Shown here in pieces: positions 1 through 37,246 of a stretch of 37,246 nucleotides of DNA. The stretch covers positions 1-37,246 of the forward strand of contig JBBTWM010000013.1 of NCBI GenBank assembly GCA_038062795.1. Direction: 5' to 3'. The notes beneath the pieces are model-generated. The model ran no database searches, had not been told where the DNA came from, and saw only the letters and a program-made list of their open reading frames with translations. Both the position numbers and the translations under genes were made by a program. The DNA comes from Patescibacteria group bacterium (lineage in GTDB: Bacteria > Patescibacteriota > Microgenomatia > UBA10105 > UBA927). The first letter of the stretch is position 1. Each line of letters begins with the position of its first letter.

Positions 1-1
1 C

Positions 2-343
2 ACACCCATCACCCTGCTGTATATAGATTTTGGCAAACTCGTCGCGAGCGCCAAAACCAACAAAACCTATATACCGGTTCCTAAATACCCGCCGGTAGTA
101 GAGGACCTGTCATTTATCGTACCCGAACGGTTTCATGTACAGCCGTTGATCGACCTGCTTTCCCATGCGCATGCCTTAGTAAGTTCAGTAACCCTCCTGG
201 ATGTGCACCAAAACACCAGAACGTTTCATGTAACGTATCAGGATCCGTCACGCAATCTGACAAGTGAAGAAATCGTTCCCGTACGAAACAACCTTATCGA
301 AATGGCACAAGTGAAATTCGGCGTGCTTCTCAAAACCGTATAA
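2..343 (+). CDS. pheT: Phenylalanyl-tRNA synthetase beta subunit, C-terminal fragment (5' end lies outside the window)
   Basis: Frame 2 is open from the window edge to the TAA at 341-343. The translation (..PKYPPVVEDLSFIVPERF..VTLLDVHQNTRTFHVTYQDPSRNLTSEEIVPVRNNL..) has the pattern of the ferredoxin-fold anticodon-binding domain that ends bacterial PheT. Confidence 0.75.
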   Translation, partial: TPITLLYIDFGKLVASAKTNKTYIPVPKYPPVVEDLSFIVPERFHVQPLIDLLSHAHALVSSVTLLDVHQNTRTFHVTYQDPSRNLTSEEIVPVRNNLIEMAQVKFGVLLKTV

Positions 344-356
344 CAACATACCTGTA

Positions 357-2960
357 TCAGGGAGTAGGAGAAGGCGTAGGACTGGCGTAGACCTGATTAA
401 TCCCCACATGAATTTCCCGTTCGCTCGACGTACCCCGTTTATCCGTTGCTTTAACTTTGATGATGTGTGAGCCGTTTACGATAGTGATTGTTTCGGAAAT
501 CGACTTCTCATTGCTCTTTTCCCTGACTTTATTTCCATCGACGAATAGTTCAAACTTCTCGATGTCAGCAGTCGAAATCGCATTGGCTTCCACTGTTACG
601 GAATTATTATCGATCCGCTCATTATCTCCGGGCTTTTTTACCTGTAGCACCAATTGGTTGGAGTCGCCTCCGCTGTACGTTTCTGTCGGTGCTTTGTATT
701 TACTGTCGGCAGAGGCTATCCAGGCATTAATGCCGTCCTGCCACCGGTTTTTCCCGTCACCGGACACCGGATCGTCTTCGTGCAGCACAATAAATAATTT
801 CTCGTCGTAATCGCCGGTTGCAACTTCCACGCTATTCGCAAGTTTATTGTTGTCTTTGCGGGATACCTTCAGCTTCTGGTAGATAGCGGCAGGACCGGTG
901 GGCTCTGTGCCCTTGATAAAAAACTCCTTCCGCGTCGGCTGACTCTCAAACGGTAAACCGCCGCCAAACGCATCGATATCCATCTCTATAACTCCCTCGG
1001 GTCGGTCAAACGGCTCATCCTGCATATTTTTGATTGCCTCCCGCATGATGCGGTTCCAGATGGGGGCAGCCCCGGTTACCCCGGAAGCGAGTGTCGGGCT
1101 CATCGGGGTATTATCATTATTGCCGACCCAGGTAAGAACGACGCGGCTTTTGGTGTACCCGGCCGTCCAGTTGTCCCGCTTGTCATCGGTTGTTCCGGTT
1201 TTGGCCGCTACCGTTTTACCGGATATGACCAAATAGGATTTGAGCCCAAACACTTCTTTGCGTGCATCATTATCGGAAAGGATGGAGGAAATAATAAAAG
1301 CTACATCCGGCTCCAGCTCATCACGGGAAGCAGACGGCTTATATTCATAGAGCGTTTTGCCTCCGGCATCCGTAACTTTCAGGATGGCTACGGAGTCCAT
1401 GCGTTTGCCCCCGGTCGCCAACACGCCGAAGGCCGTTGCCATATCCATCATCGTAACTTCTGCTCCTCCCAGCGGCAGGGAAAGCCCCACCCTTCTCAAG
1501 TTCGCATCGCTCGGCTCCCAGGTCTTGAGGCCCATCGCGTACCCCAGTTTCAGCACATCTTTGACCCCGTCCAGGGCGGCAACTTTTACCGCGATCGTAT
1601 TTATGGAATTGGCGAGTGCGTACCGCAGTTGTATAGGGCCGCGGTATTTATTGTCATAATTTTTCGGATTGTATTCCGGTTTGGCCGGATCTCCTGACGG
1701 ATATTTGGTTTCCACATCCATGAGCATGGATGAGGCGGTGTATCCGCGGGTCAATGCTGCGGCATAGATAATGGGTTTGAGCGTACTTCCCGGCTGCCGC
1801 AAGCCCTGCGTGACGACGTTAAACTTAAGGCCCGAACTGTCCGTCGCCGCATAATCCTTGCTGCCTACCATCGCAAGTATTTCTCCGGTATGGGGATCGA
1901 GTACGACGGCAGCTCCATTGCTTACCTTCAGTTTCTTGGCTTTTTCGACCTCTTCTTTTACCGCAAGCTGCGATGCTTCCTGGAGCGACCAATCGAGCGT
2001 CGTCGTCACCGTGAGGCCGCCTGCGTTCACTATTTTTTCGCCGAAACGATCAATCAGCAATTCTTTGATGTAGGCGACAAAATGCGGCGCGCGCAAACTG
2101 GCGTCACCGGAGGCAAAGGTCATCGTGTCCATTTGCTTGCGGGCTTCACTTTCCTGAGCGGGCGTAATAAGCCCTTCCTCGCGCATACGCCGGAGCACAT
2201 GAGCTGTTCGGTCTTTGTATGCGCCCTCTGTACCCGTAAACGGTGAGTAGTAACTCGGGGACTGGGGCAATCCGGCTAAGATAGCCGACTGAATGAGCGA
2301 CAAATCCTTTACCGGCTTGTCGAAATAATGTTCTGCGGCGGTTTTGACCCCGACTGCAGTGCCGCCATACGGCGCTTCATTCAGATACATGAGCAGGATG
2401 TCATTTTTGCTGTATTTGCGTTCAATCTGAATGGCGAGCACCGCCTCTTTCATTTTGCGGGGAAGCGTACGCTCCTGACTTAGCAGCACATTTTTCACTA
2501 ATTGTTGGGTAAGTGTCGACCCTCCCTGGCAACGCCTCAGGAAAACGCACGCGATCATGCCGCGCATGATACCGGTCGGGGATAAACCCTGGTGTTTGTA
2601 AAAATCCTTGTCCTCGACGGCAACGGTCGCATCTTTCAGGTATTGGGGAACTTCATCCCAACCGGCCGGAATTCTGTTTGCCTCCTCAAAAATGTCGTAC
2701 AGCTTCTCTCCGTTGCGGTCGAGCACCACCGTGGAGAGCCCTTCCCGCCGCTGCACCTTGTCCGGACGGGGCAAATCCTTGGCATACCAGGCAAACAAAA
2801 TACCGGTAAATAATATGAGGATGATAAACCCTATAAACCCGCCGTACGCCACGATACTCCAAACTTTCATGCGGGATACTGAGGGTCCAAACAGCTTTCG
2901 CCGCTGCCGCTCGCTAAAGAGTTCGTACATAAAGGTATTGTACTGAATTCTTGCACGCAT
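357..2960 (-). CDS. Bifunctional class A penicillin-binding protein (PBP1A-type transglycosylase/transpeptidase) with C-terminal Ig-like module
   Basis: N-terminal TM helix (VWSIVAYGGFIGFIILILFTGILFAW). GT51 motifs EDKDFYKHQG, GGSTLTQQLVKN and RKMKE. Transpeptidase motifs STLKP (SxxK), SIN (SxN) and KTGTT (KTG). Beta-rich C-terminal domain and PTPSPTP tail. The track start at 2966 is TTG; the first ATG is at 2960. Confidence 0.9.
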   Translation of the reverse strand: MRARIQYNTFMYELFSERQRRKLFGPSVSRMKVWSIVAYGGFIGFIILILFTGILFAWYAKDLPRPDKVQRREGLSTVVLDRNGEKLYDIFEEANRIPAGWDEVPQYLKDATVAVEDKDFYKHQGLSPTGIMRGMIACVFLRRCQGGSTLTQQLVKNVLLSQERTLPRKMKEAVLAIQIERKYSKNDILLMYLNEAPYGGTAVGVKTAAEHYFDKPVKDLSLIQSAILAGLPQSPSYYSPFTGTEGAYKDRTAHVLRRMREEGLITPAQESEARKQMDTMTFASGDASLRAPHFVAYIKELLIDRFGEKIVNAGGLTVTTTLDWSLQEASQLAVKEEVEKAKKLKVSNGAAVVLDPHTGEILAMVGSKDYAATDSSGLKFNVVTQGLRQPGSTLKPIIYAAALTRGYTASSMLMDVETKYPSGDPAKPEYNPKNYDNKYRGPIQLRYALANSINTIAVKVAALDGVKDVLKLGYAMGLKTWEPSDANLRRVGLSLPLGGAEVTMMDMATAFGVLATGGKRMDSVAILKVTDAGGKTLYEYKPSASRDELEPDVAFIISSILSDNDARKEVFGLKSYLVISGKTVAAKTGTTDDKRDNWTAGYTKSRVVLTWVGNNDNTPMSPTLASGVTGAAPIWNRIMREAIKNMQDEPFDRPEGVIEMDIDAFGGGLPFESQPTRKEFFIKGTEPTGPAAIYQKLKVSRKDNNKLANSVEVATGDYDEKLFIVLHEDDPVSGDGKNRWQDGINAWIASADSKYKAPTETYSGGDSNQLVLQVKKPGDNERIDNNSVTVEANAISTADIEKFELFVDGNKVREKSNEKSISETITIVNGSHIIKVKATDKRGTSSEREIHVGINQVYASPTPSPTP

Positions 2961-2979
2961 TGACAATGCATGCTATACT
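2951..2979 (+). promoter_or_regulatory. Candidate sigma70-type promoter for the aromatic leader/operon: TTGCAC-17 nt-TATACT
   Basis: TTGCAC at 2951-2956, exactly 17 nt of spacer, TATACT at 2974-2979. The -10 ends 9 nt before the leader-1 ATG (2989), which has no Shine-Dalgarno, so the first leader would be leaderless or nearly so. Confidence 0.45.
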
Positions 2980-2988
2980 TCTCAACGT

Positions 2989-3060
2989 ATGAATCGTCAA
3001 GGCAACCGCTATTTCTTTTATTTTACTCCATTCCTTGGAGGGGTTGCTGTGATGTCATAA
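2989..3060 (+). CDS. Leader peptide 1 (23 aa, MNRQGNRYFFYFTPFLGGVAVMS), Phe/Tyr-rich attenuation leader
   Basis: ATG 2989 to TAA 3058-3060. Codons 3010-3033 read Y F F Y F T P F. The ORF is followed by terminator 3083-3106 and sits directly upstream of the Phe/Tyr biosynthesis genes. It resembles the E. coli pheL leader in style. Confidence 0.6.
   Translation: MNRQGNRYFFYFTPFLGGVAVMS
3033..3047 (+). promoter_or_regulatory. Antiterminator strand 1 (pairs with 3081-3094)
   Basis: CCTTGGAGGGGTTGC (3033-3047) forms 13 Watson-Crick pairs, with one A.G mismatch and one bulged T, with GCACCCCGCCAAGG (3081-3094). That covers the entire 5' arm of terminator 1, so the two folds are mutually exclusive. 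Confidence 0.5.
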
Positions 3061-3082
3061 CCGCATCGCAAGAAAAATAAGC

Positions 3083-3106
3083 ACCCCGCCAAGGCGGGGT
3101 TTTTTT
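3083..3106 (+). terminator. Intrinsic terminator / attenuator 1
   Basis: ACCCCGC-CAAG-GCGGGGT hairpin (7 bp, 6 of them G:C, tetraloop) at 3083-3100, running into T7 at 3100-3106. Confidence 0.75.
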
Positions 3107-3126
3107 GTGGGGAAAAGGGAGAACAT

Positions 3127-3216
3127 ATGAAATCAATAAAGCAATTAGACACAGTCGTGTATACATTTACCTATTTTTATGCCGTACCAACGGGGAGGTT
3201 CATGCGGCAAAAATAA
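3127..3216 (+). CDS. Leader peptide 2 (29 aa, MKSIKQLDTVVYTFTYFYAVPTGRFMRQK), Tyr/Phe-rich attenuation leader
   Basis: AAGGGAG Shine-Dalgarno at 3115-3121, 5 nt before ATG 3127; stop TAA at 3214-3216. Codons 3160-3180 read Y T F T Y F Y. The ORF is followed by terminator 3240-3265. Confidence 0.6.
   Translation: MKSIKQLDTVVYTFTYFYAVPTGRFMRQK
3193..3200 (+). promoter_or_regulatory. Antiterminator strand 2 (pairs with 3240-3247)
   Basis: GGGAGGTT (3193-3200, inside leader ORF 2) is perfectly complementary to AACCTCCC (3240-3247), the 5' arm of terminator 2. Confidence 0.45.
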
Positions 3217-3239
3217 GTGAAAAAAAATAAAACGCAACA

Positions 3240-3265
3240 AACCTCCCTTAAGCGGAGGTTTTTTT
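3240..3265 (+). terminator. Intrinsic terminator / attenuator 2
   Basis: AACCTCC (3240-3246) pairs with GGAGGTT (3254-3260) around a 7-nt loop, followed by T7 at 3259-3265. It shares the 3' string TTTTTTTGTGG(G/A)G with terminator 1. The stem is weaker than in terminator 1. Confidence 0.55.
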
Positions 3266-3279
3266 GTGGAGGAATAACT

Positions 3280-4101
3280 ATGAAAAACATTGAACGATCA
3301 TTACAAATCATTGCAGGACCTTGCGCGGCAGAATCCCGCGGACAGATGCTTGCCACAGCCGAGGCAGCCTTGTCACGCGGTATCGATACGGTGCGTATGT
3401 CGCTGTGGAAACCACGCACCAGGCCGGGATTTGAAGGTATAGGAAATCGGGGTATCCCGATATTTCTTGAGATAGCCGCTATGGGAATACGGCCGGCAAC
3501 GGAGGTACTGCTGCCTAAACAGGCCGAGGCTGTATTAAACGGCACAATAGGCAAAGACAGTAATGCACGCGTTCTTTTGTGGCTTGGGTCACGGAACCAA
3601 AATCATCTGATTCAGCGTGATATCGGCTCCGTTGTCGCGAACAATCCGCGTGTCCAGCTGATGATCAAAAATCAGGTTTGGAAAGACCGGGCCCACTGGG
3701 AAGGTATCGTCGAACACGTCGTTGCGGGAGGGGCATCACCCGACCAACTGCTGCTGTGCCACAGAGGCTTCGGACCGCCATCCGCGCGGCTCCGTAACCC
3801 TCCGGACATGAAACTTGCGCTCGAAGTCAAGGATGCAATCACTAAGGCGCATGGAAGGGATGTGCCGCTCATACTGGATCCTTCCCATATTGCCGGCAAA
3901 TCACCGGAGAATGTCATGCGTGTCGCGTTCAAATTATCAGGACAACGACTCGCAGTTGATGGCAGGACACTTGGGATTGACGGCATGATTATCGAAACGC
4001 ATCCTAATCCGGAAACAGCCCAGACCGATAAAAATCAACAGTTAAGTTGGCATCAGCTTGATGGGCTGCTTGCTCGTTTATCGAAAAGGGGGGCGGTATG
4101 A
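3280..4101 (+). CDS. 3-deoxy-D-arabino-heptulosonate-7-phosphate (DAHP) synthase, type I-beta, catalytic barrel only (273 aa)
   Basis: Motifs IIAGPCAAES, LWKPRTRPGFEGIG, LDPSHIAGK and IETHPNPETAQTDKNQQL match the I-beta DAHPS signatures (GPCxxES, KPRTSP..F.G, DPSH, E.H.P..A.SD). GGAGGA SD at 3268-3273 lies 6 nt before ATG 3280. The track's GTG start at 3217 would read through the terminator. Confidence 0.85.
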   Translation: MKNIERSLQIIAGPCAAESRGQMLATAEAALSRGIDTVRMSLWKPRTRPGFEGIGNRGIPIFLEIAAMGIRPATEVLLPKQAEAVLNGTIGKDSNARVLLWLGSRNQNHLIQRDIGSVVANNPRVQLMIKNQVWKDRAHWEGIVEHVVAGGASPDQLLLCHRGFGPPSARLRNPPDMKLALEVKDAITKAHGRDVPLILDPSHIAGKSPENVMRVAFKLSGQRLAVDGRTLGIDGMIIETHPNPETAQTDKNQQLSWHQLDGLLARLSKRGAV

Positions 4102-4295
4102 AAGAAATGGAAATTCCCAAGAAACGGGATACAAAAGTCACTCGTATTATTTCCGGCAAACCGGTTATATCCCGTGAGGGAAGAATTATCGGGTGGGCAG
4201 TTACGGACGGATCTTTGGACTATATGCAACCGGGAAAGGAGGATATATGGATCGAAATAAAACCAAAACAAAAGAAAACACCAATACGTCCATAG
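4098..4295 (+). CDS. Hypothetical 65-aa ORF bridging DAHP synthase and pheA (uncertain)
   Basis: Its ATG overlaps the DAHPS stop (ATGA at 4098-4101) and is preceded by a GGGGGG run. It fills the only gap in the operon and overlaps the pheA start by 49 nt. I recognise no family. Confidence 0.3.
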   Translation: MKEMEIPKKRDTKVTRIISGKPVISREGRIIGWAVTDGSLDYMQPGKEDIWIEIKPKQKKTPIRP

Positions 4296-5119
4296 CATGT
4301 ATGGGGCTTGACGGGTCATTTGGCCATATTGTGGCCCGGCGGCTGCACCCGACGGGTACGATCGTGTCACATACGTCTATAGATAACGTCGGGCGGGCAG
4401 TGGCAAACGGGGAGTCTGCGGTGGGGGTTTTGCCGATAGAAAATTCAACAGCCGGCACGATACAGGAAACATTTGATACGCTGCTACGGAACAACCTCTC
4501 CATTGTCGGGGAGCGGTTTTTGCCGGTCGTACACCATCTGCTTGTGCGCAAAACTCAGTTCGGCGCCGCAGCGGTACAACGAAATGCGATCAAAACAATT
4601 TTGTCGCACCCGAAAGCATTTGAGCAATGCCGCCTTTTTTTGGAAACCCTGCCGAACGCAAAGTTAATCATGGTCCATGATACTGCAGATGCGGCACGGC
4701 GAGTAGCTATGGACCCCGATTCCGGGTTGGCGGCGATTGCAAGCCAAGAGGCGGCACGTGCGCACGGGCTTCGGGTGCTTGTTGGCAATATCCACAGCAA
4801 CCCGGACAACTGTACCCGTTTCGTCATCGTACAAAAACGGCGAAACGGCGTACTCGGCACCAAAGCAACAATCAGTGCGGTACTACCGCATATTCCGGGA
4901 AGTTTGCACCGGCTTCTCGGATCGTTTGCGGCACATCATCTGAATCTGACGCACATAGAATCGCGGCCGATCGGAAGTAAACCATGGGAATACCGGTTTC
5001 TTATCGATCTTGATATCGGCAAAGATACCCGACTATTCCAACGGTCTCTGCTGCAGGCGCGTTCGATTGCCACCACAATAACGATACTCGGCATATATGA
5101 CAAAGGAGTACGTCTATGA
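4247..5119 (+). CDS. pheA: Prephenate dehydratase (PDT domain plus C-terminal ACT domain)
   Basis: N-terminus IACMGLDGSFGHIVARRL (the typical IAYLGPxGTFS pattern), TRFVIV, and ACT-domain signature ESRPIGSKPWEYRFLIDLD. AAGGAGGA SD precedes ATG 4247. Confidence 0.9.
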   Translation: MDRNKTKTKENTNTSIACMGLDGSFGHIVARRLHPTGTIVSHTSIDNVGRAVANGESAVGVLPIENSTAGTIQETFDTLLRNNLSIVGERFLPVVHHLLVRKTQFGAAAVQRNAIKTILSHPKAFEQCRLFLETLPNAKLIMVHDTADAARRVAMDPDSGLAAIASQEAARAHGLRVLVGNIHSNPDNCTRFVIVQKRRNGVLGTKATISAVLPHIPGSLHRLLGSFAAHHLNLTHIESRPIGSKPWEYRFLIDLDIGKDTRLFQRSLLQARSIATTITILGIYDKGVRL

Positions 5120-5400
5120 ACACAAACGCGTCTGCAACATTAGTCCGCTTGCGGCATGAAATCGACGCCGTCGACCGACGGCTGCTCATGCTCATGGCAA
5201 AACGGCAAAAACTTGTTTTGGAAGTCGGGAAACAGAAAAGGACAAATGGGATTCCTGTTACGGATATTGGCAGAGAACAGGTGATTATCAGTGTCTTACA
5301 GAAGCAAGGCAGAATACTCGGCCTGACGGATGCATTCATCCGGGGCCTCATGACGATAATTTTCAAGGAATCGAAGCGCGTACAGAAAGGGAAGATATGA
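5116..5400 (+). CDS. Chorismate mutase, AroQ class (94 aa)
   Basis: LVRLRHEIDAVDRRLLMLMAKRQKLVLEVGKQK is the canonical CM_2 helix-1 pattern (R..ID..D..L..L...R). ATGA overlap with the pheA stop; AAAGGAG SD at 5102-5108. Confidence 0.85.
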   Translation: MNTNASATLVRLRHEIDAVDRRLLMLMAKRQKLVLEVGKQKRTNGIPVTDIGREQVIISVLQKQGRILGLTDAFIRGLMTIIFKESKRVQKGKI

Positions 5401-6269
5401 AGAAAAACGACAGACAAACCATCGGCATTATCGGACTGGGTCTCATAGGGACCTCTATCGGCATGGCGTTGAAAAAGAGTGACACCGCAATCCGGATTAC
5501 GGGCTTCACGCGGTCAAGATTAAACGGCACGCATGCTTTGGAAAAAGGTGCGGTGGATACCCTCAGTGTAACGGTCGCAGAACTCATCGGAGCCACGGAT
5601 ATCATCATACTTGCAACACCCATACATGCCATCATCACATTACTTGCACATATCGGCGCTTGTGCGCACTTGCCGATACTCGTGACGGACACCGGCAGCA
5701 CAAAAGTCGAAATATGCAAGGCGGCGCTACGGTTACCTGCCCATATCACATTCATCGGCGGCCATCCGCTGGCCGGAAAAGAGGTAAGCGGCGCCAACCA
5801 TGCAGAAGCGACGTTGTTTAAAAACCGACCCTGGATTCTCACTCCCACTAACACACGTGACCGTGCGCATCTTTCCGCGTTACGCTCACTCCTTGCTCAA
5901 ACAGGCGCACATCTGCTGGAAATATCGCCAAAGGATCATGACCGGATTATGACGCCCATCTCCCACATGCCTTTTCTCATTTCAGCACTTCTAATGCAAA
6001 CCACACAGACGCACCGTGATTGGCCGGAAGCTAAGGAGTTAGCCGGAAACGGATTCCGCGATACAACACGACTGGCAGGCGGCAATCCGGTAATGCACAC
6101 GGATATTTTACGGACCAACCGTATGGAAATGATTACAGAGCTCTCCCGGATTGAGAAACAAATACGGAGTTTCAGGCAGGATCTCGCCGCCCGGCGTTGG
6201 TCCGCGATTGAAGACCGACTGCGCACTATACAAAAAAACCGACTGGATTGGGGAAAGGATCGTGTATGA
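5397..6269 (+). CDS. tyrA: Prephenate/arogenate dehydrogenase
   Basis: Rossmann N-terminus IGIIGLGLIGTSIGMALKK, then GGHPLAGKE and the following helical domain. ATGA overlap with the chorismate mutase stop. Confidence 0.85.
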   Translation: MKKNDRQTIGIIGLGLIGTSIGMALKKSDTAIRITGFTRSRLNGTHALEKGAVDTLSVTVAELIGATDIIILATPIHAIITLLAHIGACAHLPILVTDTGSTKVEICKAALRLPAHITFIGGHPLAGKEVSGANHAEATLFKNRPWILTPTNTRDRAHLSALRSLLAQTGAHLLEISPKDHDRIMTPISHMPFLISALLMQTTQTHRDWPEAKELAGNGFRDTTRLAGGNPVMHTDILRTNRMEMITELSRIEKQIRSFRQDLAARRWSAIEDRLRTIQKNRLDWGKDRV

Positions 6270-7375
6270 AACCAACCTCATTCGTTAAACATTTCCTGTC
6301 ACATAAACCGGCTTCCTACATTCCGGCCGCCTCAGCGATGCCGGTTCATCATAATTTCGCAGCACTCGAAAACGATTTCGGTATCAGTCCGTTTGTTGCG
6401 AAAGCGTGGCGATTGCTTGATCCTAAGTTCCTAACACACTATCCGGACCGCAATGCGAAAGCACTCAAAAACGCCGTCGCTGCATGGCTTGCGGTAAAGC
6501 CGTCCATGATTGCCTTAGGCAACGGCAGTGACGAGTTGATATCTCTTATTGCGCAAACGTTCGTCGAACCGGAGCATGCGGTCGTTATCCAAACACCGAC
6601 GTTTTTCCGGATTATTGAGGCGGTACACAAAGTGAAAGGCCTCGTCATCGAAGTTGCTGCGGACCGGACTATCGGATTTGCCTTGGATAGGGATATATGC
6701 CGGAGGATTATTGATGCGGCAAATGAGCACCATGCATCGGTCATTTGGCTTTGCACGCCCGATAATCCAACGGGTGCGGTCCTTGACCGCAAACACATTG
6801 CATGGATTCTTACCCACACGAAGGCACTTGTCGTAGTTGACGAAGCCTATCAGGAACTTTGTGACCCGCGGAACCGACAGTCGGCGATTCACTTATTGCG
6901 GTCTCATAAGAATCTCATAGTCACCAGAACATTCTCCAAAGCATTCGGCTTGGCGGGCGCCCGCGTGGGAATGCTCATCGCGCAGCCGGAGGTCATTGAG
7001 ACTATAGACGCCTGGCGGCTCAATTTTCCGGTATCCCACGTATCTCTTGTGCTCGCGGAGGCCGCACTCAAGGATACCCGGCATCTTATCCGTATACAGA
7101 AAATGGTTGCAAAAGAACGTGCCTGGCTCTTTCGTGCCATCCGGAAATTACCGGATCTGGAAATCGGGGCTTCATCGCATACGAATGTTTTTTTACTGCG
7201 CCATAAAACCAAAAATATTCATGCGTTATTACTGCATGAAGGAATACTCACTGCAGACTTTAACCGGATGAACGGATTAGAACATATGCGTTTTGTGCGT
7301 ATCACGGTGAAACAACACAAAGAGAATCTGGCGTTGATTAGCGCTCTTACCAAATTTTGTAGAAGCGGAATATAA
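6266..7375 (+). CDS. hisC: Histidinol-phosphate / aromatic-amino-acid aminotransferase (class II PLP enzyme)
   Basis: YPD motif, GNGSDELI, DEAY, and PLP-lysine motif TFSKAFGLAGARVG. ATG 6266 overlaps the tyrA stop (ATGA). The operon context suggests it makes Phe/Tyr from phenylpyruvate and 4-hydroxyphenylpyruvate. Confidence 0.8.
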   Translation: MKPTSFVKHFLSHKPASYIPAASAMPVHHNFAALENDFGISPFVAKAWRLLDPKFLTHYPDRNAKALKNAVAAWLAVKPSMIALGNGSDELISLIAQTFVEPEHAVVIQTPTFFRIIEAVHKVKGLVIEVAADRTIGFALDRDICRRIIDAANEHHASVIWLCTPDNPTGAVLDRKHIAWILTHTKALVVVDEAYQELCDPRNRQSAIHLLRSHKNLIVTRTFSKAFGLAGARVGMLIAQPEVIETIDAWRLNFPVSHVSLVLAEAALKDTRHLIRIQKMVAKERAWLFRAIRKLPDLEIGASSHTNVFLLRHKTKNIHALLLHEGILTADFNRMNGLEHMRFVRITVKQHKENLALISALTKFCRSGI

Positions 7376-7404
7376 TTCATTTGTGCTATAGTAAAGGAGC
7401 AATT

Positions 7405-8592
7405 ATGGATGCAATTGAAGAATTACTGACTCGTGGAGTCGAAAATATTATCCCGAACAAAGAAAAGCTTCGCTCGCTGCTTGCCAGCGGCAAAAAGCTG
7501 AATGTGTATTTGGGCATTGACCCCACAGCCACCCAGATCCACATAGGACATGCAGTCCCCTTGAGGAAACTCAACGCATTCGCCGAGCTCGGACATAACG
7601 TCACATTTTTGATCGGCGACTTTACCGCGCTTATCGGCGATACCTCCGACAAAGATGCGGAACGGCCGGTACTAACCAGTGAACAAATCAGGACCAACTT
7701 TGAAACGTATAAAAAGCAGGCAGAAAAAGTCCTGGATTTTTCTAAGGTAATGGTCAAATTCAACAGCGAATGGCTTCAGAAACTGGCATTTGCGGACATT
7801 GTGAAACTTGCCCAGCATTTTTCTGCCGGGGAATTTGTCAGCCGGGAACTTATCAAAAAGCGTCTCACGGAGGGCAAAAAAGTAGGACTTCATGAATTGC
7901 TGTACCCCGTCATGCAGGGATACGACAGTTACTATATGGATACGGATATCCAGCTGGGAGGAACGGATCAAACGTTTAACATGCAGGCTGGCCGCATTTT
8001 ACAAAAAGATCTCCGTACCAAAGAGTCGTTTATCATCGCCAACGGATTCCTGGAAGGGACCGACGGCAGAAAAATGAGTAAAAGCTGGGGGAATGCCATT
8101 TGGTTAACCGATGAACCCAATGAAATGTTCGGGAAAGTGATGTCGTTACGGGATGAATTAATTATTCAATACTTTACCTTGGCGACAAATGTTTCTATGG
8201 ACGATATCGAAACGGTAAAGAAACGCTTGGCAGATAAAGAAAACCCCATGGTGTTAAAAAAAGAACTCGCGCGCCTCTTGGTGAAAGAGCTCCATTCTCC
8301 TCAAGCGGCTGACTCCGCCAATCAGGAATTTGAAACACGGTTTCAAAAAGGACAGATAGCACAGTCCGACTTGCCAAAGGTTTCCCTCAATACGCTCAAA
8401 ACGGGCAGCCCCATCGCTGATACTCTTGTTGCGTTCGGCCTGGCTTCGAGTAAGTCAGAGGCCAAGCGCCTCGTGGAGCAAAAAGCAGTAAAAATAAACG
8501 GCGTTCCCGCACAACTTTCCAAGACTCCGGTACCACTGCACCCCGGGGATACTATTGAAGTCGGGAGAAAAGCTGTTACAATAACAACATAA
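7405..8592 (+). CDS. tyrS: Tyrosyl-tRNA synthetase with C-terminal S4-like domain
   Basis: HIGH motif (IHIGHAVPL), KMSKS motif (GRKMSKSWGNAIW), and C-terminal S4-like LASSKSEAKRLVEQKAVKING. AAAGGAG SD at 7393-7399 precedes ATG 7405. Confidence 0.95.
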   Translation: MDAIEELLTRGVENIIPNKEKLRSLLASGKKLNVYLGIDPTATQIHIGHAVPLRKLNAFAELGHNVTFLIGDFTALIGDTSDKDAERPVLTSEQIRTNFETYKKQAEKVLDFSKVMVKFNSEWLQKLAFADIVKLAQHFSAGEFVSRELIKKRLTEGKKVGLHELLYPVMQGYDSYYMDTDIQLGGTDQTFNMQAGRILQKDLRTKESFIIANGFLEGTDGRKMSKSWGNAIWLTDEPNEMFGKVMSLRDELIIQYFTLATNVSMDDIETVKKRLADKENPMVLKKELARLLVKELHSPQAADSANQEFETRFQKGQIAQSDLPKVSLNTLKTGSPIADTLVAFGLASSKSEAKRLVEQKAVKINGVPAQLSKTPVPLHPGDTIEVGRKAVTITT

Positions 8593-8593
8593 T

Positions 8594-8704
8594 ATGAACT
8601 TTTTTCGAAAACACGAAAAAGTGTGGAAAGTGATCGTCATCATTTCGACTATCGCGCTGATCGCGACCTCCTTCGTGCCACTGCTAGCTGGCGGACTACA
8701 GTAA
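8594..8704 (+). CDS. Small membrane protein (36 aa, MNFFRKHEKVWKVIVIISTIALIATSFVPLLAGGLQ); not in the ORF track
   Basis: The ATG lies 1 nt after the tyrS stop. A basic N-terminus is followed by one clear TM helix. The ORF fills the tyrS-recG spacer exactly. Confidence 0.4.
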   Translation: MNFFRKHEKVWKVIVIISTIALIATSFVPLLAGGLQ

Positions 8705-8719
8705 GCGTATACTTATTCC

Positions 8720-10780
8720 ATGGAATTGACCCTCGATTCTCCCGTGCAATACGTTCCTCGAGTCGGCCCCCGCATGGCCACCCTCCTCAAAAAACTCGGC
8801 ATAGAAACGGTCTACAACCTGCTTACCTACGTTCCGTTCCGCTATAACGATTATTCGCTCGTCTCCTCAGCATCGGTCGTTCGTCCCGGTGAAACAGTGA
8901 CCGTCATCGGCGTACTGGAATACATCCGCACATTTATGACCAAAAACGGCAAACGACTCGTCATGGGACGCATTCGCGATGAAAGCGGACACATTGATCT
9001 TATGTGGTTTAACCAATCCTACCTGGTTAAGATTCTCAAAGAAGGGGACACCCTGAGCGCTTCGGGAAAAGTTGACTGGTTTGGCCAAAAAATCGTACTC
9101 ACGTCACCCGAGTACGAAGTGTTGCAGGCCTCCGCGGACCGACAGACGAGCTTGCACACCGGCAGACTCGTCCCGGTGTATTCGGAAACAAGCGGTCTTT
9201 CTTCAAAATGGCTTCGCGGCAGAATAGCATACGTCCTGGAACAAAGTTTACCTTTGGTGCAGGAACAACTTCCGGATGAAATTCTTCGGGTACAGCATTT
9301 GATGGGACTTCGGGAAGCGATACAAACCATTCACTTTCCGCCGACCCTTGAAGCCGCACGTCTTGCCCGGGAACGGCTGGCGTTTGACGAATTGTTTATG
9401 CTCGTGCTTCGTGCACAACAACAGAAGCTGGCGTGGAAAACGACACTCCGGAGCCTCTCATTCAGAGTAAACGCTGAGCAAAAAAATACATTTATTACCC
9501 ATCTTCCGTTTACTCTGACTCCCGATCAAGTGACCGCCATCAACGAGTGCCTCACGGATATGGAGCAGTCGGTTCCCATGAACAGATTACTCGAAGGCGA
9601 CGTGGGAGCCGGAAAAACGGTGGTAGCAGCCGCAGGCATGTATGCCGCCTGGTGTCAGGGTATAAGTTCGGTATTACTTGCTCCGACACAAATACTTGCT
9701 GCTCAGCATGCCGCGACATTACGAAACATTCTGGAAAAGCCGCACGGTATTCCGGTTTATTTACTGCTTGGCGGCTCATCGAAAAAAAATGCAAATCAAA
9801 CCCTTGCCGGACCGGGAATATTCGTGGGCACCCATGCGTTACTTGAACCCAGCGTAAACCTTCCTCCTTTGGGACTTATCGTGATAGACGAACAACAACG
9901 GTTCGGAGTACGTCAGCGGGCAATTCTACGGCAACAAACGGACAGCAAAGACATGGCGCATCAACTCACCATGACCGCTACCCCGATACCCCGCACCATT
10001 GCCCAAACCGTTTTCGGAAATCTTGATATGAGCGTGCTGCGCACATTACCCACCGGCCGCAAACCGGTGAAAACCTGGGTAGTTCCCAAAGAAAAACGGA
10101 TGGCGGCCTACGAATGGATAAAAAAAGAACTTACCACGACCCATTCCCAGGCGTTTATTATTTGTCCCTTCATTGATGAAAGCGAAACGCTCAAGACCGT
10201 CAAAGCAGCCACTTCGGAATTTGCAGTACTCAAAACAATTTTTGCGCCGCTTCGGGTAAATTTGCTGCATGGACGCATGAAAAATGAAGAAAAGACCAAA
10301 GCACTAGAACGCTTACATGACCGGAAAGACGACATCTTGGTCGCAACCCCGGTTGTCGAGGTCGGTATTGATATCCCTGAAGCAACAATTATGGTTATTG
10401 AAGCCGCTGAGCGGTTCGGTTTATCACAGCTTCACCAACTACGGGGGAGAGTGGGAAGACGCGAGAAGTCCTCATACTGTTTGTTATTTACGGAGCAGGA
10501 ATCTCCTGAGGTGATAACCCGACTCAAAGCACTGGAAACAGAGCATAGCGGACCGCTTCTGGCTGAGCTGGATCTTGCCCTCCGGGGGCCGGGAGAGCTC
10601 TTTGGGACGCGCCAACACGGGCTACCCGGTTTTACCCTCGCAACGCTTTCTGATACCAAACTCGTCGATCGGGTGAAACGGGCGGTAACAAGCCTGACGC
10701 GTGTCGATCCGCAGTTAACCAGGTTTCCCCTCTTGAGAGAACGGCTTGAGGAGAGTAAAATAGAGAGCATCCAGTCGTAA
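8720..10780 (+). CDS. recG: ATP-dependent DNA helicase RecG
   Basis: 686 aa. N-terminal wedge/OB region, then helicase motifs GDVGAGKT (Walker A), DEQQRFG (DEQH-type motif II), TATPIPRT and QLRGRVGR. Confidence 0.95.
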   Translation: MELTLDSPVQYVPRVGPRMATLLKKLGIETVYNLLTYVPFRYNDYSLVSSASVVRPGETVTVIGVLEYIRTFMTKNGKRLVMGRIRDESGHIDLMWFNQSYLVKILKEGDTLSASGKVDWFGQKIVLTSPEYEVLQASADRQTSLHTGRLVPVYSETSGLSSKWLRGRIAYVLEQSLPLVQEQLPDEILRVQHLMGLREAIQTIHFPPTLEAARLARERLAFDELFMLVLRAQQQKLAWKTTLRSLSFRVNAEQKNTFITHLPFTLTPDQVTAINECLTDMEQSVPMNRLLEGDVGAGKTVVAAAGMYAAWCQGISSVLLAPTQILAAQHAATLRNILEKPHGIPVYLLLGGSSKKNANQTLAGPGIFVGTHALLEPSVNLPPLGLIVIDEQQRFGVRQRAILRQQTDSKDMAHQLTMTATPIPRTIAQTVFGNLDMSVLRTLPTGRKPVKTWVVPKEKRMAAYEWIKKELTTTHSQAFIICPFIDESETLKTVKAATSEFAVLKTIFAPLRVNLLHGRMKNEEKTKALERLHDRKDDILVATPVVEVGIDIPEATIMVIEAAERFGLSQLHQLRGRVGRREKSSYCLLFTEQESPEVITRLKALETEHSGPLLAELDLALRGPGELFGTRQHGLPGFTLATLSDTKLVDRVKRAVTSLTRVDPQLTRFPLLRERLEESKIESIQS

Positions 10781-10782
10781 CT

Positions 10783-10986
10783 ATGACACCACTACCAAAA
10801 CGAAGACACAGTACGAGACGCCAAGGCAAACGTGACGCAAGCATCCGGATGAAGTTGCCGGGGCTGTTAGTGTGTAGTAACTGCGGCAAACCGCGCGTTT
10901 CCCATCGTGCATGTAAATTCTGCGGCTTCTATGCGGGCAAAGCTGTCGTTACCCAAAAAGTGAAAAAAGCAAAAAAGAGTGCATAA
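10783..10986 (+). CDS. rpmF: 50S ribosomal protein L32 (zinc-ribbon form)
   Basis: MTPLPKRRHSTRRQGKRD N-terminus and CSNCG..CKFCG zinc ribbon. Confidence 0.9.
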   Translation: MTPLPKRRHSTRRQGKRDASIRMKLPGLLVCSNCGKPRVSHRACKFCGFYAGKAVVTQKVKKAKKSA

Positions 10987-11066
10987 GGTACTCGTTTGTT
11001 GATACTTGCTCATTGGCATCACATACCAATGGACGATTATCAAGGAACCGTTATCCCGCAGGCTTC

Positions 11067-11429
11067 ATGAAAACCGCAAATGACCCTCGCCATCAAAAAC
11101 GTATTACGAGGATGCAACAATTATTCAGCTACAGCTTCCGGCAAACCCGTCCGCATGCGGAAACCGCACCGATTATTGATGAGCTTACCGGGATTGACCG
11201 GTTTATAGAAAAAGCCGCGCCGGAGTGGCCGCTTGCGAAAATTGCGAAAATTGATCTTGCTATCTTGAGACTTGCCGTTTGGGAGCTTATGTTTGAAGCA
11301 GCGAACCCAAAAAAGGTTGTCATCGATGAAGCAGTTGAACTGGGTAAATCATTTGGTAATGAGCATAGCGCCAAATTTATTAATGGTGTTTTAGGCACTA
11401 TTATAAAAGAAGCTGATACCTCCGTATGA
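11067..11429 (+). CDS. nusB: Transcription antitermination factor NusB
   Basis: RHQKRITRMQQLFSY, then DLAILRLAVWEL and AKFINGVLG, which are typical NusB helices. The first ATG is at 11067; the track's upstream start is TTG. Confidence 0.85.
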   Translation: MKTANDPRHQKRITRMQQLFSYSFRQTRPHAETAPIIDELTGIDRFIEKAAPEWPLAKIAKIDLAILRLAVWELMFEAANPKKVVIDEAVELGKSFGNEHSAKFINGVLGTIIKEADTSV

Positions 11430-12112
11430 CCTTAGATGAGTTACAGGCAAAAATCGGCGTGACGTTCAAAAACAGCGACCTCTTACAACAGGCGTTTATT
11501 CATCGGTCACATCTGAATGAATCCAAGGAATACAAAGAGTCCAATGAGCGCCTGGAATTTTTGGGCGATGCAGTCCTGTCATTTATTACCTCCCAATATC
11601 TCTATACAACCTATCCGAAATTCCCTGAAGGAACACTGACCAACATCCGCTCAACTCTGGTGAAAACCAAAAGTTTAGGCACGGTCGCTTCTGAATTAGG
11701 TCTCGGAACATTGCTGCTCCTGAGCCGGGGAGAAGAATCTTCCGGAGGACGGGTAAACGAATCACTCCTGGCAGACAGTTTTGAAGCGTTGTTAGGGGCG
11801 ATATTTCTGGATTCCGGTATCGACGCAGCCAGGCAATTTCTCATTGGCCATCTTCTGTACAAAGCAGAGACGATTATAGAAACCAAAAGCTACGTCGATT
11901 TCAAGAGCTTACTTCAGGAACTGACGCAGGAAAAAACGAAAGCGTCCCCAATATACCGGGTTACCAAAAGCGAAGGACCTGATCATAATAAAACGTTTTG
12001 GGTGGAGGTCGGAACCGGTGACACCGTTTTGGGGAGTGGTATCGGAAAATCCAAGCAGGAAGCAGAACAGTATGCGGCGCAGAATGCGCTTGAGAAGAGC
12101 GGGGATATCTGA
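11426..12112 (+). CDS. rnc: Ribonuclease III
   Basis: Catalytic signature NERLEFLGDAVL, ADSFEALLGAIFLD, and a C-terminal dsRBD (DHNKTFWVEV...GKSKQEAEQYAAQNAL). ATGA overlap with nusB. Confidence 0.95.
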   Translation: MTLDELQAKIGVTFKNSDLLQQAFIHRSHLNESKEYKESNERLEFLGDAVLSFITSQYLYTTYPKFPEGTLTNIRSTLVKTKSLGTVASELGLGTLLLLSRGEESSGGRVNESLLADSFEALLGAIFLDSGIDAARQFLIGHLLYKAETIIETKSYVDFKSLLQELTQEKTKASPIYRVTKSEGPDHNKTFWVEVGTGDTVLGSGIGKSKQEAEQYAAQNALEKSGDI

Positions 12113-12127
12113 TAGAATAAGGCTTCT

Positions 12128-12361
12128 ATGGTAAAGATTCGCCTCGCACAATTCGGGTCCAAAAATAGACGCACGTTTCGTATCGTGGCCATTGACGAAA
12201 GCAAGCGCAGAAACGGAACTCCCGTGGAAACACTGGGATTTTACAACCCGTTAGTCAAACCTGCTCAATTTTCTATTGACCGTGAACGGCTTACCTTTTG
12301 GCAATCACAGGGCGCACAGGTGACGACGGGAGTTTCCCGCTTACTCGAAAAAACTTCATGA
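12128..12361 (+). CDS. rpsP: 30S ribosomal protein S16
   Basis: MVKIRLAQFGSKNRRTFRIVAIDESKRRNG...LGFYNP is canonical S16. Confidence 0.95.
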   Translation: MVKIRLAQFGSKNRRTFRIVAIDESKRRNGTPVETLGFYNPLVKPAQFSIDRERLTFWQSQGAQVTTGVSRLLEKTS

Positions 12362-12603
12362 AAGATACACTCGATTTTTTGATTCGTTCCCTTGTTGATC
12401 ACCCGGAGAGCATCGTCATCGACGAACGCGTCGACGGAGAGGCAACGATTCTAACCATTCACACACACGCCGAGGATATCGGAAAAGTCATAGGCAAAAG
12501 CGGGCGCATCATCCGGGCACTACGGGATCTTATGAAAGTAATTGCCGCCAAACGGAATATCTACGTCGACATCGAGATAGCAGAAAGTGCACCCCAAGAG
12601 TGA
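12358..12603 (+). CDS. KH-domain RNA-binding protein (YlqC-like)
   Basis: GKVIGKSGRIIRALRDL is a GxxG KH motif. The position between rpsP and trmD is conserved. ATGA overlap with the rpsP stop. Confidence 0.85.
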   Translation: MKDTLDFLIRSLVDHPESIVIDERVDGEATILTIHTHAEDIGKVIGKSGRIIRALRDLMKVIAAKRNIYVDIEIAESAPQE

Positions 12604-12606
12604 GCT

Positions 12607-13311
12607 ATGCGAATCTCCATTATCACGCTTTTCCCGGAAATGTTTTCTGGAGTATTTGATTTCTCGATCACAAAACGTGCAGTATCAAAACAGCTTCTTG
12701 ATATCCGATATATCCAGCTTCGTGATTTTGCCAGTGACGCATACGGATCGGTCGATGACCATCCATATGGTGGGGGGGTCGGCATGGTACTTCGTGTTGA
12801 CGTTGTCGACAAAGCAATCCGGCATGCCCGGGCATCCCAACCTACCGGGAGTACCCGCGTCATCCTGCTCGACCCGCAAGGACACAGCTATACACAACAA
12901 AAAGCACGGGAGCTCGCCAAGATAGACCACGTGATATTGCTCTGTGGCCATTATGAAGGGGTTGACGAACGCGTCCGGAGTCTCGTGGACGAGGAATTGT
13001 CGATCGGAGATTATATACTGACCGGCGGAGAGATTCCTGCTATGGTGGTTACTGACTCAGTAACCCGTCTTATCCACGGAGTATTAAAGCCAGATGCGAC
13101 AACGAATGAGTCATTTGAATCGTCACTTCTCGAGTATCCCCAATATACCAGACCGGATAGCTATGACGGAAAAACAGTTCCCCTGGAATTAAAGTCAGGC
13201 AATCATGCGGCCATAGAGACGTGGAAAAATCAAAAAGCATTGCAACGAACCAAAAACCGCAGACCGGATCTTCTTAGGGAGAAAAAGGACTCTCCTTCAC
13301 ACGCCCGATAA
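12607..13311 (+). CDS. trmD: tRNA (guanine37-N1)-methyltransferase
   Basis: MRISIITLFPEMF N-terminus, LLCGHYEGVDERV and SIGDYILTGGEIPAMV (SPOUT knot motifs). Confidence 0.95.
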   Translation: MRISIITLFPEMFSGVFDFSITKRAVSKQLLDIRYIQLRDFASDAYGSVDDHPYGGGVGMVLRVDVVDKAIRHARASQPTGSTRVILLDPQGHSYTQQKARELAKIDHVILLCGHYEGVDERVRSLVDEELSIGDYILTGGEIPAMVVTDSVTRLIHGVLKPDATTNESFESSLLEYPQYTRPDSYDGKTVPLELKSGNHAAIETWKNQKALQRTKNRRPDLLREKKDSPSHAR

Positions 13312-14014
13312 GCGGGGGAGGCAAGTCGCCATTATCCTGAGTAATGAGCGGTAACTCTCCAAGCTGGGTAATAATCACGTCATCGGCTGCAGAAAGGGCG
13401 GGAAGCAAAGTTATAGCGGTTCCTAAGCTGGTCGGCAACGGCTCATAAAACGCATCCATTTCTATCGCGACCGTGAGTGGCCGAACATCACGGGGGAACG
13501 CTATAGAGAACGTACGGATACGAAGCAATCTCCGCACCTTTGGCGCGAGCGCAATAAACTGCTGGACTGCCGGTAACGAACCGCTGATGGTCACAGAGAA
13601 CGGAACGGTTCTTGTTCCCAGCTTCTTATCGGCTGCAGAAACTTTCGTGGCAGATGGGGTCGCAAGCGTTGTACCCCCGGTAAGATGCATTTGCTCAACG
13701 TTGACTCCGGACTGAATTGCAATTCCTTCAATCGTTTCAAAAAGCGTGGGAAACGACCGTTCGGCGGGAACAGCAGAGAGTACAATCGTCAGCTGACGCC
13801 GGAGCGTTTCTTCATCCAGATTTGTTAAGGCATCAAGTTTTTTCTGCAACCCTGTTGTTTGTCCTGATATTTCACGAATTTCCCCGGCGAGTTCCTGTAC
13901 CTTCAGCAAAGAAGGGGCCACGCCAAACACCGTACCAATAAGACAAAACACCAGAAGGGAGGCGGAAACAATGACGCTCTGATAGGTTCTGATAAATTTA
14001 TCAATAGGCTTCAT
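13274..14014 (-). CDS. PilO-like type IV pilus alignment protein (bitopic, coiled-coil)
   Basis: One N-terminal TM helix (VIVSASLLVFCLIGTVFGV) followed by a coiled-coil (LLKVQELAGEIREISGQTTGLQKKLDALTNL). It is the last gene after pilM-pilN. The call rests on topology and position. Confidence 0.55.
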   Translation of the reverse strand: MKPIDKFIRTYQSVIVSASLLVFCLIGTVFGVAPSLLKVQELAGEIREISGQTTGLQKKLDALTNLDEETLRRQLTIVLSAVPAERSFPTLFETIEGIAIQSGVNVEQMHLTGGTTLATPSATKVSAADKKLGTRTVPFSVTISGSLPAVQQFIALAPKVRRLLRIRTFSIAFPRDVRPLTVAIEMDAFYEPLPTSLGTAITLLPALSAADDVIITQLGELPLITQDNGDLPPPLIGRVKESPFSP

Positions 14015-14018
14015 ACGC

Positions 14019-14561
14019 TTAAAGAGCCGGGTGAAATGACAGGCTTAGCTGGACAATACCGTCTTCCTTAAATACGAACGAAATAAGTTGTGGCGAGCGA
14101 AGCATTTTTTCATCCGCAAGCGAAATTGTGTTTGACACGACCACTACTGCCTCATCAATACTGCCGAGGTATATATTTGCGGTAACCCTGCCGGATTCTT
14201 CGATACTCAGTGCGTTATAATTTGCCTCACTTGCTATCAAACCGAGTAGCGTAAACAGCTTGCCCCAAGGTTTGGCAGCATCCAACGCTTTCCCGGCAAT
14301 GCCGGTCCGTTCCTTGAGAGACAGGAGAATGCCCTCTTTGACCGTCTGGAGATTAATCTGTTTGGTAAGCTCGATTTTCCTGCTTTCCAGCGTCTTCATT
14401 CGCGAACTCATTACCAGGAAACTTATGCCGATGGTAAGACCTGCCACGAATAATAGTCCCAAAAACCATCCGGTGGCTATACGCAGTTTTTCTTCAAGAA
14501 ATGCTAACTTTCGGAAACTGCTGGCATCTTTTTTAATGAGATTAATTTCTGAATTGCTCAT
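14019..14561 (-). CDS. pilN: PilN-like type IV pilus assembly protein
   Basis: N-terminal EINLIKK (the INLLP-type PilM-binding motif), a TM helix (GWFLGLLFVAGLTIGISFLVM), then a coiled-coil. It lies directly downstream of pilM. Confidence 0.7.
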   Translation of the reverse strand: MSNSEINLIKKDASSFRKLAFLEEKLRIATGWFLGLLFVAGLTIGISFLVMSSRMKTLESRKIELTKQINLQTVKEGILLSLKERTGIAGKALDAAKPWGKLFTLLGLIASEANYNALSIEESGRVTANIYLGSIDEAVVVVSNTISLADEKMLRSPQLISFVFKEDGIVQLSLSFHPAL

Positions 14562-14570
14562 TTGCGCTAC

Positions 14571-15596
14571 CTACTCCCGAAGAGCGAGTCCAACGGAAAC
14601 CGTGAATGTCGCGCCTTCCTTATCCAACACGGCAAACCGCGGATCACGTTTAATACCTACCCACGGGTTGGCAAGTTGCGTTTCAATACCCATGTTTTGT
14701 GCGATATAGACAACCATTCCCGGAAGTTTTGCCGTTCCTCCTGATAATAACGTCACCTCTACCCGTTCGTCTTTATGTTTCTCACTATAGAAGGCGAGTG
14801 CCCGCTTCATTTCTCCTATGATCGTATCCATGATGGGTTTCACCGCGGTTACAATTTTCCCCTGCAATTTATCCTGCTCCAGACCATAGGTCCGTTTAAA
14901 TTCTTCTGCCTGATTCGCATTGAAATCCAATCCAGAAACCAACGCCCGCGATAATGCTTCTCCTCCTGCTGCAATGGAACGGGTGAACGCAAGTACGCCA
15001 CCACGGAGAATTGCAAGGTCAGTCGTCTGTGCTCCGAGGGATACCAAAAGTGCCGCGTTTTTTATGGCTGCCACTGACCGTGACAGCGCTCTGGCTGTGG
15101 CAATAATCTCTGTTTCCGCAGCCACCGGTATAAGTTCAGCCGCTTCAATGATCGTCAAATATTTCTCAAGCAGCGTCTTCGGACTCGCGACTAAAAGTAT
15201 ATCCATTTTGTCCGTACCGGTATCCTTTGCATCACGTAAAATCGAATAATCTAAATTCACCTGATCAAGCGGCAGAGGAATATATTGCTCAGCTTCCCAG
15301 CCTATTGCACTGGATAATTCGCGCTGTGATAATGCAGGTACCTCGATGACGCGCGTGAATACCTGCGATTCCGGCAATGCGAACGCCACCGAACTTGATT
15401 TTGCTCCGGTTTCTTTGATCAACTGCTTGATCGCGTTGGCTATTGCCTGATGATCCGCTTCTAATGAGGATTGCAGCGCTTTCGGTGGGGTCGGAATGCT
15501 ACCCGCAGCAAGCAAATGATGCTCACTACCGGAAGATCCGATTTCTATAAGTTTTATACTATGTGAACCGATATCAAGACCTAAAATGGATTTCAT
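14571..15596 (-). CDS. pilM: PilM, actin-like ATPase of the type IV pilus alignment complex
   Basis: MKSILGLDIGSHSIKLIEIG phosphate-1 motif and LLVSLGAQTTDLAI (second ASKHA motif). 341 aa. Confidence 0.9.
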   Translation of the reverse strand: MKSILGLDIGSHSIKLIEIGSSGSEHHLLAAGSIPTPPKALQSSLEADHQAIANAIKQLIKETGAKSSSVAFALPESQVFTRVIEVPALSQRELSSAIGWEAEQYIPLPLDQVNLDYSILRDAKDTGTDKMDILLVASPKTLLEKYLTIIEAAELIPVAAETEIIATARALSRSVAAIKNAALLVSLGAQTTDLAILRGGVLAFTRSIAAGGEALSRALVSGLDFNANQAEEFKRTYGLEQDKLQGKIVTAVKPIMDTIIGEMKRALAFYSEKHKDERVEVTLLSGGTAKLPGMVVYIAQNMGIETQLANPWVGIKRDPRFAVLDKEGATFTVSVGLALRE

Positions 15597-15603
15597 AGGG
15601 CAG

Positions 15604-15626
15604 TCCAGCCTTCGCGAAAGGCTGGA
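15604..15626 (-). other. Perfect 9-bp intercistronic stem-loop between the pilX-like stop and the pilM start
   Basis: TCCAGCCTT-CGCGA-AAGGCTGGA (plus-strand reading) starts 1 nt after the TAA of the upstream gene and ends 7 nt before the pilM ATG. No U-tract follows on the coding (-) strand. Confidence 0.6.
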
Positions 15627-16493
15627 TTAATGTCCGAACGCTGACTGACTGTATATGACCGAATCAAATATGGAAAGCGGCGCGCGATATTGTTGAAAAA
15701 CTATCACCTTACGACTTACTCCCGTACCCGTGGACCCTACTGATTCAATTTGATTGCCTTGCTTGGGCAACCCCGGCGATCCGCCGCCTAAAGCAATCGT
15801 CGTATCGGCATACACCGGACGGATCCGCAGCGCCAATAAGGTATCAGCGTTAACTCCGGTCGGCGTAATCCCTAATGGCGCAAAATTGATCACCTTACGA
15901 TAGTAACTCAATCCGCAACCATCTATCGTGATACCCGTGTCATCAAAATTATTATTGTTTGTGGCTGCATTCGGATCGACTGCCATCCTGGCCACCTGAT
16001 AGGTTGCGTCGGTTCCTTCCTTATAAAAAACCGTGACAACAAGTCCTGCTGCTGGATCCGGAGCAATTTCGGGACTCCAGCAAAGCACTATGCTGCCCGC
16101 AGTGTAATACGGTGTTTCGTCAAGTAATCCCGTAGTCTGATCATGTTCAACGAGCCAAATGGTCTCCGTGACGTTCTGTGGTGTTTGATGCGGAAGCTGA
16201 TATACTCCTGCAGCACCTCCTATAGCATTGACGGTCACGTCATACGTAACCCCTGAGGTCAATACAGAAGGTCCGTTGGTTCCCAAACCCGATTTAAGCG
16301 CTTGTTCTATTCCTGCCTCAGCAGCATTGAATGCCCTGGTGGATTCCTCTAATTGGTTACTCATAGACAAGTCGATAGTGGCCCGTCCGATGAGGGAGAG
16401 TGCGATCGTCGTCGCAACGGTCAAAACCAGAAGGGTAATAAGCAGTATTTGCCCCTGCACAAATACGGTATTTTTTTGCATCATATTCCTCAT
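15627..16493 (-). CDS. PilX-like large pilus-associated protein (hydrophobic N-terminus, no Glu5)
   Basis: N-terminus QKNTVFVQGQILLITLLVLTVATTIALSLIG, then SNQLEESTRAFNAAEAGIEQAL, as in PilX_N-type proteins. It follows four pilin-like genes. Confidence 0.55.
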   Translation of the reverse strand: MRNMMQKNTVFVQGQILLITLLVLTVATTIALSLIGRATIDLSMSNQLEESTRAFNAAEAGIEQALKSGLGTNGPSVLTSGVTYDVTVNAIGGAAGVYQLPHQTPQNVTETIWLVEHDQTTGLLDETPYYTAGSIVLCWSPEIAPDPAAGLVVTVFYKEGTDATYQVARMAVDPNAATNNNNFDDTGITIDGCGLSYYRKVINFAPLGITPTGVNADTLLALRIRPVYADTTIALGGGSPGLPKQGNQIESVGSTGTGVSRKVIVFQQYRAPLSIFDSVIYSQSAFGH

Positions 16494-16537
16494 ACATCTA
16501 TTGTTATATATTTTCTACGACTTGGCAAGATCGTGGC

Positions 16538-17089
16538 TTACTGCGCAATATTTCTCATCCCGGCAGTTGTTTGGAACATTTCACTGGATTGTTCAAATAC
16601 CCCCCCAGTCACACCGGATTGCGCGAGTTGAAACGAAATGGTGACGCTGGACGACACACCGGTGCCTCCTTTGCACACAAATTCAAGACTGCTTGTTATA
16701 CAGCTTGACCCTCCCATGGTGATATTGGGTGTCGTGAGATATTGCACTCCCTGGGCACTGGTTGAAGCGAGTCTCGTTGTCGAACCATCCAGCACACATC
16801 CAAGCGTCGTTTGACCATCATCCGGATTTATAAGAACTATCGATTGATTCGTGGTGCCGGCGTAATCACAGGTCGTTATGACACTTTTCGCACTTTGAAT
16901 TAAGCGCGCCATGGTTTCGAGAGACATTTCACCGGTTTGTTTGATGTCTTTGAGAATTTCTGTCTTGGTATTGGTCCGAAGTGTCACGATAAACACTTGA
17001 CTGAGCACGGTGGAGATAATTGCAACGATAGCAAGGGAAACGACCATTTCCAAGAGGGTAAAACCTGACTGTTGCCGTATTCGTTTCAT
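16538..17089 (-). CDS. Minor pilin / pseudopilin with prepilin N-terminal cleavage-methylation motif
   Basis: MKRIRQQSG|FTLLEMVVSLAIVAIISTVL: G-1, F+1, E+5 and a hydrophobic helix. Confidence 0.8.
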   Translation of the reverse strand: MKRIRQQSGFTLLEMVVSLAIVAIISTVLSQVFIVTLRTNTKTEILKDIKQTGEMSLETMARLIQSAKSVITTCDYAGTTNQSIVLINPDDGQTTLGCVLDGSTTRLASTSAQGVQYLTTPNITMGGSSCITSSLEFVCKGGTGVSSSVTISFQLAQSGVTGGVFEQSSEMFQTTAGMRNIAQ

Positions 17090-17099
17090 ACTATTGCAG

Positions 17100-17546
17100 C
17101 TATTTCCATTTGGTAAAATATGTTTTTAGTTCCACGGTAGACGGCGTTGTTCGTTCACCCCAGGAAACGGTCACGGTTACTTCCATTCTCGGATCATTCC
17201 ACACAAAACTCACGCGGCGCCAATAATTACTCCCCGCGTTAAGAGGGCAGACTCCGCTTGCATCGTCGACTGTCCATGCACCAATCTCATTGAGACACCA
17301 CCTGCCAGTCCCGTCGCTATACGCCTGAAATATGGTCCATATATTGATGTCACGAAGCTTCCGGGTCAACTCCAACCCTTCCTGAGCATATTTCACCCCG
17401 CGGCTACGCAAACGGGTTGCCTGACTATACCTAAGCGAGGCAGTCACTGCGGAAACGAGGGCGGTCATAACAATTGCTACCACACCTATGGCTACCATCA
17501 ACTCCAATAACGTTTGGCCGCTAGCACCGGACAGCTTTTTTCTCAT
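17100..17546 (-). CDS. Minor pilin / pseudopilin (variant class III signal)
   Basis: MRKKLSGASG|QTLLELMVAIGVVAIVMTAL: Gly-1 and Glu+5 conserved, Gln at +1. Confidence 0.7.
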   Translation of the reverse strand: MRKKLSGASGQTLLELMVAIGVVAIVMTALVSAVTASLRYSQATRLRSRGVKYAQEGLELTRKLRDINIWTIFQAYSDGTGRWCLNEIGAWTVDDASGVCPLNAGSNYWRRVSFVWNDPRMEVTVTVSWGERTTPSTVELKTYFTKWK

Positions 17547-17549
17547 AGG

Positions 17550-18017
17550 TTAGAACCCGATTACCCGAACGCCCCCATTCGGAGATATCACCAAACTATA
17601 ACTGAGTATTCCATTCGTTAACCTGATCGCGGTATCTGTAATAATAGTGTCCGTATTAGACCGAGTCAAAAACGTAAAAGCTGAGGGAATGGGGGAAAAC
17701 GTAACTCCAACGGGAAGAGTAATGCTTTCCGAAGACCCCACGACTCCCTCCGGAATGCACTGATGCTGCATAGAGTAGGATGTACTCGTAAAGCTTATAT
17801 GCATGCCTTGGTACGTCGTGCAGCCCGATAAAGGCTTCTGTGCGGAAATCGCTTTTGTTTGGCTAAATCGTAAATAAGATTTGAGCGTCAAGGCAGTTTG
17901 TTTGAGGCGTTCACGGCGATTGAACGTAGTGAAACTGGCAATGCCTAACCCTAATACCGTAACCAATATGGTGATAACAATAAGGAGCTCAATAAGGGTA
18001 AATCCGTACTTCCTCAT
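17550..18017 (-). CDS. Minor pilin / pseudopilin (GspH/FimT-like)
   Basis: MRKYG|FTLIELLIVITILVTVLGLGIASF. ATG 18017 overlaps the upstream gene's stop (ATGA). The track's longer N-terminus is not pilin-like. Confidence 0.75.
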   Translation of the reverse strand: MRKYGFTLIELLIVITILVTVLGLGIASFTTFNRRERLKQTALTLKSYLRFSQTKAISAQKPLSGCTTYQGMHISFTSTSYSMQHQCIPEGVVGSSESITLPVGVTFSPIPSAFTFLTRSNTDTIITDTAIRLTNGILSYSLVISPNGGVRVIGF

Positions 18018-18475
18018 GGATTTTTTACACCATATGTTTGTCCGGTTGATGGTGTGCAGGTATCGGTCGGATTTTCGCTTTCTAAGAGCACACTCAAACA
18101 ATACCCGTAATAGGCTCCTCCTGAAGGGTTTGATGCGACATACATATAGGTTTGTGTCGATTTCGGGTCCCTTGGCACGACAGAAAGATAGGTGGACACG
18201 AGCGACGGGGTCAACCCAATGAGTGCATCCGTCGCACTGGAGGCGGCGACCCAGCTTCCGCTACCTGCAGAAGGATATGACCCGTTATCAGCCCGATACA
18301 TTTCTAAAGCGGATCGAATTTGTTCAATATCACTTTTTCGTTTGGTATCCCGCGACTGCCTATTTATCGTGGCATACGAAGCGACGCCAATAGCAATCAG
18401 AATCGCGATAATAGAAACCGTAATAAGAAGTTCCACAAGAGAAAACCCGGAGTTTTTTGTTCGTTGTACCTTCAT
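18014..18475 (-). CDS. GspG/PulG-like pilin (major-pilin candidate 2)
   Basis: MKVQRTKNSG|FSLVELLITVSIIAILIAIGVASY followed by RDTKRKSDIEQIRSALEMY (the GspG-type R-D-x-x-R...D...I..ALE.Y helix). ATG 18475 overlaps the pilD stop (ATGA). Confidence 0.85.
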   Translation of the reverse strand: MKVQRTKNSGFSLVELLITVSIIAILIAIGVASYATINRQSRDTKRKSDIEQIRSALEMYRADNGSYPSAGSGSWVAASSATDALIGLTPSLVSTYLSVVPRDPKSTQTYMYVASNPSGGAYYGYCLSVLLESENPTDTCTPSTGQTYGVKNP

Positions 18476-19221
18476 AAGAGCATATAAAACCACGCGAGTA
18501 TCCGTTCACCCAGTACAATTGCGCAAAGTGCGCCCGCGATAAGAAACGGACCAAAGGCGATGCGCGTTTTCATCTTCGCACGGTTGGTTACTATCAGTAT
18601 GACACCGGTAGTTGCCCCGGTCAAGAAAGCGACATAGAGAGCCACAACCGTAAGCGGGTATCCAAGCAGTAACCCAATCAAGAGAACTAATTTGACATCC
18701 CCAAACCCCAACCCGCGGCCGCGCGTAATGACCCAAAGCGAAAAAAATCCCAACGCGCTCATGACTCCTGCGAGGATATGCTCTAAGAGCAATGCGGGCG
18801 GTAGGGGAATAGCCAGGATGAGCAGTGCTATCGCGATACCAATAAGCGCCCCATCGGGAATTATCTGATGGTTAAGGTCGATAAAAAATATGACAACGGA
18901 CATCGAAAAAATAATAAGCGTGAGCACATAGTACAGAGGCGTTACCCCGGCGTACGGCAACAAGAGGACAAACCCGCTTGCTGTCAGAAGTTCTATGAGT
19001 GGATATTGCATCGGAAGGCGTTTCTTACACCGACGGCATTTCCCGCCCTGAGCCAAAAATGACACAAGCGGAAACAACTCAAACCATCGCAGGGGTTTTT
19101 TACAGAAATCACAGTGGGACGGTTTCCAGATGAAATTTTCTCCCCGGGGAATACGATCAATAAGCACATTGAGGAATGAACCGACGACCAGCCCGAAAAG
19201 AATGGCCAATAGAAAAACCAT
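18472..19221 (-). CDS. pilD: Prepilin peptidase / N-methyltransferase (A24 family)
   Basis: MVFLLAILFGLVVGSFLNVLIDRIP, Cys cluster CDFC...CRRC, and polytopic membrane domains with GFGDVKL (the catalytic Asp motif G-x-G-D). The start is chosen at ATG 19221 rather than 19299. Confidence 0.9.
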   Translation of the reverse strand: MVFLLAILFGLVVGSFLNVLIDRIPRGENFIWKPSHCDFCKKPLRWFELFPLVSFLAQGGKCRRCKKRLPMQYPLIELLTASGFVLLLPYAGVTPLYYVLTLIIFSMSVVIFFIDLNHQIIPDGALIGIAIALLILAIPLPPALLLEHILAGVMSALGFFSLWVITRGRGLGFGDVKLVLLIGLLLGYPLTVVALYVAFLTGATTGVILIVTNRAKMKTRIAFGPFLIAGALCAIVLGERILAWFYMLL

Positions 19222-19299
19222 GGTACCAGTATCCAGGAAGTTGTACAAACAATCAAGGGCGTTGCGGCTCTCGGGAAAAAAAAGTAGACTTACCCACAT

Positions 19300-21534
19300 A
19301 TGCGAAGAGTTTGGGCTGATGGCATCGGACTGAGTTCACTCCTGCTTTTGGTCACCATTTTTTTCTTTCGGTTGTTTTACCCCGTACCGAGCCTGATCGT
19401 AACCCCTGACTATGGCAGAAGCGACGCCTGGCATTTTAGCTTTGCGACGAAGTATGTCTTGTCGGAATCACTCAAATCCAATTCACTGCCGTTGTGGCGA
19501 AATGACATCGGTGATGGATTTCCATTATTTGCGGAAGGGCAAACCGGAGCATTGTTCTTACCGAATATTGTATTATTCCGTTTTCTCCCGCCGGTTATCG
19601 CTTACAACACTGCGCTGATGTTTGCGGTGCTTCTGATGGGCATAGGCATGTACGTATGGAGCCGCATCATGAAATTCTCTGTACTTGGAAGTTGGTTTGT
19701 CGCTGTATCGGTGACATTTTCTGGTCTTTCGATGACGCAACTTACGCATATCACCCTGCTGCAGGGCATGAGTATGCTGCCGGTTATTGCCGCACTAAGC
19801 ATAGCCGTGACCACTCTGGGCCCGTATCCGTGGACCGGGTTCCTCGCGTTTGCCGTAGCACAGCAAATTGCGGCAGGATTTCCTCAGGCAACATTTCTCA
19901 CGCTGGTTATTTCCTCAGTATTCGTAGGATATTTTTCTCTATCACAAAAAAAATGGAAATCCTGCGCATTCTGGATTATCGGGATACTGCTTGGAATAGC
20001 AGGAGGGGCCGCGCAAATACTGCCTTCATGGGAATTCCTAAAAGCCGGCACCGACCCCGGAGGGTTTGCTCCGACTATCTCTACGATGTATTCCATGCCG
20101 ATAAAACACCTCATAAGCTTCATACTTCCGTTTGCCCTGGGCAATCCGAAATACGGGACTTACCCGCCGTTCTACGCATTTGACGGAAGTATATTTTGGG
20201 AAAATACTGCATACATCGGAATCCTCCCGATCCTGCTTTCGGCAGCAGGTCTGTTATTCCTACGCAAGGACCGGTTTATAATATTTTTGTTACTGCTAAG
20301 CGTTTCTGCCCTGATGTTAGCCGGGGGCAAGTATGCACCAACCTATATTCTTTTTAGTGTCTGGCCGCTGACGCTTTTCCGTGTACCCGCACGATTCCTC
20401 TGGATTGCTAGTATTGCGATTGCCATGATAGGGGCAGTGGTGATAGACCGCGTGAGTCATCAAGCGCGCACTCAATGGATGTACCTCCTGATTGGTATAG
20501 CACTGCTGTTGCATGGCGCGCAACTTTTAAACACCTGGTGGTCCTATCATCTTATTGAGCCTGCGAGTATTTGGATGAACACACCCACTTTATCAGCATC
20601 TATTGGCTCCGAAAGAATAATCACGATTGGACACGGAGTGGCGCATAATCGCATCATGACCGGATCCGGATGGAGTAACGCGAAACCATATCGTTTTCTA
20701 CGGGAGGGAATTGCTCCGGACAGCAATATGCTCTGGCACGTATCCCAACATAACGTATACGCGGGCCGATACCTTAAACGTCCCTCTCTTACGGACAGCT
20801 TACTTTCAGACGCAATCAAAACGGATGAACATACAGCAACAATTTCCGCGGTAAAATTTTTGGATTTTTTTTCCATACGGCACGTGCTTTCGTTTCTGCC
20901 GCTTGATGCCCCGGGGCTTATACGGACGGCTCACAGGAACGAAGGGGATACTGACCTTACACTCTACACCAACCCACATGCGTTGCCGCGGGCATATCTT
21001 ACTCATGAGGCGACGGCAGCAGCTACCCTCACCGAGGCCATACACACACTCACCGGTCCAAATTTTACCCCGGGAGAATCCGTACTCTTAGAGCAGCATG
21101 AGATTATAAAAAATCCACGGCTTACTAAATTTCTTACGCGTACAGACGATGCATCGCGCATTCTGGAAAACAATACCGTCGCCTGGGAACAAGACGAGCA
21201 GACAGCTATACGACTGACCGTTGAGGCATCCGCAGACGCGTTGCTTATCCTCACCGATACCTATTATCCGGGTTGGCATGCACGCATCGATGGGGAAGCG
21301 ACCCAGCTATACGCCGCCAATCTTTCCCAACGGGCGATCATGGTTCCCAAAGGCATACACACGGTCACCTTTTTCTACCGGCCCGTGAGTCTTGTCTGGG
21401 GTCTTATCATAAGTGCAATAAGCGCGCTGCTTACAGTGATTCTAATGATTGTTCTGAAGCTTTCCGGAGGCGCTCATATTCAGAAAAAAGTACAGCCGCC
21501 CGTTTCTCGTCACCCACGCATTCGCGGTAGGTAA
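19300..21534 (+). CDS. YfhO-like polytopic membrane glycosyltransferase (GT-C type)
   Basis: 744 aa. Many TM helices in the N-terminal two-thirds, a large extracytoplasmic C-terminal domain ending TDTYYPGWHARIDGEATQLY...VTFFYRP, and a final TM helix, as I recall for the YfhO family. Confidence 0.7.
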   Translation: MRRVWADGIGLSSLLLLVTIFFFRLFYPVPSLIVTPDYGRSDAWHFSFATKYVLSESLKSNSLPLWRNDIGDGFPLFAEGQTGALFLPNIVLFRFLPPVIAYNTALMFAVLLMGIGMYVWSRIMKFSVLGSWFVAVSVTFSGLSMTQLTHITLLQGMSMLPVIAALSIAVTTLGPYPWTGFLAFAVAQQIAAGFPQATFLTLVISSVFVGYFSLSQKKWKSCAFWIIGILLGIAGGAAQILPSWEFLKAGTDPGGFAPTISTMYSMPIKHLISFILPFALGNPKYGTYPPFYAFDGSIFWENTAYIGILPILLSAAGLLFLRKDRFIIFLLLLSVSALMLAGGKYAPTYILFSVWPLTLFRVPARFLWIASIAIAMIGAVVIDRVSHQARTQWMYLLIGIALLLHGAQLLNTWWSYHLIEPASIWMNTPTLSASIGSERIITIGHGVAHNRIMTGSGWSNAKPYRFLREGIAPDSNMLWHVSQHNVYAGRYLKRPSLTDSLLSDAIKTDEHTATISAVKFLDFFSIRHVLSFLPLDAPGLIRTAHRNEGDTDLTLYTNPHALPRAYLTHEATAAATLTEAIHTLTGPNFTPGESVLLEQHEIIKNPRLTKFLTRTDDASRILENNTVAWEQDEQTAIRLTVEASADALLILTDTYYPGWHARIDGEATQLYAANLSQRAIMVPKGIHTVTFFYRPVSLVWGLIISAISALLTVILMIVLKLSGGAHIQKKVQPPVSRHPRIRGR

Positions 21535-23443
21535 GAGACTCCAGACGGATATGGGCAGCAGACGGAGCAAACGAGCGGGTTTTGGCTTCCTGAAAGGAAC
21601 GAAGGGCCCCGTCACAGTCTTTCATATATAACTGCGTGAGGCCTAATAATTCATACGCTTCGATGATGCTGGTATCCCCATCGAGGGATGCCGCCTCGGT
21701 AAATTCTTTTTTCGCTTCTTCCCACTTATCCGCCCGGACCAATGTTTTGCCTAATGCAATATGTCCGCTCGCATACACGTCCAGCACATCAGAAAGCATG
21801 AGGTGGGGATAGCGGGAAAGGATGCCTGTGCGTGGGTTATGCATACCCGCTGCTATGAGAGACGCCCGTGCAGACATATCCGCAACCAGCGGAAGCTGTG
21901 CTGAAGGTATGGCCTCATAAAGCAAGCCCCGCGGCACCCAGTACCATCCCTCACCGACGGGGAGGGTGATATTACTAAATATTCGTATCGCCGGCGAGCT
22001 GTTTGCCTTTATAAAGGCTGCAAGAAATTCCGTTTGCGTGACGTTTGGCATAATAAGCCGGGGAAAATGCTTGCTTAACACAATCCGGTAATCCGGTTGT
22101 GCAAGCCGGGCAGCATGGATAACCGCGGTGTCCACACGCACTCCCAACACATAACGCACGTACTGCGTCGTAAAAAGTGCCGTATCCTGGGAAAGTAAGA
22201 GGATTGCGTCCGAAGGCGCATTGGCGAGAATATCCCGGCCAAGATTTTCGGCGGTACGGTCATTCGGGAGCCCCCAAAACCTCCAGAGCGTGATCGCTCC
22301 CAGGGTAAGCGGGTACATCATGCCGATCATACCGATCAGAACAATCACAATACGCCGCTTCTTCCTGTCCATATATGGCCGCAACGCCTGTTGAGCAGCA
22401 TCCAGAACACGCGCAAACCCTACTGCGCACAGCACGGCAATCAAGATATAACCGGGCAACAAAAACCGCTCATAGGTCCCAAGGGTAAAACGGCTGGCCA
22501 AAGGAAAACTTGCATAAAAGAAGAAGGCCGGTCCGCTCAAAAGCCACGCGAGTATCCAGGTCCAAAACCGCACGCGCATCGTTTTCCACCACGCATATAA
22601 TCCGACACCGGACAGCGCCACTCCGATCACGGTCCAGTCCGTCATCAAAAATGTAATATACGCCACGATAGCTAACCAGCGCTCCCACAGTGTTTGACCA
22701 ATGGAACCGCCGGAAACGAAGGTGCCATAATCCGCCCGGCTTATCAGCCGCCAAAACGCTTCCCAGCTTACCACGCGGTCCCAATTGATTATCGGGTCAC
22801 GGATTGCAGCCAGCGGAATGTAGACATACGGAAGCAATCCGAGAGCAAACCATCCGGCGCACCAAAGCCATTCATGAAGTCGAAATTTTTGACCAACCAA
22901 CAACGACCGGTTACCCCACAAAAAATAAACCACCGCAGGTACGAAAAAAAGCATCACATGGTGGTGGGAAAGCGACAGACCAAACACAAAGCTTGCAAAA
23001 TACAGATAGCGTATGTACGATCGTTCCTGCCAGACAAACAACACATACCAAAGCAACACAACAAACAAATCAAACAAGGCAAAAACCTCCGGCGTAACGC
23101 TATAGAGAAAGAAAAGGTAATTGGCAACCAATGTTGCCGCACCGAATATACTCGCCCATACATTCTTGCGCGTGACCCGATATATCAGTGCATACACGAG
23201 GCCAACGGTAGCTGCATGGGACAACGACGAAAGCAGCGTGACGCGCCAGGATGGCGTAAAAAGGGGAACGTATGAAGCCAACCATCCGAGCCAGGTATAC
23301 AACGGGTACCCCGGCGGATGGGGGATGCCTCCTACGACAGCTGCGGTAACCAAATCACCGCTATCGCCGGTATAAATTCCCTTTGCCTGAAACAGTAGGA
23401 ACACAATACCGGAAAGTGCACCAGCAATCCATGAACCAATCAT
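21431..23443 (-). CDS. DUF2723/TMEM260-like GT-C glycosyltransferase with C-terminal TPR-like region
   Basis: N-terminal GDSGDLVTAAVVGGIPHPPGYPLY motif (DUF2723 hallmark), more than 10 TM helices, and C-terminal helical repeats (KWEEAKKEFTEAASLDGD..AYELLGLTQLYMKDCDGALRSFQEA). Confidence 0.7.
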   Translation of the reverse strand: MIGSWIAGALSGIVFLLFQAKGIYTGDSGDLVTAAVVGGIPHPPGYPLYTWLGWLASYVPLFTPSWRVTLLSSLSHAATVGLVYALIYRVTRKNVWASIFGAATLVANYLFFLYSVTPEVFALFDLFVVLLWYVLFVWQERSYIRYLYFASFVFGLSLSHHHVMLFFVPAVVYFLWGNRSLLVGQKFRLHEWLWCAGWFALGLLPYVYIPLAAIRDPIINWDRVVSWEAFWRLISRADYGTFVSGGSIGQTLWERWLAIVAYITFLMTDWTVIGVALSGVGLYAWWKTMRVRFWTWILAWLLSGPAFFFYASFPLASRFTLGTYERFLLPGYILIAVLCAVGFARVLDAAQQALRPYMDRKKRRIVIVLIGMIGMMYPLTLGAITLWRFWGLPNDRTAENLGRDILANAPSDAILLLSQDTALFTTQYVRYVLGVRVDTAVIHAARLAQPDYRIVLSKHFPRLIMPNVTQTEFLAAFIKANSSPAIRIFSNITLPVGEGWYWVPRGLLYEAIPSAQLPLVADMSARASLIAAGMHNPRTGILSRYPHLMLSDVLDVYASGHIALGKTLVRADKWEEAKKEFTEAASLDGDTSIIEAYELLGLTQLYMKDCDGALRSFQEAKTRSFAPSAAHIRLESLTYRECVGDEKRAAVLFSEYERLRKASEQSLESL

Positions 23444-23449
23444 GAAGAA

Positions 23450-23458
23450 ATTATAGCA
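23450..23458 (-). promoter_or_regulatory. Extended -10 element TGCTATAAT immediately upstream of the DUF2723-like gene
   Basis: On the minus strand, TGcTATAAT occupies 23458-23450 and its hexamer ends 6 nt before the ATG at 23443. There is no Shine-Dalgarno, so it implies a leaderless transcript. There is no good -35. Confidence 0.3.
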
Positions 23459-23480
23459 GAGTCAGAACGTATGATACGGA

Positions 23481-23993
23481 TTACTGGATACAGAACCAGC
23501 AGTCAGATCCGGCTGTTCCTGTTGTTTGGGATTTGCAGGCGACACCGCTTGTCGCACCGCTGGAGTCATAAATAGTATTTAAGTCTTCCTGAAACGCTTT
23601 GGACTCCGGCTTATAGCAGGCGGAGATATGCTCAGAGCTTGTCGAATTCACATATATTTTTGCCAAATTGCCGCTCCCTGCCAATTCCTGGAATCTGTTC
23701 TTCAATTCTCCCACGGTAATTAGTTCCGCTATCGTGCTGGTAAAGCCCGGATATAATAACCCTGCTGACCCGCTGGTTCCCCAGAAAAATTCGCCTTTGG
23801 TCGCATAATAGCGAAGATTCGCATTATAAAATTCTGATACGGTATTCCGCAAGCTTGTATCACGGCCTTTTTTCAGTTGTTCAAACGGATCAATGGTGGC
23901 AAGTAATCCGACCGCCAGCGCCCCTAACAAGGCGATGACGATAAGAAGTTCGATCAGGGTAAAACCTTTATTTTGGACAAAATAATTTCTCAT
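23481..23993 (-). CDS. Type IV pilin (major-pilin candidate 1), Ser/Thr-rich Cys-bracketed C-terminus
   Basis: MRNYFVQNKG|FTLIELLIVIALLGALAVGLLATI class III signal. The C-terminus is ..SSGATSGVACKSQTTGTAGSDCWFCIQ. The gene lies directly downstream of pilB-pilT-pilC. Confidence 0.85.
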   Translation of the reverse strand: MRNYFVQNKGFTLIELLIVIALLGALAVGLLATIDPFEQLKKGRDTSLRNTVSEFYNANLRYYATKGEFFWGTSGSAGLLYPGFTSTIAELITVGELKNRFQELAGSGNLAKIYVNSTSSEHISACYKPESKAFQEDLNTIYDSSGATSGVACKSQTTGTAGSDCWFCIQ

Positions 23994-24010
23994 ATGATTT
24001 AGGTTTATCA

Positions 24011-25219
24011 CTATTTAAATTGGCTTGTCAAGTTGTAAATAGGGGTAATGACGGATATAACGATAAATCCGACCCCAACTCCCAGGATCACCATAATAAT
24101 CGGCTCAATCGCCGTCGTTAACCCCTTCACGAGATTTTCCGATTCCGACTGAAAATATTTGGACAGCTTCAGCAGCGTGTCATCAAGTTTTCCCGTTTCT
24201 TCTCCGACTTTCATCATTTGCGACACAATCGGCGGAAACACCGGATACTGCGAAAACGTCTCTCCGAGAGGGAATCCCCGTTCAACTTTTTTTGAAATAT
24301 CGACGATTGCGTTCCGGAATAGGACATTACCCAACGCATCTTTGAGAATCTCCAGCGCATCCAGCAACCGGATACCGGAAGAAATAAGCATGGATAGCGT
24401 TCGGGTAAATTCCACCAAAATAATTTTCTTTTGCAGTTCCCCGAATAAAGGAATGTGTAAAAAAATGGTGTCCACAATTAATTCCCCGATTTTTGTTTTT
24501 TTCCACTTCATAAAACCATAAAAACCACCGACGGAAAGCGCTATCATGAGCCACCACCAATGCACAAAAAATTTAGAAATGGTGATCAGGAGCTGCGTTG
24601 CAAACGGCAAATCAACACCAAAATCTGCATAGAGTTCCGTCAGCTTGGGTATGACGACCGTCATCATGATCATCACGACAATTCCCATACCGACAATGAT
24701 AATCACCGGGTAAATCATGGCACCGGTGACTTTCCCGCGGAAATCCCGCTGGGACTCCATAGAATCAGCCAGGCGGGCCAATACCTGATCCAACTGCCCT
24801 GAAGATTCACCTGCCCGGATAAGGGCAATATAGATAGCAGTAAAATGCTGCGGATATTTACTGAGTGCATCCCCAAGATTTCCACCACCGGTAATCTGGT
24901 GCTCTATTTCCATGAGTACGCTTCCGAATGCCCTGTTTTCCGACTGTGCACGGAGGATAGAAAGTGCCTCAGGTAAAGAAAGCCCGGCGACCACCATGGT
25001 GGCAAGTTGCCGCGTAAAATTCACGATTTCTCCAAAGCCAACGCGCTGAAATTGCACGGACGCGGTACTCTTTGAGCGGCCCCGGGTTTCCGTCATGCCG
25101 ATGATAAACAGTTGTTTTTCGTGCAGAAGTTTCGTTGCCGCTTCTTTTGTCGGTGCTTCAACCAATCCGTTGACCATCTTGCTGGTGAGGTCTCTGGCTT
25201 TGTAGGAAAAAAATGCCAT
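24011..25219 (-). CDS. pilC: PilC / GspF-family type IV pilus platform protein
   Basis: MAFFSYKARDLTSKMVNGLVEA N-terminus, two GspF repeats (..LSILRAQSEN.., ..LEILKDALGN..) and three TM segments. The alternative TTG start at 25249 would overlap the pilT stop. Confidence 0.9.
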   Translation of the reverse strand: MAFFSYKARDLTSKMVNGLVEAPTKEAATKLLHEKQLFIIGMTETRGRSKSTASVQFQRVGFGEIVNFTRQLATMVVAGLSLPEALSILRAQSENRAFGSVLMEIEHQITGGGNLGDALSKYPQHFTAIYIALIRAGESSGQLDQVLARLADSMESQRDFRGKVTGAMIYPVIIIVGMGIVVMIMMTVVIPKLTELYADFGVDLPFATQLLITISKFFVHWWWLMIALSVGGFYGFMKWKKTKIGELIVDTIFLHIPLFGELQKKIILVEFTRTLSMLISSGIRLLDALEILKDALGNVLFRNAIVDISKKVERGFPLGETFSQYPVFPPIVSQMMKVGEETGKLDDTLLKLSKYFQSESENLVKGLTTAIEPIIMVILGVGVGFIVISVITPIYNLTSQFK

Positions 25220-25245
25220 AGTCGAAACTTTCTTGATTGCCTCCG

Positions 25246-26304
25246 TCAAACATGCCGCGTAAGGAGTCGGCCTAATTCTTCCGGACGCAGTGCGTATGAT
25301 GTTGCAACGTCGAGACCGATAGTTCCCGCCTGCACCAGCTTGGCAAGTGATGTTTCCAGCGTCATCATACCAAACTCAGCACTCGTTTGAATAATATTAT
25401 CAATCTGATGTGTTTTTCCTTCACGGATCAGCGTCCGTGCCGCCGGGGTCGCAGTAAGGATTTCTGAAACCGGTACCCTCCCGCCGGCAAGCGCCGGCAC
25501 GAGACGCAAAGATAGCACTCCCTCCAATACATTGGAGAGTTGCAATCTCACTTGCGTCTGCTGATTTTCCGGAAACACATCCACAATGCGGTCAATCGTC
25601 TGAGCGGCTGAATTGGTGTGTAACGTTGCAAATACCAAATGACCTGTTTCGGCAATGGTTATCGCTGACTGGATTGTTTCAAAATCCCGCATTTCGCCGA
25701 TCAAGACTACATCCGGATCTTCCCGCAACACACTCCGGAGCGCAACATTATAGGAATGAGTATCTCCATGCATCTCACGCTGGGAAATGATAGATTTTGC
25801 GATGGGGTAGACATATTCTATTGGGTCTTCAATCGTGACAATATGCGTCGCTTTTCCCTGGTTGATCACGTTAATCATGGAAGCAAGCGTCGTGGATTTG
25901 CCATGTCCGGTCGGCCCGGTCACCAGCACGAGCCCCTGCCGAAGTTTTACAAATTCATGACATATTTCCGGAAGTCCCAACGCTTCGATTGACTTGATCT
26001 GCTGCGGGATGAGGCGAAACGCTCCCGCAATGGTACTTTTCTGCAGGTAGACATTTATCCGGAACCGACCGACGGACGTCGCGAGCGAATAGTCAATTTC
26101 CCGATTTGTCTCAAATATATCTTTTTGGTCCCCGGAAAACGTCCCGTATATGAGTTGACGGACTTCTTCATCCGTAAGAATAGCAGTACCTTCAATCGGA
26201 AATAACACGCCGGCTACCCTCAACATCGGGGGGTACCCCACGACCAGATGCAAATCAGATGCTTCTTTCCGTGCTGCTTCAGAAAATAATTGTTGTATAT
26301 CCAT
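25246..26304 (-). CDS. pilT: PilT-type twitching-motility (retraction) ATPase
   Basis: 352 aa. ASDLHL, Walker A GPTGHGKST, Asp box, Walker B VVLIGEMRD, His box TGHLVFATLHT, and no N-terminal GspE_N domain. Confidence 0.95.
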   Translation of the reverse strand: MDIQQLFSEAARKEASDLHLVVGYPPMLRVAGVLFPIEGTAILTDEEVRQLIYGTFSGDQKDIFETNREIDYSLATSVGRFRINVYLQKSTIAGAFRLIPQQIKSIEALGLPEICHEFVKLRQGLVLVTGPTGHGKSTTLASMINVINQGKATHIVTIEDPIEYVYPIAKSIISQREMHGDTHSYNVALRSVLREDPDVVLIGEMRDFETIQSAITIAETGHLVFATLHTNSAAQTIDRIVDVFPENQQTQVRLQLSNVLEGVLSLRLVPALAGGRVPVSEILTATPAARTLIREGKTHQIDNIIQTSAEFGMMTLETSLAKLVQAGTIGLDVATSYALRPEELGRLLTRHV

Positions 26305-26309
26305 GAAAT

Positions 26310-28025
26310 TTAATCCTGGGCGACCCTGAGCACTTCTTCAATCGTTGTTACCGCTTCGAGTGCTTTAAGATATCCGTCTTGCTTCATCGAAATCATCCCC
26401 TCGGAAACCGCTTGTTTTTCAATTTCACTCATAGGCGCTCTCGTCAACGTCAATTTACTGATCGCATCAGAGACGGAGAACAACTCAAAAACACCCAGTC
26501 TCCCAAGATACCCGCTTCCTCCGCATGAATCACAGGGCGCGCCATTGACCGTTCCCTTTCCCTTATACAGCATCATGGGTTTATCCGAAGGCCACAACGA
26601 CCCGACAACTTTCTTCATGTCAGATAACACCGCCTCATCCGGCGTATACTCTTCCTTACAGGTGGGGCAAACTCTCCGTGCAATACGTTGACCAAGCACT
26701 GCGTTCAGCGCAGAGGCGACTAAAAACGGCTCAGCACCAAGGTCGATTAAACGGGGAATAGCGCCTGCGGCATTGTTGGTGTGCAGGGTAGAAAATACCA
26801 AATGACCGGTTAAGGCTGCCTGTATGGCGAGATCAGTCGTTTCGGAATCGCGGATTTCTCCTACCAATATAATGTTAGGATCCTGACGCAAAAAACTCCG
26901 GAGTCCTGTAGCAAACGTTAAGCCGGCAGCAGGATTTATCTGCACCTGATTCACCCCGGCAATCTCATACTCGACCGGATCTTCCAGCGTCATAATATTT
27001 ACTTTTGCGTTATTGAGTATTGCGAGCACGGAATACAGGGTGGTCGTTTTCCCTGAGCCGGTAGGACCGGTAACCAAAATTATTCCGTGCGGACGCCGTA
27101 TCGATGTTTCCAGATTGTTCAGCGCAAGCCCCCGAAGGCCCAGATCTCCCAATGTCGGAATGCCCCCGGATTTCTTGAGCAACCGCATGACAACCTTTTC
27201 CCCATGCACGGTCGGCAATGTAGACACACGGAGGTCCACCTCGCTTTCTCCCATTTTGAAGTTAAACCGACCATCCTGAGGTATGCGTTTTTCATCAATT
27301 TTTAGATCGGCCAAAATTTTAATACGCGATACCACTGCATCCTGTAGCCTCCTGGGCAACACAAGGCGTTCCTGTAAAATTCCGTCTACCCGGTATCGCA
27401 CCCGCGTTTCTCCGATCTGCGGCTCTATATGCACATCTGATGCGCGTATCCGGATCGCTTGCTCTAAGATAGCAGACACAATTTGGGCAATCGGCGCTTC
27501 CCGAATGACTTCTCCTAAGTGCCCTGCCTCATATGTTTTGATAATTGGCGCGGATTCCTCCAGCGCTGCGGTGACATCGGCCCCCAGACTTTGTGTGTAC
27601 AATTCATCGATTGCCGCCTTAATATCATCCGCAACTCCCATAAATGGCTTGATGGGACGCCCGGATTTTTTCTCTAAAAATTCAATAACCTGAAAATCCA
27701 ACGGGTCGAGCATCACTACAGAGAGAGCACCATGATCCGTCGGCTCAACCTGAAAAGGAACCAGTGTGTAGCGTCTTGCCACGGGTTCCGGGATAAAATT
27801 CACCACATCCGGAGTAATCGCGCTACCCGAAACCGACGCAAACGGGATACCCAAAGATTCTGCTTTTGCCCGTGCAAATTCCTCTATAGATACAATATGT
27901 TTCGCTTGCAAAAGGTCGTCGACCGATGTGTCGGAATTGAGCGCCTCAACCCGGAACTTATCGGCTTGCTCGGCCGTTAATTTATGGGAAGCGATTAAAT
28001 TGGCAACAATATCTTGGGCAGCCAT
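26310..28025 (-). CDS. pilB: PilB / GspE-type pilus extension ATPase with N-terminal T2SSE_N domain and tetracysteine motif
   Basis: 571 aa. N-domain (..GIPFASV..RRYTLVPF), ASDVHIEP, Walker A GPTGSGKTTT, Walker B ILVGEIRD, TGHLVFSTLHTN, and CPTC...CDSC zinc motif. Confidence 0.95.
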   Translation of the reverse strand: MAAQDIVANLIASHKLTAEQADKFRVEALNSDTSVDDLLQAKHIVSIEEFARAKAESLGIPFASVSGSAITPDVVNFIPEPVARRYTLVPFQVEPTDHGALSVVMLDPLDFQVIEFLEKKSGRPIKPFMGVADDIKAAIDELYTQSLGADVTAALEESAPIIKTYEAGHLGEVIREAPIAQIVSAILEQAIRIRASDVHIEPQIGETRVRYRVDGILQERLVLPRRLQDAVVSRIKILADLKIDEKRIPQDGRFNFKMGESEVDLRVSTLPTVHGEKVVMRLLKKSGGIPTLGDLGLRGLALNNLETSIRRPHGIILVTGPTGSGKTTTLYSVLAILNNAKVNIMTLEDPVEYEIAGVNQVQINPAAGLTFATGLRSFLRQDPNIILVGEIRDSETTDLAIQAALTGHLVFSTLHTNNAAGAIPRLIDLGAEPFLVASALNAVLGQRIARRVCPTCKEEYTPDEAVLSDMKKVVGSLWPSDKPMMLYKGKGTVNGAPCDSCGGSGYLGRLGVFELFSVSDAISKLTLTRAPMSEIEKQAVSEGMISMKQDGYLKALEAVTTIEEVLRVAQD

Positions 28026-28112
28026 ACTAAGTAACGATTAATAACGTAACAAAAACAACAAAATTGCGAATTCCCCGTATCCTTCGCTATTACCATTATT
28101 CACCGAAACTAC

Positions 28113-28141
28113 TTGGCTTTGCAAGGGGAGTAAGGCATAAT
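28113..28141 (+). promoter_or_regulatory. Candidate promoter TTGGCT-17 nt-CATAAT upstream of holB-like gene
   Basis: TTGGCT at 28113-28118, 17-nt spacer, CATAAT at 28136-28141. AAGGAG SD at 28201-28206 precedes ATG 28219. Confidence 0.4.
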
Positions 28142-28218
28142 GAGAAAATGGCGGAATTACTCTACTGGTTTTAGTGCAAACACGTTAACCAGAAAACGGT
28201 AAGGAGCGGGTAACTAGT

Positions 28219-28920
28219 ATGCAAACGGTTCTTATCATAGGCAGCACGGCACAAGCCCGAAATTCTGCCATAGCACAACAGCTGCGTTCTTGGAACATTT
28301 CTGTATTTGACCGGATAAGCCCGGCGGATGAATCATTGTCCATCGGGATAGCTGATATCCGGGTATTCATAAAGAAACTCGCGTTCACTCCTCATGAGGG
28401 TAGTCACATTGCCGGTATCATCGAAAATAGCGAAAAATTATCAATTGAAGCACAGCAAGCGCTATTAAAAACGCTCGAAGAACCTCCCATACATGCCTAT
28501 ATCATTATGGGGATACCGAATACGGCACTGCTGCTTCCCACGATCATATCGCGATGTATGTGCGTCAACCTGCAAGACACCGTAGCGCAATACACACCCG
28601 AACAATTCCAAAAAAATGCTGCACAATTACACACCCTTATCACGGCATCCCCCGGTAAACGGGTTGCCATACTATCGACCTTGGGCACAACAAAAGAAGA
28701 CCTAGGGCATTGGATCGACGAAGCAATTGGCACATTGCGCAATGAAATCCTGGAGCACCCAAACAGCGCTGATAATCAGCCCACAAAAAAACGCGCGCAC
28801 CTGGTGCATGCCTTGATAGAAACGAGGAAATACCGGGAAAATAACGTGAATCTTCTTCTGCTTTTAGAACGCGCATTTTTGACTCTTCCGATGACCTCAC
28901 GTCATAGAAAATATGGCTAG
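28219..28920 (+). CDS. holB: DNA polymerase III delta-prime-like clamp-loader subunit (short, no intact P-loop)
   Basis: AQQALLKTLEEPP and LLPTIISRC motifs (sensor-1/SRC region of clamp-loader AAA+ proteins). The N-terminus VLIIGSTAQARNSAIA has no GxxGxGK. 233 aa. Confidence 0.65.
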   Translation: MQTVLIIGSTAQARNSAIAQQLRSWNISVFDRISPADESLSIGIADIRVFIKKLAFTPHEGSHIAGIIENSEKLSIEAQQALLKTLEEPPIHAYIIMGIPNTALLLPTIISRCMCVNLQDTVAQYTPEQFQKNAAQLHTLITASPGKRVAILSTLGTTKEDLGHWIDEAIGTLRNEILEHPNSADNQPTKKRAHLVHALIETRKYRENNVNLLLLLERAFLTLPMTSRHRKYG

Positions 28921-28967
28921 ACAAGGCACGATTCTTTCTGTACAATGAGATATGAGCGTGGGTTTAG

Positions 28968-30920
<1,953 letters not shown>

Positions 30921-30941
30921 TATCTATAAAAGGAGGAGTCT

Positions 30942-31463
30942 ATGAATCTATCAAACATTAAACCAGGGAAGAATCCGCCGGACGACGTCAACGTCATCAT
31001 CGAAATCCCACAAGGGTGCATGGTGAAGTATGAAATGGATAAAGAAGCAGAAGTCATTATGGTTGACCGATTCGTGCGCACCACCATGGGATACCCGGCC
31101 AATTACGGTTTTGTACCCAATACCATGTCCGGCGACGGAGATCCCGTTGATGTCATGGTTCTCTGCAGCCAGCCGCTGCACCCGGGGGTCATGGTGAACG
31201 TTGTCCCGATAGCACTGCTCGAAATGGAAGATGAATCCGGCGTGGATGCCAAAGTAGTTGCCGTTCCGACGGAAAAATCCGACCCGTTATTCGGCGTCTG
31301 GAAAGATGTGGGCGATATTCCGACCGCGGTCAAAGATAAAATTAAACACTTTTTCGAACACTACAAAGAACTGGAACCCGGCAAATGGGTCAAGCTTAAG
31401 GAATGGAAAAATAAATCCGTAGCTATAGAAGAAATCAAAGCAGGAATAGCAGCACATAAATAA
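30942..31463 (+). CDS. ppa: Inorganic pyrophosphatase, family I
   Basis: VNVIIEIPQG..KYE.D, YPANYGFVPNT and DGDPVDVMVL are canonical family I PPase motifs. AGGAGGAG SD precedes the start. Confidence 0.95.
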   Translation: MNLSNIKPGKNPPDDVNVIIEIPQGCMVKYEMDKEAEVIMVDRFVRTTMGYPANYGFVPNTMSGDGDPVDVMVLCSQPLHPGVMVNVVPIALLEMEDESGVDAKVVAVPTEKSDPLFGVWKDVGDIPTAVKDKIKHFFEHYKELEPGKWVKLKEWKNKSVAIEEIKAGIAAHK

Positions 31464-31469
31464 TTTTGT

Positions 31470-33998
31470 ATGGCACACATAGGCAAACTGAAGGAAAGCG
31501 ACATCGTCGCGGAAATGCAAAAATCGTACCTCGATTACGCGATGAGCGTCATCGTGGCGCGCGCGCTGCCTGATGTCCGTGACGGCTTGAAGCCGGTTCA
31601 CCGCCGGATTCTCTACGCGATGCATCAGATGGGACTCCACCACACGTCCAAATACAGAAAAAGTGCCACGGTTGTCGGAGAAGTCTTGGGTAAATATCAT
31701 CCGCACGGCGATGCGCCGGTGTATGAATCGCTCGTAAGGCTGGCGCAGGAATTTTCTATGCGCTATCCGCTCGTCGACGGCCAGGGAAATTTCGGCTCCA
31801 TAGACGGCGATCCGCCGGCGGCCATGCGGTATACCGAGGCACGGTCATCGGCAATCTCTTCCGAAATGCTCTTGGATATCGAAAAAGACACGGTCAACTT
31901 CGAACCGAACTTTGACGGTACGATCAAAGAGCCATTGTATTTGCCGGCCAAACTCCCGAATTTACTCCTGATGGGTTCTGAAGGTATTGCGGTCGGTATG
32001 GCGACCAAAATTCCTCCGCACAACCTGGGAGAGCTCGTTGATGCAATTACGTTCATGATCAGTAAAACAAAAGTTGTGGAACCCAAAAGCTCGGACAAAA
32101 AAGAGCGCGAAACGGATACACAGGTCATGCCGTCGTTTACGTTTGATGCCTCTTTGGACGATCTGATGCAGTTTATCCAGGGCCCGGATTTCCCCACAGC
32201 CGGCGCTATCTATGACATAAACGAAATCAAAAATGCGTATGCCACCGGACGGGGGAAAATCATTATCCGGGGCAAAGCCGAAATAGAGGAGATAGCAAAC
32301 GGCAAAAGTGCAATAGCGATAACCGAATTACCCTATCAGGTAAATAAAGCCAATCTCGTTGCCCGTATAGCAGACCTGGTGAAAGAAAAAAAGCTGGATG
32401 GCATCTCTGACTTGCGTGACGAATCAGACCGGCGCGGCATCCGGGTGTGGATAGAACTCAAACGTGACGCACAACCCAACAAAGTGCTCAACAACTTATA
32501 CAAATTTACCGAGCTTCAAACATCATTCCCGGTTAACGTCGTGGCATTGGTAGATGGAACGCCACGGACATTAACGCTACGGGAAATTCTCGAAGAATAC
32601 CTCAAACACCGCCACAGCGTCATCCGGCGGCGCAGTGAGTTTGAACTGAAAGAAGCCAAAGCGCGTGAACACATATTGGAAGGATTAAAGATTGCGGTTG
32701 ACCATATCGATGAGGTCATTTCCATTATCAAAAAAAGCAAAGACGCAGAAGAGGCCAAGCAAAAGTTGATGGCCCGATTTAAACTAAGCGACATTCAAAC
32801 CACCGCAATTTTAGATATGCAGCTGCGTAAGCTTGCAGCTCTTGAGCGGCAAAAAATCGAAGACGAACTTGCCATGATCAGAGAGACAATTTCCTATCTC
32901 ATGGATTTGTTGGCGCATCCTGAAAAAATTCTCAAAGTCGTGAAAGATGAACTTGCCAAACTCAAGGAAAAATACGGCGATAACCGGCGTACCCGTGTGT
33001 ACAAAAGCCGCGTCGGTGAACTGTCCGATGAACAGCTGATCCCCAACGAAGAAACCATTATCACGATGACCGAAACCGGCTATATCAAGCGGGTGCCGCG
33101 CTCAACATTCAAGCTCCAGGAACGGGGCGGCAAGGGGGTCATCGGCATGGCCACCAAAGAAGAAGACGCCATAGATAAGCTGGTAAGTGCCAAAACGCAT
33201 GACAACATGTTGTTCTTTACCGAAAAAGGGAAAGTCTATCAAGTCCGCGTTTGGGATATTCCGGAGGCGAGCCGCCAATCCAAGGGCCAGGCAGTCGTCA
33301 ATCTCATTAATATAGAAAGTTCGGAAAAAGCGACGAGCACGCTGGCATACAGTCTCAAACGGACTGAACAAAAAGAAAAGGGCCACGAATACATCCTGAT
33401 GGCGACCAAAAAGGGAGTCGTCAAAAAAACCAAACTTTCGCAGTTTGAAAATATCCGGAGAAACGGACTGGTCGCGATCAAACTCGAATCCGGCGATGAA
33501 TTAACCTGGGCCAAGTTAACAAGCGGCAATGACGATGTATTGCTGGTTACCCACGAGGGCAAATCCATCCGGTTCTCTGAGTCGGAAGTCCGGCACACCG
33601 GACGCGATACGATGGGAGTTCGGGGCATCCTGCTTAAACCGGGCGACTACATTGTCGCTATGGAAGTGATCGGAAGCGAAAACAAAAAAGCAGACTTCCT
33701 AACGCTGATGGAAAAGGGGCTGGGGAAAAAGACGAATATCACCGGGTTCCCCAAACAGAAACGCGGCGGACAAGGGGTGAAAGTGGCCGAAATCAAACCC
33801 AGGACCGGCAAAATTGTATTGTCCCAAATGGTTCCCGAAGGCAGCGAAGAAGTCATCCTGACCTCGATGAAAGGGCAGGTCGTTAAACTCCCGATGAAAT
33901 CAATTCCGCAGCTCTCAAGAGCCACCAGCGGCGTGATCCTGATGCGGTTTACGGATAAAACCGATACGATAGCTGCCGCGACCTGCCTCACAAAGTGA
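31470..33998 (+). CDS. gyrA: DNA gyrase subunit A
   Basis: [21 protein letters not shown], active-site AAMRYTEAR, and a C-terminal beta-pinwheel with a GyrA-box-like QKRGGQGV. Confidence 0.97.
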
Positions 33999-33999
33999 G

Positions 34000-34740
34000 C
34001 TATTCCAATTCGAACGTCACAGTCACGGATTTTGATACGGTGCCTGATCCCGGTTCAACCGCTCCACCGCCGCCACCCCCGCCGCCTTCCATCTTAAAAT
34101 AGGGAACGGGTTGCTGAGACGCGCCTGCTTCGACGACGCTCACGACTTTACCCAGCGTTCGCCCTGTGGACTGCGCAACTTTGGCAGCTTTCGTTTCGGC
34201 GTTTTTAAACGCTGCGTCAAGGAGTGCCGTTGCCTGTTCACTTGTGTCGTCGAATGTGAAATTCGGGCCATACACATTCGTCGCGCCGCCTTTGGTAAGC
34301 ACACTTGCCAACGTTGCAGCACGGTCGACATTCTGTAATTTAATCTCTACGGTGTTGCCGACATTCCATTGCCCCGGGCGGTACTTTTGTCGCCCGTCCT
34401 CATAGTATTGATCCTGGTTCTGGTAAATATTCAGGCTCTGCGTTTTGATGTCTTCGCTCGTCACGCCAAATTCTTTCACCGCCTCGATAATTGCCTCAAC
34501 CTTTTTATTCACTTCGTTGACCGCTACTGTTTTGTCATCATTGTACGCATTCACTCCGGCCGTAAAAATCGCAATTTGGCTTTTTTCCTGGCTCTTTGCC
34601 TCACCAACCACGGTGACACTGCGCACCGGTGCTATTTGCAGCCTTCCCCAGGAAGGGAGAAAGAGACTTCCTACACCCATCAACAATGCAAATAAAACGA
34701 CGCTAATAATCATCGAGACACCAAACGATTTTTGTTCCAT
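34000..34740 (-). CDS. SIMPL/DUF541-family exported protein (paralog 1) with Gly8 tract
   Basis: N-terminal TM/signal helix (FGVSMIISVVLFALLMGVG), SIMPL-like core, and C-terminus GGGGGGGGAVEPGSGTVSKSVTVTFELE. AGAGGAG SD precedes ATG 34740. Its stop lies 1 nt from the gyrA stop (convergent). Confidence 0.75.
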   Translation of the reverse strand: MEQKSFGVSMIISVVLFALLMGVGSLFLPSWGRLQIAPVRSVTVVGEAKSQEKSQIAIFTAGVNAYNDDKTVAVNEVNKKVEAIIEAVKEFGVTSEDIKTQSLNIYQNQDQYYEDGRQKYRPGQWNVGNTVEIKLQNVDRAATLASVLTKGGATNVYGPNFTFDDTSEQATALLDAAFKNAETKAAKVAQSTGRTLGKVVSVVEAGASQQPVPYFKMEGGGGGGGGAVEPGSGTVSKSVTVTFELE

Positions 34741-34801
34741 AGCAATAACTCCTCTTCTTCCATTTAACGTGCAAGCCGCCTCTCTTGTCAACTCCGGAAT
34801 T

Positions 34802-34810
34802 TGGTATACT
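34802..34810 (+). promoter_or_regulatory. Extended -10 element TGGTATACT upstream of folD
   Basis: TGgTATACT at 34802-34810, 11 nt before ATG 34822, with no SD in between. A -35-like TTGTCA (34785-34790) is only 14 nt away. Confidence 0.3.
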
Positions 34811-34821
34811 GCTCTCACTGT

Positions 34822-35751
34822 ATGAAGATAGACGGTAAAGCGCTGGCCGAATCAATCCTGAGTGAGTTGACGCAAAAAGTCACCGTGTTGAAATCACAGG
34901 GTATAACGCCGACGCTTGCCGTTATCCTTATCGGCGATAATCCGGCTTCTCTTGCCTACATCAGGCAAAAACAAAAAGCCGCAGAGAGAATCGGTGCAAA
35001 ACTTCTTTTGAATCATGCCCGCCCCGCTTCGCGGAGCGAGGCCGGGGAGACAAAAACCATGAATCCAGAAGAATTGCTTCGCTTGATCCAAAAATACAAT
35101 AACGACCCGAATGTCCACGGACTCATTGTCCAACGGCCGTTACCCGACTCGATGGGGGACACAAAAGGTATCGTGGGTGCCGTAGCTCCCCACAAAGATG
35201 TAGACGGATTTGTGCCAAACTCTCCCTTTGATGTGCCGGTTGCCCGTGCAGTATGGGAAATCATCGGGTCCACGCGACAAAACCCCAAACACATCGTCGT
35301 CATCGGCAGGGGGGAGACCGCAGGGAAGCCTATCGCCAACTATCTACATCGACTTTTTGCGACTTCAACGACCGATGTCGCAACAAAGTCGAGGGGTTTC
35401 GCGACGTCTCAGAAGGAACGTCGTGATAACCAACATTGTACGACATCATTGATTCATTCCCACACATCACATCCCAAAGAAATAATGCAACGGGCCGATA
35501 TCATCATTAGTTGTGTTGGGAAGGAACGGGTGGTGACCGGGGATTGTGTGAAACCCGGCGCGATGCTTATAAGCGTGGGCATCTGGCGTGATTCATCCGG
35601 AAAACTGCGGGGGGATTACAACGAAGAAGAAATTGCTAATGTTGCATCTTTTTACACGCCCACTCCCGGCGGAGTAGGACCGGTGAATGTGGCATGCCTC
35701 ATGCAAAACCTTATAAAAGCTTGTATGATGTCAGTAGGAGGAACACTATGA
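34822..35751 (+). CDS. folD: Bifunctional methylenetetrahydrofolate dehydrogenase/cyclohydrolase with two lineage-specific insertions
   Basis: IDGKALAESI, AVILIGDNPAS..YIRQK, HGLIVQRPLP, PHKDVDGF, VVIGRGETAGKPIA, ADIIISCVGK and TPTPGGVGPVN. Confidence 0.9.
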   Translation: MKIDGKALAESILSELTQKVTVLKSQGITPTLAVILIGDNPASLAYIRQKQKAAERIGAKLLLNHARPASRSEAGETKTMNPEELLRLIQKYNNDPNVHGLIVQRPLPDSMGDTKGIVGAVAPHKDVDGFVPNSPFDVPVARAVWEIIGSTRQNPKHIVVIGRGETAGKPIANYLHRLFATSTTDVATKSRGFATSQKERRDNQHCTTSLIHSHTSHPKEIMQRADIIISCVGKERVVTGDCVKPGAMLISVGIWRDSSGKLRGDYNEEEIANVASFYTPTPGGVGPVNVACLMQNLIKACMMSVGGTL

Positions 35752-36482
35752 AAGATACAGTCGGAGCCGTCGTCCTTTTTTTCATTCTTCTTTTTGCATT
35801 CACCAAACTCGCGGGTCCCATACCGTTTTCCTTAAACAGTGTCACGACGACGAAAGCGGATACCTTTTCCGTCTCCGGAGAAGGCAAGGTGACGATGCTG
35901 CCGGACATTGCCGTCATTTCTGTCGGTGTCACGGCACAAGCCAATACCGTCACCAAAGTGCAGCAGGACTTGAACACGAAAATTAACGCCATGAGTGCAG
36001 CGATTAAAAAACTCGGCATCGATGAAAAGGACATCAAGACCACCTATTACAACATCTCGCCGACGTATGATTATTCGTCTTCCTCACAACGGATTACCGG
36101 ATATCAGGCAAATTCCAATCTCACCATAAAAGTGAGAAAAATTGATACCGTAAACGGCGTCATCGACGCAGCAACAGCCGCCGGAGCCAATGAAGTCAGC
36201 GGTGTGCATTTCGACGTTGATGACAAAACGAAAGCGGAAAATCAGGCCCGGGAGGCTGCGGTTGCTGATGCCAAATCCAAAGCCGAAGCAGCAGCAAAAG
36301 CCGCGGGATTCAAACTCGGCAGAGTGATAAACTACAGTGAAGGCGGTGGATCAAGCCCTCGTCCGATGATGTTTGATGAGGCAAAATCGCTGCCGATTGC
36401 AGGAGGAGGAGAGCCGACACAGGTGGAGCCAGGCTCATCCGAACTCAGCGTCAGCGTCACCTTAAGTTACGAAATTCAATAA
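35748..36482 (+). CDS. SIMPL/DUF541-family exported protein (paralog 2)
   Basis: Signal/TM helix (GAVVLFFILLFAFTKLAG), FSVSGEGKVTMLPDIAVISVGV, ITGYQANSNLTIKV, and C-terminal EPGSSELSVSVTLSYEIQ. AGGAGG SD at 35736-35741. ATG overlaps the folD stop (ATGA). Confidence 0.85.
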   Translation: MKDTVGAVVLFFILLFAFTKLAGPIPFSLNSVTTTKADTFSVSGEGKVTMLPDIAVISVGVTAQANTVTKVQQDLNTKINAMSAAIKKLGIDEKDIKTTYYNISPTYDYSSSSQRITGYQANSNLTIKVRKIDTVNGVIDAATAAGANEVSGVHFDVDDKTKAENQAREAAVADAKSKAEAAAKAAGFKLGRVINYSEGGGSSPRPMMFDEAKSLPIAGGGEPTQVEPGSSELSVSVTLSYEIQ

Positions 36483-36525
36483 TAATCGTAGCTAAATAGC
36501 TTCAAAAGACGTGCTACTATAGGTC

Positions 36526-36554
36526 TTGCTCGCCATTCCCGAACGGCGTAAAAT
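36526..36554 (+). promoter_or_regulatory. Candidate promoter TTGCTC-17 nt-TAAAAT upstream of the C39-like peptidase gene
   Basis: TTGCTC at 36526-36531, 17-nt spacer, TAAAAT at 36549-36554, 42 nt before ATG 36597. Confidence 0.4.
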
Positions 36555-36596
36555 AGTTGTTCCAGCGCCTCTTATTCACATTTTGTATCATTTCGT

Positions 36597-37190
36597 ATGG
36601 GGAGAACACACGTCAAACCAATCTTGCAGCCGGACGACACCACCTGCGGTCCGGCGTCCCTTAAACATGCATTAAGTATCTTGGGCATGCGCGCTTCTAT
36701 GGAGCGGCTTATCAATCTTTGTAAAACCGGACGAAACGGCACATCGACAAAACACATGATCGAGGCCGCCAATAAACTCGGGCTCTCGGTTCTCATTGTG
36801 GAATATGCAACGCTTCATCACTTGCAAAGCGCCTTAAAGTACCGGCCGAAAGAACCGCGTGCCGTGATTGTTTCGTATTTGTATGATCTGGACGATAAAT
36901 ACGAACCACAGCCGGAGAGCGGACACTGGGCGGTGGTGGCATCGTATCTTTCCAGCAAATCGAGAATCGTCATTCTCGATAGTTCTACCGGCAAACGAAA
37001 ATCCTATGCATGGAGCGATTTTAGGGATCGCTGGTGGGACTATGACTTCAAACGGAAAAAACTCAAGAAACGGGGTAAAAAATTCCGCCTTATCCGCAAA
37101 TGGCAACCGCAACTTATGCTCGTGGTCGCACGCGATCCCGAAAGTTTACCGTATTTCCGAACGGACACGGCCCGTGTATTTATACCCTAA
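36597..37190 (+). CDS. Stand-alone C39-like papain-fold cysteine peptidase with Lys/Arg-rich C-terminal segment
   Basis: QPDDTTCGPASLKHAL (Gln...Cys-Gly catalytic motif), SGHWAVVASY (catalytic His) and VILDSSTG (Asp), followed by KRKKLKKRGKKFRLIRKW. Confidence 0.65.
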   Translation: MGRTHVKPILQPDDTTCGPASLKHALSILGMRASMERLINLCKTGRNGTSTKHMIEAANKLGLSVLIVEYATLHHLQSALKYRPKEPRAVIVSYLYDLDDKYEPQPESGHWAVVASYLSSKSRIVILDSSTGKRKSYAWSDFRDRWWDYDFKRKKLKKRGKKFRLIRKWQPQLMLVVARDPESLPYFRTDTARVFIP

Positions 37191-37195
37191 CCTCT

Positions 37196-37221
37196 GGGAC
37201 AAAACCTTACGGTTTTTTCCC
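37196..37221 (+). terminator. Possible terminator-like hairpin after the C39-like gene
   Basis: GGGACAAAACC-TTAC-GGTTTTTTCCC: 10 pairs with one C.T mismatch, starting 6 nt after the stop. The stem is A/U-rich, with the T-run inside it, so this is weak. Confidence 0.3.
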
Positions 37222-37246
37222 AACGATTTTCCCTCATAGGTGTCGC

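Follow-up and report, generated by a model that had tools for sequence, protein, structure and literature searches.

A known leader-peptide attenuator ahead of a DAHP synthase gene is aroR of C. glutamicum, a Phe-Tyr-Phe leader located upstream of aroF (PMC11802643). An earlier note on this DNA held that such attenuators are mostly described in Proteobacteria, but Actinobacteria also possess them (PMC1262725). Regarding Patescibacteria, we found no earlier report of a leader-peptide attenuator in the searchable literature. The locus lies in a 37,246-nt stretch of DNA from a Patescibacteria group bacterium, analyzed at its full length and called here the window. A 349-nt gap separates a divergent PBP1A gene from a DAHP synthase-pheA-chorismate mutase-tyrA-aminotransferase-tyrS operon, and this leader region contains one putative promoter and two complete attenuator units. 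In each unit, a small ORF carrying a Tyr/Phe run is accompanied by anti-antiterminator, antiterminator and intrinsic terminator. We consider it highly likely that the region comprises two classical ribosome-mediated transcription attenuators in series, controlling the Phe/Tyr biosynthesis operon, tyrS included. The promoter and the operon are as follows:

2951 to 2979, + strand: putative promoter of the leader and operon, assigned by direct reading and a conserved pattern
2951 to 2956, + strand: -35 element TTGCAC, 17-nt spacer to the -10 element
2971 to 2979, + strand: extended -10 element TGCTATACT, with the -10 hexamer at 2974-2979
3268 to 8592, + strand: regulated operon (NCBIfam)
3268 to 3272, + strand: Shine-Dalgarno sequence GGAGG of the DAHP synthase gene, beginning 3 nt past the T-tract of terminator 2
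3280 to 4101, + strand: DAHP-synthase-family gene (NCBIfam)
4098 to 4295, + strand: conserved 65-aa ORF between the DAHP synthase gene and prephenate dehydratase
up to 5119, + strand: prephenate dehydratase (NCBIfam)
5116 to 5400, + strand: chorismate mutase (NCBIfam)
5397 to 6269, + strand: prephenate dehydrogenase (NCBIfam)
6248 to 7375, + strand: HisC-type aminotransferase (NCBIfam)
7381 to 8592, + strand: tyrS (NCBIfam)

The candidate promoter follows the pattern TTGCA..N..TGnTA(T/G/C)ACT, which keeps a fixed position in L001, L003, L004, L168, L169, L173, L175, L176 and L005. It was not listed by a consensus promoter scanner, because its -35 element fits the consensus at only 3 of 6 positions. 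The promoter scan gave no promoter-like site on the + strand from the leader to position 7347, and of all terminator-like sites on the + strand of the 37-kb window, the two strongest both fall inside the 349-nt gap. An Rfam search of the window returned no family at gathering score; below threshold, all matches were to amino-acid leaders, two of them to Phe_leader (24.9 and 19.4 bits) and the others to the Trp, Leu and Thr leaders.

Upon re-reading the sequence, we found all the features that the earlier note had described for both units at the same positions. Those of unit 1 are:

2989 to 3060, + strand: leader ORF 1, MNRQGNRYFFYFTPFLGGVAVMS, ATG at 2989 and TAA at 3058-3060
3001 to 3007, + strand: segment 1, GGCAACC, pairing with 3042-3048 as anti-antiterminator P1 in the MFE fold and in RNAalifold
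3010 to 3033, + strand: codon run 1, TAT TTC TTT TAT TTT ACT CCA TTC (Y F F Y F T P F), 6 of 8 aromatic
3026 to 3040, + strand: hairpin P2 (CTCCA / TGGAG); in the terminated fold, it sequesters a part of segment 2
3033 to 3047, + strand: segment 2, the antiterminator 5' strand CCTTGGAGGGGTTGC, 13 bp with 3081-3094
3049 to 3069, + strand: hairpin H (GTGATG / CATCGC), arms 3049-3054 and 3064-3069, with the ORF 1 stop codon in its loop, nested within the antiterminator
3081 to 3106, + strand: segments 3 and 4 and T-tract, 3081-3094 being common to antiterminator and terminator
3083 to 3100, + strand: terminator 1, ACCCCGC (3083-3089), loop CAAG, GCGGGGT (3094-3100), 7 bp, -14.7 kcal/mol, then T7 at 3100-3106

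Terminator 1 is the top-ranking + strand terminator-like site in the whole window. The duplex between 3033-3047 and 3081-3094 has the 13 Watson-Crick pairs that had been claimed for it, interrupted by an A/G mismatch (3039/3088) and a bulged T (3045). Leader ORF 1 lacks a Shine-Dalgarno sequence, and its ATG lies 9 nt past the -10 hexamer here and 7 to 11 nt past it in all lineages; its mRNA is therefore probably leaderless or nearly so, with a 5' UTR not exceeding about 5 nt. Translation of ORF 1 would hinge on the transcription start placed accordingly by the putative promoter. The ATG starts at the 10th nucleotide after the hexamer, a somewhat long distance if the start were strictly leaderless.

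Unit 2 follows the same logic but is built from other parts:

3117 to 3121, + strand: Shine-Dalgarno sequence GGGAG of leader ORF 2, by direct reading
3127 to 3216, + strand: leader ORF 2, MKSIKQLDTVVYTFTYFYAVPTGRFMRQK, frame conserved at 8 further loci (ORFs of 72-90 nt)
3160 to 3180, + strand: codon run 2, TAT ACA TTT ACC TAT TTT TAT (Y T F T Y F Y), by direct reading
3172 to 3215, + strand: anti-antiterminator hairpin, 3172-3177 and 3180-3186 pairing with 3203-3209 and 3210-3215
3192 to 3200, + strand: segment 2 of this unit, antiterminator strand G-GGGAGGTT, complementary to the 5' arm of terminator 2
3239 to 3265, + strand: terminator 2, (A)AACCTCC (3239/3240-3246), N7, GGAGGTT(T) (3254-3260/61), an 8-bp hairpin (3239-3261) with a 7-nt loop, T7 at 3259-3265

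The anti-antiterminator hairpin is strong, with the aromatic codon run as its 5' strand and segment 2 in its loop, and GGGAGGTT (3193-3200) is exactly complementary to AACCTCCC (3240-3247), as had been noted. The earlier note mentioned neither this hairpin, nor the conserved hairpin around the ORF 1 stop codon, nor the missing Shine-Dalgarno sequence of unit 1. For ORF 2, a GGAG-type Shine-Dalgarno sequence is present in L001, L003, L168 and L173, and weak or absent in L004, L169 and L170. The motif GTGG(G/A)G follows both T-tracts, and it is plausible that the two units derive from a duplication. One could argue that control is mainly translational or exerted through mRNA stability, the CCTCC arm of hairpin 2 alternately masking the Shine-Dalgarno sequence GGAGG (3268-3272) of the DAHP synthase gene, since the arm AACCTCC is complementary to that sequence as well as to 3254-3260. 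We give this very little chance: both hairpins run directly into 6-7 T in the window and the closer relatives and into a T-rich stretch in every other relative, which is the signature of intrinsic terminators, and unit 1 adjoins no structural-gene Shine-Dalgarno sequence.

The main support for the attenuator reading comes from comparison. We gathered loci of orthologous DAHP synthases in Patescibacteria, 17 in number (41-89% protein identity, named Levyibacteriota and Daviesbacteria included), and looked upstream for an ATG-initiated ORF of 17-36 codons, ahead of a terminator and with 5 or more aromatic codons among 8 consecutive ones. Such an element was present in 16 of the 17 loci. On the first 16 loci, the 17th having joined the set later, 15 were positive, while none of the 16 reverse-complement and none of the 16 intragenic controls had the combination. 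Outside Patescibacteria, it was found in 3 of 147 DAHP synthase loci. The upstream regions of relatives, whose alignment the earlier note had proposed as a check, conserve both ORFs, their frames and their aromatic runs, with compensatory changes in the stems. ORF 1 has orthologues in frame at 9 further loci, with run 1 variants FYFYF, YLFYF, YSFYF, YYFYF, YFFYYF and FSFWYY. Across relatives, Tyr, Phe and Trp codons interchange within the run (YFFYF, FYFYF, YYFYF, FWFYF, YFWFTYF), synonymous TTT/TTC and TAT/TAC changes occur, and the ORF and its frame are retained despite length differences of 3-18 nt. This pattern suggests selection on the leader codons and not on the nucleotides. The L008 and L179 leaders, which precede operons encoding the common shikimate pathway, contain Trp codons, as do those of L176 and L089; none was found in leaders preceding pheA/tyrA operons.

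The same comparison bears on the idea that the ORFs are independent small-protein genes, encoding for example hydrophobic or aromatic peptides, with terminators of their own and no role in regulating the operon. ORF 2 does have a good Shine-Dalgarno sequence and its own terminator, and the C-terminal GGVAV and TGRFMRQK are conserved in close relatives. But these conserved codons are the RNA strands of P1, of the antiterminator and of the unit 2 hairpin, and they show RNA-type compensatory changes; distant relatives have lost the peptide sequence and keep only the aromatic run and the RNA complementarity. Besides, the element always lies immediately upstream of the DAHP synthase gene, and the operon has no promoter of its own past terminator 2, its first Shine-Dalgarno sequence following the T-tract so closely. 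We find this explanation scarcely credible.

The exception among the 17 loci is L178 (58% identity), which carries at the leader position a T-box (RF00230, 94.2 bits against a gathering score of 93) with UAC (Tyr) as its probable specifier; it may be a functional replacement for the leader-peptide attenuator. Hence, one could propose that the units are real transcription attenuators running without translation, through an RNA-binding protein or uncharged tRNA in the style of TRAP or the T-box, with incidental ORFs. The absence of a Shine-Dalgarno sequence in leader 1 would fit, and the U/A-rich aromatic run could in principle bind a protein. We regard this as highly improbable. No T-box was found in the window by Rfam, even among weak matches, and the units measure only about 120-150 nt each. 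ATG, frame and stop are retained in 16 lineages while the non-aromatic codons have freely diverged, and TGG codons, which are not U/A-rich, occur in the run of the four Trp-containing leaders. Finally, the stop codon is always placed so that a ribosome terminating there would lie over the antiterminator strand; this strand has its 3' end 0-21 nt upstream of the stop codon end (11 nt downstream in L008).

Covariation supports the proposed pairings. In unit 1, RNAalifold independently recovered P1, P2, H and T, with 5 compensatory pairs; two pairs are altered on both sides in P1, and likewise two in H. The proposed anti-antiterminator pairing of GCAACC (3002-3007) with GGTTGC (3042-3047) is complementary and becomes GCAGCC/GGCTGC in L169, with longer pairing in L176 and L088. 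P2 has 100% of cells paired, with A-U replaced by G-U in two relatives, and H changes to GGTG/CACC in L001, to GACG/CGTC in L004 and to a quite different GTGGCT/AGCCAC in L169. The unit 2 hairpin has 80% of cells paired, compared with 40-53% for slid partners, and its core stem was found by RNAalifold. In unit 2 of L170 the antiterminator strand becomes GGAGGGTT, and both terminator arms are altered along with it.

We tested the pairing of the 3' region of the ORF with the 5' arm of the terminator against 1000 random same-length windows, and obtained p ≤0.02 in 17 of 24 units and ≤0.06 in 22 of 24. The empirical p values for the window were 0.011 in unit 1 (with a shorter C segment, terminator loop excluded) and 0.007 in unit 2. 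Cognate B:C pairs gave -12.8 kcal/mol versus -10.2 kcal/mol for non-cognate pairs (15 lineage-distinct units, permutation p ~1e-4), which shows that antiterminator and terminator arms co-vary across lineages. In close relatives these strands are invariant and hence give no covariation signal. Part of their conservation could have another cause, as the antiterminator strands are Shine-Dalgarno-like (GGAGG).

Against dinucleotide shuffles, a control of the kind proposed before, folding of unit 1 has a z-score of -4.1 and that of unit 2 one of -2.6. Aromatic runs alone are not rare, the six-frame scan of the window giving 29 clusters of at least 5/8 and 4 of at least 6/8, so an AT-rich intergenic region might carry fortuitous codon runs and hairpins. 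Against such a chance origin stand the conservation in 16 lineages compared with 0 of 32 controls, the covariation of stems and arms, and these z-scores. Its probability is practically negligible, and we rejected it on the 0/32 controls and the cognate-pair permutation test.

The terminated fold of unit 1 has -33.8 kcal/mol. With segment 1 masked, the antiterminator (-24.6 to -28.8 kcal/mol) is favored over the terminator (-20.4 kcal/mol), the AT+H and H+T configurations having -24.6 and -20.4 kcal/mol, respectively; the corresponding antiterminator and terminator values for unit 2 are -18.9 and -10.3 kcal/mol. We then computed partition functions with a ribosome footprint, an equilibrium model that ignores kinetics and allows pairing across the bound ribosome. 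In this model, P(terminator) in unit 1 is 0.89 ribosome-free, ≤0.09 with the A site at codons 2-10 and 1.00 at Phe12 and onward to the stop, so that read-through is predicted for a ribosome at any codon from 2 to 10, aromatic or not. For unit 2 it is 0.94 ribosome-free, 0.00 only with the A site on ACC-TAT-TTT-TAT (3169-3178), and about 1 elsewhere. In 24 of 24 units, the point where predicted read-through gives way to termination lies within the aromatic run or at its end, and predicted antitermination is weak at equilibrium in L169_u1, L005, L168_u2 and L169_u2. The constrained folding gave termination without a ribosome, read-through on the aromatic codons and termination at the stop codon; the last two states are those expected by the earlier note. 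Its proposal of two serial ribosome-mediated attenuators sensing Phe/Tyr-tRNA charging is supported by conservation, pairing and folding alike, all the computational checks that it had suggested being favorable.

The sequence anatomy, conservation, covariation and thermodynamic behavior of the region are shown by these results; from them we infer that the ORFs are translated, where transcription starts, that it terminates in vivo and that it responds to tRNA charging. Transcription would start from the promoter with its -10 at 2974-2979, leaving the first codon at or a few nucleotides from the 5' end. In the ribosome-free unit 1 transcript, 3001-3007 would pair with 3042-3048, the 3' part of segment 2, and the terminator at 3083-3106 would form. 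A ribosome at the stop codon (3058-3060) would cover segment 2 and hairpin H, and the terminator would form as well. When charged tRNA is scarce, the ribosome would stall at Tyr8, Phe9, Phe10 or Tyr11, masking segment 1 and leaving 3033-3047 free to pair with 3081-3094, that is, with the entire terminator 5' arm and the loop, and RNA polymerase would read through. In unit 2, the aromatic codons (3172-3186) would form the 5' strand of the hairpin that keeps GGGAGGTT in its loop; a stall on them would melt it, and GGGAGGTT would pair with the terminator arm AACCTCCC. Since Tyr and Phe codons are mixed in both leaders, shortage of either amino acid should open both gates. With gates in series, read-through fractions would multiply, giving lower basal expression and a steeper response.

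Conserved across the Patescibacteria group, the two Tyr/Phe leader ORFs with their terminator switches very probably act as classical ribosome-sensing attenuators. The mechanism is the known classical attenuation, as in pheL and in C. glutamicum aroR; what is new here is the phylum, the tandem layout of two units that would respond to the same signal, and the near-leaderless first ORF.

The gap between the PBP1A-family gene and the DAHP synthase (DAHPS) family gene of the window carries two successive units, each formed by a Tyr/Phe-rich leader ORF (ORF1 and ORF2), an anti-antiterminator, an antiterminator and an intrinsic terminator. All the features that the earlier note had described for both units were found in the sequence where it had placed them, and its interpretation, two ribosome-mediated attenuators in series, is supported by conservation, covariation and thermodynamics. 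On these grounds, we consider it very likely that both units are functional attenuators of this type.

Features of the locus
2930 to 2928, minus strand: ATG, the true start of the divergent PBP1A-family gene
2966 to 2961 and 2942 to 2937, minus strand: PBP1A promoter, -35 TTGTCA, 18-nt spacer, -10 TACAAT, then 6 nt to the ATG at 2930 to 2928
2931-3279: gap between the PBP1A-family gene and the DAHPS-family gene
2989-3060, plus strand: ORF1 of unit 1, MNRQGNRYFFYFTPFLGGVAVMS
3083-3100, plus strand: terminator hairpin of unit 1, followed by T7
3117-3121, plus strand: Shine-Dalgarno (SD) sequence GGGAG of unit 2
3127-3216, plus strand: ORF2 of unit 2, MKSIKQLDTVVYTFTYFYAVPTGRFMRQK
3239-3261, plus strand: terminator hairpin of unit 2, followed by T7
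3280-4101, plus strand: DAHP synthase family gene
4098-4295, plus strand: conserved 65-aa ORF, between DAHPS and pheA
After the 65-aa ORF, plus strand: prephenate dehydratase, chorismate mutase, prephenate dehydrogenase and HisC-type aminotransferase, in that order
7381-8592, plus strand: tyrS, followed by recG

Both aromatic codon runs (YFFYF..F in ORF1 and YTFTYFY in ORF2) lie upstream of the pheA/tyrA/DAHPS/tyrS operon, and the hairpins of units 1 and 2 are the strongest terminator-like sites on the plus strand of the whole 37-kb window. A scan of that strand found no promoter-like site between the two units, or between them and the operon. Since, in addition, the SD of DAHPS (GGAGG) starts 3 nt past the second T-tract, transcription of the operon must cross both terminators. 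An aromatic codon run is insufficient evidence by itself, as a six-frame scan of the window gave 29 clusters with at least five aromatic codons out of eight. Our search for other leader-peptide attenuators, for any amino acid, gave none that was convincing across the window.

Regarding the genes downstream, the 65-aa ORF overlaps the stop codon of DAHPS (ATGA), and its protein is kept in relatives at 55–74% identity with the motifs IIGWAV, DGSLDY and EDIWIEIKPK. Pfam gave no match for it, and it may act in the aromatic pathway as a so far uncharacterised small subunit or regulator. As for the DAHPS-family protein, its best score among the NCBIfam models for DAHP and KDO8P synthases was 99.7 bits against a cut-off of 335, and it stays far under the curated cut-off of every one of them. 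The names of its homologues include Patescibacteria group, Levybacteria and Daviesbacteria, in agreement with the Patescibacteria-like genome of the earlier note. In relatives, the protein has been called at 307–314 aa (P0002-P0004) instead of 273, with an N-terminus that gene callers ran into the leader region, because leader ORFs and terminators precede the gene.

Two elements precede ORF1, a conserved extended -10 (TGnTATACT, 2971-2979) and a TTGCAC 17 nt upstream of it. The ATG of ORF1 lies 7–11 nt past the -10 hexamer in every lineage and has no SD, a spacing from which the leader mRNA is probably leaderless or near-leaderless, with a 5′ UTR of about 5 nt at most. We also considered a TTGACA (2960-2965) as the -35 of the leader, but it is just 8 nt from the -10, and the divergent PBP1A promoter on the other strand uses it as its -35 (TTGTCA). 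The geometry from this promoter to the ATG is the same in the related loci L001, L003 and L004; it makes the mechanical start of the PBP1A ORF (TTG at 2966) about 12 codons too long. Judging by this layout, the PBP1A gene appears to be leaderless too, which makes such initiation plausible for this organism.

To determine the conservation of the leaders, we analyzed the DNA around 17 distinct Patescibacteria DAHPS orthologues, with 41–89% protein identity to that of the window. A leader was called when, within 400 nt upstream of DAHPS, there was an ATG ORF of 10–45 codons with at least five Phe, Tyr or Trp codons out of eight, and a hairpin with a T-run at most 110 nt past its stop. Among the first 16 loci tested, 15 were positive, while none of the 16 reverse complements and none of the 16 intragenic segments used as controls were. 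The 17th locus (L179, from Daviesbacteria) carries the leader MNISQVNYFWFTYFTPLREAS followed by a terminator. As a further control, we used distant DAHPS loci of other phyla among the matches listed in profile scans of genome and metagenome contigs (19-protein alignment), of which 3 out of 147 were positive. Clade members among the matches listed in these scans were L008, L088, L089 and L090 only.

The sole Patescibacteria locus of the 17 without a leader ORF, L178 (DAHPS identity of 58%), has a T-box at the same position (2128-2422; RF00230, 94.2 bits against a gathering score of 93), whose specifier is probably UAC, for Tyr. Hence, two types of tRNA-charging sensor have been exchanged at one locus. 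As for the arrangement of the leaders, the tandem pair is conserved in eight loci of the window's close clade (68–89% identity), with both units kept in L001, L003, L004, L168, L169, L170 and L173. Single units are found in L175, L176, L005, L088, L008 and L179. L089 has two units, quite different in sequence, and L090 probably has two as well.

The three positive loci of other phyla (L037, L053 and L080) have an aromatic leader ORF and a terminator upstream of the DAHPS match at 2501. The leaders read MLNNQGRFYFYFYFSPRERVGPCITM in a Cytophagales locus, MPRMLATNFYFIWFFSGPTPGARSRAFV in a Gemmatimonadaceae locus and MTNDLQASAFNSYYWWYFYVPAGG in a Desulfomonilaceae locus, which suggests sporadic and possibly independent origins. 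Within Patescibacteria, the attenuator of L005 (3001-5108) precedes a much smaller operon with DAHPS and tyrS only, and that of L176 (1873-4490) precedes DAHPS, an amino-acid racemase family gene and tyrS. According to these reduced operons, the constant partners of the leader are DAHPS and tyrS, rather than pheA and tyrA.

At the codon level, Tyr, Phe and Trp codons interchange inside the runs (YFFYF, FYFYF, YYFYF, YFFYYF, FSFWYY, FWFYF, YFWFTYF, YYFFYFYYF), with synonymous alternation between TTT and TTC and between TAT and TAC. Outside the run, the peptide diverges freely in distant relatives, but the ATG, the frame and the stop codon are kept despite length differences of 3, 9, 15 and 18 nt. 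One could argue that the runs reflect a U-rich RNA motif; the Trp codons found inside the Phe/Tyr runs of L008 (2371-2477), L179 (2850-2972), L176 (1747-1871) and L089 (1891-2190) favour an amino-acid logic instead, since TGG is not U/A-rich. The codon mix of the leader also seems to follow the product of the operon. The leaders with Trp codons of L008 and L179 precede genes of the common shikimate pathway (aroB, aroQ and aroA in L008; aroB, aroA/K and aroE in L179), while those ahead of pheA/tyrA operons have no Trp codons. This correlation is only partial, given that L088 (DAHPS-aroB-aroA) lacks Trp codons and L176 (DAHPS-racemase-tyrS) has them.

Aligning relatives, a check that the earlier note had proposed, showed conserved aromatic runs and stems with compensatory changes. 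For unit 1, RNAalifold on eight close relatives returned four helices without prior input, the terminator and the three that follow.

Helices of unit 1 returned by RNAalifold
3001-3007/3042-3048, plus strand: P1, the anti-antiterminator (segment 1 with segment 2)
3026-3030/3036-3040, plus strand: P2, a further hairpin
3049-3054/3064-3069, plus strand: H, a further hairpin with one extra pair in the consensus and the stop codon in its loop

The consensus contains compensatory changes in five pairs. Variants of P1 include GCAGCC/GGCTGC in L169 and stems of 9 and 8 bp in L176 and L088, respectively, and those of H include GGTG/CACC in L001, GACG/CGTC in L004 and GTGGCT/AGCCAC in L169. The single-sequence minimum free energy (MFE) fold of unit 1 has a lower stem (2995-2999/3050-3054; 2988-2992/3055-3059) that we dropped, because it is mismatched in L003, L004 and L168 and competes with H, which does show compensatory changes. 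In unit 2, the anti-antiterminator is a hairpin (3172-3186/3203-3215) that pairs TAT TTT TAT GCC GTA with ATG CGG CAA AAA TA and holds GGGAGGTT in its loop. Over nine sequences it is 80% paired, in comparison with 40–53% for slid partners, and its core was also returned by RNAalifold.

In both units the antiterminator shares bases with the 5′ arm of the terminator, over 13 bp in unit 1 and 8–9 bp in unit 2, with empirical p-values for this complementarity in the window of 0.011 and 0.007. Its strands are invariant in close relatives, and MAFFT mis-registered unit 1 of L169, L175 and L176 and the variable-loop terminators of unit 2, so instead of a column-wise count of covariation we used duplex energies per locus and a permutation of cognate and non-cognate strands. 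The duplex between the 3′ region of the ORF and the 5′ arm of the terminator, compared with 1000 random windows of the same length from the same locus, gave p ≤ 0.02 in 17 of the 24 units and p ≤ 0.06 in 22 of them. Cognate strands paired at -12.8 kcal/mol and non-cognate ones at -10.2 kcal/mol (15 lineage-distinct units; permutation p ~1e-4). Besides, segment 2 and both arms of the terminator change together, reading GGGAGGTT / AACCTCCC..GGAGGTT in the window, GGAGGGTT / AACCCTCC..GGAGGGTT in L170 and TTGGAGGGGTT / AACCCCTCCAA GGAGGGGTT in L175.

For every codon in turn, we then placed a 29-nt ribosome footprint and calculated the partition function, which describes the equilibrium and not the kinetics.

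Calculated free energies
Unit 1, terminated fold (P1, P2, H and terminator): -33.8 kcal/mol
Unit 1, antiterminator enclosing H, when segment 1 is unavailable: -24.6 kcal/mol (MFE -28.8)
Unit 1, H and terminator, when segment 1 is unavailable: -20.4 kcal/mol
Unit 2, hairpin and terminator: -23.9 kcal/mol
Unit 2, RNA left free on the 3′ side when a ribosome stalls at the aromatic codons: -18.9 kcal/mol
Unit 2, terminator alone: -10.3 kcal/mol

Without a ribosome, the predicted probability of the terminator is 0.89 in unit 1 and 0.94 in unit 2. In unit 1 it does not exceed 0.09 when codons 2–10 (through Tyr8, Phe9 and Phe10) occupy the A site, rises to 0.62 at Tyr11 and is 1.00 from Phe12 to the stop. 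In unit 2, only the codons ACC-TAT-TTT-TAT (3169-3178) in the A site bring it to 0.00; it is 0.67–0.73 on 3160-3166 and around 1 elsewhere. In all 24 units, across all lineages, the model passes from read-through to termination within the aromatic run or at its end, and the stop codon always has a position from which the antiterminator strand would be covered by a ribosome that terminates there. Such predicted switching follows the same logic as the trp, phe and his attenuators: segment 2 would be freed by stalling on the regulatory codons and covered once the ribosome is at the stop codon. Unit 1 leans slightly to Phe codons and unit 2 slightly to Tyr. As both leaders are mixed, a shortage of either amino acid should open both gates, and the two gates in series would multiply their read-through fractions.

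Duplication of the unit, proposed in the earlier note, is plausible. The single units of L088 and L176 combine a P1 of the unit 1 type (GCAACC.../...GGTTGC) with a segment 2 and terminator of the unit 2 type (GGGAGGTT / CCTCCC), a mix in keeping with the duplication of one ancestral unit and the later divergence of its copies. The alignment of unit 1 with unit 2 (z = 8.7) fell short of proof, because the mononucleotide-shuffle null is too weak for two units with the same compositional layout, and convergence on that layout would be an alternative origin.

Patescibacteria (CPR) are uncultivated bacteria with reduced genomes, usually called biosynthesis-poor, and to our knowledge almost nothing is known about their gene regulation. 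Taking all loci together, we think it fairly probable that aromatic leader-peptide attenuation is the default control of DAHP-synthase/shikimate operons across Patescibacteria (Microgenomates-type, including Levyibacteriota and Daviesbacteria). This would be an undescribed RNA/leader family with a leaderless or near-leaderless first ORF, a same-signal tandem duplication in some lineages (a two-gate amplifier), a mix of Phe, Tyr and Trp codons that tracks the operon product, and exchangeability for a T-box. If true, the sequences would be direct evidence that reduced-genome CPR bacteria couple transcription tightly to translation and regulate their metabolism finely. This control offers a concrete, testable regulatory mechanism, and implies that these cells couple transcription and translation, have working intrinsic terminators and can begin translation without an SD at the 5′ end of the mRNA or close to it. 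A tandem with the same signal in both units would be a natural case of two attenuators multiplied in series, and the Tyr T-box of one relative indicates that one sensor of tRNA charging can take the place of another at the same locus. The leader and terminator pattern could also serve as an annotation marker for aromatic-pathway operons in CPR genomes. The mechanism itself is known; the novelty lies in its occurrence throughout the phylum Patescibacteria, in the tandem of units for the same signal and in a first ORF that is probably near-leaderless. We see no new principle here; the system is clean, conserved widely and had not been described before, and it belongs to a bacterial group of which little is understood.

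No Rfam family matches the window at its gathering score. The weak matches are all amino-acid leaders, with Phe_leader (RF01859) giving 24.9 bits in unit 2 and 19.4 bits in unit 1 against a threshold of 55, so that the units would work like pheL, yet outside that family. As in pheL-pheA, trpL, hisL, thrL and pheST of E. coli, a short leader ORF carries a run of codons for the pathway product, mutually exclusive 1:2, 2:3 and 3:4 pairings end in an intrinsic terminator, and the terminator is predicted to form both in untranslated RNA and once the ribosome has arrived at the stop codon. However, the sequences are not homologous to pheL, whose codons are for Phe only, whereas here Tyr and Phe are mixed and the operon also includes DAHPS, tyrA and tyrS. 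Other differences with the E. coli attenuators are the two complete units in series, the first ORF without an SD, the regulatory codons of unit 2 being themselves the 5′ strand of the 1:2 hairpin, and the host phylum.

The earlier note held that leader-peptide attenuators are mostly described in Proteobacteria, but classical ones are also known elsewhere, for example in Actinobacteria (PMC1262725). We found no paper on leader peptides or transcription attenuation in Patescibacteria or the candidate phyla radiation in the searchable literature. A close description is that of aroR in C. glutamicum, where a Phe-Tyr-Phe leader ahead of the DAHP synthase gene aroF acts by ribosome stalling and is reported to respond to Phe, and not to Tyr (Neshat et al. 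2014, via PMC11802643). By description, both leaders precede an operon headed by DAHP synthase. aroR is a single unit in an actinobacterium, while the Patescibacteria runs are longer (5–8 aromatic codons) and tandem. In mycobacteria, leaderless polycysteine short-ORF attenuators are described (bioRxiv 10.1101/834739; PMC4633059), with which unit 1 would share, in outline, a regulatory short ORF at or near the mRNA 5′ end, without an SD, that senses the amino-acid product of the operon. The mark of that type is a transcript whose first base is the A/G of the start codon of the regulatory ORF; the amino acids and the phylum differ, and the leaderless status proposed here derives from promoter geometry.

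Tandem attenuators are known from the Salmonella mgtCBR leader, in which two short ORFs in one mRNA, mgtM and mgtP, respond to two distinct signals, ATP and Pro-tRNA, with additive effects, a "singular example" according to its authors (PMC3641672). Here too, each of two short ORFs in one leader has its own attenuation structure, but the regulatory codons are of one kind in both units, and each unit ends in a canonical terminator with a hairpin and T7. For the T-box (RF00230), a family with Stem I, a specifier loop and the T-box sequence and a cut-off of 93 bits, the window gave no match even at E-values up to 10. The T-box leaders of aromatic amino-acid and aaRS genes in Firmicutes perform the same task, sensing tRNA charging for read-through of a terminator; in the Patescibacteria leaders, unlike in T-boxes, sensing would occur through the translating ribosome and not by direct binding of the tRNA.
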